DNA from: Paramoeba atlantica
Lineage: Eukaryota > Protista > Discosea
Assembly (NCBI GenBank): GCA_977017575.1
Contig: CDRNVI010000002.1
Location: 62,001-126,000 of the forward strand
DNA length: 64,000 nucleotides
Direction: 5' to 3'
The position numbers were made by a program, and so were the translations under genes. Under the pieces are notes generated by a model. That model was not told the DNA's origin and made no database searches. It was given only the letters and a program-made list of their open reading frames with translations. Positions within the stretch are counted from its first letter, which is position 1. Each line of letters begins with the position of its first letter. Shown here piece by piece: positions 1-64,000 of the stretch.

Positions 1-1042
1 CAGCGAGGGTAATTCCATGTAGACACGAGAGATCATGCTCAGCTATCGCCCTGGTGGAAAGCAAATAACCTCTTGCCAAGTTCAAGGATGCCCATAAAAG
101 CAGGATCGTGCGTTTGTGATGCGGGAGATTGTATGAGATAGCTTTTACTAGGGTTAACTCCGCGGTAAGTAGATTTCCGTTATGTATGTGATACAGAGCA
201 AAATAACAATAGAGAAGCGACGCCAGGTCATGTGAACAAGCAAGAGAGCATCTATCTACTTCTTCGCACGTTAAAACTATACTAACAGAAAATGGTGATA
301 GACGCCAAAGCTCAATAAGGAACACACTTATAGCCCTTTGAGCATTTTTGAAATGTTCCCCTACATGCATCTTTTCATGTGAAACAGTTGGAAGTTTTTG
401 CAAGCTCCGTATTTTCCTTAGCAAAACCATGTAACCCTTGATCAGCTCCTTCTTCAAAATCGATATTGGGTCCATTTCTGTACCCCCAACAGCTGAAAGC
501 AATCTAGCGCAAATTCGGGCTCTCTCGCAAAAAATTGGAACCAAGCATACGTCCGGATGACGGGTTACGTGCTGTAGGCTTGGACTTAACACTGAATCTA
601 CATAGAAATGAAGTGCAGTGCAAGCCCTCTCTACTGCAACTGTGAGACACTTCTCGAATAAATCATGCCCATTTCGGGCCTGATCTGTCAGATAATTTAC
701 ATTTGAAAGAAGGCTGCAAAGTATAACCCATTGAAACTTTCGCGGGAATCTCTTACTCACGAATTGAGGGGTACGTGAAGTAGAATGTAGTTTCTCCAGC
801 ACAGCCTTAATATTCTTTTCGTAACGAAAATCCTTACGCACTGGTTTTGCCGGAATGCCGGTCACAGGTTGTGTTTCTTCGGCGTCGCATACAAGAGCTT
901 CCTCACAAATCCTTTTCGCCTCGTACAAATCGTCTGTACCACATCCAGAGTTAAAGGCTATACTACATAGAGACGTGACAGCTTCCTGCGACGAATTGTT
1001 CAGATAGGCTGTTCGGAATTGCTTCAAGGTGCTTTCGAGCAT
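1..1042 (-). CDS. PCID2: PCI-domain protein, PCID2/Thp1/CSN12-like (C-terminus beyond left edge of window)
   Basis: Not in the ORF track. Manual translation from ATG at 1042 is open to position 1 (347 codons, MLESTLKQFR...). The end, YFALYHIHNGNLLTAELTLVKAISYNLPHHKRTILLLWASLNLARGYLLSTRAIAEHDLSCLHGITLA, follows the PCID2 pattern (Y..G...A...L..A ... KR.IL.YL.P..ML.G..P...L..YHL....V..A). Confidence 0.6.
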   Translation of the reverse strand, partial: MLESTLKQFRTAYLNNSSQEAVTSLCSIAFNSGCGTDDLYEAKRICEEALVCDAEETQPVTGIPAKPVRKDFRYEKNIKAVLEKLHSTSRTPQFVSKRFPRKFQWVILCSLLSNVNYLTDQARNGHDLFEKCLTVAVERACTALHFYVDSVLSPSLQHVTRHPDVCLVPIFCERARICARLLSAVGGTEMDPISILKKELIKGYMVLLRKIRSLQKLPTVSHEKMHVGEHFKNAQRAISVFLIELWRLSPFSVSIVLTCEEVDRCSLACSHDLASLLYCYFALYHIHNGNLLTAELTLVKAISYNLPHHKRTILLLWASLNLARGYLLSTRAIAEHDLSCLHGITLA

Positions 1043-1592
1043 TTACATATCAGTTTTCGAAAGGTTGACAAACGAGAAGGGTAATGGGACGCTTTCGATT
1101 TGTTTTAGAAAGCATACCGAACGAAATAATTTAAAGTTACAAATTGTTTTCATCATTACTGAACTTTATTATTTAGCGCACATTTACTTCCACTACATAT
1201 TACGTTTTTACTACTACGTAGTACTTTCGCATTCCTGATGCAGAATTCAGCATCATTCAGATGAATTGCTCTAGAAATAATAGAATATTGTCGCTATATG
1301 ATGCAAGATAAAGGATTAAATTCACCCGAAAAACAGGAATTGAACAGCAAATGCATAGTCAGTCATTCACATTTCTCAAAAAAAAGCGTTAACCCAGCTA
1401 GAAAAAGGGCTAAAGTTTGGAGTCTAGGTTTTGTTTTCAATCGCTGAGTATAATCTTTTCCCGAATAGACGTTGCAAGGCTGGTCGCCAAAGTGCTCGTG
1501 AGTGGTTGCAACTTGAGAGTAGTGATTAAGATTGAAACAAAGTACAGGAGCTAGCCATTTAACGTTTGAGACAAATTTATAAATTTCTGGCA

Positions 1593-2147
1593 CTAACGTT
1601 TTTGTACTACAAAAGCAGTACTTGTGTGTACTTCTATTTTGAGGTTCAAAATGACATATGAGGTAAAAGCAGCTCCCGAATCTGAAGATTTTTCATGTCC
1701 AAAAGTGGAAGTATTAATCGACTTCTTTGTCACAATTTCCAGATTGTCCAAAGGAAAGGTTTCAATTTCGCAGAAAGAGCCGTTGTCTTGTGCTTTCTTC
1801 TTTGGAGGGGCTGTGCCTGTGTGAACTAACACATTAACGCTTGGTAATTCGATACAGTTCGGATATTTTGCGCGGTATGCGGGAGGAAGTCTACGGCAAA
1901 CATGAGCAGCTGTACGCAACGCGATGGGAATTGTGCGCCCCACCGCTCGAATCTTCATGGATCGAACTCCCTTAATCAGCATAGAAATTATGTAGTCGGT
2001 GGCAGCATTGATACTAGTATTGGCACGAATATGCACCACACGAGGTCTTGGCACCGGAGCGACTGAAGATATAGAATAATTCCTATTTTCTTCGTTGTCA
2101 AACTGTTCGGACTGGACCTTGTTATCGAAGGATTGGAGCATTGACAT
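1593..2147 (-). CDS. Alba-family nucleic-acid-binding protein (Alba/Rpp25/Pop7 fold)
   Basis: VVHIRANTSINAATDYIISML...MKIRAVGRTIPIALRTAAHVCRR matches the Alba core (helix, then strand-A.G.AI..A...A). Confidence 0.6.
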   Translation of the reverse strand: MSMLQSFDNKVQSEQFDNEENRNYSISSVAPVPRPRVVHIRANTSINAATDYIISMLIKGVRSMKIRAVGRTIPIALRTAAHVCRRLPPAYRAKYPNCIELPSVNVLVHTGTAPPKKKAQDNGSFCEIETFPLDNLEIVTKKSINTSTFGHEKSSDSGAAFTSYVILNLKIEVHTSTAFVVQKR

Positions 2148-2443
2148 ACATGTACTACCAAAATGTCATAGTTGATACACAATTGTAGTTTTAAACCGTG
2201 ATTGAATGCCGAGTATAGAACAAAACAGCCTTTTAATTTTATTTTGAAAAAAGTTTTGAAAGGACACAACAGACATGAACTAACGAAAACAAAACGGGAG
2301 TGAATGCAGAAGAACACTTGTTTCATTAGTACTGAGATTTAGTATTTATTGACTTCACATGTATGAAAATAGAATTACAGCTCGTGCACATCGTATACAA
2401 TGCGTACGGAGCACAGCGCACTAGAGGCACACATCAGTACGCA

Positions 2444-3007
2444 TTAAGAATTACTCGAACGATCGTATAGCACTGTAAGCACATATGTAGAATTGTCTTT
2501 CCAATGCGTCTGTAAACTTTTTCTGTTTAAGCTGGAATTGTTGGGTAGTTTGATAGCGATAGTACGATACGGTTCACACGCTACGAGTAAATAAAGAAAT
2601 CGAGAATCCGGCGGTTGTTCTTTCTGCTGTTCGTACGCCGACATGACGCGATGTACGGGACGAGAAATAGGCTTAATCAAAGTAAAAGAAATCGTAATGC
2701 AAACTGTACATTGCTCAGTCACCGGTTCAAAAAATTTCACAACTTTGCATTGCGGAGCAGGAGCATTGGAGTACTTAGGAGGCTTAGCGGCTTGACTCGA
2801 CGTTCCTCGTTTAGCTGCTTGCATGCTTTGTAAAACGCGGCGTTGTTGTTCGGCAGTTTCTTCCATTTTTTTGGACCGATCAACGTTGGTCTTATGGCGC
2901 CGTCCTTCAACATGTATTAGGTAGTTTGCTTCAGAAGCATGCGTCGTGAGACACTTTTTACAGTGGTATGTCCCAGACGGACCCCTAGCCATGTATGGAT
3001 CAGTCAT
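2444..3007 (-). CDS. SF3A2: U2 snRNP splicing factor 3A subunit 2 (SF3a66/Prp11)
   Basis: DPYM...G.Y.CK.CLTTH.SE.NYL.H.EGRRH..N matrin zinc finger, plus C-terminal RP.HR.MSAYEQ..E.PPD....YLLVACEPY.TIA.K.P. First ATG at 3007; the track extends to 3031. Confidence 0.93.
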   Translation of the reverse strand: MTDPYMARGPSGTYHCKKCLTTHASEANYLIHVEGRRHKTNVDRSKKMEETAEQQRRVLQSMQAAKRGTSSQAAKPPKYSNAPAPQCKVVKFFEPVTEQCTVCITISFTLIKPISRPVHRVMSAYEQQKEQPPDSRFLYLLVACEPYRTIAIKLPNNSSLNRKSLQTHWKDNSTYVLTVLYDRSSNS

Positions 3008-3388
3008 ATCAATTACATGTATATTAAACAAAATTTCCCTACAATAGCAGTGAAAAAATGTCGCTGGTTCCTAGCACTCGATGACAGACTGTGTAAGAAA
3101 AGAAAGCTTCAAACATATAAAAAACTTTTCTATACTGCCACTCATTAACAATTCTGGGAAAATATCAGATGAAGGTAAAAACCTAAGCATTCATAATTCT
3201 CAAGCATTCAATCGAAGCCAGCGATGCGATATTTCATCATAGAAGTACATGTTCAATATTGTTCCCTCATTATTTATCACATGCCAGTCCCGGGTTGTCA
3301 TGTCAACATCTACATTTGTAGATCTATGTACAGTTGTGGATGTTGTTTTTCAATCGTTACCAAGTAATGTATCACTCTTTTCTTAATA

Positions 3389-3720
3389 CTGTACCCCCCC
3401 GTTTATAATAGCCTCGATTTTGCCCAAATGAACCTATAAAGGGGGGAGGGCGATGGAAGATTAAAAGTTGGCACCGAAATCGCCCTACATTTTATAGCGA
3501 GGATCAAATAATTATTCAATCGCTAAGTGTGCCCCGGCGATCTGCCAAAGTAAAATGTCCAGTACCACCCCGCGCCATACCTCGCAGAACTATGTGAAAA
3601 TAAATATCAAAATCTTTAAGACGGTGCAAGAAAATTGAAAAAGTCTTCCTTGGTTTGCCAAAAAAAAGAACCTATAAAGGGGGGGAGGGGTCGAGGCTAT
3701 TATAAACAGAGGGGGTACAG
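3389..3720. mobile_element. MITE-1: 332-bp non-autonomous Tc1/mariner-superfamily (pogo-like) element
   Basis: TIRs ctgtacccccccgtttataatagcctcga (3389-3417) and tcgaggctattataaacagagggggtacag (3691-3720), flanked by TA at 3387-88 and 3721-22. Subterminal motif gaacctataaagggggg(g)aggg at 3430-3450 and 3668-3690. Confidence 0.85.
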
Positions 3721-4184
3721 TAATATTACGAAAAAATACATATTAAATACATGTTTCTTTCTTAAGTATTTTCCTCACCGTCTTTCGGCCAATTTTCGTG
3801 CGTCATGTCGGAATTACAGGGAAAAGGCCGTAGTTCATCATCTTAAGGTCATCCACTCTCTCGGGATACTTTTATGAAGAGGAAACGCATATTCACCGCC
3901 AATAAATCTTTTTCCAAATTTACACTACATGAAAGTCTTTCCGATAAGGGAAAAGGAGCGTAAAAAATGCGAAAAATGTTGGGGTGCAAAAAATACAAGA
4001 AACATCACACATGCCTCCGAGTACAATCGATGAAAGAATAGTATTCTTTAAGAATACAGTAATTGATGAATCAATAGTCTCAATATAGTTTAAGAAACTA
4101 TTTTCTGCGTACATTTTTTACGCAGCAATGTGCAACTGACCATTCTCTGAATTGTGACTTTTAATGTATCCAGACAACCAGCCT

Positions 4185-4327
4185 CTTGGGGAACAACAAG
4201 GAACTGCGAAACTATTCGCAGTAGCTTCGTAGCTTCGTCTGGCGCATCAGGAAGTCGCCCGAATGGAAAGGAGGCGGTTAGGTTAGAAATAACGTCTATG
4301 CGAGTTCGTCGTATGCGACCGTCGCAT
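4185..4327. repeat. Dispersed structured repeat, copy 1 (homologous to 55012-55164)
   Basis: Core 4248-4304 matches 55099-55154 at 48/57 nt. Flanking hairpins actgcgaa-acta-ttcgcagt and atgcgac-c-gtcgcat. Confidence 0.7.
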
Positions 4328-4643
4328 ATGATGTCATACTACACATACCTTATTGTACTTTATTTGTGTAGAATAAACTAATTCATCATTGTTTACTGCG
4401 CGCATGAAAATGTGTCATGAAGGAATTTAAAGGACTTCAATTGAGTACATTCTCAATCGACAGACTAGTTTCCCATGGAGTTGGAAGCATGAATTATCAC
4501 CAAAAACTTGATGTAGGGCTCTTTGTTCGCGCAGTGGGGGTGTATACAACAGTAGGTTGGACTCGTCATGTCAACTGGGATTGCAGAGCTAGCAAATTTT
4601 AAAGGGAAAATGAGATAGGAGTCCGTATGTAAGGATAAATCAC

Positions 4644-5264
4644 TTAACTCCTTTGAAACATAATTCTGTGCACAAGTGTATGAATCCATCTGTCTACAAT
4701 TTGTGTAGTACGATCAAGACATCGACGGGGCATGACGCAAAAATGAGAAAATGATCCGAAGCAGACTCCGAGCAGTGTACCTACGAATACTTGTGCGACT
4801 GTGTGATGTGATGTATAAACCCTGGAAAATCCAAGCAAAGTTAGCACAAGTAAGCCACAGCAAGAAAAAATGTAAATAAATTCTTTTCGAAGCTGCAATC
4901 TAGTTCGGTGGAGAGATATGTAAAGAAGAACACTAATTACAAAAGCACCCATAAATTGTGCGTGAGAACTCGGCATTCCATAACCTCTGTGTGTGCAGGT
5001 TGGGGCGTTCAAATCTGTCGGACGAATTTGAGCTAATGCCTGTTTGCAGATAATATTCAATAACTCGTTGAGTCCAAGTACTAGAATCAACCGCAAACTC
5101 AGAAGTCGCATTTCATCAACTGAAGTCAGCGTCATGACACCAAGAGAGACGACAATAACCTGCGGAAGCAGGGAGAGCAGACCAAGAAAAAAACCTAGGG
5201 AATCATCCTCGTTGTACCACACGTGTGTGAAATAGAATGAACGAATTTTGATCGGTGCATTCAT
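4644..5264 (-). CDS. DOLPP1: Dolichyldiphosphatase (PAP2 superfamily, DOLPP1/Cwh8)
   Basis: PAP2 motifs KQALAQIRP, GMPSSHAQFM and SRVYTSHHTVAQVFVG, with several TM helices. Confidence 0.88.
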   Translation of the reverse strand: MNAPIKIRSFYFTHVWYNEDDSLGFFLGLLSLLPQVIVVSLGVMTLTSVDEMRLLSLRLILVLGLNELLNIICKQALAQIRPTDLNAPTCTHRGYGMPSSHAQFMGAFVISVLLYISLHRTRLQLRKEFIYIFSCCGLLVLTLLGFSRVYTSHHTVAQVFVGTLLGVCFGSFSHFCVMPRRCLDRTTQIVDRWIHTLVHRIMFQRS

Positions 5265-5617
5265 GAGAATTACTAAACTAATTCCGACTAAAAGGACTAT
5301 CGGCTAAACTAATTGTAGAACTAAGCAATGAGAATGTGTACACGAAAAAAATTGAAGAAGTATAAAAAACAAGATAACCAGGAGTTTGATCCGTAACTAG
5401 TGCGAAAACGCACAAAACCAACTTGAAAAGCGACAGCATACACAAAAACATGTTTAAGAAAATTTGGCATATTTATCGGCACGATTTCATTTCATAGCAT
5501 TGATTTTACTCCAAGACATATTTTTAAGAAAAAAGACCTGTTGCGTTGAATAAATATCTTCATATTGTAGAAACGGTCTTCCTGGCTTGCCTCCTCGCAG
5601 AGAAACACCTTTTACAA

Positions 5618-6571
5618 TCATTCATGTAGCGCCGTTGCGGCAAAGGAATTCCTAGCCATCTCCTTGGAGAATTCTATGAGGTGGTCACAATCTTCCTGCA
5701 ATTGCCGCGAGAGCAACAAGCAGTTGTGTCTCGCCTCCCCTTCCTGCTCTTTTGTGAGCTCCCTAGATTTTCTACGCGACCACTTAAGATCCAAACAATC
5801 GCCCAGACTGCGACTTAATTCCTCAATCGATCCCGTAAGATCGGTGTAACTACGTTTTAAATAAGCCGTTTGCTCACGCTCCGCTAACACTGAATTCCCG
5901 TCACAGCTCTCATACTGTATCGCATTCTCCCGCAGAAAAACCTGCGCCAGCAACGGCACATGCACACTATACGACACTTCCCGGTAAACCCCCTCCCCTT
6001 TCAACATCTCCTGCATCTCCGGACATTGCGGGGAAAAATCCCCCCGTCGACGCAACGCCTTATACGCCTTGCTCAGCTGCAACACCCGCAGCACACACCC
6101 CCCTGCCATCGAGCGCCACGGGTCGTACACCACCAGCACGAAATTCGGACTCGAGAGCTCATACGCCCCCTGGGCGTCCAACACCTCCCGGGAGGTTGGG
6201 GCATCGGCTCCCCCGAGCCGGTACCACCCCACCACCTCACTGTCGTACTGGATCTTCCGCAACAGCTCCGCGAGAGTGGTCTGGTAACTTTGGCGCTCCT
6301 CTAGAAACTTCTTCGCCGCGAGCTCCCGCGCGGCCTCGCTGTCGAAATGGGAGCCGGTGTCTTTCTCCGGGGGCAGCCCGCTCTGGTGCGTCACCTCCAA
6401 GGTGTCCCCGAGCTGCAGGCCGAACAGGTAGCCCTCCTCGGAGACCCCCTCGTGGTCGGTTTGGATCAGGCTGGTGATGACTTTGAGGTCAAACACGACG
6501 TGGGCGAGCGGGTCGGTGAGTACGGGGAGGGGGTAGGTGACTTCGGGCTTCGTGGTGGTGAGGTTGAACAT
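5618..6571 (-). CDS. EIF3H: Eukaryotic translation initiation factor 3 subunit H (MPN domain)
   Basis: GYLFGL...LEVTH, LR.IQYDSEVVGWY and Q.AYE....FVLVVYDP.RS..G...LRVLQLS match eIF3h MPN motifs. Confidence 0.82.
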   Translation of the reverse strand: MFNLTTTKPEVTYPLPVLTDPLAHVVFDLKVITSLIQTDHEGVSEEGYLFGLQLGDTLEVTHQSGLPPEKDTGSHFDSEAARELAAKKFLEERQSYQTTLAELLRKIQYDSEVVGWYRLGGADAPTSREVLDAQGAYELSSPNFVLVVYDPWRSMAGGCVLRVLQLSKAYKALRRRGDFSPQCPEMQEMLKGEGVYREVSYSVHVPLLAQVFLRENAIQYESCDGNSVLAEREQTAYLKRSYTDLTGSIEELSRSLGDCLDLKWSRRKSRELTKEQEGEARHNCLLLSRQLQEDCDHLIEFSKEMARNSFAATALHE

Positions 6572-6660
6572 GGAGAAAAAAGGGAGGGGAGGGAAAGGGG
6601 AGGAAAGAAAGGAGGTTCGTTATTACGTTGTTTTTCTTTAAAAAGGAGGTGCAAAGGAAA
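5930..6660. other. GC-rich island with central C-to-G strand-skew switch (about 6320)
   Basis: + strand counts: 6061-6120 has 28 C and 11 G; 6481-6540 has 29 G and 9 C. The G/A-rich tract continues past the start codon to about 6660. Confidence 0.7.
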
Positions 6661-6719
6661 GAGCAGGGTGGAGAGGAAGTTGTAATCGTTGTACAAAGTG
6701 TATAAAAGAGGAAAGTAAG

Positions 6720-6776
6720 TTTTTTTTGTAATCCCGCGAACCCATTAGCGCACAGAAAGGAAGAATGTGGCGTGCG
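6720..6776 (-). mobile_element. Orphan 3' tail of the CRE-like retroelement with A8 tail
   Basis: + strand T8 (6720-27), atcccgcgaacccattagcgcac (6731-53) and ggcgtgcg (6769-76) parallel the element end at 28243-28308 (T7, atccccgtggcccaattagcgcac, ggcgtgcg). Confidence 0.4.
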
Positions 6777-6933
6777 GTGGGGTGAACTCGGAGACTGGGT
6801 ACAAACACAGGTAGGTATTGAACCCTGGATGGGAAATCGGTTTTGCGTGTGTCACATGTACCGGGATGTTGCTATCTAGGCTGAAAGGATAATAAGATTT
6901 CGTTCTAGAAAATAAAACAAAAAGTTACCGAGG

Positions 6934-7740
6934 TTAAACTTTGTTAGTCAAGAGTCTTAGAGCCGCTCTCGCTTTCTCCGTCTGTTGTCGCGTTTCTGCC
7001 TGTCGTGAGTAGTATTTGAAGTAAACTTTTGCTAGAGTTCTTTTTTTGCTCCACAATGCGCAATATCCACAGTACAAGAAGGATTCATTCAGTAAACATT
7101 GATCATTGAGTTGTGTCGCAATTTTCCTGAGTTGAAGGGCACACTGCAGTGCTGGTTTCGCATAGCGTAGAGCTGCAAAACCACCACCAAGAGAGGCGAA
7201 ATAACCCTGAAGAGACCTTAATTGTGCCTTATAACACACCTCTTTGTACGCGTACCTGGCGCTTTGTGTGACAGGGAGCAAGTACCTGCACGGGTCAGGG
7301 GGCAACACTGCTGTCAACGTGTAGATTTTCACACCGAAAGGGTCGGAAGAAAGTGTTTCTGTATCTACTAATACATCAATAGGTATCTTGGAAAAAGTAC
7401 CAACAGTGTCTTGTACAGTGAAAAATACATGCCGTTCGGATACAGTTTTATTCGTGAATGAGGAAAAGTAGTAGATCACAATTTGTCGCACACAAGCCGT
7501 GTATTCCCAAGATGAAGCTGAAGCATTTCCCGCACACTTCAAGATGGCTTCTATGAACGCTGAGGAAACATTCTTGACAGAGGTACAATAGTCGGGATCA
7601 CGAAATTCTATAAAAATAACGAAGAAACGAATTTTGCCACGACTGTTGTTCGGATTTCTACGAAACGTTATGACGTTAACTCCGGAAGCGGATGTGTACT
7701 TCGTAAAGTACTCCCTAGAAAAATGAATCATGATGTACAC
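6934..7740 (-). CDS. Hypothetical protein with C-terminal DUF4807-like domain
   Basis: C-terminal SLGGGFAAL...ALQCALQLRKIATQLNDQCLLNESFLYCGY resembles the DUF4807 pattern (TLGG.FSAL...QL..A..L.D....C.LY). Recalled from memory, not searched. Confidence 0.5.
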   Translation of the reverse strand: MYIMIHFSREYFTKYTSASGVNVITFRRNPNNSRGKIRFFVIFIEFRDPDYCTSVKNVSSAFIEAILKCAGNASASSWEYTACVRQIVIYYFSSFTNKTVSERHVFFTVQDTVGTFSKIPIDVLVDTETLSSDPFGVKIYTLTAVLPPDPCRYLLPVTQSARYAYKEVCYKAQLRSLQGYFASLGGGFAALRYAKPALQCALQLRKIATQLNDQCLLNESFLYCGYCALWSKKRTLAKVYFKYYSRQAETRQQTEKARAALRLLTNKV

Positions 7741-8169
7741 ACGTATACGTCGGCTTGTGCGTTACTTACACTATCCAAAAATACAGTATACGAGTCCTCG
7801 CCTTCAACACCTCCTGAGGATTCCTATAAATTACCTTTGACAAAAGAATTTCTTTTGCCCAGTTTAAACCCCGAAAAGTTTTAGAGCTTCCACCACCCCT
7901 CCGAGTTCTTCAGGAACGGGGAAAACAGTTCGACCGTCATCACTTGAAGAGAAGAAGCTAAATAAGGCATATCAAGAATTGCAAGACATAAGGCGAAGCA
8001 GGGTGCGATATAAATTTTATGAAATGATATAAATCGTAAATGTAAGTAACACACATGTGCACACTTTTCTGTAGACGCTTGAATCAAGTGAAAGATTGAA
8101 TACGTTTACTTCCACCATATGATACATAATGTATACATGTACATGTATATACTACGCTGACATCTACTT

Positions 8170-11100
8170 TCACACACGGCCATTGTCCGTAGGGATTCTG
8201 CTTTCATCTGTGAACACTCGGATGTGCTTCGCTATATTTGTCATTTCCGTTTTCAAAACATCTACGGGACAGGAATGTTGGTAGGCTATCGCCAACACAT
8301 GCTCCATTTTATCCATCAAATGAATATAAAGAAGGCGAGGAATGGCATCCTCGTTAACACCAAGCCATCCTAGCACGGTGCGTATGTGAAAGGTCGCATC
8401 CCCCACAACACGTATTTCGGGGACAAAATGAGTTTCGACACTAGCATGAAATGATCTGATATCTTCTAGCTCACGAAAAATTGAGCCGCTTTCTCCGCTT
8501 GACTCAATATTGTTCCATTTTTGACGTTGCGTAAAACTTCTAACCGTTCGGTTAATAACTTCGAAATCCACTACATGTGGTGAGCCATGCCAAGGCTCGT
8601 GACTCAAAAATTTGAAAATAAAACGCACGTCTGGGGAACCTGTGATTTGTGATGTGCTCATTTCGAATTGATTCTGTCCCGATGCTCCAATAATTGAAGA
8701 TACTTTTCGGTCTTGTGATTTGCGAAAGATATCCCAACTGTGTATTGTCAATTCAAGTATCTTTCTAGATATGTTTTTGTCGACACACTGTGCGTATTGC
8801 GCAGTTAGCCCACGCGAAGTCCATAACAAGGCGGCCGAGTCGTAACCTTGCGATAGTTCTCCGAGCGTTAGAACAACGTCCCTGAGTGAGAATTTCAATT
8901 GGCCTATTGGCAAGAAGGAACGACAAAGCATATGCGGTATATTTTGTAGAGCAATAGTTTGTTCTGCAGACAAGGCATTTTTTGTTGACGTGTTATGTGT
9001 GTAACCTTCAAGTTTCTGATACGCTTTGCGCTTTTCCGAAGACATACTTTTACGCACCTCGACTGCTAGACGTACAAGGGCTTGTTCTATATCAGGACTT
9101 ACTGACAAGTGGGTGCGGTCTGTCATTGCATCAACAAATACATGGTGGTGACATGTAGACCCGCGTATGTTTTCGTCATAAAAACGAAATCCGGCTCCGG
9201 TAATATCTGCACTAAAAAGGTCTCGAACGTGCCGTTCGCGCAAAGTAAATCGTACTTGAGGCACAGTCAGATATGTCTGAAACGATGGTAATTCTTGATG
9301 ACCATCTGGATAATGCTTCGTATATCTGGCTCCAATACCTTGCTGGGTTGTCAGACTGCCCGTAAGTAGACCTTCGCATTTAGAGCTGAAATCCGAAGAT
9401 TGTATTTCAAAAATAGTGAGGAGACTCGTTCCAGATTCGGGTAGACAAGTTTGGGACATTGAACCTACTAATCGCGATACAGTAAGATCGTACTTGTTCA
9501 TAGGGCTCAGATCAACGTGAATTTTGGCCGTTTCTAGTTGCCCAACCAGTGTTATAAACTTATAAAATTGCTTTCGTGGTGGATTTACTTTTATGTGCTC
9601 TGTGTTATTAACCGTCGGAAGTTCCGTTATCTGCTGAGAGCTGGATAGAGTGATGGCTTCCTGTTTTTTCGCTATCCATACCTTGATGAAGGTGTACCAC
9701 TGAGATATATGAGTGCAGCGACAAATGATCTCTGGTTTCTTGGTTCCATGTTCCATTGCACCAAAACTAATTCTTAATGAATTCGTCCTTGGACTGGCTT
9801 CAACAACAAAAATTGGCACACTGATTTCAAGAAATTTAATTTCCATTCGTGCTTGAACTTCAACGCGAACCTTTTGCAATAGTAGCGTTACGTGCGTCGC
9901 CTTTCTACTAAGTGAATTGTGCTTCGCAATAAATGCATTAATGTAACCATCTTCTTCAATAAAGAAATTTAACGATGATGTCAGCGATGAGAGCGAGGGG
10001 CCGATCAGGGATACGCGAAACGGTACACTCCGGAAACTTGCCTGCCATATAGATGACTTTTTTGTTTGGAGATTTGAGTCAGAAGGTGAGAGCGCAACAT
10101 TAGACTCTTTATTTACATTTAATATTCTTGCTATCCGCGTCTTAAGAAAAGCAGTCGGAATAGGAATCATATCTTCTTTTTCTGTAATTTTCTGGATATT
10201 AATGAGGGATTGAATGCGCTTTTCCATTGCTTTCGACCAATCTCGCGAAAACGTATCATATTGTTCGAAGAAGTACATTACATTGGGAGAAATCTCCATG
10301 TTTTCTGGAAAGAACTCTACGTGCAGCTTCCCAAATGAGTCAATAGCTGCGTTGGAGCTATATGTGCACGTATAATTCGAAAGCGCGCAAATTTTGGGAA
10401 GAGGTAAAGTGACCAATGAAGCCATCTCTTGAGCCTGATTAGGCCTGTATATCCGATTTGTCATTGAAATGTCGATGAAGGGTTGATATGCATTCTTCTC
10501 CGTATCGGGAAATCGAGTCGACCAGTCAGCTTCTGAATGATGTCGCGAAACACCAGTTGCTAATCTCAGGCTCCCACCTTCCATTTCAAGAAGAAAATTT
10601 AAAGATTGCAATATTTTTTTTGTATTGCTTCTTGCCTTCTCTTCATCGGGAAGTGCGCCCAAAATAGAACAAACGTCCTTCATGCAAAGAATAATCATAG
10701 GATCTATAGTTGCAAGTGGGCCGTCGATAAGCATTTGTACATCAGCACTTACTTCTTTGGAAGACATGCATAGTTCCAAACTGACCTCACTACGTGGAAC
10801 GCATATCCCGTTGGATGTCTTTCGACATTCTGCAGCTGTGGGACTCTCGAAATAGCCACTTCCCCCAATAATTTTTTGTTTTTTGAGAATGTTTAACCAC
10901 GAACTTTTATTTTCCGGACGAACGCCTTGATGCACGTAAAGCGTCAAAGTTTCAACAACGCCTTCTGCTCTGATGATGCGAAGAGGATCTTTCTGAGATT
11001 GATCAATTTGTATTTGTAGCTCCAAGGCATCCCAATATACTTTGATCGCATAAAGAGGGATACACTGCTCTTGTACAATAACCATGGACTCTAGTGCAGT

Positions 11101-14100
11101 ATTGATGGGGAAGGAATTTTTTAGATCTACAGCTTCAGATAGTGAAACAGCACAGAAACGATCACCTGCGGGCACAAGCAATGCAAAACTTCGTATTGTT
11201 ACACTGCTAGTAGCGAAATAGCTCTTAGTGCCTTTCTTCGAACTTTCCATATCGTCAAACTTTGAGCCAAAACCAACAGTGTTGTAGACAGCGCTGCTTT
11301 GAAGTTTCTTTTTCGCAACTTCCGTCTGATCTGTTATCTCCTTCTCTACGGAATGCCATTCTTCCTTGTATTCCTTGGCGATTTCAATGATTCTCGAGAC
11401 CGCGCCAAGTCTCATCATTATGTCTAGATTGGGACAATCGTATTCCATAAGAGAAGCAGCGTAGTTGTGTTCTCTAGACGACGCGGAAGTCTTTAAACGG
11501 GACGCATGAAGCTCTTCACGCGTTGTTGTACTGTCATCTTCATCGAGTTTCGTGTTTTTAGAAGGTGGATTATAATTTCGCACACAAAGACAAGTATACA
11601 CGTACGCCCATGTAAAACGAACGTCGGAAAGGGTTGACCTTGAAACAGGTACATTCGTCTCTGAAAACACCGTTTTCTCAGAACGTGTTGACAACGGATG
11701 ACTACTTTGGCTTGCTAGCTCATGAGAGAGATAGTCTTTTACGAACAATTCGATCTTAGGTAAGTTGATTTGCCATCGAAGACCATCGGAACGCCCATGT
11801 GAGAGCATATTCACCCGTATTTCCGAAACACTACAGGTTGCCTTACATATTTGGGATAGTACCGATAAATGTACCCCCATTAAGTGTATGACAGCAGTAC
11901 CGTTGTATGATGAAATTACCTCCGTTGATAATGTTGCCTCTGTCAGTTCATAAGTTCTCTTAGACGACACAAACTCAACCAAATCAGTTACAGTCTTACG
12001 ATAGAAGCCTAGGCAGCTTGCAAACAGGTCTCGTGATATCTCCGCTTCCAACCTTTGTACAAGCACAAACATCTTTGGTGCACTTGAGAGATATTGCTGT
12101 ACTTTGAACAGGTGAACCGTTGGTAGTAACACAGTACGATCCATTGAGCTTAAACGGGGGTCTGTGATGTGCAACTGAAAATGACGGCCGTGTGATATAC
12201 TCTGATACATGCTTATCCTTGAAACGTTGCAATTTATCACTAAATCGGGAAGAATTGTTGCACGGAATCCAAGTTTCGGAAGATCTAAAGTCCATATGCT
12301 CACTTTAGTTTCCGTTCTATTGGCTTGTAATCTTGAGTCATTATGTTTTCTCGAAGTTGCGTCGCTCCAAATTCTAATGAAGTCTTGCATTTGAGGAACA
12401 GCGGTATCCATTGTATTTAGTCTGTGTGGTAGGTCAAGATACATAGATTTCCATGAACAGTGCACAGACTGATTAGGATAAAACTCACTGTTTGCAACAA
12501 AACCTCTGATATTGCAACTCAATACTACGGATTCCGATCCTTCTAAATTTTTAAGTTTTTCAAGCAACCCCAGTGAAGCCATGTACTCTATTTTCATTTC
12601 AGTCACATCGATTAGAAATTCTTTTGTAAATTCGCCGAAGTGTGGAGCACCGAGAATAGGATTAGAAGCGTAGCAGAAATTCAAGACGGGTGAAGTCAAT
12701 CGGACATAATTCCTTTGTGCCTGACGCACATCGACGGTGGCGTTGGAAACCCGAATTTGGATGTGCAACGTTGCGTTGGAGATTGTATTGGATTCATTGA
12801 TATTGGTTTTTGAGGGAGAGTCCGGAAAATTCAGTTCATGTGCGAAAGAGGGTAAGAGTGCCCCTTCCAAGCTCGATACGATAAGCACGCAAGCCATTCT
12901 CCCTCTCTGAATCTCTCTCGATATACAACCTTTCAAGGATGATACGATGCAATGCGAAGGAATATCATCCCCCGACTCTAGCAATGAGAAACGGTGCGAA
13001 TAGGAAAATCGTCCTAGATGCAGTTTCATTTCAAAATCAATTTCTCTGTCCTCACTATAGGAAATTGCTTTGTCACCATTATTTGATTTCCTTAACTCAT
13101 CCGCGCCTCTAGAACCCGATTTCCCCCATTTCTTAAATTCAAGTGGTAGGAGTGACAACGAAGACGTGAAGTTTAACCAAGACCCATACAAAGCCTCAAA
13201 AGAACCCTTCGATGACTGTACGTCTACTTCGGCTATATGAATCCAAAATGGGAAACGGTCGGAGAATAATTCAGAATCTCGCTCCTTGTATTGCTTCGCG
13301 CGAAAAGAAGCCGGAGTAATGGATGCACGAAAAAGAATGTTTCGTCGATCAAAAGATATATTTGCTGAGTCTGCCGAACAGACATTCCTTAAAGCATGTA
13401 CGTACCTCGCCAAAAAAAGTATATTTTCTGATCTAACGCTTAATGTTTTTTGCTGGGGAAGTGATGTATACTGAGATTTTGCAGGATTTTCCTCGCAGAA
13501 TAATGCGTGAATAGAATTCATTTGAAATTCCAGGTTTATCCAAGTTGAATCTGGCCCTATATGATGCTTAGCAGATGTATGCGGTAAAATAAGACGGCAT
13601 CTAATTTCCGGTACCGTGATGCTAAGAAGACGAATATAGTTATAAAGCCAATTCATCCTTTTTTTCACGCTGAATGCCTTTCCCGTTACGTCTGATTGGT
13701 TGACACCAGATTGATCTGAAGTAGAGGAACAACCAGCCCTTGTCTTTTCTTTTGCGAAATATTGAGCCACCAAGAGAAGCGCTTGTACTAAAACTGTTGG
13801 AAGAAACGAAAAATCAACTCTTTCCGTAAAATGAATATGCCAATGATAAGTTGAAGTTTTCTTCCGACTTCTTCTTTCGTTGTCCACAGTGATGAGTCGC
13901 GGAAACACTGATCTACCCTGACTTAATCCTCTCTCATTTTCCGTCTCTGGTACATATGAAGGTACCAAGAATTTTTTGAAGGTGGTGTGTGGCACAGGGG
14001 AAAGGCTGCCCAAAAACATGCTTTGCTTTGGAAGTGTGGCAGCGTAACGAAGAGCATTGAAAGATGAGGTTCCGACACGTTTCTCGAAAATTGGAAAATT

Positions 14101-17100
14101 AGCGACGTAGAATTCGTCGTTCTGTTGAGGTATCTCTTTAGAAGTGTGATAATGCTGAGAGTCGTTTCTTTCGCATACATTATCAGTAGGGAACACTCTT
14201 CGTAACGAAATGCTGCTTTCGAAAGCTGAAGAATGGAAACGAAGATCCTGAGCGAACGTTTTTAAATCTTTTGGGCTTAATGACTCACTTAAAGGTACTT
14301 GATCGAAGTAAAAACCATTCATATCATTCGTATGTAAGCGACTGGTTGCAATAAAAGAACGCTGTTTCAAATACTGGTCGCGAACGAAACCTTCACCAGC
14401 CCCGTAGCAAGTCGTCCTTCGCAGGAAAAAAGATATTCGTGCGCACCAGGCCTCCACGTATTGATCATTCGATAAACTGAAATCTGCATGCCTATGAGAA
14501 GTAGCAAACATATGCTGTGACACCAAAGGGGCATCTATAGTCCACCTATGATTTGCATTCCCGTCATGAAGACTTGATGACGTATAATGAATTCCTTTCG
14601 GAAATTTACAAACGTAGTGCACGGATTCGTCATTGACATAGTATAATTCGACATTAGATCTTCGAATTTGAACGTGCACAGCCCGGTGACACATTCTACA
14701 AGCTTCATTCGCGGCTTCAGATTTCTTGGAATACCACTCGAGAAATGAGGAAATAGTACCTAAATCATCGACACCATATGCGTCTGAGTCTTTTAGTGTA
14801 ACATCAGGAAATTTATTCGGAACCAAAGGTTTTCTTCTAGACAAGACAGGACTATCAAACTGTGATTCTGCGGAAGGCTGTGAATAAAATGCCATAGTGT
14901 CAGATTCGTAGTCAAAAGAATAGTAGAGCTCAGAAACGCGCATCAGGTCATGTACTACTTGCAAGCTCATATTACACTCTAAGTCGTCAATGCTCAAATC
15001 GCTACGTGAATGATAAGTCAAGGCAAGAGGAAATGGTCCCTTGTAGGCTGAAAAAGAAAGAGATAATCCACTGAGAACTATACAGTCACTAATACGTTGC
15101 TGCTCTTGAGATTGTGCAACGCTAATAATAACGGGAGAAAGCGTTACTGTATGCTCAGCCAATCCATTCGTCGTCTGCATTGTGTACGATGCTAACATTA
15201 CACGGAGCTGTATATATCCAGGGGTTTCGGTAGATTCGGCGAAACGCAATAAACTTTCTTTAAAATTGAGCGTCAACTGGAACTCTAGATCATTATTCCG
15301 TATTTCATTGCGAACCATAAAGCAGCGCAATTGTGACTTGATATTTTTTCCAGATTCTCGATGAAGAAAGAACTTGCAAGTAGATGATGTCAAAAAAGAA
15401 CTTTCCTCACCTATATAATTGTTAAAGACATGCACAAGAAGTCGAACGTAGCGCGGTTCCAGCGTAGCCTCCAAAGTGTCGAAATAAAGCTGTATACGGC
15501 ACATATTGCTTCTTGCAGACGGTCCCGAAGTGGAATTCGTAGATTGAGATTCGTGCCTTTCAAGGAGGTGCAAGCGACTCAATGAAAATACGGAATAACC
15601 AACCTCAATCTGCAGTGTGTCTAGCGAACAAAAAACGCATCCTATACTTGCATCCTCTGGAATCATTGCGCGTACTTGGATTCCATGTAAACCAACATTC
15701 CACATACTTTGTTGTTCATTTTCTTGAAAAATACAATAATATTCAGACGGCAAACGTAAACGTATGTCAGCGCATCCGATGAGAACCATCAAATAAGCAT
15801 TTGAACTTGCGCAGCAATGATCAACAGAGCGTAGAACATTGTGCTCATTCGCGATCAGATAAACCTTAATTTCTTCGACGAATATTTCAAGATTCGTGAC
15901 GCTAGGCACAAATTCAGAAAAATGATATCGTTCATTCCAGTAATGTTCCTGAAAATTTTCTGCGAAATGGATTGAGCGTCCGTATAGCAAGTCTGCGATT
16001 AAATCATGAAAAAAATAGACAAAGTCTTGCTCATACCATGCTTCAGCGTGCCTAGCTTCGATGATAAGATTACGAAGGTGTTTTGTGTCGTGACGATTCG
16101 CAATCAAAGAATCAAAATGAAGAAGAAAGTGAGGACAACGAAGTAAGAGACTGTCATTCATAGAAGTAATGATGTGCACATTATGCAATTCGACGTAAAA
16201 CTCGGATAACTCTTGCAAAGTTTTAGGATTCAGAAGAAGCGGATGTTGTACTAAAAAATGAGATCCCTTGTCAAAGCGGAGACTTACAAGACCGTTGCGC
16301 CCAGAATCCTCTATGCCGTATGGTAACTGGGGAGTGATATTCCTATGTTTAAAATGAAGTTCGACGAGGGTCTCTCGTACAAAATCAACAGATAATTCGA
16401 ATGTTCCGCTAGGTTGTACCTTACAGGATTCAGGTTGGTATATTGAACGAGGTAGATAGTCATCCGGAAAAAGATGTTTCACCAAAGCCTTGCGACAAAC
16501 TTCAGAAAGCGTGCTGAGGGTAACTTTCCGAGCATCAATTTCAAGTTCTAATCCCTTCTTCGGAAGTTGCTCTACCGAACCAACTTTCGAAATGCTGCTA
16601 TTCATTCCACATTCATCCCAGTAATATACAACGTGAAGAGAAGAGCATGTGTTATTTTCAAGAATCGTATGGAATGCACCTGTCGACCGCTTGGAATCGT
16701 ACCGAAGCACTTCTCCTTTGTCTCCTGAAAGCATGAGTTGCGCAGCTCCAAAAAGACTGTTGCGAGGGTCTCTAAATTGCTTCTTAACATTTTCCTGAGG
16801 AATACCTCCAGAAGCCTCCTCCTGAGACACTCCTTGATCACATGGTACCCACTGCAATCCTGTATGTCTTAATGTAAGATCAAGAACACTACGGTATTTG
16901 CTTGACAAGCATGGACTTCGGACATGGAAAAACATGCCAATGCTATGTGAAAATGAAAGATGAAGAAAGTACGGTACTCCAGGCGTGCAGCAACCTGCGG
17001 AAATAGTGCCAGTACGGATATCAAAGCTCACATAGTGAAGAAATTTCATGAACCTTTCGAAAAAAGAAAGTGGTCTGTGCTCGTGCGATCCGCTAGCTGA

Positions 17101-17766
17101 AATCGGAAGATCAGAGCTACATGAATGATCGGGTACCTTTATAGCTATTTCTGGATCCTTTGCTTTAATTAATTCGGCAAGAGTCTTGTATTTGGACGTC
17201 GAATTATACCAAACCAAGCTGAAACCATTCATATGGAGACGCAGTCGGCCGATGTTTTCTTTTACGAGTAGATTGCGCTTCTGTACGCGGAAGGTTTCAA
17301 TCTTGCCTTCGTGTTGCACTTTAATTTTAGATTCTACGGAAACTTTTATATCTTCCGTCAGACAACCTTCCACATTGCTACCCTTAGTGTTTTGGAATCG
17401 GATTCTCTGTCCCCGCTTAAGCAATTCCTGATCTCGGACTTTACGATAATGTTGACCCCCAGAATTGCCCCAAAACGCGACGCTAAAGTACGTATCAACT
17501 ATCCGCAGACTGAGATCAGAATTAACATAACGAACGTCTTTTAGTAATATTCGACATCGCAGTGGTGCTACGGTAATAGAACCAATGCGTAGGTATTCGT
17601 CACGCGAGCACACGAAACGATTTAAAAACTTTTCTAATGTGAACGCTGCAAACGATGCGGTGTACAACGTATAAAATGTAAGCGAAAGAAAGATGAACGC
17701 GCAGGCGAATATGTAATTTAGAGAACCGTCGGTAAGCCAGTTGGAATCTTCTAATCCCATGGGCAT
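8170..17766 (-). CDS. BLTP1: Bridge-like lipid transfer protein BLTP1 (KIAA1109/Tweek/Csf1 family), 3198 aa, intronless
   Basis: N-terminal TM helix, then LRIGSITVAPLRCRILLKDVRY.....LRIVD.Y.....W and GFSLVWYN (Csf1_N pattern). Long beta-rich body. C-terminal VLGWLGV....IPRLL...LMD (FSA_C-like). Confidence 0.8.
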   Translation of the reverse strand: MPMGLEDSNWLTDGSLNYIFACAFIFLSLTFYTLYTASFAAFTLEKFLNRFVCSRDEYLRIGSITVAPLRCRILLKDVRYVNSDLSLRIVDTYFSVAFWGNSGGQHYRKVRDQELLKRGQRIRFQNTKGSNVEGCLTEDIKVSVESKIKVQHEGKIETFRVQKRNLLVKENIGRLRLHMNGFSLVWYNSTSKYKTLAELIKAKDPEIAIKVPDHSCSSDLPISASGSHEHRPLSFFERFMKFLHYVSFDIRTGTISAGCCTPGVPYFLHLSFSHSIGMFFHVRSPCLSSKYRSVLDLTLRHTGLQWVPCDQGVSQEEASGGIPQENVKKQFRDPRNSLFGAAQLMLSGDKGEVLRYDSKRSTGAFHTILENNTCSSLHVVYYWDECGMNSSISKVGSVEQLPKKGLELEIDARKVTLSTLSEVCRKALVKHLFPDDYLPRSIYQPESCKVQPSGTFELSVDFVRETLVELHFKHRNITPQLPYGIEDSGRNGLVSLRFDKGSHFLVQHPLLLNPKTLQELSEFYVELHNVHIITSMNDSLLLRCPHFLLHFDSLIANRHDTKHLRNLIIEARHAEAWYEQDFVYFFHDLIADLLYGRSIHFAENFQEHYWNERYHFSEFVPSVTNLEIFVEEIKVYLIANEHNVLRSVDHCCASSNAYLMVLIGCADIRLRLPSEYYCIFQENEQQSMWNVGLHGIQVRAMIPEDASIGCVFCSLDTLQIEVGYSVFSLSRLHLLERHESQSTNSTSGPSARSNMCRIQLYFDTLEATLEPRYVRLLVHVFNNYIGEESSFLTSSTCKFFLHRESGKNIKSQLRCFMVRNEIRNNDLEFQLTLNFKESLLRFAESTETPGYIQLRVMLASYTMQTTNGLAEHTVTLSPVIISVAQSQEQQRISDCIVLSGLSLSFSAYKGPFPLALTYHSRSDLSIDDLECNMSLQVVHDLMRVSELYYSFDYESDTMAFYSQPSAESQFDSPVLSRRKPLVPNKFPDVTLKDSDAYGVDDLGTISSFLEWYSKKSEAANEACRMCHRAVHVQIRRSNVELYYVNDESVHYVCKFPKGIHYTSSSLHDGNANHRWTIDAPLVSQHMFATSHRHADFSLSNDQYVEAWCARISFFLRRTTCYGAGEGFVRDQYLKQRSFIATSRLHTNDMNGFYFDQVPLSESLSPKDLKTFAQDLRFHSSAFESSISLRRVFPTDNVCERNDSQHYHTSKEIPQQNDEFYVANFPIFEKRVGTSSFNALRYAATLPKQSMFLGSLSPVPHTTFKKFLVPSYVPETENERGLSQGRSVFPRLITVDNERRSRKKTSTYHWHIHFTERVDFSFLPTVLVQALLLVAQYFAKEKTRAGCSSTSDQSGVNQSDVTGKAFSVKKRMNWLYNYIRLLSITVPEIRCRLILPHTSAKHHIGPDSTWINLEFQMNSIHALFCEENPAKSQYTSLPQQKTLSVRSENILFLARYVHALRNVCSADSANISFDRRNILFRASITPASFRAKQYKERDSELFSDRFPFWIHIAEVDVQSSKGSFEALYGSWLNFTSSLSLLPLEFKKWGKSGSRGADELRKSNNGDKAISYSEDREIDFEMKLHLGRFSYSHRFSLLESGDDIPSHCIVSSLKGCISREIQRGRMACVLIVSSLEGALLPSFAHELNFPDSPSKTNINESNTISNATLHIQIRVSNATVDVRQAQRNYVRLTSPVLNFCYASNPILGAPHFGEFTKEFLIDVTEMKIEYMASLGLLEKLKNLEGSESVVLSCNIRGFVANSEFYPNQSVHCSWKSMYLDLPHRLNTMDTAVPQMQDFIRIWSDATSRKHNDSRLQANRTETKVSIWTLDLPKLGFRATILPDLVINCNVSRISMYQSISHGRHFQLHITDPRLSSMDRTVLLPTVHLFKVQQYLSSAPKMFVLVQRLEAEISRDLFASCLGFYRKTVTDLVEFVSSKRTYELTEATLSTEVISSYNGTAVIHLMGVHLSVLSQICKATCSVSEIRVNMLSHGRSDGLRWQINLPKIELFVKDYLSHELASQSSHPLSTRSEKTVFSETNVPVSRSTLSDVRFTWAYVYTCLCVRNYNPPSKNTKLDEDDSTTTREELHASRLKTSASSREHNYAASLMEYDCPNLDIMMRLGAVSRIIEIAKEYKEEWHSVEKEITDQTEVAKKKLQSSAVYNTVGFGSKFDDMESSKKGTKSYFATSSVTIRSFALLVPAGDRFCAVSLSEAVDLKNSFPINTALESMVIVQEQCIPLYAIKVYWDALELQIQIDQSQKDPLRIIRAEGVVETLTLYVHQGVRPENKSSWLNILKKQKIIGGSGYFESPTAAECRKTSNGICVPRSEVSLELCMSSKEVSADVQMLIDGPLATIDPMIILCMKDVCSILGALPDEEKARSNTKKILQSLNFLLEMEGGSLRLATGVSRHHSEADWSTRFPDTEKNAYQPFIDISMTNRIYRPNQAQEMASLVTLPLPKICALSNYTCTYSSNAAIDSFGKLHVEFFPENMEISPNVMYFFEQYDTFSRDWSKAMEKRIQSLINIQKITEKEDMIPIPTAFLKTRIARILNVNKESNVALSPSDSNLQTKKSSIWQASFRSVPFRVSLIGPSLSSLTSSLNFFIEEDGYINAFIAKHNSLSRKATHVTLLLQKVRVEVQARMEIKFLEISVPIFVVEASPRTNSLRISFGAMEHGTKKPEIICRCTHISQWYTFIKVWIAKKQEAITLSSSQQITELPTVNNTEHIKVNPPRKQFYKFITLVGQLETAKIHVDLSPMNKYDLTVSRLVGSMSQTCLPESGTSLLTIFEIQSSDFSSKCEGLLTGSLTTQQGIGARYTKHYPDGHQELPSFQTYLTVPQVRFTLRERHVRDLFSADITGAGFRFYDENIRGSTCHHHVFVDAMTDRTHLSVSPDIEQALVRLAVEVRKSMSSEKRKAYQKLEGYTHNTSTKNALSAEQTIALQNIPHMLCRSFLPIGQLKFSLRDVVLTLGELSQGYDSAALLWTSRGLTAQYAQCVDKNISRKILELTIHSWDIFRKSQDRKVSSIIGASGQNQFEMSTSQITGSPDVRFIFKFLSHEPWHGSPHVVDFEVINRTVRSFTQRQKWNNIESSGESGSIFRELEDIRSFHASVETHFVPEIRVVGDATFHIRTVLGWLGVNEDAIPRLLYIHLMDKMEHVLAIAYQHSCPVDVLKTEMTNIAKHIRVFTDESRIPTDNGRV

Positions 17767-18369
17767 TCAAAATTCTGCAAATACGTGTGTGCAAAAAAGA
17801 TTCAGCTCCACATAAGACGAATAGTTTCTGAACAGAATTCGACGGAGACCATTGTTACCATAAAAAGCAAGAAATAATTCTCTAGAATTTAAAATTTGAA
17901 TAAACGAAGACGAAAACACAAATCAATTTCATGTATACAACTGTGAACAGTGTAGCTGTTAACTAATGCAAGGCCCTTTCACATAAGGATGTACTTTGAC
18001 GTGAGTCTATGATGTTTTTTAATCTTCGATTACAATCGATTAACCATCGATTACATGAGAAAGAAAAAAGTAGTAAGCGCAGCAAGAAGATTCTATAACA
18101 TACATACATGCAACAAAAACCAATATTCGATCCATAAAAAAAGTACTTTGCGCAAAAGAGTCCAGTGATTCAAAAAACAAGACTTGAATAATTTTCTAAA
18201 AATCTCCTTTCTGGAAATGAACTATGCAGTGCCAAGTATCAAAAACACGGTCGTAGCAAGAAATGATATGAGGAATCGTGGCCCTGTACCAACAAAGAAA
18301 AAACAAACTCGCTCAAGACAAATGATCGACTTTAAACTAGATAATTTAATTTAAAGAATAGATTCGAAA

Positions 18370-19227
18370 TCAGACAGCTGAAAAATTTAGTTGCTTAATT
18401 TCAACCACAGATTTTCCACAACCTGTGCAAGTTAGAACCTGAAGAGACTCATAAGCGTCTGCAATATTGTTTTGTATATTTTCCTCGTTATGATCTATAA
18501 AGAGAATCTCTTTCCTTTTCGCTGCAATTTTCTCACGTAATGAATTTCTAATACCTGTAAGCTCCTCATATTGCGCATTTTCAAAGCCATCGCGGTCAAA
18601 GGATGCCTCTTGTTCAACAAAAAGTTTCTTTTCAAGTTCCGAAAAAGTCAAAAAAGGGGAAGCTTGGTCCTCTGACAAAGGTTTCTGTAGATTTTTATCC
18701 AATGATACACCAGAGCTGATGTCATTTGAGTAGAATTCCGCTGAAAGGCTCAATTGAGACTCTATCATTTTAAGTTCATGCATCTTTCTTTGCAGTTCTT
18801 CTTTGTATTTGTCTGGTCGATAATCCTGTAGCATTTTTAGCATCGTAGTCTGAGTTTCCAAACCTGTCCGAATGCAAACGTCTTTTTGGACGCTATTTGA
18901 TACCTCCAGCTGCAATGATTTTTTTTCAAAATCCTTCTTTGGAAGTAGTACTAGAGATACGCTATTTCGAAGTTCATTGCAAGATTCTCGGCATTTTACT
19001 GCAAAGCTCTCAGACGGACAGCTCTCTAAATCAAGTTCATTGATACTGGCAAATAGAGCGCGCTTTCTTGCTGATAAAGTTTCTATCTGAGCTCTTAATT
19101 TGGAGTTCTCGTCCGTAAGTAAATTAAGACGACATGTCTCCCTCCTTAGCTTTTCTTGAGCCTCAGCCATAGAGACTTCGAATTCTCGGAGAACGGTGCA
19201 AGTATCTTCGTCAGCTTGTGCATGCAT
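18370..19227 (-). CDS. Hypothetical coiled-coil protein with C-terminal CxxC
   Basis: 285-aa ORF co-oriented with the array; heptad-rich; ends LTCTGCGK. Confidence 0.6.
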   Translation of the reverse strand: MHAQADEDTCTVLREFEVSMAEAQEKLRRETCRLNLLTDENSKLRAQIETLSARKRALFASINELDLESCPSESFAVKCRESCNELRNSVSLVLLPKKDFEKKSLQLEVSNSVQKDVCIRTGLETQTTMLKMLQDYRPDKYKEELQRKMHELKMIESQLSLSAEFYSNDISSGVSLDKNLQKPLSEDQASPFLTFSELEKKLFVEQEASFDRDGFENAQYEELTGIRNSLREKIAAKRKEILFIDHNEENIQNNIADAYESLQVLTCTGCGKSVVEIKQLNFSAV

Positions 19228-19399
19228 AGTCCTCTAGATAGTAAAAGATAATACTTTCTAAACTATTTTATTAAAAAGCATTTTGTTTGCAAGAATATCC
19301 GATAGTTTAATGTACAACATGTAGAGAAAGCGTGTAAATATGGCAAAATATGCTATATTTATCTAGCATGCCATAAGTATCTAGTAAAGGATCTAAAGG

Positions 19400-20356
19400 C
19401 TATTTACTTTTTCCATCAATTGTTTCGTAACACGACAAGGACTGTTGTTCCAATGAGCTTCGAACCTGATTTTGCAATCTAGCGACACATAGCGATTGAT
19501 CCGTTGGTTGCTGCATATAAATGTTTTTCTTGTGGCAAGGCATTGCTACATCCTTCATGATTTTGTAAGATTTTATGGGATCACAAAAAAATACGTCAAT
19601 TATGCCACTCTGAAGAAAAACGCTTCCTCTAGGCATAACTCGGTTGGCATTGTATATGTAAACCGGAACAACCGGAACATTTGGACACGAAAGCGCTAGA
19701 TGGAAAGGGCCCTTCTTAAAGTCACCAAGTTGACCCGTGCTACTCCTTGTGCCCTCCGGAGCGATTGCGATACATTTTTTCCGAGCGTTAAGTTCACCTC
19801 CGATCTGACGCAACGTTTCAATTGCGTGAGCTCTGTCTTTTCTCGAAATTGGAATGTGTCCATAAAGATGGAGCATCCACCCAATAAGTGGAATATATCC
19901 AAGTTCTCTTTTAAAGACGAAATATGCGTTTCCACGTAGCGCGCATAGTATTACTACAGCGTCGATATAAGAGGTATGGTTATACATGTACAACTTTGAT
20001 CCCTGCACTCCAACTGAAGAATGTCGTCGAACTTTAATTCCAGCAATAGAGAGCAGAAGCACAGTAAATAAGTGAGTAATAAGCACACTCGGCATGTATG
20101 CATCTGATAGTCCAATGCTACGCAGTACAGGGTTGAAAACAAATAGTGGAGAAATCATAACCATAGTGACTAGAATAACCACGCCGAAAAATACAAGGAA
20201 CAAGAGACGTAAGATATCGGCGATTGACATCACAAGGCGCGGAACCACAGCGGCGATTCGATCATACATATCATGCACTCCTTCTGATAAAATATGAGGA
20301 GAAAAAAGAAAATGTGTACACCGATACTGATAAAATGTTTGTACACCGCGTATCAT
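19400..20356 (-). CDS. 1-acyl-sn-glycerol-3-phosphate acyltransferase (PlsC/LPAAT)
   Basis: Motifs NHTSYID, FVFKREL, GHIPISR and APEGTRS. Probable ATG at 20269. Confidence 0.92.
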   Translation of the reverse strand: MIRGVQTFYQYRCTHFLFSPHILSEGVHDMYDRIAAVVPRLVMSIADILRLLFLVFFGVVILVTMVMISPLFVFNPVLRSIGLSDAYMPSVLITHLFTVLLLSIAGIKVRRHSSVGVQGSKLYMYNHTSYIDAVVILCALRGNAYFVFKRELGYIPLIGWMLHLYGHIPISRKDRAHAIETLRQIGGELNARKKCIAIAPEGTRSSTGQLGDFKKGPFHLALSCPNVPVVPVYIYNANRVMPRGSVFLQSGIIDVFFCDPIKSYKIMKDVAMPCHKKNIYMQQPTDQSLCVARLQNQVRSSLEQQSLSCYETIDGKSK

Positions 20357-20518
20357 ACTGCCTTACTGTTTTGATGCTTGTACGTAAAAAAATTCTAACA
20401 TAGTGTTTCATATAAAAAAGAGTGCCTCAGCAAGGCCCTACTTCAAGTGACTTGGGCCTTCTTTTTTATGAAGCATTTCTTGCATTGTTTTGTAATGCCT
20501 TTTTTATAAACCATATGA

Positions 20519-21310
20519 TTAGAAAGGTCGATACATTCGTTGACGTACGTGCTCTTTCCATTCTGTCTGTCGTTCAATGCGATCCTGGGAACGAATTTCT
20601 TGTTTTACTCTGTACCTTTCTCTTTTTTTTAATTTTCGTTTATTTTCAACGTTGATTCTTCTAGCCTCCAGCTCTTCACCAGTAAGCATGCTCCTTAATG
20701 TTTTAGGCACTTCCAGATTGCGATTAACAACGCTTTCAATGGAGACTTTTTGTGTTGTTCCTTTAATGGCGTCCGGAAGTATTTTATTTTCGTTACCTTT
20801 ATCAGGAAACACAACCCAAACATATTTGCCGTCGTCTACTACGTTGTCTATGACAGCTGGAATGTATTTCCCATTGGCAGATTCTTCCTTTGATGTATGG
20901 CCTCGTGAAAGAGCATAATATACTTGGCATGACTCGTTTGGTTGCCATTTTGGCACTTCAAACCTACGAATTTTTTCAATAGGAAGAGATGCTGAAAGGA
21001 GAAATCCGCGAAGCTCGATGGACCACATCTCGCTTGGTGGTATAGGCAAATCTTTTATAAGGGCTGGATACCATCGGTGATTATCCCAAAGTACCTCACA
21101 CACATCTCCTCTGCACCATGAAGCTTTGGAATTCCTTCGCAACTTCAACTCAATTTGAGCCTCGGTGCGCTCAACAGCCATGTCAATCTCGATTTTAAGT
21201 GATTTTAATTCCGAGTTCTGAGCATCTAGAAGAATCATGTCCTGCGTTGCTTTTCGGCTCTCCAAAAGAGTGTTTAGAGCCGTCTGCAGATCCAACAGAG
21301 ATTCTTCCAT
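20519..21310 (-). CDS. SMNDC1: Survival motor neuron-related splicing factor 30 (SPF30, Tudor domain)
   Basis: N-terminal helices (LQTAL...NSELKSLKIEI), Tudor W..GD.CEVLWDNHRWYPALI, C-terminal KKRE...RQTEWKEH. ATG at 21310. Confidence 0.7.
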   Translation of the reverse strand: MEESLLDLQTALNTLLESRKATQDMILLDAQNSELKSLKIEIDMAVERTEAQIELKLRRNSKASWCRGDVCEVLWDNHRWYPALIKDLPIPPSEMWSIELRGFLLSASLPIEKIRRFEVPKWQPNESCQVYYALSRGHTSKEESANGKYIPAVIDNVVDDGKYVWVVFPDKGNENKILPDAIKGTTQKVSIESVVNRNLEVPKTLRSMLTGEELEARRINVENKRKLKKRERYRVKQEIRSQDRIERQTEWKEHVRQRMYRPF

Positions 21311-21454
21311 TTTCAGCCAGTGTAGTAAACACAATAAATTACAATAAATGACGAGACAAACGAAGTAAAGATATTGACATCCTATCTTACGAATTCAATT
21401 ATTGCACGAAAGTATCAAAAATCTAGCAAGAAAAAAAGAATGCTTCTCTCCTTA

Positions 21455-21698
21455 AACCCCCGTCCGGATTAATGTACCCCCCCCCGGTACAATAACTAGC
21501 TACAGGTACGATACGTAGCTACAGGTACAATAAAAATTCCGAAAAATAACGAAAATAGTGCAAAAAAAAAATGGCGCAGCTTCGCGGCGCCCTCTTTTAC
21601 GCAGGGGGGGGGGTACAATAAAGCCAAGCGTTCCCACTTATTGTACCCCCCCCCCGGTACAATAGCGAGCTACAGGTACATTAATCCGGAACGGGGTT
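21455..21698. mobile_element. MITE-2: 244-bp TA-flanked element with 24-bp TIRs
   Basis: aacccccgtccggattaatgtacc (21455-78) versus ggtacattaatccggaacggggtt (21675-98), 22/24 complementary; TA at 21453-54 and 21699-700. Internal agctacaggtac x3, gtaccccccc-ggtacaata x2, and palindrome ggcgcagcttcgcggcgcc (21573-91). Confidence 0.82.
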
Positions 21699-21850
21699 TA
21701 TAACCCCTACTCAAGTTAACCACGAGTGACAATGCTCAAAGAGTCAGAATGACCCAATGCCTTATTAAACTTAAGTTTATTTTTTTCAAACTTAAACAAT
21801 GCCTGATTAAACTTGTAAAACAATTACAATTAAAAAACAAGTCAATTAAA

Positions 21851-21941
21851 AAACGCGGTGGTTGTCTTCAACATAGAAGTCACTCATGCTGCGAGCTTCG
21901 CGCTGAAAACTATCTCCGCCTTTAACGAAGAACCTAAAAAA
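21851..21941. repeat. Hairpin element H, copy 1 (inverted relative to 24670-24778; outer left arm missing)
   Basis: The 29-nt loop atagaagtcactcatgctgcgagcttcgc is the reverse complement of the 24710-24738 loop with 1 mismatch; arms are homologous. Confidence 0.8.
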
Positions 21942-22124
21942 GTGGAAAACAATCCTCACAGAAACAAAAATTAACAATGCTTTTATTAACAAAGCATAAA
22001 TTAACAACGTAATTAAATTTTTTGAAGCAAACTTTGTTAATAAATGTTATTGTTATGAAATGCGTCACCGGTAAGAGCTTTTGACACGAACTTATTTCTT
22101 TAATTACAGTCCTTTATTTCAAAT

Positions 22125-22174
22125 ATGGAGATACCTGGAGGTCACTGGAAATATCTGGAGATACATGGAGATAG
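22125..22174. repeat. Tandem 10-bp repeat, 5 units, consensus (C/A)TGGAGATAC
   Basis: atggagatac ctggaggtca ctggaaatat ctggagatac atggagatag. Confidence 0.8.
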
Positions 22175-22215
22175 TTTTTCATTGTAGCAACCTGCTATCT
22201 GCAGACTCTCCATTA

Positions 22216-24056
22216 CTGTATTCCTCTTTATATTTTCACTGTTTTTGTCCACGTTTTTTTCAATAATCGAGGATAGAGCGGTAGTTGTACAACCACCTCA
22301 ATAATTAATTCCAACATGGAGAGACAGAGGTTTCGACATCGGCACCTGAATTTTAGTTGCGGTGTACATGTGCCGCATGCTCGTATGTTCACCACATGTA
22401 GACCACAAGGTTGCAAGAAAGCAAAACTAGACCTAGAGATGATGATTTCATTATGCTTTCATTTCATGAAACCGCAACGAAGATTCAAAAAAAAAATCTA
22501 GAGCATCGATTCTGAATCGCATATACAAATGTAAATTTATGTACATACTTTCAGCAGTTAAACATACGAACCATCACACTCGAGGATCTGGAGGTACGCC
22601 CTCTAATTTTCCCAGGCGTTTTAGATTTTGGACTCGAATTGCATTGATCCGCTTTTCGTTAAAAGGAACAAAAGCCTCGTTGTCTAATCTGTGTATTAAG
22701 CGATCTCCAGCGCTTCTCCACTCATGTCCAAATTTAGAAATCAACGAAGCACACACTGAAAACGGAAGATCCTCGAATGTTCGAATGAGGTGCGTAACTC
22801 GGTGAAAATGAAATGCAGCTTTCCACACGCCGGCTCGAACAGCGGCTTGTATGCTGGGGGGAAAGTTTTCTTCGGGAAAGGCTCCCTTAGTATTCATCTC
22901 GGTGATCTCGCCGAGTGCCTCTATCCACCGTCCCGCGCATAAAAGTATGTTGGTGTTGTTCGGATAAAGACACACAAGATGGTTCCATGTAAGAGAACTA
23001 TACAAGGGTCGAAGAATGGCTATCCATTGTCGCCATTGTGAGCTCTCTAGAGCAAATGCAATATGAGACAAAGTTCTGTTATTTTGCGTATTGACGGGCA
23101 TAAAGGATTTGGGGGCCGTAAGTGGATTAAAAAATTCGGCAGCCAACCTCCACTGGTGCAATTGCAGAGCATGTTGTAGCACAGTAAGCTTTATCAAAGG
23201 GGTAGTGGGTACATGTGCAGAGGAACGAGATGTATAGAATGCGCGAAGATAGTGAACAAGGCGCTGGGCAATCTGAACTTGGTAAAAGTACTGTGGAGGA
23301 ATTTTCGCCTGAAATGATCGAGGCATAGGATGCAATCCAGGAGAACTCACGAAGAGTTTTACTGCAGTTTTCCATTCTCCTGCCTTGCAAAGTTCGGATA
23401 TGGCTGTGTGTCGAACAGCACTGGGGATAACAGAGCCATGAGGACCTTGTAGGATACGGCCTAGTTCACACCAGTGAGAAGCCCGAGCCAGCATAATACT
23501 ATACTCAGTGGCAAGCCGTAATCCATTCGACAATAAGTATGAGGTCGGAGAGTCCAGCCATGATAACAGATTATGTAACTGTTCGGCTTGTTGGTGGCGA
23601 CACAAAAGGGTCAGCATTCGTTCGACTTGAAGGAAATGAGGATCTCTATGCTTCATGTGAATCCGTAGAAATTGGCTGAGTGAAGCCTGCCACGAAGTTG
23701 GAACTGTAGTTGCGAGAACGCCTTTCGTGCTCTGGCGGTTAATGCATACGATAACACTGGCGCGCCTATACATTAATAATTATCTTTACGACAGTGTCCT
23801 AAAGACGCAAGACTTGGCCCAGACACGTGTATTCTTTTTTCGTAGTCTTACCTGTGTGATACACATTTGCTGTGTGCGTCACAATGTTGACCAACGGGGC
23901 ACACAACATACATAGTGTGTAACATGGCAAATAAGAGAAAATAACTTACAATCTTGTTTATTAGTTACAAGGTTGCGGTGGTTGTATAACTACCGCTCTA
24001 TCCTCGATTATTGAAAAAAAGTGAACAAAACAGTGAAAATATAAAGAGAAACACAG
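22216..24056. mobile_element. Candidate Pack-type TIR element: 82/80-bp inverted repeats with TA flanks enclosing a PPR-like gene
   Basis: 22216-22297 and 23977-24056 are inverted copies (76/82 aligned positions); TA at 22214-15 and 24057-58. Outer ends begin CTGT(A/G)TT(C/T)CTCTTTATA, similar to the MITE-1 TIR. Confidence 0.5.
22574..23773 (-). CDS. Degenerate PPR-like helical-repeat protein, probably mitochondrial
   Basis: PPR-like motifs AVRHTAISELCKAGEWKTAVKLF, SIQAAVRAGVWKAAFHF and ILLCAGRWIEALGEI; Arg/Ser-rich N-terminus. Confidence 0.5.
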   Translation of the reverse strand: MYRRASVIVCINRQSTKGVLATTVPTSWQASLSQFLRIHMKHRDPHFLQVERMLTLLCRHQQAEQLHNLLSWLDSPTSYLLSNGLRLATEYSIMLARASHWCELGRILQGPHGSVIPSAVRHTAISELCKAGEWKTAVKLFVSSPGLHPMPRSFQAKIPPQYFYQVQIAQRLVHYLRAFYTSRSSAHVPTTPLIKLTVLQHALQLHQWRLAAEFFNPLTAPKSFMPVNTQNNRTLSHIAFALESSQWRQWIAILRPLYSSLTWNHLVCLYPNNTNILLCAGRWIEALGEITEMNTKGAFPEENFPPSIQAAVRAGVWKAAFHFHRVTHLIRTFEDLPFSVCASLISKFGHEWRSAGDRLIHRLDNEAFVPFNEKRINAIRVQNLKRLGKLEGVPPDPRV

Positions 24057-24123
24057 TAATAATAATAGAAGAAAAAAATATAAAAGGGGGCTCCGGTGGT
24101 CCAAAAAAAAATATGAAAAGAAT

Positions 24124-24164
24124 GGGGGGTCTAGGGGGGGTCTAGGGGGGGGTCCATGGGGGGG
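24124..24164 (+). other. Canonical G-quadruplex motif
   Basis: G6-TCTA-G7-TCTA-G8-TCCAT-G7. Confidence 0.75.
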
Positions 24165-24366
24165 CATACTGCACGATGTTTTTTGCAAAACATTTTTTTT
24201 GAAAAAAAAACTCAGAAGGGGTAGCCGGAGTCTTGGCACGCATTTTCCACCCCCTACCCGGGGGTGGCCCCCCCGCGTATCCGCAGGACGGGTCCGCCAA
24301 GTTCGGATTTTTTCGGATCTTTTTTGAAAAACATTTCAACTTGGCGAAACGAATGACAAAAAAATA

Positions 24367-24476
24367 CTGTACCCCCCTACTTAATTGTCACCCCTTTTCC
24401 GGAAAAAGGACAATTAAATAGAGGGGGGTGCAAAAATTGAAGTAGGTGAAAAAAAATTTGAGCCGCTTCGCGGCGC
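24367..24476. mobile_element. Orphan MITE end related to MITE-1 and MITE-2
   Basis: TA followed by ctgtacccccctacttaattgtc (24367-89), an internal inverted copy at 24409-32, then an A-run and gccgcttcgcggcgc (24462-76) shared with MITE-2. No partner TIR found. Confidence 0.55.
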
Positions 24477-24669
24477 ATGTTTTCCTCACTTCTACTATCT
24501 GCTATTATTGTTCTTGTGTAAGCGTAGGTCTAACGGACATACTAACATGCAAAACGTAGGCTTGTGTTTACAGAAACAGTATCATTATCGTTTCGTGGGG
24601 AGTTCGACAGGACCAGCCAAAGAAATCTCAAATCCTACGGTTATCTTCAGCTTTCCTGGCCAATTTTTC

Positions 24670-24778
24670 TTTTTTGGGCTCTTCGTGAAACGCGGTGGTA
24701 GTTTTCAACGCGAAGCTCGCAGCATGAGTGACTTCTAAGTTGAAAACAACCATCGCGTTTGACGATGAGCCTAAAAAA
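24670..24778. repeat. Hairpin element H, copy 2: about 40-bp arms around a 29-nt loop beginning GCGAAGC
   Basis: ttttttgggctcttcgtgaaacgcggtggtagttttcaac pairs with gttgaaaacaaccatcgcgtttgacgatgagcctaaaaaa. Confidence 0.8.
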
Positions 24779-24997
24779 ATATGTGAGAGGTTGCGGAGGG
24801 GATTCGGCGCGGTCTCGGGCGAAGTACCCGCAGCCTCATGTGTAGATGAATAGTTTTAAGGACCCCCGTAATAAAATTTCATTCGGTGAAGAAGACTGTG
24901 GAGTGCACTTTATTAGGGTGAGTATACAGTGCTCTGAGTTCCTAAAGTTACGTATGAATAATGAATATACAGGTAAGTAAGACCCACGAAAAACTCA

Positions 24998-26962
24998 TTA
25001 TCTCTCCGTTTTAATACGAGAATTCTTCCTGTTAGGTCGTCGGCCTGCAGCACTAGGCTTGTCTTGGGCGACTGTCGCACCACTATTGCCTCTATTCAAT
25101 ATATCAGTATCTTGTGAAGTACGCTCTTCGAGTACGCCATCTTCTAGAGTAAAAGTCCCTCGACCTCGCGTAGCGGAGCGCCCCCTTCCTCGTCCCCTTG
25201 CTCTACGAACTGCGTTGGAATCTGCAGAATCAGCACGATGCGATGCAGTCTGTATAACTTTTTCTACGCTATTGCTTTCCACGTTCACCTCTGCTGTGCT
25301 CGTCGGTACAGTAGTGTTCGATCCCAGTGCATTGAATAATAGTTGCTCTGTGTTGACTTCTGGAACGGCATGATCTCTTACTTGCTCCTTGTTAATGTGA
25401 GTCTTGTATTCTCGAGCTTCCTGGATAATGCGGGATTGTTCTAGATCAACGGGATGGCCCGGGCCCACGTCTTCTCGAACCGTTTTCCATATAGTCTTCT
25501 GACAATTTTGTAACAGTTTGTCGATTGCATCGTCAATTGCACCCTTTTCCTCTTTCTCTGCGTAGTTAAGAACTGCGTTACCCAAAACGCTTTCGCTCAA
25601 CATAGTACAGACATCCTTCGTTGTGCTATGCAGAAGATCTTGAATGCGAACTTTCGCATCCGTAGTTGCTATATTATGAAAGCCGAAAATCTGATCTGGG
25701 TCTGTAAGACATAAATTCGTGCTTCGAATTTTTAAACCGTGAAGAATTTCCTGTGGATTGGCGACGATATCTACAAAGTGTTGTCCGAAACGAGCTGGAT
25801 GAACCGTAGGATACGGAGTACCATCAGGATGATTGTAATCAACGTTGAGACGAAGTAAAGGAAAGCGAAGTTGAGGATTCTGTTCGAGAAAGTTTCCAGG
25901 AATTTCTTGCGTCAATTCTTCGGCCTCTTGTGCCATATTTTCAACCGAGTTCCTCAGATATTCTTCCACCAGTTCCCTTCTTTTTGGAATCTGTTCCTGA
26001 CTCAGATCAATCGTGCGAAGAACCAAGGGTCTTACCGAGCGCAGCGGATGACTAAAAAGTCGGTACGATGTTTTCCTAATTTCTACGACGCAACACATTT
26101 TGCGAGTTGGTCCTTCGGCCCCCAAGGAAGTTACAACAGTACTTCCTGGTTGAATAATATCGAAGCCTCGCCCGCTTTCACTTTGAGTAGGGTCTATTTC
26201 ATGAGGATGAGCTTTCTGCTCGTGTTCGTTGCCCCATATAACAAGATCAGCAATGCCCGCCAACATTTCGTCGTAAATACCAGCTTTTCCACGAGGGTTT
26301 CGTATGCCTCGATTTTGGTGTATAACAAGAATACGGAACCACGATGTTGCACTTTGATTTGAAGGATTTTCCTCTTCAGGGAGTCGAAGAGTAATTTTCC
26401 CCAAAGTAAAACATCTATGAAGTCTTTCATCGCGTACGTATCCCAATCCGTATATTGCAAGATTTGTTTGAGTACCTTTTCGAATTAGAATTGGGTTCAG
26501 TTCAATGTCATCTAGATCTTGTGAGTGCCCAAAATAGTTTACCAGGCCCGCGGTAGAGAGAATATCTATTGGACTGTACCCACAAACGGCGTCATCATGA
26601 TTTCCATGGATAATGAATATTGGCATTTCAACGTTAAGATTCGGATCCTCGAAATTTGCGCAAGGATTGGGATGTGTAGGAAAATTTATTTTTGGATCGC
26701 TCACAATATCAAAGTTAATAGATTTTGATCCCATCACGTATTTACGTAGTAAAGACAACGTGCGAGTCATGGTTGCTAACGAGGGTTTGTGCTCATGAAA
26801 CAAATCACCTCCCAGTAACACAAAATCACAAGCATTCTCTTGCGCGATGCACAAGCACTCTTCTAAAGTGTTGAAACTATCATGTTTCCTGATAGGATCT
26901 CTTTCAAGGTATCCTAAATGATTATCTGTTGTAATGAGTATGCGAAGTGTTTCTGCTGACAT
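24998..26962 (-). CDS. MRE11: Double-strand break repair nuclease MRE11
   Basis: Motifs ITTDNHLGY, LLGGDLFH, IHGNHDD, VIHQNR, WGNEHE and QPGS; C-terminal GAR motif RGRGRGR. Confidence 0.97.
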   Translation of the reverse strand: MSAETLRILITTDNHLGYLERDPIRKHDSFNTLEECLCIAQENACDFVLLGGDLFHEHKPSLATMTRTLSLLRKYVMGSKSINFDIVSDPKINFPTHPNPCANFEDPNLNVEMPIFIIHGNHDDAVCGYSPIDILSTAGLVNYFGHSQDLDDIELNPILIRKGTQTNLAIYGLGYVRDERLHRCFTLGKITLRLPEEENPSNQSATSWFRILVIHQNRGIRNPRGKAGIYDEMLAGIADLVIWGNEHEQKAHPHEIDPTQSESGRGFDIIQPGSTVVTSLGAEGPTRKMCCVVEIRKTSYRLFSHPLRSVRPLVLRTIDLSQEQIPKRRELVEEYLRNSVENMAQEAEELTQEIPGNFLEQNPQLRFPLLRLNVDYNHPDGTPYPTVHPARFGQHFVDIVANPQEILHGLKIRSTNLCLTDPDQIFGFHNIATTDAKVRIQDLLHSTTKDVCTMLSESVLGNAVLNYAEKEEKGAIDDAIDKLLQNCQKTIWKTVREDVGPGHPVDLEQSRIIQEAREYKTHINKEQVRDHAVPEVNTEQLLFNALGSNTTVPTSTAEVNVESNSVEKVIQTASHRADSADSNAVRRARGRGRGRSATRGRGTFTLEDGVLEERTSQDTDILNRGNSGATVAQDKPSAAGRRPNRKNSRIKTER

Positions 26963-27423
26963 CACTGGTAATAAAATAATAGAAACGAAGTCTTTGTTAA
27001 TGTCGTGAACCGAGAAAATTCATATTTCTTCTCGATGCTCGAAAGAAAACTAAAGAACGTGTCAAAACTATACAGAACGTGTCAGTATACACTTGTCGAA
27101 TAAGACAATTGGAGATGTACAGTGTAGCGAGACTTACATAGAGAAAAAAGGGAGAAAAATAGAATACATTGTAAAAGGAGCGCTTAGCAAAACTCGAAAT
27201 ACTGAAAGTGGAAGGGTATTGTGAAAGAGAAAATCTCAAAGGGTAAATCTCTTTAAGGCACTGATCGTTAATAGGGAAATTTATAGTGGAACAAAAAAAC
27301 CTTTCATATAGACATGTATTTAGTATTTTCTCTTATACTCTGCAATTTCGCCGTTTCGTTGCGAGATGCAAATTACGTACTGATAATAGAGAGGAAAACT
27401 ATTCTGAGCAGCTAAATAAAGTG

Positions 27424-27849
27424 TTACACATCGAGCCTTTTGCGCATTTCATCCACAAATGGACTATCTGGCTCCACGAGAGGGTACACTGAATGACGCC
27501 CAAGCATGACACCAGCCATGAAAAGCGTAAAACAACGCACAAGGAAACGAAAGAATAGCACCCAATGCTTGTAGCTGTAGATCTGAAAATTTAGCCCCTC
27601 CCTTGTTACAAATGTAATTTCGTCTCTCAATCTTTGAAAACGGTACGTAATAAACTGAAGCTGGTGTGAAATGTACTTTTGTGTGGATGCCGCTGCAGGG
27701 TCAGCCCCTGTAAGTTCAGCTTCTGCGATGCATTTTTTTACTTCGTCCGACTGCAGGTGAGATCGTCTTGCAAAAAAGTCCACAATCTTATTTCCTGCGA
27801 CGGTAGCAGGGTAGAGAACGCGCCCTGTGATGTTTTGTGCAATTGACAT
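27424..27849 (-). CDS. Mitochondrial ATP synthase subunit g (kinetoplastid type)
   Basis: G.D.A..STQKYI..Q.....YR..R..DE and RFL.....LF..G..LGR.SVYP...PDSP match the trypanosome subunit g pattern. Probable ATG at 27849. Confidence 0.8.
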   Translation of the reverse strand: MSIAQNITGRVLYPATVAGNKIVDFFARRSHLQSDEVKKCIAEAELTGADPAAASTQKYISHQLQFITYRFQRLRDEITFVTREGLNFQIYSYKHWVLFFRFLVRCFTLFMAGVMLGRHSVYPLVEPDSPFVDEMRKRLDV

Positions 27850-28242
27850 GAATGAATATATGAATAGCCAAGAAAACTTAAAATCTACATGTATGCAATT
27901 ATGAGCCCTGCTTCTGGGAACTGCATGATTTAATATGCTTTGCAAAGAGTGTAAGTCAGTCGGGACAACGAAGTGGCTTCATTCGCGCAATGATACAAGT
28001 TATGTGATAAGTAAGATTTGTAACAAAAAGAAATTATCCAAGCTACTGCTGGCGCAAAGCGCTCACTACGCGCATTTGCCAAATCAGTATAGAAAAGTAT
28101 GAAAAATGTTTGGAAAATAATGATTTGGAGGGTCCAGGATGAGAGATAGAGTGAGAGAGATATCAATTCGGAGTGGTTTACGATCACAAAAATTTAACAC
28201 TAAAGGCAAGGAATGCAAGAAATTACCACAGAGCAATATATC

Positions 28243-28857
28243 TTTTTTTATCCCCGTGGCCCAATTAGCGCACGCCCCTACGGTACCAGTTTCGCACCGC
28301 GGCGTGCGCTATCTGGGCGTTCCCCTTCTGTATCGCCACCCCAATTGCCATAAGGAAGTGGTCTGGGCAGCCATTTTTGTCCCAGGTGACCTTCCGAGCT
28401 ACCAGATTTAGGAACTGGAGGGTCTCGGGCCCGGGACTCTATACGTGGTGAAAGAAAGGGGAAAAAACTCCATGTCTCTCATCCGTGCCATCTCCTCATG
28501 AGTACGTCTTTTGAGACGTTCGGCTTGTCTCATGGTGAAGGAGGGCTCAGCCGCCTCCTTTTCGACGTAAGAAGGGCTAGTGGGTTGACCACCGTCATGT
28601 CCACCAGGACATGCTTCCTCCCCAAAAGGAAGAAGATGTCCGGTCTCCGGCCGTTGTCGAACAGTGGTTCGAACAGGTGCGGGGAGAACCCGTACTATAT
28701 CAGTAGGTTCCTGAACGTCTCCTCAACCCCCTTATGACGGGAAGCTTGGGTCTTACCCCGAACCTTCTTACAATCCATGGCATGGACGCGAGTCCTTATT
28801 TTTGAGGGATGCGCCGCACACGCATTGGGTTTCAGGTTCAGAGGTGGGGGCCACCAT
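28243..28857 (-). mobile_element. 5'-truncated, decayed CRE-clade (CRE/SLACS/CZAR-like) non-LTR retrotransposon: CCHC finger, REL endonuclease and A7 tail
   Basis: Reconstructed frame CVCG..(fs)VHAMDC..SRHKGV..(*)..GRRPDIFF..VLVDMTVVNPLA(fs)SYV..QAERLK..FFPLSFTTY..GP(fs)ETLQFL..AIGVAIQKGNA..*. Three frameshifts (about 28790, 28575, 28430) and an in-frame TAG at 28695-97. Confidence 0.85.
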
Positions 28858-29025
28858 ACAATGTATATACATGTATGTATCCTGTATGTAAATTTATATC
28901 TTTCTACTAGAAAGATATTGCTAGAAAATTTCTAGAAATATCCTAAACGAGTAGTGACTTTTCTTGAAGATAGCCACCAGGTTAAGGTCAATTTAAAGAT
29001 GCCACTTCCTTTGTTGGAACTTGAA

Positions 29026-29817
29026 TTACCTAGATCTTGTTTTAGTTTTATTCTTATTTTTGCTCTTGGAAACCCTGAGAGAGATTCCAATAATTAACCC
29101 TATTAGAATAAGCGCAGCAAAGAGTATTACAATGCGATCCCGAAATGCACGACGAGCAAGCCCACGCACTGTCCTCTTTGCTTTGCGTACTCCAGCTCCG
29201 AGATCATCTAACGAAATATCGATTCCGCGAACATGTTCCGCCTGGTCTCGAAGTCGAAGGGTCGTATCAGAGGAGATATGCTCCATATCTGCTACTGCAC
29301 GTTCTGACTGAACCAAAGATGATAACACTTCACTTTGGTATTTCTTTATTCGAGTGGCCGTATGGGCCATATGGGATGGAATCCTATCCGAAGAAGTGTC
29401 ACTCATAGTAGTCGAAGAATTGACAAGATTAGGATGCCTCTGCATTCTGTCACGAGCAAGAATTTTTTTATACGTTGTTTCTTTGTCAGAAGATAAACTC
29501 GCCTCTGATTCTGCACCTTGGGAAGACAATTGAGTCTCGAAAGCATGTACACGTGATCTATGATATGACAGTTGGTGCTTGTATGCTTCGTATACGATAG
29601 AATCTTTCTGCCTTTGCCACTCCATTTCGTATTCTTCAAGCAACTGTCTTGCCTTTTGAAAAACTTGGAATGTCGTATTGTTATCTTCCCGTTCACCAGT
29701 ATTTCCTTTGGAAGTGTGTAATATGCTATCTAATTCTTTTTCGATCCGAATCAGATGCTCATCATACTGCGTAAGAGTGAAGCCGGGGAAAGGTTCTGAA
29801 CTGGGTACCTGTGGCAT
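29026..29817 (-). CDS. Qb-SNARE (Vti1/NPSN-like), tail-anchored
   Basis: Habc helices, SNARE motif around LRDQAEHVRG.......L....RTVRGLARR, C-terminal TM helix. Confidence 0.75.
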   Translation of the reverse strand: MPQVPSSEPFPGFTLTQYDEHLIRIEKELDSILHTSKGNTGEREDNNTTFQVFQKARQLLEEYEMEWQRQKDSIVYEAYKHQLSYHRSRVHAFETQLSSQGAESEASLSSDKETTYKKILARDRMQRHPNLVNSSTTMSDTSSDRIPSHMAHTATRIKKYQSEVLSSLVQSERAVADMEHISSDTTLRLRDQAEHVRGIDISLDDLGAGVRKAKRTVRGLARRAFRDRIVILFAALILIGLIIGISLRVSKSKNKNKTKTRSR

Positions 29818-29972
29818 GCCAGAAAAACTGTCGTATACAAGTTGTATGCATATTCTTTATATGTGACGAATATGTTTTCATGACCTAAAATTGAAGGCGT
29901 ACAGTACTTGTCCGTTCGAAAAAAGGACAGGAATATCAATAATAGACGAACATTTATTACGAAAATTACCAC

Positions 29973-31298
29973 CTATTTTACTGAAGACCATATCTTTCTA
30001 ACAGCAGCATCGTAGTCTTTCCGAAATTCATCCTGACTGACAAACGTATCAATCAAATTCAATCTGTCTCGCAACCCAGAGTTTAAATCTTGCAAAACTT
30101 TGCACATGGGCCGCATTGAGATTTCAATTTGATCCTCGCTATCCATCTCAACCCGTAAATCATTGAACAGTCGGTTTTCGAATCCAGGCAGGGAGGCACA
30201 TCCCCCGGTGACCACTATATTCCGAAGAAATGCATGCCGAAGGGGACGCGGTATCACGCTCAAACAAGACACCACGGCTTCCGAAACCCCACCTTGGGCC
30301 ACCCCAGCATCCCCAGGGTGAAACAAAATTTCCGGAACCGTAAACCTTGACTCTTGAAGCACCACGCACTGTATCTCCCCCCTTCTCTTCCTGCTCGGAA
30401 GCGCCTCTAAAACACCCCCTTTTCCACCCTTCCCCATCTGCGCCCCGGGTAACGCATACGCCCGAGCTCGATACCACTCCCCATCCTTCCCCTCCCCCTC
30501 TTCCTCCTCCCCTCCCCCTCCCCCTCCCCCCCTCCTCACACACGCCCCCCGGCTCGGTGCCACCCCACACAGCGCCTTTTTCATCTCCTCGATCACCCCC
30601 TCCCCACCTCCCCTTCCCACGGTATCTATCCCACACCTCCGAGCAACACTCCCCTTCAGCTGCTCTGTCACCCCCGCCCCCCCGACCTCCACCACACGGG
30701 CGGCCCCCCACAGCGGCTCCCTGTTGACGTAGGGGACCACGTAGGACCGGGCGTGTCCGGTGTCGAGCACCAGAGACACCGGGGAGGGGTGGGTGAGGGC
30801 ACAGAGGTAGGGGGGGGTGACGAAGGCCATGGAGGTGAGGCCAGGGAAGACGGGGGAGAGGGGGAGGAGGGCCTGAGTGTAGGCCACACGTAAGGGTGGG
30901 GGAAGCAGTGGGGGGACGGTGAGGAGGAGACGGGAGGGGGAGGGGGTAGAAGGGGTAGAGGGGGAAGGGGTAGAGGGGGAAGGGGTAGAAGGGGAGGGGG
31001 TAGAAGGGGAGGGGGTAGAAGGGGAAGGGGTAGGTGAAGGGGTAGAAGGGGAAGGGGTAGGTGAAGGGTTGGGGGGTGGGAGCAGTCGGGGTTGGAGTTG
31101 GGCGACCCAGAGGGAACGTTGGCGTTGGGGATCGGAGAGGTAGCCGAGGGTGTGGTGGGGGGGTGGGGTTCGGTGAGGCGGGGCTGTCCCGGTTGAGGGA
31201 GGTGGGGGGGTGTGGTTGGGGATTTGGAGGACGGGGGTGTTGGGCTGGGAGGTGTTGATGGCTTTGATGAGGGAGGAGCCGTTGTCGAGGATTAGCAT
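29973..31298 (-). CDS. ARP6: Actin-related protein 6 (SWR1 complex)
   Basis: MLILDNGSSLIKA, LVLDTGHARSYVVPY, VEVGG..VT..LK, ESRFTVPEILFHP.D.G..Q.G and NIVVTGG....PGF..RL. True ATG at 31298. Confidence 0.85.
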   Translation of the reverse strand: MLILDNGSSLIKAINTSQPNTPVLQIPNHTPPPPSTGTAPPHRTPPPHHTLGYLSDPQRQRSLWVAQLQPRLLPPPNPSPTPSPSTPSPTPSPSTPSPSTPSPSTPSPSTPSPSTPSTPSPSRLLLTVPPLLPPPLRVAYTQALLPLSPVFPGLTSMAFVTPPYLCALTHPSPVSLVLDTGHARSYVVPYVNREPLWGAARVVEVGGAGVTEQLKGSVARRCGIDTVGRGGGEGVIEEMKKALCGVAPSRGACVRRGGGGGGGEEEEGEGKDGEWYRARAYALPGAQMGKGGKGGVLEALPSRKRRGEIQCVVLQESRFTVPEILFHPGDAGVAQGGVSEAVVSCLSVIPRPLRHAFLRNIVVTGGCASLPGFENRLFNDLRVEMDSEDQIEISMRPMCKVLQDLNSGLRDRLNLIDTFVSQDEFRKDYDAAVRKIWSSVK

Positions 31299-31330
31299 GG
31301 GGGGAGGGGGGTGGGGGAGGGGGAGGGTGA
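30290..31330. other. GC-rich island with central C-to-G skew switch (about 30740)
   Basis: 30481-30540 has 43 C and 0 G; 30961-31020 has 39 G and 0 C. Confidence 0.85.
30932..31068. repeat. 15-bp coding minisatellite (about 8 units) encoding (PSPST)n in ARP6; G4-forming on the + strand
   Basis: Units such as gaaggggtagagggg and gaaggggtagaaggg. Confidence 0.85.
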
Positions 31331-31617
31331 CATTGTGTGGGAAGAAAGTGTTGTAGTGGAACAAATATCTGTATGTTTTTTTTAGTAGTAAACTTTCTGG
31401 GCAACTATCAATGTGTCCGTTGCTGTTGCCAATCTTGCCGAAAATAATAAAAAAACCGAACTCCAAATTCATACGGACGTTAAAATGTATACGTATCACT
31501 CGAAAACTTGTGAAGCTGAACTAAAATCAAATTTACTAGAAAAAGGAAGTGAGTCTGTACATTGTCTCTACACTTTGATTCAACGACATTCACTACAAGA
31601 TAACTATTTTGTATTGA

Positions 31618-32436
31618 CTATCGTTTACGAGATTTCTTGGCACGCGAATTCGCCTCAGTGAGATCAGTGTACTTGCCTTCCAAAGCGCTGAGAAATTCCT
31701 CTAATTTGTTGTCATTGCCTCGAACTGCGAGCTGTAAATCTGAAAGAGTGCCACGACGTCCTCGCGTCGAGCCTTTTAAGTGAGCTTTCCCTTTTGAAAG
31801 GGCTGCAGCCTCTGCTTCAGCTTCTTCACGCTCGCGTACAAAGTTTTCTTCAAGATTTTTGACCTTTTTATCGGTCGAGGTTTCCGTAAACTTTTTTGTG
31901 CTCTTGAGCTTCCCATCTCGTATCAACTTTCGAATAATGTCACGAATGCGACAGACATGACCGCTAGATTCATTCGGAAACATACAAAACCCTATGATCA
32001 TAGCCTCGAAATCCCCTTTCGTTTTGCGATAATGAGCTATGATATCGTTCTTCTCCTCCTCGGAGCCTGTATAAGATTCGTAGAAATCGTCCACCTCTTG
32101 TTGCCCAACTTCGTGGTACATCGTGCGAAATAACTCCGTCCAGTCTTCTTGACGTGTAGTGTTGGCACGTGTGGTATCCTCAGGGCTTATGGTGCCGTCT
32201 TTGTTGTACCTTTTCCGGGACGCCGGTGACCGCAGCACGTTGTAAGCGGCACTAATGCGATGAAATAAACTCGACGCCTCCTCACTGGGATCCTTGTCGG
32301 GGTGGCACTCTAATGCGCGGCGGCGATACGCACGGGTGATATCTTCCTCTGTAAGTTTCTTGTTCTCTTTTGTCCCTCGGGCAGGGAGACCAAGTAACGA
32401 GTACAGACAAGCAACACCCTGAAGAAGGCTTTCCAT
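31618..32436 (-). CDS. DNAJC9: J-domain protein DNAJC9 (histone co-chaperone)
   Basis: J-domain with HPD, followed by W.ELFR...IDDF...Y.GS.EEK.DII..Y...KGD and a C-terminal F...LE.KY. Confidence 0.85.
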   Translation of the reverse strand: MESLLQGVACLYSLLGLPARGTKENKKLTEEDITRAYRRRALECHPDKDPSEEASSLFHRISAAYNVLRSPASRKRYNKDGTISPEDTTRANTTRQEDWTELFRTMYHEVGQQEVDDFYESYTGSEEEKNDIIAHYRKTKGDFEAMIIGFCMFPNESSGHVCRIRDIIRKLIRDGKLKSTKKFTETSTDKKVKNLEENFVREREEAEAEAAALSKGKAHLKGSTRGRRGTLSDLQLAVRGNDNKLEEFLSALEGKYTDLTEANSRAKKSRKR

Positions 32437-32609
32437 AGGAATATGGAGGGAGTATGTATGGCTTTAAAGATGTTTCTATGTTTTATGATGTTCAATATAA
32501 GGTTCAAATTCAAAATGAAATTCCAAAATAATCAAAATAATGAAAGCCCATAAAGCTTCATAAGAAACTACAGCAATGAAAGATGCAGAACGTTAATTTT
32601 TGAACTTGC

Positions 32610-33329
32610 CTAGGCAGTGTATTTGCTCTTCCTTCGAAATCCACCATGGCCTTTCCCTGGCACCTTCCCATCGGTATATGCGCCCATGGTCTCGTCTAGC
32701 TGGTCACGAGAGATCGCATTGATATCTTTGTCACCGTGATGTTCGAAACGAGCAGCCATCATTACACGTACTTTCTTCTGGAATGGTGTATTACCAATGG
32801 CTGCGACCTTCGTGCGTCGCATTTTCATCCGTTTCTTGTAGTGCATTTTCTTAATTCGAAGGCGTCCTTGTTTGATTTTGTACCCAGTCCTACGCGTGCT
32901 GTTGCGAGGAACTGTTGTCATTTGTCCAAACCATTTCCTACTCCATCGACCGCTGTAGTCCCGGCAGCCATCCGAAGGTTGGGTGGATTTGTCATCCTCG
33001 CCCAAAACATCCGTACGAATAATGGGTAGCGCTGAAACCTGCGACCGACCTGTATTTTTCAAGTTTGTGTGAGCGTAGGGCCGGTAGTTTGTTTTCATGG
33101 GAGTGCTCGGTGAGTGCCGCAGCCATGCTGGAGATATTGTTGAGTTTTTTCTTGAAATCGTCTCTGAAATGATTGACCGCGGAGAAGGCAATGCTGTTCC
33201 TATAATCCCTATTGCAGCAATGTCAAGATTTGGAACGGAAGCTGTTATGAGTGTATTTTTGGTGAGAGGTATCTGTACTACATGTAAACTTTTACGTTCG
33301 ATCTTCGTCAGCACGGTACGTGGTAACAT
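32610..33329 (-). CDS. Basic mitochondrial protein, possibly mitoribosomal mS38 (Cox24_C-like)
   Basis: Presequence-like start MLPRTVLTK at 33329. IKQGRLRIKKMHYKKRMK resembles the mS38 basic helix. Confidence 0.45.
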   Translation of the reverse strand: MLPRTVLTKIERKSLHVVQIPLTKNTLITASVPNLDIAAIGIIGTALPSPRSIISETISRKNSTISPAWLRHSPSTPMKTNYRPYAHTNLKNTGRSQVSALPIIRTDVLGEDDKSTQPSDGCRDYSGRWSRKWFGQMTTVPRNSTRRTGYKIKQGRLRIKKMHYKKRMKMRRTKVAAIGNTPFQKKVRVMMAARFEHHGDKDINAISRDQLDETMGAYTDGKVPGKGHGGFRRKSKYTA

Positions 33330-33848
33330 AGTGAATAGAAACTTCACAAAATAATGAAAAAATAGGAGAGATACGAAAAGAATTACCATTAAGAATGAAT
33401 GTATTCGAATAATGATAATGGTGAAAGCACGTAATTTCTGTAACAATAGTAAGATGCACAATAGTAAGATGTATGAATGTACATCTGTATAAACACTAAG
33501 TATTTTGATAGTTGAATCATGCTTCAACAGACTCCTATAAAAACTTTAAGAATCGCTTCTAAAAAATGTTTTGAATGCGGTCATGACTGTACTACTGGAC
33601 TGTTCCTTTTACGTGCTTTACGTTTTCTAATCTCAAAGTAATCAAATACTACGTATCAAATATTCATTTAAGTGTTATTTCGCTTCAGAGAAATGAAACG
33701 TGTTTATTTCGCATCATAACGTTTCCTTATCGCATCATGGGCAGCGCAACTCTTTGTAAGTTGTAACCGGAAAGAGCAAAATCTTAGCATCAATGTACAC
33801 AACATTTCTGTATACTCATCCACTAGTTAGTTCAAAACGGCAAAAGCA

Positions 33849-36800
33849 TTAGTACATAGTCGCACTACCGGGAGCAGGATACAACTGTCCGATATTTTGA
33901 TGATAACCTGCCGCAAGGCTATCACCAGATGCATTAGAAGTAATCAGCGGTGGTGTGACTGACGATAACGCTGTCGGTGTACCTGTTGTTTTCTTTTGCT
34001 CAGCTAATTGAGCCTCTAACTGTCGCATTCGTGAACCATATTCGTGTAGACAAGTAATCATATATGGCATAACAAAGTCCTGCATATTGCTACGCCAAGC
34101 GAGCTCGAGAGCAACGTCGGGCTCCACCCATTCATAACAAGTTGCGAGACATGCACTAAAACAATCCGGAAGATCTTCGCACACAACCCATCGAAGAAGA
34201 TCTTCTACAAGCGTCTTGTCTGCACTCTCAGCGGCTGTTTCCATCGCGTCGGAGTGAAGTCTGTCCTTTTTTTGCACATCGATCGCATGTCGGAATCTAC
34301 CTGTGCGACGAAACAGTATAGCAGCGGTTCGTCGAAAACTCACGTGAGGATGATTTTCCAAGCGGTGACCTAGTCGTAGTATGTCGAAGTTAGTGTGCTT
34401 CGCCACTGCATCACACAAACTCTGAGGATCCTCTTCCTCTATCCACATGTCTTGTAGCGCTTCGTTTACCTTTTGTATGTTTCGGGACTGAACGGACAGA
34501 AGGAATGGTTTAATGAGGGGAAGGTGACCCAGTCTTGTGACTTCGTTCACAACTCGTTCCGTATCAAGTCGCGAACCGATACTCAAAAGCAATTCATTCA
34601 CCAAGTCTGGATGATACCGGATGTAGAAGATAACGGCTTCGTACAAGACAGCTGTAGAGTCTACTTTGTTCAATAGTTCTGTAAAGCCAATATGTTCCCA
34701 TGCTACAGCACTGTGTTCTAGGACCACAGAGGCGGCACCTTCGAAATCATTGTTGCATTGGTACAGAGCGCACATTTCTACCCACAACTGATATTTTTTG
34801 CACGAAGCCACTACTTTGTGCATATTCATTCGTTTGTTGTACAGCCTAATGTGCTCAATAAGATTCTCCGGACTGTACTTGGCGTACAGTACAGCAAGCT
34901 CGGTGAAGATCCCAATGTGGGCTACGGAACTTGTAGCCGCTGCTTGGAGCAAATGAATGACGTCTTGGTAATACCCGTGAGTTTCGTAGTACGCAATTAA
35001 ACCCTCTAGTTCATCTGCGTGTTGTACCATAGCAAGGGCACATACCTTCGCTAGCTGCAATTCTGAGTTTTCTATACATGCTCGATTTACTTTCTTCCAC
35101 ACCTCCACGTTATTAGCTCTCTGAGCAGCCTCGACAGCGGCGGCAAAGTTTTGTAAGTGGCACAAAGTCGAAGCGAGACGCGGGAAGTGAGAACACGCTT
35201 GATACAATATACGCGCTGCGTCGAACATTTCCTCTGTATAGCACTTGTCAGCCACGTGCACTAGATTAGCTTTATGTGCGGAGCTTACAAATTCTTCCAA
35301 TTCCATCATATTCCCCACACGGGCTAAGGCATACGCAAGCTCGGTGTCAATCTTCGCATCGCCGTGTTTGCTCTCAGATCGAGCCATGTGGAGGTACTTT
35401 ACCAAATCTTCATGTTTATTCTGTCTGCTCGCTACTTCCGCCACTTCTTGAGCAAAATGAGGATCTTTTGCGCGTATGAACGATTGGACTGCTTCAGTGA
35501 TATCCCCTTTCTTCAGCCACGCAGCTCCCACTAGAGTCCATACCTCAGTCCGATCACACCATTCCGCAAACTCAACGGCTCGCGTTAAACTGTTCATGTC
35601 GTGCAGCAATACTTCTACTGCCTCATCGTACAATTGAAATTTTTTGTATGCAGTAAAGGCAACATCAAACAAACCTGCCTGCTTAGCTGCAGCTGCAATT
35701 TCCTGGACATCATAATTTTCCAAACGTGTGGCGTAGTCCATGGCTTTGTCTTGGGCTGCTTTTATTGCGGTAATCATGAGCAAATTCTGTAGGTACTTGT
35801 TTGCTCGAAATTCCTTGGACCCATGTAGTACAATTTTTTCTAAGAGGGCCGCGAGCTCCTCCGGAAGATCGGCCTGGATAAAAGCTTTCACTGCCGTACT
35901 GATTTCTTCGGGGGAGTTTGTTTCCGGAAACGCCGTTTGAACTACAGCATCTACTAGGTATTTTCGGTTAATTTCTTCGATTAGGGCCACTTTCCAGAGA
36001 TCAGAATCTTTTTTCTGAACCAAATGGCGAGCCAGTTGCTTGAACATTCCGTGTGACCGGCAAAGCCGTATCAAGTCCTTGTCTGAATTAGCGCGTCGAT
36101 ATGCTATTAATGCCAATGCAGGATCTCGGTTTTCACTATACTTACCTATAAGTCTAGCGTCGTAATGCTCGTTGTTCTCTAAAAAGTCCAAGGCCTTGCC
36201 TTGATCGATGTACAACTTAGCTAGAGCGGTGTGTATGACAGACTCAGAGCTTTTCTCTTGAACTCTATCCTCCAGCCATGATTGCAACAGTCCAAGCCGA
36301 TGCCGTTGTTCAACCTCTGCGATAAGAGCTTCACTGGGACACAATGATCCGACAGAAGTTAACAGTGAGCGAATGTAGTCCTCAGAGCAATTGCAGTCCA
36401 TAAGTGCTCCAATGATAAATGGTGTCTTGATTGGATGTTTCTTTTGCACAAACTCCTCCAAATACTGCATATTTCCCGTTTCGTATAAATACTTCACCAT
36501 GGCGTCGTAAAGTTCGTGTTTTTCGCATACATTTATTAGAGGCCATAAATCTTGCAGTTTCTGATCCATTAAGAAATTTTTAGTTCGTTCAGCGTCATAA
36601 AAGTTGCTTTCTCTTGTCATACGTTCAACTTCCTTGAGATTCCCTAGATGATAAGAGGCTTCCAGATAACGGAAATGCACATCTGGGTCAGAAGAACCCT
36701 GCAAGATCGAGCCCAAGAAATAACTTAAGGCTTCGAAGTTGCGATGCTTCAAAAACAAATTAATGAGAGGCTCAGTTCCCAAAAGAGTGTGATACTTTGC

Positions 36801-38891
36801 TGCAAGCTGTACACAGATTTTAGCATTTTGCTCCGAATTTACTTCCATAAGTTCCTTAATAAATTCCATTCCATCGACTTCATTTAAGGTACCGAAGAAT
36901 TCTACATACCAGTCGGGTCCGTAGCCTTTCAAATGTGGTATGCAACGCTTTATTTCGTTCATAAATGACACCGCGTGATCTGATTTTGCTTCAGCACGGC
37001 CGTAGTGCTCTACTGCTCGAGAGTACATTTGTGCTTTTTCGCAGAGCGCTGCGATTGCGTAGTCGTCGTAGTGTGATAAAACACCCTGTGAAAAAATTTG
37101 CTCAGCAACCTGGGGAGGCGAATGCTTGATGTTAATTTCTAGCAATTTTGTCTGCAAGGTTCGGTCTTCTTCCCGGTCTCCTTTCAGTATATCTAGTAGG
37201 TAAAGGGTTAGCTGCTTAACAGACTGATTGCGAAGAAAATGCTCCACGACATCGCTCGGATTCACATTGCCATGGTTGGGCAAATTATGCACCATTACTC
37301 CCATAGTTACGGCTACATCCGGGTCGGTTTCTATACAGCCCTTCAAGATTGATCCCCACTCGGGAACGTAGTTCACTTTTTCACAATACGCGGAAACTTT
37401 TGATAGATCACCCATGGCCACTAGAGTTTGCAATACCTTCGAAGGGCATTCACAACGATGATAAATTTTCAAGGCGGTCTCACGATCATGAGTGGAAATA
37501 ACATCTCCCAATTCTTCGGATTCGGTTATCTTTTTCTCCTCCATGAAATTCTTGAAAACTTGCAATCCTCCACGAGGCAGCACTGTCATTGCGAATGCGA
37601 CAGACTCTACTTGCGTCAGACCACCATGAGCAATCATAGCTTTGTAGTACGTAGACACTGGAGGGGGTTGCAAGTTCGGATGCTGTTGCCCTGCTTGAGT
37701 GAATATTTGTATCATCTCCTGCGTGCGTAATGCTTTGTTGGGGGCCTTGATAACGGTATCAATGGCACCTTCTACATCCAAGGTTTGTAGTTGACCGCGC
37801 ACCTTGTTCTCTAGCATCTGTGTCGCACCAGGGAGACCTGCACTGACAGCGACGCGCAAGGCAAGATCTGTATTTCCGACCTGCGCCTGCAAGTGAGTCA
37901 CAAGAGCGCGCTCGTCGATGTTGACCCGGTAAATAGTACCTCCTGAGTTGACAAGAACAAGCTCGTCCGATTCATTAAACGTGCATTTAAAAACAGTCTG
38001 ATTCGACACTTGCTCAGAAAATACTGGCGCTCCGCTGTAGACATCAAAGGCGTGAAATGTTCCATCACGAGATACTACAAAGATAAGACCCATTCGCGTT
38101 GAAAGGTGAGTCACAATAGGAAAATCCTGTGTAGAAGCGAACGACACCGGCACCACTTTCCTTTCAAATGTCGTCGCTTGCTTCTCTGCGGTTGGTACTT
38201 CCATGATCAACAACCGCCCTCCTTGTCCACTATTAGAGGCCACACAAAGAATGTTACTCACCACACCATCCTGTGCGGTAAGCTTGCGAAAGCTCGCCTG
38301 ATGCCCCTCAATGACTTTCGAGGCCTGTTTCTCCACACTGTACAGCTGTGCCTTCCCGCACAGCTGGCCCTCCGCGTCCCTCACAACCGCTAGTAGCGCG
38401 TGCCATTTCATCCCATCATCCACAGCATAGGACAGAATCGCACAATCCGCGATTTCCTGCGCCCGGTCAAACACCTTAGCCAGGGGCTGTGACTCGTTGG
38501 CTGTGTCCCAGTGGTACACTGCGCTTGTTGTCACCACAACCATCGCTCGGGGACGAATCCAGCGCCAATACACAATGGGATCCGGGGCCGACACGGACTG
38601 GACTCGGGTTTTACTCTCCAGGTTGTACAACTGCATTTGCTGGGCTGTGCGTACGGCGAGAAGGTTTTCCTGGGGTTGGGAAGAGGAGCTGTCGGCTTCC
38701 TTAATCGGGAGTCGGGTGTCGGTGCGCGTGAGTAAGTCCACGAGAAGGACACACCCTTGCTCCGGGTCCATGACGACGGCCATCTCCGTGCCTCCAAGGT
38801 CGAGATTTTTGTATGTCAGCGCCCCAGAGGAGAGCCCACCGGTAACGTGGTGGAGATTGAAAAGTTCTCGGGTGGTGAGGAGCTTTTCCAT
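33849..38891 (-). CDS. CHC: Clathrin heavy chain
   Basis: Terminal propeller (VYWRW, LYSVEK..S..IEGH), CHCR repeats (HFRYLEA, FTEL..LY.KY) and W......MPY.I. True ATG at 38891 (MEKLLT). Confidence 0.97.
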   Translation of the reverse strand: MEKLLTTRELFNLHHVTGGLSSGALTYKNLDLGGTEMAVVMDPEQGCVLLVDLLTRTDTRLPIKEADSSSSQPQENLLAVRTAQQMQLYNLESKTRVQSVSAPDPIVYWRWIRPRAMVVVTTSAVYHWDTANESQPLAKVFDRAQEIADCAILSYAVDDGMKWHALLAVVRDAEGQLCGKAQLYSVEKQASKVIEGHQASFRKLTAQDGVVSNILCVASNSGQGGRLLIMEVPTAEKQATTFERKVVPVSFASTQDFPIVTHLSTRMGLIFVVSRDGTFHAFDVYSGAPVFSEQVSNQTVFKCTFNESDELVLVNSGGTIYRVNIDERALVTHLQAQVGNTDLALRVAVSAGLPGATQMLENKVRGQLQTLDVEGAIDTVIKAPNKALRTQEMIQIFTQAGQQHPNLQPPPVSTYYKAMIAHGGLTQVESVAFAMTVLPRGGLQVFKNFMEEKKITESEELGDVISTHDRETALKIYHRCECPSKVLQTLVAMGDLSKVSAYCEKVNYVPEWGSILKGCIETDPDVAVTMGVMVHNLPNHGNVNPSDVVEHFLRNQSVKQLTLYLLDILKGDREEDRTLQTKLLEINIKHSPPQVAEQIFSQGVLSHYDDYAIAALCEKAQMYSRAVEHYGRAEAKSDHAVSFMNEIKRCIPHLKGYGPDWYVEFFGTLNEVDGMEFIKELMEVNSEQNAKICVQLAAKYHTLLGTEPLINLFLKHRNFEALSYFLGSILQGSSDPDVHFRYLEASYHLGNLKEVERMTRESNFYDAERTKNFLMDQKLQDLWPLINVCEKHELYDAMVKYLYETGNMQYLEEFVQKKHPIKTPFIIGALMDCNCSEDYIRSLLTSVGSLCPSEALIAEVEQRHRLGLLQSWLEDRVQEKSSESVIHTALAKLYIDQGKALDFLENNEHYDARLIGKYSENRDPALALIAYRRANSDKDLIRLCRSHGMFKQLARHLVQKKDSDLWKVALIEEINRKYLVDAVVQTAFPETNSPEEISTAVKAFIQADLPEELAALLEKIVLHGSKEFRANKYLQNLLMITAIKAAQDKAMDYATRLENYDVQEIAAAAKQAGLFDVAFTAYKKFQLYDEAVEVLLHDMNSLTRAVEFAEWCDRTEVWTLVGAAWLKKGDITEAVQSFIRAKDPHFAQEVAEVASRQNKHEDLVKYLHMARSESKHGDAKIDTELAYALARVGNMMELEEFVSSAHKANLVHVADKCYTEEMFDAARILYQACSHFPRLASTLCHLQNFAAAVEAAQRANNVEVWKKVNRACIENSELQLAKVCALAMVQHADELEGLIAYYETHGYYQDVIHLLQAAATSSVAHIGIFTELAVLYAKYSPENLIEHIRLYNKRMNMHKVVASCKKYQLWVEMCALYQCNNDFEGAASVVLEHSAVAWEHIGFTELLNKVDSTAVLYEAVIFYIRYHPDLVNELLLSIGSRLDTERVVNEVTRLGHLPLIKPFLLSVQSRNIQKVNEALQDMWIEEEDPQSLCDAVAKHTNFDILRLGHRLENHPHVSFRRTAAILFRRTGRFRHAIDVQKKDRLHSDAMETAAESADKTLVEDLLRWVVCEDLPDCFSACLATCYEWVEPDVALELAWRSNMQDFVMPYMITCLHEYGSRMRQLEAQLAEQKKTTGTPTALSSVTPPLITSNASGDSLAAGYHQNIGQLYPAPGSATMY
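38140..38890. other. GC-rich island with central C-to-G skew switch (about 38570)
   Basis: 38341-38400 has 26 C and 14 G; 38641-38700 has 26 G and 11 C. The remainder of CHC has ordinary composition. Confidence 0.6.
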
Positions 38892-39180
38892 AGAGGAAAG
38901 GTAATGTAAAAAAGATGATCTATAGATGAGCTGCGGAATGAACAGTTTTTTAGCACTGGAACACACTATTGCCAAAGAACAATGGTATGTGCGATGTGAG
39001 AATGTATACAAGAGGTTCACGTCTAGAAGAAAGTTTTGGACAAACAGTACATCTCTCGACATACAGTATAGTACGAGGGTATGTACAGCTAATCTAGACT
39101 CCTTCGGAGAAGCATGACAAATTTGATTTCCGGGTATTTCACAGAAAATAAACGCATATGCGATTGTGCGCGAGATCATT

Positions 39181-40203
39181 CTATCCAATTCCTGTTTCTT
39201 GTACCACTTTTGTCTGATGGTTGGTCGTCGCCTGGACTGGCTCATAATAAACAACACCCCTTACATAGGGGACCGGTTCCGGTGGCTTGCCAACATTATC
39301 GGGTACTGACTTTGAATTGGAATTCGGAGATGAATTATATACATTTTTCGGGGGAATACTCGTTGAGGTAGCTAACACAGAAGATGCGTTCTCCCCTTGA
39401 ATTCTATTAAAGTCGGCCCTTCTTTTTTCCTGGGGGCTCAAGTGTTTATCATTTCTGTGCATCGATCGGCGTTCTCCCATTTCCCATTGTTGCCGTCGGC
39501 GTTTAGATTCAATATCTTCCAGATTTTGACGATATAACGCTCGTGCAGCTTCGATGCGTCGTATTCGCTCTCGCGCATCCACTGGGTCGTTCAAGTCCCA
39601 ACCCTTCCAATGATTCGCCTCCCTCCAACTTCTGTAGATTAAGGACAAGAGTGTTGTAATAAGAAGATATCCGACGAACGCCCGCCAAAATACGTCCCCT
39701 ATGCCGAAACGACGAAATGGCCTGCGTGAGAAGAATAAGTCTTGGATAGGCGAAAGACCACCAAACGGCTGGTAAGGTGAATGGTAATACGTGTTTGAAT
39801 GTTCTTTTGGATGTCGATCGCTATGTTCTGATGCAAAGCCCGAAGAACGATATCGTTCTCCATGATACCTTATGGACTGGGGTGAATCTGAACGACGGCT
39901 CTCAAACCCCGATGCGGAAGGCTTGGGTCGATACGGATCGGTCTTGCGAAAGTGAGCATGCCGAAACGAAGATTTTTCATGTTCCGTAAGCGATCGGAGT
40001 AACTCGTAGGCGGAAGTAATATTTTTCATTTTCTCCTGGTCGCCTCCAGTATCTGGATGATTTTGGCGTACCAAATCCAAGTATATTTTTTTCAAACGTT
40101 GAGCATCGTTAGACTGTTCTATAGTAACCCCTAATTGACGCAAGGCACGTGATATATCTTCCGCTGATATAGGAACGCACCAAAGATTGCAATAACGGAA
40201 CAT
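39181..40203 (-). CDS. J-domain membrane protein
   Basis: NHPDTGGDQEKMKNITSAYELL and one TM helix (AFVGYLLITTLLSLIY). ATG at 40203. Confidence 0.75.
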   Translation of the reverse strand: MFRYCNLWCVPISAEDISRALRQLGVTIEQSNDAQRLKKIYLDLVRQNHPDTGGDQEKMKNITSAYELLRSLTEHEKSSFRHAHFRKTDPYRPKPSASGFESRRSDSPQSIRYHGERYRSSGFASEHSDRHPKEHSNTYYHSPYQPFGGLSPIQDLFFSRRPFRRFGIGDVFWRAFVGYLLITTLLSLIYRSWREANHWKGWDLNDPVDARERIRRIEAARALYRQNLEDIESKRRRQQWEMGERRSMHRNDKHLSPQEKRRADFNRIQGENASSVLATSTSIPPKNVYNSSPNSNSKSVPDNVGKPPEPVPYVRGVVYYEPVQATTNHQTKVVQETGIG

Positions 40204-40435
40204 ACACGGCAATTAGGCTCACGAAGCACAATCAATAATCTCGTTCATGGATGTAATAATAGCAAAGAAAATAAAAAAAACACATTGAAGAAGTTGACCA
40301 TACAACATGACGTTGCATCCCCCTACAGAGCTAAATACTAAAATCTAGCGTCTCTGATTTATAATGTAAATCAGAGCCGAGTATTAGTATAATCTCCAAA
40401 TTGAGCATTAATGTCCGACATGATAAACACACTGG

Positions 40436-43069
40436 TCATTTCACTTGAATGTGACAAATGCAGACATTAGCGATCTTCAAAAATAAATCAACATTTGCAT
40501 GAATCTCTACTAATGATTCCTTCAACGCAGTTCTTGAGTTTTGATTCATCATATCGAAAGCGATAACCATGGTCTTTACTGAATGTAGCACATCACTCAT
40601 CTGATCACATGGCATTTCGTTTATTAAATCTGGATTCAGAGGCCAACGATTTGGTGGGTTGCTCTCCTTTGTGAAGTGACAAACAAGCCTTCTTACCGTA
40701 TCGTGTGCTTCGAAGAACTCTTGTTGAATTTTCGTCTGTGTACCGTACATTTGTGACATAATCGGATAATCTGAGAAAAAATTTATTACCCTTCCTCTTA
40801 ATTGAGCCATGTCCTTTTTTATTGCCATATCGAACGTGTCCTCCATGCTTCGGTCGTCTATCAAAATCTGTTGCAACACGTGCCCTGCTTGGTCCTTCAT
40901 ATCCGCCAGCTCTTTGACTTCTGACTTCAGCATTTCAAGTCTTTCCTCAGCGGCACCAAGTTCACTGCGCAAGCCGTCTAGTTTTTCCTTCCGTTCCGCA
41001 ATTTCAGCCGCTGTTTTCTCTTCTTGTTGCAACATCTCGCGTTCCATCGAAGCCTTTTTCTTAAGAGTTTGGTGCTCGCACTCTTTTATCCAAGAAACCC
41101 ATTTTCGTAATGTGTATTGGCGTAGACGATTTGCCTCCATCGTGTAGAAACGGTCTGCAATACTTTGACAATTCGATTTTCTACGTCTTCTCAAAATCCA
41201 ATTCCGCCAATTAAAAAAATGCGATTCAAGCTGTGCAGTGCGTAAATATGAGTAATTGCAGGCCAACAATGCCATTTTACGATGATGACATTTTTCGAGG
41301 GACCAATTTCTCCATTTTTTAATGTAGACGGAGAGAAGAATTTTCTGTGTGAGTCTCTGAACAAACAATGCCATATTTTCATGCACGGGAACTTGATCAA
41401 CGTAAAAACTGCCCTGAGTTGGCTGCTCGCTTTGCGAGATATGGCGCTCATTCTGCTCCCGATGAAATTTATTCGAATACTGTTTCAGATAATCGATGTT
41501 ACGCTGGAGAGAAAAAGTCTGCCATCTTGTCCAATATTCAAGGAGTAAGACTTTGCATAACGCAGTTCGCGAATTGTTTGCATGAAGTAAACAGGTTTTT
41601 CGCAACTGATTGATAGGAATATTCCTCCGAAGTCGACAGAAATAACGTCGGCAGAATTGTAGAAGGGATTCTTTTCTCATTTGATTTATCCTCATGAGTT
41701 GATTGCGCATTTTACGCGCTTCAGAAGTGTGATGCCTCCACAAAGAGTAGATTCTCCGAAGAATATGCGTGTCCTGGAATGAGTGACCAATTTGTGAAAA
41801 TTCGGTTTTTAAGCTGTCAATATTCTTTTTTATTGTCACAGCATCTTTTTCCCAATTATCTATCTCCTTTGTACTTTGATGAAGAAAGGTAGTTTGGTCA
41901 TCTTCGATCCTGTTTCTCATTTCTCGTGTTGATTGCTCTCCTGTGGACCAAATATAATTTTGTCCGTTACTGGCGATAGACCAAACCACTGAGTTGTTGA
42001 TTAAGGAAAAAAAGTTGAACCTCGAAAACCTAAAACTAGAACCGCTTTCAACTGCCGGACGTAAGGTTTGTATGTGCATGAAACCAAGCGAATAACGCGT
42101 GTCATACATCTCGATGTTCTCTTGCGTAGAAGCCCATAATTTGTTATCTTTCGTATCCACCTGCATGAATCTTATCGGTTCGCCTGACTCTCTTAGACAT
42201 TGGAGCTTCTCTCCGGTTTTAACGCACCATGACAAAAGAGCGCCGCCTTCTAGGGAAGTAAATAAGGTAGTACCGTCAATGACAAGTGCCAAAGTAAGCT
42301 CGCAATGTATGGTGACAGGCTGTGTATTCTCATGAATGCGACTCATACACACTATTTCCCCAGTACCAGCGCCCACACAAATACATTCGGAATTTCCGAC
42401 AAGAGTGAGTGCGGCTGGGAGAAACAATATCTCACGAGTTTCTCCAGAAGTAAGACCCATCTGGATCACTGCGCCAGTGACAGAGATGCCCCAGCATGTA
42501 TCTTCATGATGTGTTGTGAAAGTTAAGCCCGACTCGGTTCCGAATGAAACCGTTCTCGAAAGGCAAAGCTTAACTGAATCGAATATCGAAACGAGTCCGG
42601 AGCTGTAGGAGACGAAGACATGAAGAAACGTACCCCATAGACTAATAATCTTTTGTTCAGTGGGATTTAAGTACATAAAGATGGGGTGCAGCGAACCGGA
42701 CCCGTCGATTGAAAACGCCCGAATAGAATTGTCGATCATACCGCACCAGATTTGAGAACACATACACGAAAAGTGTGCATGCGTGACATCAAGTTCCTCG
42801 GTGTGGAATGACCGCATTTCATAGGGATAAGGAGAAGGGACTGGATAAGTGGTTTTTTTGATGCCTGCGCTTTGTAAAGTGCGGCCACTCATGTGATCTG
42901 CACTGTTCGCTGAGCTACTTTGTAGGCTGCGTTCAAACTCAGTCAGTGCACTGAGTTTGTGATTGTTACGCAAACCAGACAAAAAACTTTTCATGGCTTT
43001 CGATTTAAGAACTGTTTTTCTGTTCCGAGCGACCCGCAAATCCGAATGGACGAGCGGCGAGGGTTCCAT
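40436..43069 (-). CDS. Hypothetical protein: WD40-like propeller, Sfi1-like W repeats and coiled coil
   Basis: Beta-rich W-containing N-terminal half; repeats IYSLWRHH, EYWTRWQ, IKKWRNW, FFNWRNW and LRKWVSW; then heptads. Confidence 0.55.
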   Translation of the reverse strand: MEPSPLVHSDLRVARNRKTVLKSKAMKSFLSGLRNNHKLSALTEFERSLQSSSANSADHMSGRTLQSAGIKKTTYPVPSPYPYEMRSFHTEELDVTHAHFSCMCSQIWCGMIDNSIRAFSIDGSGSLHPIFMYLNPTEQKIISLWGTFLHVFVSYSSGLVSIFDSVKLCLSRTVSFGTESGLTFTTHHEDTCWGISVTGAVIQMGLTSGETREILFLPAALTLVGNSECICVGAGTGEIVCMSRIHENTQPVTIHCELTLALVIDGTTLFTSLEGGALLSWCVKTGEKLQCLRESGEPIRFMQVDTKDNKLWASTQENIEMYDTRYSLGFMHIQTLRPAVESGSSFRFSRFNFFSLINNSVVWSIASNGQNYIWSTGEQSTREMRNRIEDDQTTFLHQSTKEIDNWEKDAVTIKKNIDSLKTEFSQIGHSFQDTHILRRIYSLWRHHTSEARKMRNQLMRINQMRKESLLQFCRRYFCRLRRNIPINQLRKTCLLHANNSRTALCKVLLLEYWTRWQTFSLQRNIDYLKQYSNKFHREQNERHISQSEQPTQGSFYVDQVPVHENMALFVQRLTQKILLSVYIKKWRNWSLEKCHHRKMALLACNYSYLRTAQLESHFFNWRNWILRRRRKSNCQSIADRFYTMEANRLRQYTLRKWVSWIKECEHQTLKKKASMEREMLQQEEKTAAEIAERKEKLDGLRSELGAAEERLEMLKSEVKELADMKDQAGHVLQQILIDDRSMEDTFDMAIKKDMAQLRGRVINFFSDYPIMSQMYGTQTKIQQEFFEAHDTVRRLVCHFTKESNPPNRWPLNPDLINEMPCDQMSDVLHSVKTMVIAFDMMNQNSRTALKESLVEIHANVDLFLKIANVCICHIQVK

Positions 43070-43588
43070 TTTTGAACAACTGTCTTAAAAAAGATTAATA
43101 CTTCTATACAAAAAAGAAGCTAAAAATAACTTATTTTTGGGTTCAAAATAAGTACATTAAATAAAGACACAAGTAACTTCCTACGTTTGTTCTGCTGAGA
43201 CCATACGATTACCAAAAGAAAATTTCATTCTACTTCCCACTCTTGCATGAAGAGTGTTGGAAGGAGATGTGAAGACATAAAATTATGATATTCTCCATCG
43301 AACGGCTCATTGAAACATATATTTCGGAGAGAAACAGTTCCAGTGCATCAAAATACAAGCGTGCAGAGTTCCCCAAATTTCTTCGTTAAGGTATGTTGGT
43401 TGAATTACTTCAGTTTATTTAACTTAACTTAACTGTAGTTTAGTAGTATTAGTAATAGTAACGCTGCTGTTGTTTAGCCAAAAAGGAAAATACAAATTAC
43501 AGGATTTTAGCTTTGCAATGAGCTTCGACACTGTACAAAAAATCTACGAAACGGGAGACCACCCACCCCATAGAAATCCCGTTCAATA

Positions 43589-46500
43589 CTATCCGCAAGA
43601 CTGCAACATTCTTTGTGACGGAGCACTTGTTTCTACTGTTCGTGTGTTCCATTCTGGGAGTTTCTCTGCTGTCTGACTCAGCGACACAACGTGGTCCTGT
43701 GTGATCCAGCCTAGATCTACCAGACGACGGACCCGGCCCGATTCCGATAACCATTGGGTGTCTTGTAGATCAATCCCCAACTCACGTAGAGAATTCAATG
43801 CTTTGCAAATATGTTCCCGCGACTTCATATTCGCATTTCTTATGGATCTGGGTAGGTTTATCAAAATTGTGGCCACAGCTTCGTCATCTGATTCCGTCTT
43901 TTCCCGAAGCGCTGTTGCCAATGTAAAATTTGCAAGAAACGATGATACCGAATTCTTGCGAATAGCATCCATTGAAAGCGAACGAACGTAGTCCAATGTC
44001 TCGGAGGAAAAAATAGATGATTGTTGCTGAATTATTGCCATAGAGGCGTATATACGACAGATAACCGGGTGCAGGGACGGTAGTCGTAATTCCTGTAACT
44101 TTGGGACCAAGAACTTTATATGATGTTCGTGTACTATTTCGCATGTTGCCATCGTATCCAGTGTACGATCAATAACACGGGCTACACGTACCTCATTGGC
44201 GCCCTTCTTACTAGGAAAACGATCTTTATGTGCCTCCCATAGCTCTTCGAGCTTCAAAGGATCCTTGAAGCCCAGTCGTACAAGCGCATGTATCGCCGAG
44301 TTGATTTCTAGAAGAGCAATGTCAGAAGTGTCGAAGAACGATCGAATTCTATCATAGAAAGATTCAAGAAAATCACTTCCATACTTGTGGTTGCTCATAA
44401 ATGTCGCTCGTAATACGAAGATGACATCGTGAATGGTCATTTCGGTAGCTTGTTGATGAATATCGTCGAGAATATCGTGTACTATCTTTGGAAGGGCCGC
44501 TCGTCCACCTTGTATACAAATAACGCAAAGCGAATATGCAATTTGGGCCTTATGAGAACCGGACGCTGTGGAACGCACTGTTGCAATTCGATACGCGAGA
44601 GCATCAAGAAAATTTCCGGTAACGCAAGGAGCTGATGTTTCTAATCGCTCCAAAACGGTAGCGAGGTCTCGAGGCCCAGCTCTGTCTACCCACGTGCACC
44701 CGCGAGCATCACGGTCTGTAATAAGTTTGTGTGTCAATGGTTCGTAATCAATGAAAAGCTTTCTCAAGTAGTATAAAAGATTGCCCATATCTACGTACTC
44801 GGACGTACCAGAAGAAATTTCGTAAGTCCGCGTTATGAGAGCCTCTGGTATCATATCTTTCGGACAATCCATGCGAGCCAGAGCCCGCCATATGTACATA
44901 ATGTCCCGAAACTCACAAATCTCAAAGTCTTTCGACAGGCTTAGCACATAGCGCACCAAATCCATAGGGACTGGTTGGCATAGCATTGCAAGGGAGTATA
45001 AATGTGAATGAATATCTTCAGGTCTGATACCATTTGGAAAGGGTAATTTCGGAATCTTTTGCATTATCCGAAGAGCCAAATCACTCGGTGGGCCTGAAGA
45101 CGACGCAAGCCCGGCCATTGTTACCCCGAGACTTCCCAAAGTGAACTCACCTCGATCTAACGCTATGCTCACCGAGGTCAATATTAACTGATGGAGCTCA
45201 GTGTCGGTACTGTGGTTCGTAACCGCCTTCGCTCTAGAAATGCGTTGTAGCTCTTCGGCGCGAGGCGCATTTTGTATGTTTCTCTGCAGGATAGCACGCG
45301 CCCTCTTCCAAAGCATACTGGTTGCCTGTTTATTGTGTTCGTAGCACCCGGTTGAGTGCAGGGCGATAAGAATCTTCGAAGCAGCGATAAGAGAGAAATC
45401 GTTGACCACTGGAATCAAGGCGTCGCATAGACATTCAGTTACTGGAGGCAGATCACGGCAGTGGGCCCGGGAACTATAAAGCGCGAGAAACAAAGAGCAC
45501 ACATCGGCTGCATCCAACGGATACGTACATAAATCTTCAGCCAACTTTAAGTGCGGGAGTGGAGATATATCTTTTGGGTGCATCATATGAATCCGCGCCA
45601 AGCCAAGAACCAAGTGTGCTCCTTGCTTCACCGACATGCACCAATTTGGGTTCGAATCCCTCCGGCTTCCGGCCCTTTTTCTTTCTCTTCCCTGTCCAGC
45701 GGCAATAATGGTCTCATACAGCAACTTTGCCGGCCGCATCGGGTAGGACACTTTTAGGTGATACATGGAATCCAATAATGAAGAGGCGTAGTCGTAAGGC
45801 AACTCATTCAAATTGGCAAGTATGACGTTGTCAAGAAGATAGTGCGTTGCACTGTCTCGAAGCTCAGTCTTCGGCAGCTTATTGAAGTAGTGAAGGACTC
45901 GGATAGCATCAAGACGCCTCCATTCCTTTCTCTGCTCCACGAAGCCAAGAATGGTGGTAACATACTTGGGAGAGACATTTTTTAGTTGCGTGCAGGAACG
46001 AATAATCGTGAAATGGGCTTCTGAGTTGTACCCACTGATGTGTTTCACAACCTTTTCCAGTAGTTTATCAACTTTTTGAGCCTCCGGAGCAATACACGTC
46101 AGTGCGATTAGTGTCCATAAGATTTGCTGTCGATCAAGCTTTTCTAAAAATCCCTGTTCTACCATGTAGTCCCACAAGGCGAGACCTGCTTTGGGAGCAG
46201 TTACATAAGGCTGCAATTTGTTCATCGAACCGAAAATGGATGTCGCCTCAGGAGGTTTGAACTCTGACAGTCGTAGTGGAATCATCTCCAGAAAAGGCAT
46301 TATTGCAGAAGAATGACGGAAGTCGGTACGTACGATGTTGAGCAACAAATTGTTCAGCAAACGAGGACTGAGTTCGTGTCGTTTCTTTTTCAGAAGTCCT
46401 AGCAAAAGGGCTATGTTCTTTTGGCTCCTAAAAATTTCGCATGAACTGTCGTTCGAGAGGGACATATAGCGTAGGGCCTCAATACATTCTTCTTTGGTCA

Positions 46501-46777
46501 AATTACTTGCCTCGCACAAAATTAGTTCAAATATGTCGGCGGCCGCTTTTTGGTTAAGCCCGTCTAATAAATTAAATGCAGAAAGGCATTTAAAGCAGTC
46601 TCTCGGACACTTCTGCTCTTTGCACCGAAGAAAGTTATTCGCAATACGTGCTGCAGTCACCACATCGTGCACTACCAGTGGCAGAACAAATAACGCACGA
46701 GAAATATAATGACTATCGGATTTGATTTGAACAGCGCGACGTAGAATGAGCTCCAAGACGTGGGGCAAGGTCCGCAT
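43589..46777 (-). CDS. Large alpha-helical repeat protein (OPR/HPR/FASTK-like), probably mitochondrial RNA-binding
   Basis: 1062 aa, almost all helical, with repeated motifs such as DVCSLFLAL, DIMYIWRALARM and DVIFVLRA. No catalytic motif seen. Confidence 0.5.
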   Translation of the reverse strand: MRTLPHVLELILRRAVQIKSDSHYISRALFVLPLVVHDVVTAARIANNFLRCKEQKCPRDCFKCLSAFNLLDGLNQKAAADIFELILCEASNLTKEECIEALRYMSLSNDSSCEIFRSQKNIALLLGLLKKKRHELSPRLLNNLLLNIVRTDFRHSSAIMPFLEMIPLRLSEFKPPEATSIFGSMNKLQPYVTAPKAGLALWDYMVEQGFLEKLDRQQILWTLIALTCIAPEAQKVDKLLEKVVKHISGYNSEAHFTIIRSCTQLKNVSPKYVTTILGFVEQRKEWRRLDAIRVLHYFNKLPKTELRDSATHYLLDNVILANLNELPYDYASSLLDSMYHLKVSYPMRPAKLLYETIIAAGQGRERKRAGSRRDSNPNWCMSVKQGAHLVLGLARIHMMHPKDISPLPHLKLAEDLCTYPLDAADVCSLFLALYSSRAHCRDLPPVTECLCDALIPVVNDFSLIAASKILIALHSTGCYEHNKQATSMLWKRARAILQRNIQNAPRAEELQRISRAKAVTNHSTDTELHQLILTSVSIALDRGEFTLGSLGVTMAGLASSSGPPSDLALRIMQKIPKLPFPNGIRPEDIHSHLYSLAMLCQPVPMDLVRYVLSLSKDFEICEFRDIMYIWRALARMDCPKDMIPEALITRTYEISSGTSEYVDMGNLLYYLRKLFIDYEPLTHKLITDRDARGCTWVDRAGPRDLATVLERLETSAPCVTGNFLDALAYRIATVRSTASGSHKAQIAYSLCVICIQGGRAALPKIVHDILDDIHQQATEMTIHDVIFVLRATFMSNHKYGSDFLESFYDRIRSFFDTSDIALLEINSAIHALVRLGFKDPLKLEELWEAHKDRFPSKKGANEVRVARVIDRTLDTMATCEIVHEHHIKFLVPKLQELRLPSLHPVICRIYASMAIIQQQSSIFSSETLDYVRSLSMDAIRKNSVSSFLANFTLATALREKTESDDEAVATILINLPRSIRNANMKSREHICKALNSLRELGIDLQDTQWLSESGRVRRLVDLGWITQDHVVSLSQTAEKLPEWNTRTVETSAPSQRMLQSCG

Positions 46778-47269
46778 AGATTAAATTAATACTCTGTTTC
46801 AAATATTCATATCACACTATATTACTTAGGTACACTGTATCAACCTCAGTGTGTCTCAATGTACAGACGTATTACAGGTATACGAACCTCAGTGTATCAC
46901 AGACGGAGCATGAGCATTCATGATTTAGAATGTACAAGCTATTCCATATTAAACTATTCTTATAAAAACCAGCGACTACATTGCAACATGAATGCTAGGC
47001 TATGGTGACTCGTTCTATACACTCTCCTCGGATATTCCTTAACATGGACTCCGGGTTCCTCCTTGCCCTCTCACATGGTCAATCCTTGATCTACCAACGA
47101 AAAGTCAAACCTTGGTGACCATCTGCAAAAATCGCCCTCACCAAGCGGCAAAGAAAGAACCGCACTTCCTCGACGAGCCGCCGATAAGCCGTTATCTTTG
47201 ATTAAAGATTTTATGGTGGATGCCAACTTTGTTAATATTGTTGATGCCAACATTTTCCAAAGTGAACCC

Positions 47270-48150
47270 CCACCACTCAACCCCCCCCCCCCTTTACGGC
47301 GCGCTCCACTCCATGCTCCGTATCATCGGTTCCCGGTTCGTCCGCGCCATGTCATACGGCCACGCCTGCGGGTGGAACAGCTCCGCGCGGGGCTGGGGCT
47401 GCTGGGTCTGCATCCACGACCCGTCCTCCTCATACGGCGTGTCCTTCGCGCCGCCCGGGACGTGCTGCACGGGCCAGTGCGGGTTGTGGCGGTACGCGGG
47501 GGCGAGCTCGGTGGTGGGGCTCAGCTCGGGGTCCAGGTGGTGCCGGGTGTAGGACTGCCAGGAGTCTTCCCCGGGGACGAGGGCCGCGGCCCGGGGGAAG
47601 GCTTTGTCGGGGCCGTAGCGAAACTCAAAGGGGAACTTGTCCGCGGTGGGGGGGAGGGGGGAGAGGGCGGCGGGGGTGAGGCCGTGGTGACGGACGGCCG
47701 CGCGGGTGTTGCGGAGGTAGGCCTGGGTGACGGTGGGGGGGAGCAGCCAGGGGTGGGTGGAGGGGCGCTTGTGGAGGGATGAGGGGGGGACGGTGAGGGA
47801 GGGGGTGAGGTGGGCGAGGGGGGGTGGGGGGAGGGGAGTTACCGCAGCGGGAGGGGATTCGTTGGGAAGAGATGAGGAGGGATCCGTGTTGGGGGGGCTA
47901 CGCTGTGGTGTGGTGGTTAAAGAGGAAGGGGTTGTGGGTATGGGGTTGTGGTGTTTTTCCCAAATCTGGGGATTGGCCTCACGCAGGGCGTCCTCGGTGC
48001 ATCCGAGTCGAGAGGCAATGGAGGTCCATGTGTCGCTGGGGTATACCTTTTCGTAGGGTTCAGTAAGAGTTGGGGCGGGAGATGCGTTTTCTGTCTCGGA
48101 GGCACGTGCTTTTTCACGGGAGAGGGAGCCGACGTAGGTAGGTCCCGGGG
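47270..48150. other. GC-rich island with C-to-G skew switch (about 47360)
   Basis: C-run at about 47281-92 just beyond the stop codon; 47761-47820 has 40 G and 4 C. Confidence 0.7.
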
Positions 48151-49510
48151 CCTTCCAGTCCAACGCAAATGAAAACACGCGATGGTATGTTGCGTCAGGT
48201 GGTGTTACGGGGTCGTGCAGGACCGGAAATTTTTCGAAATCAAGAACAAGATTCCTTTTCAAGGTGGTGTGATATTCCACTGTGCACTCTCGATGAATCC
48301 ACAGCCGAGTGTCTTTTACGCGTCTCTCAAGCTGCGTGTCATTAAAAGGCATGGGTAGTGTAATCGTGCGAAAAAATCTGCGCCACTCATAGACGCGGGT
48401 ACTCATTTCCTTCTCATAGTGAGAACCGTAGCAAGTCTGTGAACTCCAAAAAGCCTCAGGTCGATAGTATGGTTCCATTTCTTTCACCTCTGGGTATTGC
48501 CCGCTAGAAACCCTCGCAAGACAATGCTGACATTGTTGCTCCAGATTCTCCAAGTAGGTAAGATAGAAACTTCGTATTTCCCGAGGGCAGTAACCCCCGT
48601 CTTCTGTTTCAAGTTCCTGGAGAAGCTCTCTCCAACGTGGATCTTCAGAACGTAATTCGCTGCTTCCCTGGGTTTCACTTATCTGGGCTTGAAGACTCTC
48701 AATCTTCTCCTCCAGAGTCGTTTTTGCAATAGCCGCGATAAAGGTTTTAAAATCTTCCGCACAGAGCTTCGCTTGATGATCCCAGTTGGCACAAACCAGT
48801 ACCATATAGAGAACTTCCGCATCCTCACGCCACGTAAATCGACGCAGGCGGTGTTTGGTGCGCTCATACTCCCGAAGGTCTCGTACGTCATAGTAGTACG
48901 GAAAGAGTGGATCCACGGGTCGGGCCCCGGCACCCGGGAGCAGTGGTTCAAGACGCCCCGCATCCCGCTGCACACTCAGCGGGGAGCAGTGCTCCCTTCG
49001 GTGAATCTCCTTTGCCAGAATCCGGTCCATCATGGTGCACGGCGAGGGAGTAAGCTTTTCCCTGGCCCGTTGCGCGTGTTTAGGGTTCCTCGCGCAGTCG
49101 AGCTGAGCCAGAAACAGGTCACGATGGGGGAGGCTTGCGGGTCCGTAGGCCGCGGGCTTCTCATAAAGCTCTTGAAGCTGTGCTCTGGCACGTCGGTCAA
49201 ATTCGGGAAAGAGCCGGAAACGATACGCCCCCTCGGGGGCCTCCGCGGCGTGTGGGGTGACGGTGGCACGTGAGAGGGATTTGGAGAGACTGAACCACGC
49301 GTCGATCCAGTGGCGCTCCGGCACGTCAGGCATCGTACCGGAGGGGCCACGAATGCTGGAGGGGAAGGAGTTCTCCACTTGGTCGTAGAAAATTTTCGTC
49401 TTTTGCGCGTTCAGTGGTTGTGGTGCCCCGTCGGGGGGTGGACCCTCCGTGGATACGGGGTGTTGTAGGTGTACGTGTTCAAGAAAGTAGATGGGAAGGG
49501 TCCGGTACAT
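47294..49510 (-). CDS. LysM-domain protein, probably mitochondrial
   Basis: EKVYPSDTWTSIASRLGCTEDALREANP (about 47969-48055) matches the LysM consensus; the rest is W/Y/R-rich. Confidence 0.6.
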   Translation of the reverse strand: MYRTLPIYFLEHVHLQHPVSTEGPPPDGAPQPLNAQKTKIFYDQVENSFPSSIRGPSGTMPDVPERHWIDAWFSLSKSLSRATVTPHAAEAPEGAYRFRLFPEFDRRARAQLQELYEKPAAYGPASLPHRDLFLAQLDCARNPKHAQRAREKLTPSPCTMMDRILAKEIHRREHCSPLSVQRDAGRLEPLLPGAGARPVDPLFPYYYDVRDLREYERTKHRLRRFTWREDAEVLYMVLVCANWDHQAKLCAEDFKTFIAAIAKTTLEEKIESLQAQISETQGSSELRSEDPRWRELLQELETEDGGYCPREIRSFYLTYLENLEQQCQHCLARVSSGQYPEVKEMEPYYRPEAFWSSQTCYGSHYEKEMSTRVYEWRRFFRTITLPMPFNDTQLERRVKDTRLWIHRECTVEYHTTLKRNLVLDFEKFPVLHDPVTPPDATYHRVFSFALDWKAPGPTYVGSLSREKARASETENASPAPTLTEPYEKVYPSDTWTSIASRLGCTEDALREANPQIWEKHHNPIPTTPSSLTTTPQRSPPNTDPSSSLPNESPPAAVTPLPPPPLAHLTPSLTVPPSSLHKRPSTHPWLLPPTVTQAYLRNTRAAVRHHGLTPAALSPLPPTADKFPFEFRYGPDKAFPRAAALVPGEDSWQSYTRHHLDPELSPTTELAPAYRHNPHWPVQHVPGGAKDTPYEEDGSWMQTQQPQPRAELFHPQAWPYDMARTNREPMIRSMEWSAP

Positions 49511-49770
49511 GGGGAATGGTGGTAGATGGGGGGTGAAAGAAAGTCTGACGCTGAAGAAATACTAACTAAAGAATACCCTTTTTAACGTATTTTCTGCTAC
49601 GTTTAGATTAAACGTGGGATACAAAAGCACACAAGAACGCTGTACATTACTACCCGTTGTAAACATTTTCTTCGGGTGAACAAGTATACCATTTTTAATC
49701 GAATTGGAGTTTATATTTCACTCATGGGAATACAGGACATGGGTAATGAACGATAAAGCATTTCGACTGA

Positions 49771-52700
49771 TTACCGTCGATCGGGTGAAGTTTGGTGTGA
49801 TCTAGGACGAATTTCCAAAACAGGAGGGCGGTACGGCTCTCCATCTGTTCGCATTAAAAAGGAAGCCCCATACGGCCGAGGAGTCTCTCCTCGAACCCCT
49901 CGGCGGTGAAGAGATATATCAGGCGATCCCGGACTACTGCTATCAGTGTCTCGACGAAAAGAATACGTGCTCGCATCCCGTTCTGCGTATCCTTGGTGAC
50001 GTGGAAAGAAGCTTGAACGACCATCGTAGGCTCTTGGAGCTGGAGGATCGTCCATTGCTCTCGTGGAATGTACGGTTGAACTCGAGAGCGATCGTGTGCG
50101 CATTGGGGCGGATCCGTAGTGGTAATCTTTTTGTTGGAAATTCGAATAAGTTGTCGTGTGCTGGGATGTGGTAGAGGGAGAAATGCTTCCAGGCGGTGGT
50201 GCCTGAGGTGCCACACTCATACCATTCGTTGGATCTTTCGGTGGTGGTGGTGCACTCGATAGTAGAGACGGCTGTACTCCTTGAGTAAGCAAAGGCCACA
50301 ACATGTAATCTCGAGCAGTGCAAAAAATATCCAAAACTCCCTCGGCACAGCAGAGGACAAGCGTTTGTAGAACGATGTAGTGCTCTGCTCCTTCGCTCAC
50401 GCGTGCACCCAGCACACTGAGAGAGACTGCGTGACTTAACAGTGTTGCTGCTCTCCAACGGTTGAGCGCCTTGTACCGAAGGGGACAGAAAACGACAAGC
50501 CACACGGCCATAGCTATGGTGAGAATTACCGCAAGGCCTACCTGCGTGTGGAAACCCCTCAGGTGGTTCGTTGGGGCCGCGCTCAATAACGCCATAATGT
50601 GATAGAATGCGAAAACAATCAGCTTTCGCCGGGAATTCTCGAGATTGAACTCTGCAAAGAAAACTCCATGAGTCCGGGTTAAGTGAAGTGGAAGCCAAAT
50701 CCCAGAAGGACTAAACCATGCTTCGACGTAGGAACGTACCCACTGAGCTCCGGATTGTCGTATGAACCAGTAAGAGCCGTATGCCGGAAGACCGAGAGAG
50801 AGGGAAAGAAGAACAGCAATAAGAAGGATTACATAACCAGCCGAGGCAGTGTAAAAAGCCCGATAAGTAGCGTACGTGCAGCTTACATAGAGAAGCATAC
50901 AGAGTGTGGTTCCCGCATGCCGTAGCGTCAACTCAAAGCCAGTGCTATCAATATTTAACGCAAAGCGCTTGATCAAAACCCGCACAACAACAATAAGAAC
51001 ACATATCACTGCAAAGAGCAAAGCATTCCACAGCACGATTTGAATTTCAGGAGAAACCCGGCTTCCCAGATCTATTGCGCCGTGCAATGGACTCAGGACA
51101 CCCATTGCGGGACGTGTCAAGGCACGTGTTGACGAAGAAGCATAGGACAGTTGAGTGGACATTAGAATGTTAACAACCATGGGATTCGAATTCAGACAGG
51201 CAAAGCATGCAAGAAAAGTGGCGAAGTCGCGTAAACGATAAAAATCGCCTTTTGCTTTGTGATATAAAAGGGTGTGCTCGACGAGCTTTGATCGCGGAGC
51301 AAACCCTGACTCCGTCAATTTCCAAGAAAAAATAGGATCAAAGAAGAAATTTCGTTTGGCTAGTGGGGCTAATCCGGTATCAAATCCAAGACTTAGACTC
51401 ATTGATGTATTCGAGACGAAAGTAACACGGGATGTTTTTTTCATACCATGACTTTGAAGTTCTGGTGGTAAAACCGAGTGCAGTACGATCTCTGGATGGC
51501 GTTCTAGCTTGTTTCTGGCCCATACGTCTCGCTCAATAGCAAACACAAATGTAGGACGCGGTTGGGCGTGGGGATCTAAGAGGGTGAGAAGGCTAACTTC
51601 ATTCGGTCCTGTGAGTGTGACGATCCCCCAACCAGAGTTTTTATCATCAGAATGGCTTGCAATTGCGCGGATCGGTTGTATAGCGAAAATACGATTTTGA
51701 AGACGATCCGCAACAAGGAGGGCATTATCGTAGTACGAAAGAGAAGTGATCTCCTGGAATGTGTAGGTGAGAGGAAATCCGAGTTCACGATAGGTTTTGC
51801 CCCCTGAATCACAATCTTCTTCCTCATAACAGCGTCCAGCGAAAAGAATAGGCTCCAAACCTGCAGTTTTTACAAGACTAACACTATAAATGCACTTAGC
51901 AGTTGATATGTAAAATGAATCATCTACCTCGACATAAGTACAAGAAGTTAGCGGAAGCTCTTCGCTTTCGCTCACTGTTGAGCATAACCATGGTGGAGCT
52001 TGACCAGGTACGTAGTGTGGGTATATTTTCCCGTCAAAATGATAGCGCACCCATCCTGTACGTTCAACAAAGAATGTACGGTTTCCCTTCGCAACTGTAC
52101 ACAAAGGAGCGTGCAATTCCATATCATCTTCCACGCCTGAATCCTCGGAAGCTATCCAATGTGTCACGTGCTTAGAGCGGTCACTTGCACAGGATAAACT
52201 GCCGTAAACAGCTCCTAACTGGTCCTTGGAAGTATCATACTGAAACAAAGCAAAAGGCATGCCGATCCAGAGATGTCTTGAGTCGGCATCCATATGAAGC
52301 ATAGATAGGGGACATAACATGACGTGTTTCAAATCTTTACCGAAGCGTCCCCCAAGCTGGTGCACGACTTCGGCATTTTCTAACTCCAATGAATAAATTC
52401 GAACAATATTCGCGTGGGTTTCAGAGAAATAGAGAGTATCGCTTCCTGAGGCAGATGATATGGTAGAAAGCCCCATAGACATTGGCCCCTTTCGTATACT
52501 TCTTAAATCAGTTGTTTGATAAACGTACTCACCCGCTACATCCAAAGTAAGTAATGAAACTCGGTAGACTTGCTTTGCGTCGCTCAATATCACCAAATCA
52601 ACGACATCTGATCCTGTGGGAAGAAGCGAAAGACTTCGTGGTCTTAGTACTGGAGCCGCTAAAGGATGTACGCCGTGCTTCGACTCAGCATCAAGTTCAA

Positions 52701-53370
52701 TGGTGTGATCGGTGGTTCCCGCAATAGGAACGACGAAGGATCGGTCACACGGAAAGGGACACTCCTCAGCGCGAATTAAGCGGGCACACAACGCCGTACC
52801 TTCCTCACGATTACAGTTGCGACCCAAGTTATGCTCGAGACACCTTCCTATCATCACATAGCCTTGCCCGCAAAACGTGTTTGTGTAGTACGCATCTCTG
52901 TGATCGGCGTAAATGTCTTGTGAACTCCCTTCGTAACATAAAACCTTGAATCGTGACACGCCCAATTTGGATTCGCCACTATCTACACCGAAAAGGAACG
53001 CTTTTTCCGGACATTTCGCCATGCTGCCATAATAAGCAGATTCCCCCTCAACGGTGGTAGCAATCGCTCCAACGTTAGCGCAAAACAATCCGCGCACATG
53101 CTCATCATCCTTTAATCCGTAAGTTTTACATTGGGCACCGAGGCAAGAACCAACCGCTGCCTGATACTTTTCACAAAGTTCAAACTTCGCGTTGTACGTA
53201 TTCATTATTGTACCTGCCACACCACCCTCTTTCCAGCATGACATATTGGTGAGTCCTGGGTAGGGACATGAAGCCTGTAGAGATATTAAACGAAACGAGG
53301 GGAAAGGTGGAACCCCTACCAAAAGCAACCTAAAAAAAGCACCAAAGATAACGAGAGGAAGCAGTACCAT
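49771..53370 (-). CDS. Large membrane protein: signal peptide, Cys-rich and NHL/propeller-like ectodomain, about 8 C-terminal TM helices, Ser/Pro-rich tail
   Basis: Hydrophobic N-terminus, ITSLSYYDNALLVADRLQNRIFAI (NHL-like), multiple TM segments. Resemblance to DGF-1/Bodo-type TM domains is an inference. Confidence 0.6.
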   Translation of the reverse strand: MVLLPLVIFGAFFRLLLVGVPPFPSFRLISLQASCPYPGLTNMSCWKEGGVAGTIMNTYNAKFELCEKYQAAVGSCLGAQCKTYGLKDDEHVRGLFCANVGAIATTVEGESAYYGSMAKCPEKAFLFGVDSGESKLGVSRFKVLCYEGSSQDIYADHRDAYYTNTFCGQGYVMIGRCLEHNLGRNCNREEGTALCARLIRAEECPFPCDRSFVVPIAGTTDHTIELDAESKHGVHPLAAPVLRPRSLSLLPTGSDVVDLVILSDAKQVYRVSLLTLDVAGEYVYQTTDLRSIRKGPMSMGLSTISSASGSDTLYFSETHANIVRIYSLELENAEVVHQLGGRFGKDLKHVMLCPLSMLHMDADSRHLWIGMPFALFQYDTSKDQLGAVYGSLSCASDRSKHVTHWIASEDSGVEDDMELHAPLCTVAKGNRTFFVERTGWVRYHFDGKIYPHYVPGQAPPWLCSTVSESEELPLTSCTYVEVDDSFYISTAKCIYSVSLVKTAGLEPILFAGRCYEEEDCDSGGKTYRELGFPLTYTFQEITSLSYYDNALLVADRLQNRIFAIQPIRAIASHSDDKNSGWGIVTLTGPNEVSLLTLLDPHAQPRPTFVFAIERDVWARNKLERHPEIVLHSVLPPELQSHGMKKTSRVTFVSNTSMSLSLGFDTGLAPLAKRNFFFDPIFSWKLTESGFAPRSKLVEHTLLYHKAKGDFYRLRDFATFLACFACLNSNPMVVNILMSTQLSYASSSTRALTRPAMGVLSPLHGAIDLGSRVSPEIQIVLWNALLFAVICVLIVVVRVLIKRFALNIDSTGFELTLRHAGTTLCMLLYVSCTYATYRAFYTASAGYVILLIAVLLSLSLGLPAYGSYWFIRQSGAQWVRSYVEAWFSPSGIWLPLHLTRTHGVFFAEFNLENSRRKLIVFAFYHIMALLSAAPTNHLRGFHTQVGLAVILTIAMAVWLVVFCPLRYKALNRWRAATLLSHAVSLSVLGARVSEGAEHYIVLQTLVLCCAEGVLDIFCTARDYMLWPLLTQGVQPSLLSSAPPPPKDPTNGMSVAPQAPPPGSISPSTTSQHTTTYSNFQQKDYHYGSAPMRTRSLSSSTVHSTRAMDDPPAPRAYDGRSSFFPRHQGYAERDASTYSFRRDTDSSSPGSPDISLHRRGVRGETPRPYGASFLMRTDGEPYRPPVLEIRPRSHQTSPDRR

Positions 53371-53765
53371 TCGTGCACTTCAGTTCAAGATGAGGTGATT
53401 TGAGTGGTAGGTCTGGGAAACGAAACCGGCTTGTAGGGTTACGAAGGAGCACGCGTTGCAAGTATTGTTAAGCATGTATCTAGTATTGCGATATTGTTTC
53501 TTATGTTACGTAGCACGTAAAATAAAGGAGTCGTACATACGTGTACAGTGTGTATGTATGTGTCACATGTACAGTATGTATAGTAAAACAAAAATTGTAG
53601 ACACATCTATTACTTAGTGTATTTTTGTGAGCTTATTACGGCGCCGAGCACCACAAGCATCTGACAAGAAAAATCCAAGGAACATCAAATGATTGGGAAC
53701 GACAAGAAAACCGAAAAGGGAAAAGCGTCTTTCATCAGAAAGCATACCTTTGCCTTTTATTCATG

Positions 53766-54674
53766 CTACTGGGCAGTTAAGAAGGAAAAGATATACCGAG
53801 TAAAATCAAAAGTCTCGGATCTTAACCAGTAATGCCCCAAATTTCGACCCTTTACTATAGCGACGGACGTATTTCCTAAGCACAAAGAGTAGCGCACTTC
53901 TTCAATTTCGGAGGCAATGCTTACGCGCTTTGGCCTTTCCAGACATTTACAACGCCGCGCCCAAGAGTGAAAATCATCAATCACATTCGGAAAACCGAGA
54001 AATGTAGAACCCTCCCATGGAATGAGACCGTCAGTATCGCCGTGGATTTTCAGTACCGATAGTCCTTGTGAAAATGCATTAAATGACTTATCACAGCGTT
54101 GCATTCCTTCCCTTCCACCGGGACGCAAAGCCACGACCCCCGCAACACTAATTACAGAATGAAATAAGTCAGGGGCAAGACAACCCAAAGCTTCAGCCAT
54201 TATTGCTCCATTGCTAAAGCCAAGAACATGTACTCTAGCCCCTCCGAAATTATGATTGTCCCGAAGATGTGCAATCAGCGTGCGGATAAAAAGCATGTCG
54301 TCAGGATCCGCTTCTTTAATATGACCACTTGATACACCGCTATTCCAGCTTTTTCCCAACCAACTAGAACTAGCCTCTGGCGCCACAAGAACAAAATCAT
54401 TTGAGAAAGCTGCTTCCAGCAGGCCGGTCTCACGTATAAACCGTTCTGGCGTGTCATTCACCCCATGAAGCGCAATGATCACAGGAATTTCTCGTTTTTT
54501 GTACTGTTTTTGGTAGAACATCATAAAATTTCTACCCCCGGTAGATAACTCCAAAGAGAGATTACATAATTTACCTGTTCGATATCTTGTGCAAGATGAA
54601 ACTTTCGAACACATTGCGCGGCCCACAGTCAACCCCAAGAGAGTGCTCCAAATAATAAAAAGCCATGTCACCAT
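53766..54674 (-). CDS. Secreted alpha/beta-hydrolase, LpqC / PHB-depolymerase-like esterase family
   Basis: IIALHG, FVLVAPE, DDMLFI, GFSNGA (nucleophile), IHGDTD..IPW.G, GH.W; signal peptide from ATG at 54674. Confidence 0.8.
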   Translation of the reverse strand: MVTWLFIIWSTLLGLTVGRAMCSKVSSCTRYRTGKLCNLSLELSTGGRNFMMFYQKQYKKREIPVIIALHGVNDTPERFIRETGLLEAAFSNDFVLVAPEASSSWLGKSWNSGVSSGHIKEADPDDMLFIRTLIAHLRDNHNFGGARVHVLGFSNGAIMAEALGCLAPDLFHSVISVAGVVALRPGGREGMQRCDKSFNAFSQGLSVLKIHGDTDGLIPWEGSTFLGFPNVIDDFHSWARRCKCLERPKRVSIASEIEEVRYSLCLGNTSVAIVKGRNLGHYWLRSETFDFTRYIFSFLTAQ

Positions 54675-55011
54675 GCCAGTAGAGATGAAAATATTTTTTT
54701 TCAAAAAACGATTTTGTGCACCCATCCGCTACTAATGGGTAACTTTAAGACTAACTGGTTCCTATGAATTCGGTGATCATTTTCAGTTTGCAGCCGACCT
54801 GCAAAATTATCGAGGATAGAACAGTAGATATGCAGTTGTGTGTCTGTCGCAACACTAAATTTCTTGTCAAGCTCTTTTAGCTTGAGTCTCATTGAGACAT
54901 AATTGTTTCCTTCATATAGACTCATATAGCTACTTTAATATCATACAGCTACTTTAATACACAGCTGCCTACTGTACATTAATACACAGCTGCCTACTAT
55001 ACATCCGTCTT

Positions 55012-55164
55012 TTTGGGGCAAACAAGGACCAATCTCTCTCGTGCCAACTTGAAGCAATGTGCGAATCGATTCGTCGCATCTTCGTTCTGTGGCTGAACCA
55101 GGAGTCGCCCGAATGTAAAGGTGGCGATTAGGTTACAAATTCCCCCTATGCGAGATTGTCGCAT
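55012..55164. repeat. Dispersed structured repeat, copy 2 (homologous to 4185-4327)
   Basis: Same orientation as copy 1; hairpins gcgaat-cg-attcg and atgcga-gattg-tcgcat. Confidence 0.7.
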
Positions 55165-55340
55165 GGGACTCTCCTATAGGGCCAACTGCAGGTCTCCTAC
55201 ATTGAATGAACGAATACGTAGGTGTCTTCCGAAATTGATGGTGCAAAATTGATTAGTGTGGACTCTATTAGATGTTAAAACAAACAACGTGGAGGAATAC
55301 ATACGACTTGATTGTTAGATTCTTTGGACCGACGAAAATA

Positions 55341-56390
55341 TTAGTCTCTGTGTATTTCAGGAATCTCAACTGAAACCGGGGGGGTTGTCCTTTCATAAGC
55401 TTCGAGTACAAGCAACTGAAAGGGTACGCCTGACTCATACTGTAGTGAACTGTCTGGCTCATACGTATTCAAAAACATACTCTGCATTCCTCCTGTCGGT
55501 TCTACCTTTTTGCGCAAATTTACGAATGTATCTGCCAGGGAACTTTCTTCTGGCTCTTGTGTCTCCGGAGGCTTAAATGTATCTATGTTACTTGTTTCTT
55601 CTTGTTTCGTAGAATGCAATGTCTCATCGTATCTCGACCTCAACTCTGCAAGCAAAGCGGACTTTCGACGCATAGGGAATTCTTTTAACTCAACTCCTGT
55701 TAACAGAGCGTATATGAAGGTTAGATCGCGCAGTGGAATAGCTTCTAGCTGAATTCGTCGCTCAAATAATCGATGAAAATGCAAAATACTTGTTCTGAGT
55801 AAATCTAGTGCTCTACCTGAGGTGGTGAAAAGTTTCGTCCACAACTCTGCAGCGTACGATGCGGATATGGGCTTTGACGATAGGTCATCGTTTGCCACAA
55901 ATTCTACTAGGTTCGAAATTTCATATTTTTCGACTAATTCCTCTGTTTTGTTCAAAAGCTCATTTATAACGACATTAGTACAGTGCATTGGTGGCTCGTC
56001 CGTGAGTTTGAGCCTTGCATTATCTTTGGAAGTGGGCACTGGCTCATGAGGTGACACATACATGCAAGTATCAGTGTACCCCTTTTCGAGAACTTCAGAC
56101 AAAAGCAGCTCTATCTGTTCAATAGATTTTCGGAGAAGATGGTTTCGAAAAGCATCGTTTGAGAACACGTCAAGACCATCCGATGTAAGACGTGAAAAAG
56201 TTCCCTTAGTCATCTCCCGACGGGACAATCGACGGGATTTATTTCTCACGCACATAAAAATCGTCAAAGTGACTGTTTCTAAAAGTATTTCATTGTAAAG
56301 TTGACTATATTGTCGCTGAACACAGTAGCTGTACGAAGTAAATGCATACGAGAGAAAACAGAGTCTAACTAAGCAAAGAAAGGAAACCAT
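55341..56390 (-). CDS. Hypothetical protein (true start probably downstream of 56390)
   Basis: 349-aa ORF co-oriented with the array; no recognisable motif. Confidence 0.6.
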   Translation of the reverse strand: MVSFLCLVRLCFLSYAFTSYSYCVQRQYSQLYNEILLETVTLTIFMCVRNKSRRLSRREMTKGTFSRLTSDGLDVFSNDAFRNHLLRKSIEQIELLLSEVLEKGYTDTCMYVSPHEPVPTSKDNARLKLTDEPPMHCTNVVINELLNKTEELVEKYEISNLVEFVANDDLSSKPISASYAAELWTKLFTTSGRALDLLRTSILHFHRLFERRIQLEAIPLRDLTFIYALLTGVELKEFPMRRKSALLAELRSRYDETLHSTKQEETSNIDTFKPPETQEPEESSLADTFVNLRKKVEPTGGMQSMFLNTYEPDSSLQYESGVPFQLLVLEAYERTTPPVSVEIPEIHRD

Positions 56391-56408
56391 TGACCAACCA
56401 TTGACATA

Positions 56409-58254
56409 CAGTAAACGTCACTATTCTGAGAGTCGCTAAAAATGAGAATTGGGCTGTCAACGTACAACTGGCCAAAATGAGAATGCACTTTGAAAAATGA
56501 GAATGGGGCTTCGGCCACACATGTCAACGTTCAATTGAATTCGATACTCAAAAATGAGAATAGAAAAAAATAACTTTCTTTTAATCACTGCTTAACTCTT
56601 TTCGTATTCTTTGCTCACTGCTTAAACTCGCTGCTTACTCTTCCTGAACACCCATGGTCGTGAGAACCATCCTGTCCATCATGTTCATCATACCAATGTT
56701 GTCTTCGCCACCTTCTTCTTCCTCTTCTTCTGTATCAGTTTCTATGAACGAATCTTCGACGGGTTCATCGAATCGAGAAATTGCTTCATCAACATCGATG
56801 AATCCCTGTTCTTGAAGAGCGGTGTTCGGGTCCAAGTTGGAGTGATACTTTTTTTGACCAACCCAAGTGCCCTGATTTGGGATGTACCCCCCGCTTGACC
56901 AGCATGAGCGAATCTTGTCCCGAGAAATTGAATTCCATGCGTTCCTCGCTAAGCGCATCATGACGTCCCAGGTAGGAGTATATTCGGATGGATTCCCACT
57001 CTTCTCGGCCTCGTCCTGCACAAGAATTCTGTATTGGTGTTTGAACATCTTGATAATTCCCAAATCTGCCGGCTGCCAAACATGGGTCAAGCCTGCTGGG
57101 CCAAAAAGAACTGAACCCCCTCTATAGCCGTACTCATTGCTCTGCCGCAACACATCAGGAAGATGGCGATGACCCTCAAAACGGTCCAGTAGCCACAAGA
57201 ATCTGCCAGACATCAAGGTTTTCATACGTTCAAATATAGCGGTTGAGTTACGTGCGTCTGCCCATGCATTGCGTTGTATGTGCACGGAGCCGTCGTTTTG
57301 ATAGCGATGTGCTAAGTTTTTGGGATTTCGCGACTTGGGATTCGGCTCCCCTTTCAAAACGAATGATAGTGGCATCTTTTCTCCCGCCATAGAAGTACCA
57401 ATAAAAATTGTAACCCGGGTTTTGGACTTTATGTTGGACATGGCTTCCGGAGAAACAGTGCCTTTCTTGCAATAGACGTGTTTCGTTCCGTGCGAAATGA
57501 GAAGTCCAGTTTCATCAACATTCCAGACTCGGGCATCGCCGTATGTTAAGGTGTGGAAGCGTACTTTCTGCACGAAGCTTACCACTTCTGTATCCCAAGA
57601 CGGAGATAATGTCTTCTTTTCTTGAGCAAGACGACGTGTAAACCCGTTTTTCTTTATGAGTCTTCGAATCCAACAATCTAGCGCATTTTGTTTGCCAACG
57701 AATTTGTCCCCAGTGATGCTTCGCACATAAGAAGCAACCTGCTTTATTGTAAATTGCATGGTTTTCTCCATCCAAGATTCCACCTGCGATTTCAGAGTTA
57801 AATGGCCTAGATGACGCGAGACGCGAGCATGCTTGCTCTTTGGTTGAGCAGAAGAAATGCTATCCAAATCCTGGAACCAGCGGTATACAGTTTTTCGAGG
57901 AACATCAATAATGCCGTTTGCAAGGCTATGTTCCATTTTTGCTGTCAGAGTGTCGCCGGGACTACGCCTCACGAGCTCAATAACCTTAAGTTTTTCCTCG
58001 TTCGATAAGCCCATCAAAGAAAATTATTAAAAAGTGTTTAGTAAGATCTGGCAAAGACAAGAGTAAGAATCCATCGGTGAGCGATTGCATTAAAAACTTT
58101 TTTTTAAAAATGAGAATTATGATATGACCTCATAAATAAGTGCCTGTCAACGTTCAACAGACCAATTCTGAGAATAGTGACGAAAAACGACAAAAAAGCC
58201 GTTTTGTGTGTGTCAACGTACAACTGAGCATTCTGAGAATAGTGACGTTTACTG
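56409..58254 (-). mobile_element. Full-length pogo-family (Tc1/mariner superfamily) DNA transposon, 1846 bp
   Basis: TIRs cagtaaacgtcactattctgaga (56409-31) and tctgagaatagtgacgtttactg (58232-54), 22/23 complementary; TA TSD at 56407-08 and 58255-56; single intact transposase ORF. Confidence 0.93.
56635..58014 (-). CDS. pogo-type DDE_1 transposase (two HTH domains, DD39D, acidic tail)
   Basis: HTH (VPRKTVYRW), Tc5-like HTH (WIRRLIKKNGF), catalytic WNVDETG / LLDRFEGH / WQPADLG; 39 residues between D2 and D3. ATG at 58014. Confidence 0.92.
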   Translation of the reverse strand: MGLSNEEKLKVIELVRRSPGDTLTAKMEHSLANGIIDVPRKTVYRWFQDLDSISSAQPKSKHARVSRHLGHLTLKSQVESWMEKTMQFTIKQVASYVRSITGDKFVGKQNALDCWIRRLIKKNGFTRRLAQEKKTLSPSWDTEVVSFVQKVRFHTLTYGDARVWNVDETGLLISHGTKHVYCKKGTVSPEAMSNIKSKTRVTIFIGTSMAGEKMPLSFVLKGEPNPKSRNPKNLAHRYQNDGSVHIQRNAWADARNSTAIFERMKTLMSGRFLWLLDRFEGHRHLPDVLRQSNEYGYRGGSVLFGPAGLTHVWQPADLGIIKMFKHQYRILVQDEAEKSGNPSEYTPTWDVMMRLARNAWNSISRDKIRSCWSSGGYIPNQGTWVGQKKYHSNLDPNTALQEQGFIDVDEAISRFDEPVEDSFIETDTEEEEEEGGEDNIGMMNMMDRMVLTTMGVQEE

Positions 58255-58339
58255 TACTTACTAGGAAACCAATTTGACCAACCATTGACATACTTGAGAT
58301 ACTTAAAGGGCAGAATGTACCTTTGATACACACCGTTGA

Positions 58340-59488
58340 TTAAACAATGCGGTTAAAATTGACATTCTCGGGCTCCAGTTCAATGGGCGAATCTGAAGGT
58401 TTGCGTGCGAAAGTGCCAATCAAGTTCTGTAAACGCCGAATACCACTGAGCTGGAGAGCCGACGTGAGCATGAGCTCCACACAACCCGGGTAGTGAACCA
58501 ACTGGCACCGTGTGAGATCGGTCATCCGTATCAGCCGCTTAATGGGGACCTCATCTGTTTTGGTCATCACCACAGAGAACGGCACTTTGAGCTGATCCAG
58601 GAACTCGAGGTAATACTTATCTTTGGCATGGATCCCCAATTCCGAGGAGATACACACGATTACGCGGGGACAGAATCGCTGCCCGTCGGAGACTTGCCGC
58701 AGGTAGGCACGTAACATGGACTGTGCGGCCTCTACTCGGGCCTCAGGGCTACGCAACGGGGAGACGTGACCGTATCCTGGGGTATCGATCAAACGCATAT
58801 GGTGCCCGACGGTGTAGAAATTCGTACATAGCGTGGTGCCCGGAGTACAGTCGTATTCCGCCACGTGGGTGTTGAGAAGAGAGTTTAACAACGAAGACTT
58901 GCCGACGTTGGTACGCCCGATGAAAGGAATCTCAAAACATCCACGTCGGAGAGTACGCAGCGCGGAGCGGCTCTCGCCTTGCTTTTTGGATATCGTAGGA
59001 GGAAATTCCTCAGGACAGCGTGCCGCGCGGGTGAGCTGAATTTGTCCACCCATTCCGAAAAGAAGCTGAGCGCGCTCGGAGGCTTTCCCCACGGGGACAT
59101 GGGTGTCCCCCCTCGCAATCCACTTCTCCCAATCGACCCCTTTTCGCTGCTGTCGGTGAAACCTTCGTCCGTGCTGCTCCTGGTAGATTTCCTCTACAAT
59201 TTTAGAATCAAACGGACGAGCTTTAAGCATTTTATTTTTCGACGTCGAGGGCTGGATGAAGTCTTCAATAGCACGATGGATGTCACCGTCGTGTCGATCA
59301 AGAAGCACTTTCTCGCGTTTCTTTTGCGTGTTAAAATTGTCGAGAAATTTTTCAGAGGCAACCTCCGTGCGCACTCTCATATCATCGTAAGCAATTTTCC
59401 TTCTAAGGTCACGCTGCATCGGACCCCCAAGGCGTTGGGCTATGTGGCTAAATTCTAAGCCGTTGGGGATACCGATCTTCTGAGCCAT
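58340..59488 (-). CDS. engB: EngB/YihA/YsxC-family GTPase, mitochondrial-type (mt-EngB)
   Basis: EIPFIGRTNVGKSSLLN (G1), PGTT (G2), DTPGYG (G3), TKTD (G4), TSA (G5); long N-terminal extension. Confidence 0.88.
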   Translation of the reverse strand: MAQKIGIPNGLEFSHIAQRLGGPMQRDLRRKIAYDDMRVRTEVASEKFLDNFNTQKKREKVLLDRHDGDIHRAIEDFIQPSTSKNKMLKARPFDSKIVEEIYQEQHGRRFHRQQRKGVDWEKWIARGDTHVPVGKASERAQLLFGMGGQIQLTRAARCPEEFPPTISKKQGESRSALRTLRRGCFEIPFIGRTNVGKSSLLNSLLNTHVAEYDCTPGTTLCTNFYTVGHHMRLIDTPGYGHVSPLRSPEARVEAAQSMLRAYLRQVSDGQRFCPRVIVCISSELGIHAKDKYYLEFLDQLKVPFSVVMTKTDEVPIKRLIRMTDLTRCQLVHYPGCVELMLTSALQLSGIRRLQNLIGTFARKPSDSPIELEPENVNFNRIV

Positions 59489-59996
59489 GAAAAGATAGTC
59501 TAAATTTTAGACTCTAAAAGACAATGGAGTAAACACTCGAGAATTCGGCCTCTAATTTACGAAGAAATCGCATACAATTTTCGTTCCAAACCTAGGAATA
59601 ACAAAGAAAGTAGGAGTGCTTCTACGAATACCAGCCGCACCAATCACTAAAGCTACACAAACTACTACATAAGATGCACTTCAGTGGTCATAAAACTATT
59701 GGTACATAATCGATGTTTAGTCCCACGAATTAAACAACGAATATTAAGATAAAATAAGCCGTTCAAATTATCAGACTTGTCTAATTATCATTGTCTAATT
59801 ATCAGACTTGTGTAACTATTGTATCCTGCTTCAAAGCATAATAATTCATCAATTTTAAAAGTGACTGAAGGGAAAACATACGAATCTATCATAATCTATC
59901 ATATTCTGAAGACGTAGATGTTCACATGATATTGTTTATTAGAATAGAAATGCAAAGAGGTGCGAAAAGGTGTTCTGTATCATGATTTTTCCATCT

Positions 59997-60491
59997 TCAC
60001 ACTCCAAGTGTGAGATTTAACCGATCAATGCTTCTGGTTTGTTGAACATTTTGGTACTGTAATTGACGAATGTACTCTTCTTTCGCTCGAATCGCCTGAT
60101 TCCCCTTATTCTCTAAACGGGTGATTGAGGCCTGTACATCCTTTAACGATTTTTCAATGTTCTCCGCATGAGATGCTTGAGCATCTCTGATAATTTTATA
60201 ACATTTTGATCGATGATGTACGTTCAACAATAACAAAGCGACGGCAGCGCTACAACCCATAATGGCACAAGGCCGATACTCCGTCCGTTTCATCAGAAAT
60301 GGTAATGATCTACCCACCGCTAAGCTCGTAGTTTTGACTGCACCACACTGGAACCAGAACTCTATAACGGCTCGTTTCCAGAGTTCCCTTGTAGCAGGAA
60401 ACTTATTGCTCATATCTTTGAATGATAGTAGTACGTCAACTAATTGAACAGTAGGTAGGTAAATACACAAAACTAAACCGATACTTATCAA
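59997..60491 (-). CDS. Hypothetical small membrane protein with C-terminal coiled coil
   Basis: TM-like segment AIMGCSAAVALLLLNV, then heptads; co-oriented with the array. Confidence 0.5.
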   Translation of the reverse strand: MISIGLVLCIYLPTVQLVDVLLSFKDMSNKFPATRELWKRAVIEFWFQCGAVKTTSLAVGRSLPFLMKRTEYRPCAIMGCSAAVALLLLNVHHRSKCYKIIRDAQASHAENIEKSLKDVQASITRLENKGNQAIRAKEEYIRQLQYQNVQQTRSIDRLNLTLGV

Positions 60492-60539
60492 TCTTTCATA
60501 TTCATACCCTCGACTTTGTTATTACTTTATTATATTACT

Positions 60540-61680
60540 TCCTATCCTTCAACTCACCCTCGCCCCATTTTCCCCTCCCATCTTCCCCTTCATTTCCACA
60601 ACTCCTCCACCGTCGGATACCACCCCTCCGGGCTCACCGACCGCTCCCCCGGCACCATACGCACCTGAGGCTCAATCCCCCCCAACTCCCTCATCTCCTC
60701 CTCCCCCAACATAAACCCCCCCACCTGCAGATTCTCCCGAATCCGCCCGGGGTGCACACTTTTCGGCACCACACACGTCCCCCGCTGGATCCCCCAGCGC
60801 AGCACCACCTGTGCGGGGGTTCGTCCCACCCTCTTGGCCACCCGCTCCACCACGGGGTGTTGCAGCAGGGACACCTTGGTCCCCTTCGCTCTCCCCCCCT
60901 CTCCCCCCTCTCCTTCCCCTACGGCAAACGCCGCAGCCCCGGTAGCCAACGGGGAGTACCCCACACAGTGTATCCCGTGTGTCGCGGCAAACGAAAGCAG
61001 CTCCGTTTGCCGTAACCCCGGGTGAAGCTCCACTTGGTTCACCGCGGGGATCACACCCCTCCCCCCATAATCTGTTTTAGTCTCCATAATCTGTTTGAGT
61101 TTGGATATGGAAAAATTGGAAACCCCGAGGGCTCGGGTTTTCGAGGAAGGGAGTTGGGTCATGGCGGCCCAGGTGTCGGGGAGGGAGGGCTGGGGTTGGG
61201 ACTTGGGCAACGGTGTGGAGTCAAGGGGGTTTAAGTTCACGGGCCAGTGGACCAGGTAAAGATCCAGGTAGTCGAGTTGGAGCTGGGCAAGGGTGTGGTC
61301 GAGTTGGGTGGGGATCGCCTCAGGGGGGTGGGTGTGGGTGACCCAGAGTTTGGAGGTAATGAAGAGGTCGTGTCGGGCGATGGCCCCGGAGCGGAGGAGT
61401 TGGGAGAGGGCGCGACCGACGGCGGGTTGGTTGTGGTAGATGGAGGCGCAGTCCAGGTGGCGGTAACCCGCGGCGATGGCGCAGCACACGGCGTCGTGGA
61501 CCTCGGACTCGGTGGCTTTCCAGGTCCCGAGGCCGAGCGCCGGGATGGTGGCGCCGGTGTTCAGACGAAAGGAGGGAAGGGGTGGTGGCGCACGGTGTGG
61601 ATGCGTTGCACGCAGTCGGTGACAAGGAGAGATGCGCAACATTCCGAACGGAAGAGGGATAGAGGGATAAACGGCTAGTA
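60540..61680. other. GC-rich island with central C-to-G skew switch (about 61100)
   Basis: 60661-60720 has 33 C and 4 G; 61141-61200 has 34 G and 8 C. AT-richer centre containing ccataatctgttt x2; the island extends into both UTRs. Confidence 0.85.
60590..61642 (-). CDS. Aldo-keto reductase (AKR1-like)
   Basis: GLGTW, GYRHLDCA..Y, LFITSK, LDYLDLYLVHWP, GVSNFS, NQVELHP, YSPL, VVPKS. Confidence 0.95.
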   Translation of the reverse strand: MLRISPCHRLRATHPHRAPPPLPSFRLNTGATIPALGLGTWKATESEVHDAVCCAIAAGYRHLDCASIYHNQPAVGRALSQLLRSGAIARHDLFITSKLWVTHTHPPEAIPTQLDHTLAQLQLDYLDLYLVHWPVNLNPLDSTPLPKSQPQPSLPDTWAAMTQLPSSKTRALGVSNFSISKLKQIMETKTDYGGRGVIPAVNQVELHPGLRQTELLSFAATHGIHCVGYSPLATGAAAFAVGEGEGGEGGRAKGTKVSLLQHPVVERVAKRVGRTPAQVVLRWGIQRGTCVVPKSVHPGRIRENLQVGGFMLGEEEMRELGGIEPQVRMVPGERSVSPEGWYPTVEELWK

Positions 61681-62274
61681 AAAAAGAAGATCAATCTTAT
61701 TCAGCTAATAAATATAAATATAAATTTTATAACCTAAACGAATGTGAATAATAGAAATTGTTCATTGGTTGCAGAAGACAATACACTTGCATGAATTTTA
61801 GGTGAGGATGAAAGAAGGAAGTTAGATAACACAGGTAGATCTTCGGATGAGTGCAATACCAGCATGTTATTACCCTAGCAAGGGCATTTAGTGTTTTTTG
61901 TCAGCACCTTTGTTCACACAGTACGTATCTCAACACCTACACCAATAGAGAGGTACACCAAGAACATCTCATCTCAAGCTTTCTGACATTTTCTACCAGC
62001 ATTCTATCGAAAACTTGAACGAAGAACCTTTTAACTAGAAAATGTACGTGTAGTTGAAAACTTTTTCGTGTTTTCTTGGCATTCCCATTGGCAAGCTCCT
62101 GGCCTTCTTTTTCATCAATTCGTAATGAACCCTCAGAGTCCCATCGCATGAGTCTCCTCAGATGTAGCCTCCTCAGATGAATGGATTAAATTTTACGCTA
62201 TACACAAGATATACACTACAAACATACTGTGTAGTCTCCGTACAAAAATTTGTGCTTCGCTTGTTTGTGTACGA

Positions 62275-64000
62275 TTAATGTGACGAAAATTTGGGAAGCT
62301 CCTGTTCAAAAGAAATGGTCTTGAGAGAGCTTCGAATTGTACATTTATCAGAATCTGAGAGTTGGCCTCGACGCTCCTTCAGCACAGCACAAATTGAGCG
62401 AAGGGGACTGCACCAGGTATCATAATCTGAAAGAGCGGAGTAAGATGCAATGCGCGAAAGCAACAAAACGAGTTCGGAATTGCTCAGGTGTTTCGCTTTA
62501 CGACTGGCAGATTGCAGCAAAATGAACAAAATACTCGGTTTTAAAGGAGTGTCAAGATTCAACAAGTCAAGCTGAGAGGTGAATGGCACGGAATCAATAG
62601 GAAATTCCGTTGCGGATGATTCTTTACTGCCCGGCACCTTACTTCCAAGTGTATGAAGAATAATATTCTGATGAGTGGTGCCCCAAGAAGAGCTATCAAT
62701 ACAGGCCAGGTTAGTAAAGAAAACGACCAATGCCGAACCGGTCGCACGTGCATAGAGATTACGAGCCTGTTTATAGAGCTTCTCAAAAAGTTGGATATCC
62801 TTGCTATGGAATTGTCGAAGAGCTTTTATGAGGTTAGCTAATTCGCGGGCTCGCATTGAAAAACTTAGCAACAGCATTCGTTTCTCAACTGCGACAAGAA
62901 TTTTAGCTGGAGCCCGAATACTTAAATGCTCAAAGCCATGTGCGACAGCATTGAGGTCGTGCGCGCTTGCGTTAGCGATATTACCTACTGTTAAATGTCG
63001 TGTTATAACTGCGCGCATTTCTGGAGGAGTCGTGTCATACTTTACGAAAACGCTCAACACTACCCCAGCGACGCGAACACTGGTATCGTTAACCGGCCTG
63101 GTTGCGAGACTACGAAGTAGGTGTGCAATCACAGGATGCTTCAAGAAGCCGAACTCAACTGCCGCGCTCAACAAGCAGCAACCCTCTCTAGAACTAAAAA
63201 GGGTGAATTCCATAGCTCTGTCAAATGCGCGCTGCAAAACAGCGCTCTCCGTGCTCTCCGAACATCGGAGGGCACTGAGATACAAAGATAATTCTCGTAC
63301 ATTGAATTGCTTTACGTGCGGGTCAAGGGTGTAAAATGCAACTTCTAGGGATTCCGAAGCAAAATTCAGTGTGTTCATACAGCTTAGTATATCACACCAT
63401 TGCCTAATATTTTTCATGTCCGTTCGTTCCACGGAAGATGCGTGTCGTAACGCTTTCATTATTTCTGATTGCACGGTAGGGGAAAGAGTAAATTTATGTA
63501 TGACTGCAATTTTTAGCAATGTATGCAATTGACCGCGCGTGAGCGCTCGACTTACACAGCTTTCCAATCCCCTCTTAACAGTATCCACCACCTTGTTAGA
63601 AAATGAACCGTGGTTCCATGTCAAACTTGCTCCTGCAATTTTCATAATGTGTTCTGTTGTAGCGAATCCTTCAATCGCCAACTTTTCAAAATGGGACAAA
63701 ACGTCATCAAAGTTTTTGGGAGCAAAGTCACCCATCAAGATTAAAGTAATAAAATTGACGCATTGTTCTGCCTGAAATTCGTTCGACAATTTCTTATTAA
63801 CTGGAGATGCCGCTAGATAAAGTTTGTTATAGGCGATTTTGTTATGTGTCACAGTTTTGTGAAGGAGCTTTAAACCTCGAAGAGCTGAAGTAGGATCCAG
63901 CTGATCAGCATTCCGAACGCACCATTGCAAAAGTTTTGGGGCAAGAGCGGAAACTTGTTCTTTATCAGTGTGCATTTCACAAACACCCAAAAGAACCTCA
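62275..64000 (-). CDS. OPR/FASTK-like helical-repeat protein (N-terminus beyond right edge of window)
   Basis: The frame is open to the window edge (gag gtt ctt ttg...). Repeats FNVRELSLYLSAL, ASAHDLNAVAHGF and MRARELANLIKAL. Confidence 0.55.
   Translation of the reverse strand, partial: EVLLGVCEMHTDKEQVSALAPKLLQWCVRNADQLDPTSALRGLKLLHKTVTHNKIAYNKLYLAASPVNKKLSNEFQAEQCVNFITLILMGDFAPKNFDDVLSHFEKLAIEGFATTEHIMKIAGASLTWNHGSFSNKVVDTVKRGLESCVSRALTRGQLHTLLKIAVIHKFTLSPTVQSEIMKALRHASSVERTDMKNIRQWCDILSCMNTLNFASESLEVAFYTLDPHVKQFNVRELSLYLSALRCSESTESAVLQRAFDRAMEFTLFSSREGCCLLSAAVEFGFLKHPVIAHLLRSLATRPVNDTSVRVAGVVLSVFVKYDTTPPEMRAVITRHLTVGNIANASAHDLNAVAHGFEHLSIRAPAKILVAVEKRMLLLSFSMRARELANLIKALRQFHSKDIQLFEKLYKQARNLYARATGSALVVFFTNLACIDSSSWGTTHQNIILHTLGSKVPGSKESSATEFPIDSVPFTSQLDLLNLDTPLKPSILFILLQSASRKAKHLSNSELVLLLSRIASYSALSDYDTWCSPLRSICAVLKERRGQLSDSDKCTIRSSLKTISFEQELPKFSSH

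What the first reader, a model, noticed from the sequence alone, without database searches (positions are those of the whole stretch)
56409..58254. Apparently intact cut-and-paste pogo transposon in a kinetoplastid genome
Seen: TA TSD, 22/23-bp TIRs and an uninterrupted 459-aa transposase with both HTH domains and a complete D-D-D triad spaced DD39D, long for pogo elements. Established: the annotated TE complement of model trypanosomatids (T. brucei, T. cruzi, Leishmania) is retroelements (ingi/L1Tc, SLACS/CZAR/CRE, VIPER, TATE), with no active class II elements generally described. Inference: a recently active DNA transposon, possibly horizontally acquired (for example from an amoeba host if this is Perkinsela), and a candidate genetic tool.
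Basis: partly seen in the sequence, partly recalled or inferred. Interest (0 to 1): 0.8.

Follow-up and report, generated by a model that had tools for sequence, protein, structure and literature searches.

The report
Young pogo-type DNA transposon in kinetoplastid
This is a real, intact cut-and-paste "pogo-type" jumping gene that has moved very recently in the genome of a deep-branching relative of trypanosomes, a group long thought to have almost no such elements.

Summary
Window 56409-58254 is a 1,846-bp element with 22/23-matching 23-nt inverted ends, a TA duplication, and one open 459-aa gene (Pfam DDE_1; D167/D277/D317 = DD39D). The fold model shows two helix-turn-helix bundles and a Mos1-like core.

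It is mobile. The assembly holds three independent full-length insertions. Two of them, this one included, face a precisely empty single-TA site on the sister contig. There are also about 99 matching termini genome-wide and a ~1.04-kb non-autonomous family up to about 100% identical between different TA sites.

The host is a kinetoplastid. All large ORFs share one strand, and an Mre11 tree puts it in Prokinetoplastina beside the Perkinsela clade.

Transfer from an amoeba host is not supported. The closest full-length relative (31%) is an unreported TA-flanked element in Bodo saltans. Older dead sibling families sit in the same genome, and element GC equals host GC.

In the papers I could search, only inactive Merlin relics are described for kinetoplastids. 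This is therefore a new lineage and a new host group for a known kind of element.

Other agents of this scan have already noted pogo-type and other DNA transposons elsewhere in this genome.

The parts
56407..56408 (.). left copy of the TA target-site duplication
   Evidence: the sister contig C12 has a single TA here
56409..56431 (+). left 23-nt terminal inverted repeat (starts CAGTAAACGTCAC)
   Evidence: I1; the same terminus occurs at 25 exact and many near-exact places in the genome
56438..56565 (.). left subterminal repeats: four TGAGAAT-containing motifs and two TGTCAACGTnCAA motifs; probable extra transposase binding sites (inferred)
   Evidence: families D1-D3, D8; conserved in the non-autonomous copies
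56635..58014 (-). transposase gene, 459 codons plus stop, ATG at 58012-58014
   Evidence: Pfam DDE_1 E 3.7e-16
57853..58002 (-). predicted first helix-turn-helix bundle (aa 5-54)
   Evidence: AlphaFold model, pLDDT about 90; no Pfam hit at threshold
57649..57801 (-). predicted second helix-turn-helix bundle (aa 72-122). In the alignment it lies in the part where 40 of 71 aligned relatives carry HTH_Tnp_Tc5
56890..57642 (-). RNase H-like DDD catalytic core (aa 125-375). D167 = 57514-57516, D277 = 57184-57186, D317 = 57064-57066
56683..56868 (-). acidic, predicted disordered C-terminal tail (aa 383-444)
   Evidence: pLDDT under 50
58015..58231 (-). 5' leader with pyrimidine tracts followed by AG about 45 nt upstream of the ATG (candidate spliced-leader acceptor, inferred). 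Also holds the right subterminal repeats, including an internal second copy of the inner TIR at 58167-58182
   Evidence: (I4, D1-D3)
58232..58254 (-). right 23-nt terminal inverted repeat. It carries the family-wide single asymmetry: C instead of G at position 20
58255..58256 (.). right copy of the TA target-site duplication

Best explanation
Window 56409-58254 is an autonomous member of a divergent, kinetoplastid-associated lineage of the pogo superfamily (IS630-Tc1-mariner group).

Proposed mechanism:
1. The 459-aa transposase binds the 23-nt terminal inverted repeats, and probably the repeated subterminal motifs, through two N-terminal helix-turn-helix bundles.
2. It cuts the element out with its D167/D277/D317 RNase H-like core.
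3. It reinserts the element at a TA dinucleotide, which is duplicated.

History in this genome. The family has been active very recently. This copy and the C42 copy are present on only one of two sister contigs. The enzyme has also mobilised in trans a roughly 1.04-kb non-autonomous derivative family.

Expression. Kinetoplastid genes lack their own promoters. Expression is therefore most likely by read-through of the host polycistronic unit, since this copy lies in the sense orientation, followed by spliced-leader trans-splicing at a pyrimidine-tract/AG site in the element's leader.

Shown and inferred. Shown: anatomy, family membership, copy number, TA duplication, empty sites and host affiliation. 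Inferred: the cut-and-paste chemistry (by homology), DNA binding by the HTH bundles, the expression route, and present-day activity.
For: Anatomy:
- TIR, TA and ORF.
- Pfam DDE_1 E 3.7e-16.
- DD39D with all three D conserved in 71 relatives.
- AlphaFold model at pLDDT 81.8 with two three-helix bundles plus a catalytic core.
- Best structural matches are full-length Mos1 transposase (E 8e-8), Metnase and Sleeping Beauty.

Mobility:
- Four full-length copies at 98-100% identity occupy three sites.
- A precise empty site at C12:307037-307038 has one TA, with 98.8% identical flanks over 2,852 bp.
- A second empty site lies at C26:14443, opposite the C42 copy.
- Seven paralogous empty sites of a host repeat each show an exact 2-bp overlap around a non-autonomous copy.
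- 17 of 17 independent insertions are flanked by TA.
- Non-autonomous copies at different sites are 95% to about 100% identical.
- There are 99 TIR termini against 0 for the control.
- Public-run contigs from three runs show the empty-site join. Two runs also show an internal-deletion derivative with 31 nt of filler.

Host:
- All 26 ORFs of at least 250 aa lie on the minus strand.
- Mre11 best hits are all kinetoplastid.
- The Mre11 tree puts the host in Prokinetoplastina at 99% support.
- An SL-like 17-mer recurs 11 times.
Against: - No RNA evidence was obtained, so expression and trans-splicing are inferred.
- No excision footprint was found, so 'cut' as opposed to 'paste' rests on homology.
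- Short-read contigs break at the element ends, so no independent read bridges a junction by 31 nt or more.
- Pfam does not recognise the N-terminal DNA-binding domains in this protein.
- The copies differ from each other by 0.7-1.8%, so the last movement need not be ongoing today.
Confidence: 0.88

Rival explanations
1. The family entered this genome recently by horizontal transfer, for example from an amoeba host or from prey, and is not an old kinetoplastid resident.
For: The transposase has no close relative. A word search of 5.8 billion proteins returned only itself. The best foreign full-length hit is 31% identical. ITm elements are well known for horizontal transfer (general knowledge). 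Another agent of this scan read the host as an amoeba symbiont.
Against: The closest full-length relative is in another kinetoplastid, Bodo saltans, inside its own TA-flanked TIR element. The query, Bodo and three metagenomic proteins form a clade with 96% support. The same genome holds degraded sibling families at 48-60% amino-acid identity with related TIRs, which implies long residence. Element GC 0.438 equals window GC 0.443. No donor-like sequence was found.
Confidence: 0.1
2. The family is real but already extinct. The intact ORF is a survivor, and nothing moves today.
For: The full-length copies differ by 0.7-1.8%, and one carries a TAG stop. No RNA evidence was obtained.
Against: Three of four full-length copies keep the complete open frame. 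Two of three sites are present on only one sister contig. Three non-autonomous copies at different sites are about 100% identical.
Confidence: 0.15
3. Assembly chimera or contaminant DNA joined to kinetoplastid genes.
For: Short-read contigs do not bridge the junctions.
Against: The two flanks are contiguous on the sister contig with exactly one TA, which a chimeric join would not produce. The same termini sit in more than 35 contigs of uniform GC. Runs from three samples hold the element and its flanks.
Confidence: 0.02
4. A domesticated pogo-derived host gene (CENP-B or TIGD-like) rather than a transposon.
For: The ORF is intact and lies in the sense orientation within a host gene cluster.
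Against: It has TIRs and a TSD, is multi-copy, and is absent from the allelic site. Domesticated genes are single-copy, fixed and lack ends.
Confidence: 0.01

Closest known systems
pogo superfamily of IS630-Tc1-mariner transposons (pogo, Tigger, pogoR, Fot, Lemi, Passer, Mover; Gao et al. 2020, PMC7386202)
   Same: DDE_1 catalytic domain, DDD triad, TA duplication, short TIRs, a single ORF of about 450-500 aa, a bipartite N-terminal HTH region, and non-autonomous MITE-like derivatives.
   Different: It is only about 20-30% identical to other members. In this protein Pfam does not recognise CENP-B_N or HTH_Tnp_Tc5. It falls in a small separate clade with a Bodo saltans protein and metagenomic proteins. 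The host group, Kinetoplastea, is not mentioned in the main text of that survey. A search of its held supplements for five protist names, Bodo and Perkinsela among them, found nothing. I could not assign it to a named pogo family.
Bodo saltans CUF70078.1 / A0A0S4ISW5 (annotated 'hypothetical protein', DDE-1 domain), within CYKH01000386.1
   Same: Closest full-length relative (E 3e-36). It has the same long D2-D3 spacer with a shared GPAG-TH-WQP-D motif (DD38D against DD39D). It sits in a ~1.76-kb element with 24-nt TIRs and flanking TA (L035:1374-3133).
   Different: Identity is 28-31%, the TIR sequence is unrelated, and the aligned part of the Bodo protein starts only at query residue 110. 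I did not check its copy number or activity.
[quoted passage not shown] 2021, PMC8101967)
   Same: They are the only DNA transposons reported so far from kinetoplastids, and they too are absent from trypanosomatids.
   Different: They belong to a different superfamily (DDE_Tnp_IS1595). They are described as few, divergent and inactive, and the Perkinsela copies lack TIRs and TSDs. The element here has perfect ends, TSDs, empty sites and young derivatives.
Mos1 mariner transposase (PDB 3HOT, 3HOS, 5HOO)
   Same: Best structural match over about 398 aligned columns: two HTH domains plus an RNase H-like core, TA target, cut-and-paste.
   Different: Sequence identity is about 13-14%. Mos1 is DD34D and belongs to a different Pfam family.

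Membership tests
pogo superfamily (ITm group) | DDE_1 (PF03184) catalytic domain | tested here: met
   E 3.7e-16, 59.6 bits against a cut-off of 22, covering profile positions 1-177 of 177. 70 of 71 aligned relatives also match.
pogo superfamily (ITm group) | D-D-D catalytic triad | tested here: met
   D167, D277, D317. D277 is invariant; D167 and D317 are conserved in at least 90% of 71 sequences. Spacing 39 lies within the published pogoR and Lemi ranges.
pogo superfamily (ITm group) | TA target-site duplication | tested here: met
   17 of 17 independent insertions. Empty sites show a single TA.
pogo superfamily (ITm group) | short terminal inverted repeats | tested here: met
   23 nt, 22/23 matching. 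The termini are conserved across the family.
pogo superfamily (ITm group) | N-terminal CENP-B_N / HTH_Tnp_Tc5-type DNA-binding domains | tested here: inconclusive
   Pfam finds only sub-threshold HTH_32 and HTH_23. AlphaFold predicts two three-helix bundles. 40 of 71 relatives carry HTH_Tnp_Tc5 and 12 carry CENP-B_N.
pogo superfamily (ITm group) | placement inside a named family (Tigger, pogoR, Fot, Lemi, Passer, Mover) | not tested
active autonomous DNA transposon | intact ORF, insertion polymorphism and young trans-mobilised derivatives | tested here: met
active autonomous DNA transposon | demonstrated excision or transposition, or excision footprints | not testable with these tools
   No footprint was seen at the two allelic empty sites. 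This needs an assay or population data.
domesticated pogo-derived gene (CENP-B/TIGD type) | single-copy, fixed, without TIRs or TSD | tested here: not met
   Multi-copy, has TIRs and TSD, and the allelic site is empty.
Merlin (the DNA transposon already reported in kinetoplastids) | DDE_Tnp_IS1595 transposase domain (PMC8101967) | tested here: not met
   Pfam reports DDE_1 only. The TSD here is the dinucleotide TA.

The most novel reading that the evidence does not exclude
This may be an ancient, kinetoplastid-specific pogo lineage with a DD38-39D core. It would be shared by the two deepest kinetoplastid branches, Prokinetoplastina here and Bodo saltans in Metakinetoplastina. It would have been inherited from the kinetoplastid ancestor and lost in trypanosomatids. 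It would still be transposing here, in a genome without gene-specific promoters, expressed only through polycistronic read-through and spliced-leader trans-splicing. If so, it would be the first live class II element of Kinetoplastea, and a native tool for insertional mutagenesis in the group.
Probability: 0.3. Interest if true: 0.65.

Novelty: new member of a known kind. Interest (0 to 1): 0.55.

Why it matters
Kinetoplastid genomes are a textbook case of a mobilome made only of retroelements. A 2025 survey of 57 trypanosomatids found no DNA transposon (PMC12278014). The only earlier report for the wider group is of inactive Merlin relics (PMC8101967).

This element shows something different: an intact pogo-type transposon with hemizygous insertions and near-identical non-autonomous offspring. 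So cut-and-paste elements can live and move in a polycistronic, trans-splicing genome. The absence of class II elements from trypanosomatids is then a loss, not a feature of the whole class.

It also gives a matched transposase, ends and natural mini-element. These could be tested as a homologous mutagenesis system.

The unreported relative in the published Bodo saltans assembly means the claim can be checked in a culturable organism.

Tried and rejected
- The word-index protein search with the transposase returned only itself. The exhaustive search was needed.
- A sequence search of the PDB gave nothing, even at E 10.
- Rfam on the whole window gave no match.
- Naming the other clades of the transposase tree failed. 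All 20 looked-up representatives except the Bodo protein are unnamed metagenomic or Logan proteins.
- A search of the held supplements of Gao et al. 2020 for Excavata, Bodo, Naegleria, Trichomonas and Perkinsela found nothing.
- I tried to sample 20 further contigs, to test whether the assembly mixes an amoeba with the kinetoplastid. That question stays open. Shared repeats across many contigs and uniform GC speak for one organism.
- The 20-nt repeat on both sides of the element (56390-56409 and 58274-58293) looked like a long duplication made by insertion. The empty allele has the same repeat, so it pre-dates the insertion.
- Public-run contigs could not bridge the junctions, because they break at the repeat.
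- The prokinetoplastid SL 17-mer matched only with one mismatch, and the reversed control also gave 9 hits. That test is weak on its own.

Full report
**1. Observation**

- The sequence at 56409-58254 is as described.
- The repeat finder gives one terminal inverted pair, 56407-56431 against 58232-58256. It is 25 nt including the flanking TA and 96% complementary, so the TIR proper is 23 nt with one mismatch.
- The single mismatch (G on the left, C on the right at position 20) is a family trait. Left ends across the genome read ...TTCTGAG and right ends read ...TTCTCAG.
- One ORF fills the element on the minus strand, 56635-58017, which is 459 aa from the ATG at 58012-58014.
- Both ends carry subterminal repeats: TGAGAAT-containing motifs and TGTCAACGTnCAA motifs. 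The right end also has an internal second copy of the inner TIR at 58167-58182.

**2. The protein**

- Pfam finds DDE_1 (PF03184) over the whole profile, E 3.7e-16.
- The triad is D167 (NVDET), D277 (LLDRF) and D317 (QPADLG). D1-D2 spacing is 109 and D2-D3 spacing is 39.
- In an alignment with 70 relatives, D277 is invariant. N165, D167, E168, H282, Q314, P315, D317 and K325 are conserved in at least 90% of sequences.
- Pfam does not detect an N-terminal DNA-binding domain in this protein. Only sub-threshold HTH_32 and HTH_23 appear.
- Among the aligned relatives, 40 of 71 carry HTH_Tnp_Tc5 and 12 carry CENP-B_N.
- An AlphaFold model (mean pLDDT 81.8, pTM 0.71) predicts four regions:
  - a first three-helix bundle at residues 5-54;
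  - a second three-helix bundle at residues 72-122;
  - an alpha/beta core at residues 125-375;
  - a disordered acidic tail at residues 383-444.
- Foldseek against the PDB ranks full-length Mos1 mariner transposase first (3HOT, E 8e-8, about 398 aligned columns). The Metnase and Sleeping Beauty catalytic domains follow.
- The architecture is therefore that of an IS630-Tc1-mariner transposase of the pogo (DDE_1) kind.
- The DD39D spacing is inside the published range for pogoR (DD29-59D) and Lemi (DD29-42D), so it is not exceptional (PMC7386202).

**3. Mobility**

The assembly is 45.7 Mb in 248 contigs, and the window is C2:62001-126000.

*Full-length copies and empty sites*

- There are four full-length copies at 98-100% identity: C2, C42, C3 and C85.
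- C3 and C85 are the same site on two sister contigs, so there are three independent sites.
- C2, C3 and C85 keep the open frame. C42 has one TAG stop.
- The window's flanks recur on contig C12 at 98.8% identity over 2,852 bp without gaps. There the element is absent and a single TA stands at C12:307037-307038.
- C2 and C12 share other insertions in the same order over about 1 Mb. They are therefore two haplotypes or very young duplicates, and this copy is present on only one of them.
- The C42 copy likewise faces an empty site on C26, with one TA fewer.

*The non-autonomous family*

- A non-autonomous family of about 1.04 kb shares the first ~190 bp and the last ~155 bp with the element. Its ~700-bp interior is unrelated.
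- All 17 copies examined begin and end with the same termini, and 16 of the 17 are flanked by TA on both sides. In the seventeenth (L029) a 9-nt duplication inside the right end shifted my boundary, and a TA follows the true terminus.
- Copies at different sites are 95% to about 100% identical.
- One of these copies sits in a host repeat. Seven other copies of that repeat are empty, each with an exact 2-bp overlap of the two flanks.
- Across 17 independent sites (3 full-length, 14 non-autonomous), TA is the only fixed target feature.

*Genome-wide count and public runs*

- The 22-nt terminus occurs 99 times at up to 2 mismatches, against 0 for the reversed control.
- Contigs from three public runs of one study show the join 56406>58255, which is the empty form.
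- Two runs show an internal-deletion derivative, 56682>57951, with 31 nt of filler. That is the kind of product expected from interrupted gap repair.
- These contigs break at the element's ends and do not bridge a junction.

**4. Host**

- All 26 ORFs of at least 250 aa in the window lie on the minus strand, which is the kinetoplastid polycistronic pattern. The transposase ORF runs the same way.
- The window's Mre11 has kinetoplastid best hits only. The closest named ones are Prokinetoplastina sp. PhM-4 (54%) and Perkinsela sp. CCAP 1560/4 (53%), ahead of Trypanosoma brucei at 48%.
- A maximum-likelihood Mre11 tree places the host in Kinetoplastea (100) and in Prokinetoplastina (99). It is sister (90) to a long-branched Perkinsela clade, not inside it.
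- A 17-mer one mismatch from the published prokinetoplastid spliced-leader motif (PMC7859406) recurs 11 times. The control count makes this weak on its own.
- The species is not resolved. Another agent of this scan proposed the symbiont of Paramoeba atlantica, and others called the host a free-living relative of trypanosomes.
- I could not sample more contigs to test whether the assembly is mixed.
- Shared repeats on many contigs and uniform GC of 0.40-0.49 fit one organism.

**5. Relatives and origin**

- The word search found only the protein itself.
- The exhaustive search found 719 relatives at E 0.001 or better, but only 28 at E 1e-10 or better.
- The best full-length one is Bodo saltans CUF70078.1 (E 2.8e-36, 31%), annotated as a hypothetical protein.
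- In the Bodo contig that gene lies between 24-nt inverted repeats flanked by TA, making an element of about 1.76 kb. Its triad is DD38D, and it shares the motif around the third D.
- In a tree of 122 proteins, the query, the Bodo protein and three metagenomic proteins form a clade with 96% SH-aLRT support.
- The same genome also holds degraded sibling families at 48-60% amino-acid identity with several stops. Their termini differ by one or two bases (CAGTAAAAGTCAC...), and they again occur on paired contigs.
- Element GC is 0.438 and window GC is 0.443.
- Together these points argue for long residence in kinetoplastids rather than a recent gift from an amoeba. Horizontal transfer among free-living kinetoplastids cannot be excluded.

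**6. How it most likely works**

- By homology with Mos1 and Tc1, the transposase binds the ends through its two HTH bundles and pairs the ends. It excises the element with the DDD core and integrates at TA, which gap repair duplicates.
- The non-autonomous family keeps the ends and subterminal motifs and is moved in trans.
- Kinetoplastids transcribe genes in long units. The simplest expression route is therefore read-through plus trans-splicing.
- The sense-strand leader has pyrimidine tracts followed by AG about 45 nt before the ATG.
- These steps are inferred.

**7. Novelty**

- Lopes et al. 2021 (PMC8101967) report Merlin as the first DNA transposon in kinetoplastids. They describe few, divergent copies, call them inactive, and find no TIRs or TSDs in the Perkinsela copies.
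- A 2025 survey of 57 trypanosomatids found no class II element (PMC12278014).
- The main text of the 2020 pogo survey does not mention kinetoplastids, and a search of its held supplements for Bodo and Perkinsela found nothing.
- Searches for Bodo saltans with mariner, for Euglenozoa with pogo, for Prokinetoplastina with transposable, and for Perkinsela with transposon found no description of such an element.
- It is therefore a new lineage and a new host group of a known kind of element, not a new mechanism.
- Other agents of this scan have already noted pogo-type elements (including a pogo-Ulp1 fusion), Tc1, IS30-like, P-like and other DNA transposons in the same genome. This element is one part of a rich class II complement.

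**8. Verdict**

- Observation: confirmed.
- Interpretation: partly supported. It is an active-looking pogo element in a kinetoplastid. Acquisition from an amoeba is not supported.
- Interest: moderate, 0.55.

Noticed in passing
G000 contig pairs, e.g. C2/C12, C3/C30, C3/C85, C90/C48, C21/C32, C14/C23: Almost every repeat copy turns up twice, on two contigs in the same order. Flanks are about 1.2% diverged, and C2 and C12 are colinear over about 1 Mb. The 45.7-Mb assembly looks like two phased haplotypes of a roughly 23-Mb genome.
   Followed up: partly
L035:1374-3133 (Bodo saltans CYKH01000386.1): The published Bodo saltans assembly holds a ~1.76-kb pogo-like element with 24-nt TIRs, flanking TA and a 452-aa DD38D ORF annotated only as 'hypothetical protein'. 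I found no paper that mentions it.
   Followed up: partly
window 56390-56409 and 58274-58293: An exact 20-nt direct repeat brackets the insertion. It is also present in the empty allele on C12, so it is a pre-existing local tandem repeat and not a product of transposition.
   Followed up: yes
L016:614-1655 and sister copies (e.g. G000:C12:585349-586390): The ~700-bp interior of the 1.04-kb non-autonomous family is unrelated to the autonomous element and has G-rich stretches. Its origin (captured host DNA or another element) is unknown.
   Followed up: no
L003:1440-1500 and 3348-3420 (G000:C3 around 864623-866469): The C3/C85 copy is inserted into a short palindromic repeat whose two halves are inverted copies of each other. 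This is probably another MITE-like element with many copies in the genome.
   Followed up: no
G000:C3:563159-564733, C2:1072785-1075489 and their sister contigs: Older, stop-riddled sibling pogo families at 48-60% amino-acid identity, with termini differing by 1-2 bases. A further MITE-like subfamily with terminus CAGTAAAAGTCACAATTCTGAG occurs at a dozen or more sites.
   Followed up: partly
window 56682-57951, seen only in public runs X1 and X4: A deletion derivative of the element lacks 1,268 bp and carries 31 nt of filler at the join. I did not see it in the assembly copies I examined.
   Followed up: no
G000: C3:645507, C10:202831, C14:91767, C23:255057, C42:14573, C51:68764, C51:236532, C58:186125, C60:234233, C99:99070, C99:154376: Eleven dispersed copies of ATACAGTTTCTGTACTT, one base from the published prokinetoplastid spliced-leader motif. 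They could be SL RNA genes or SL-targeted elements.
   Followed up: no
window 22214-24058: Another first-reader note on this window flags a host-like gene enclosed by TA-flanked 82-bp inverted repeats, a Pack-type transposon candidate. I did not examine it.
   Followed up: no
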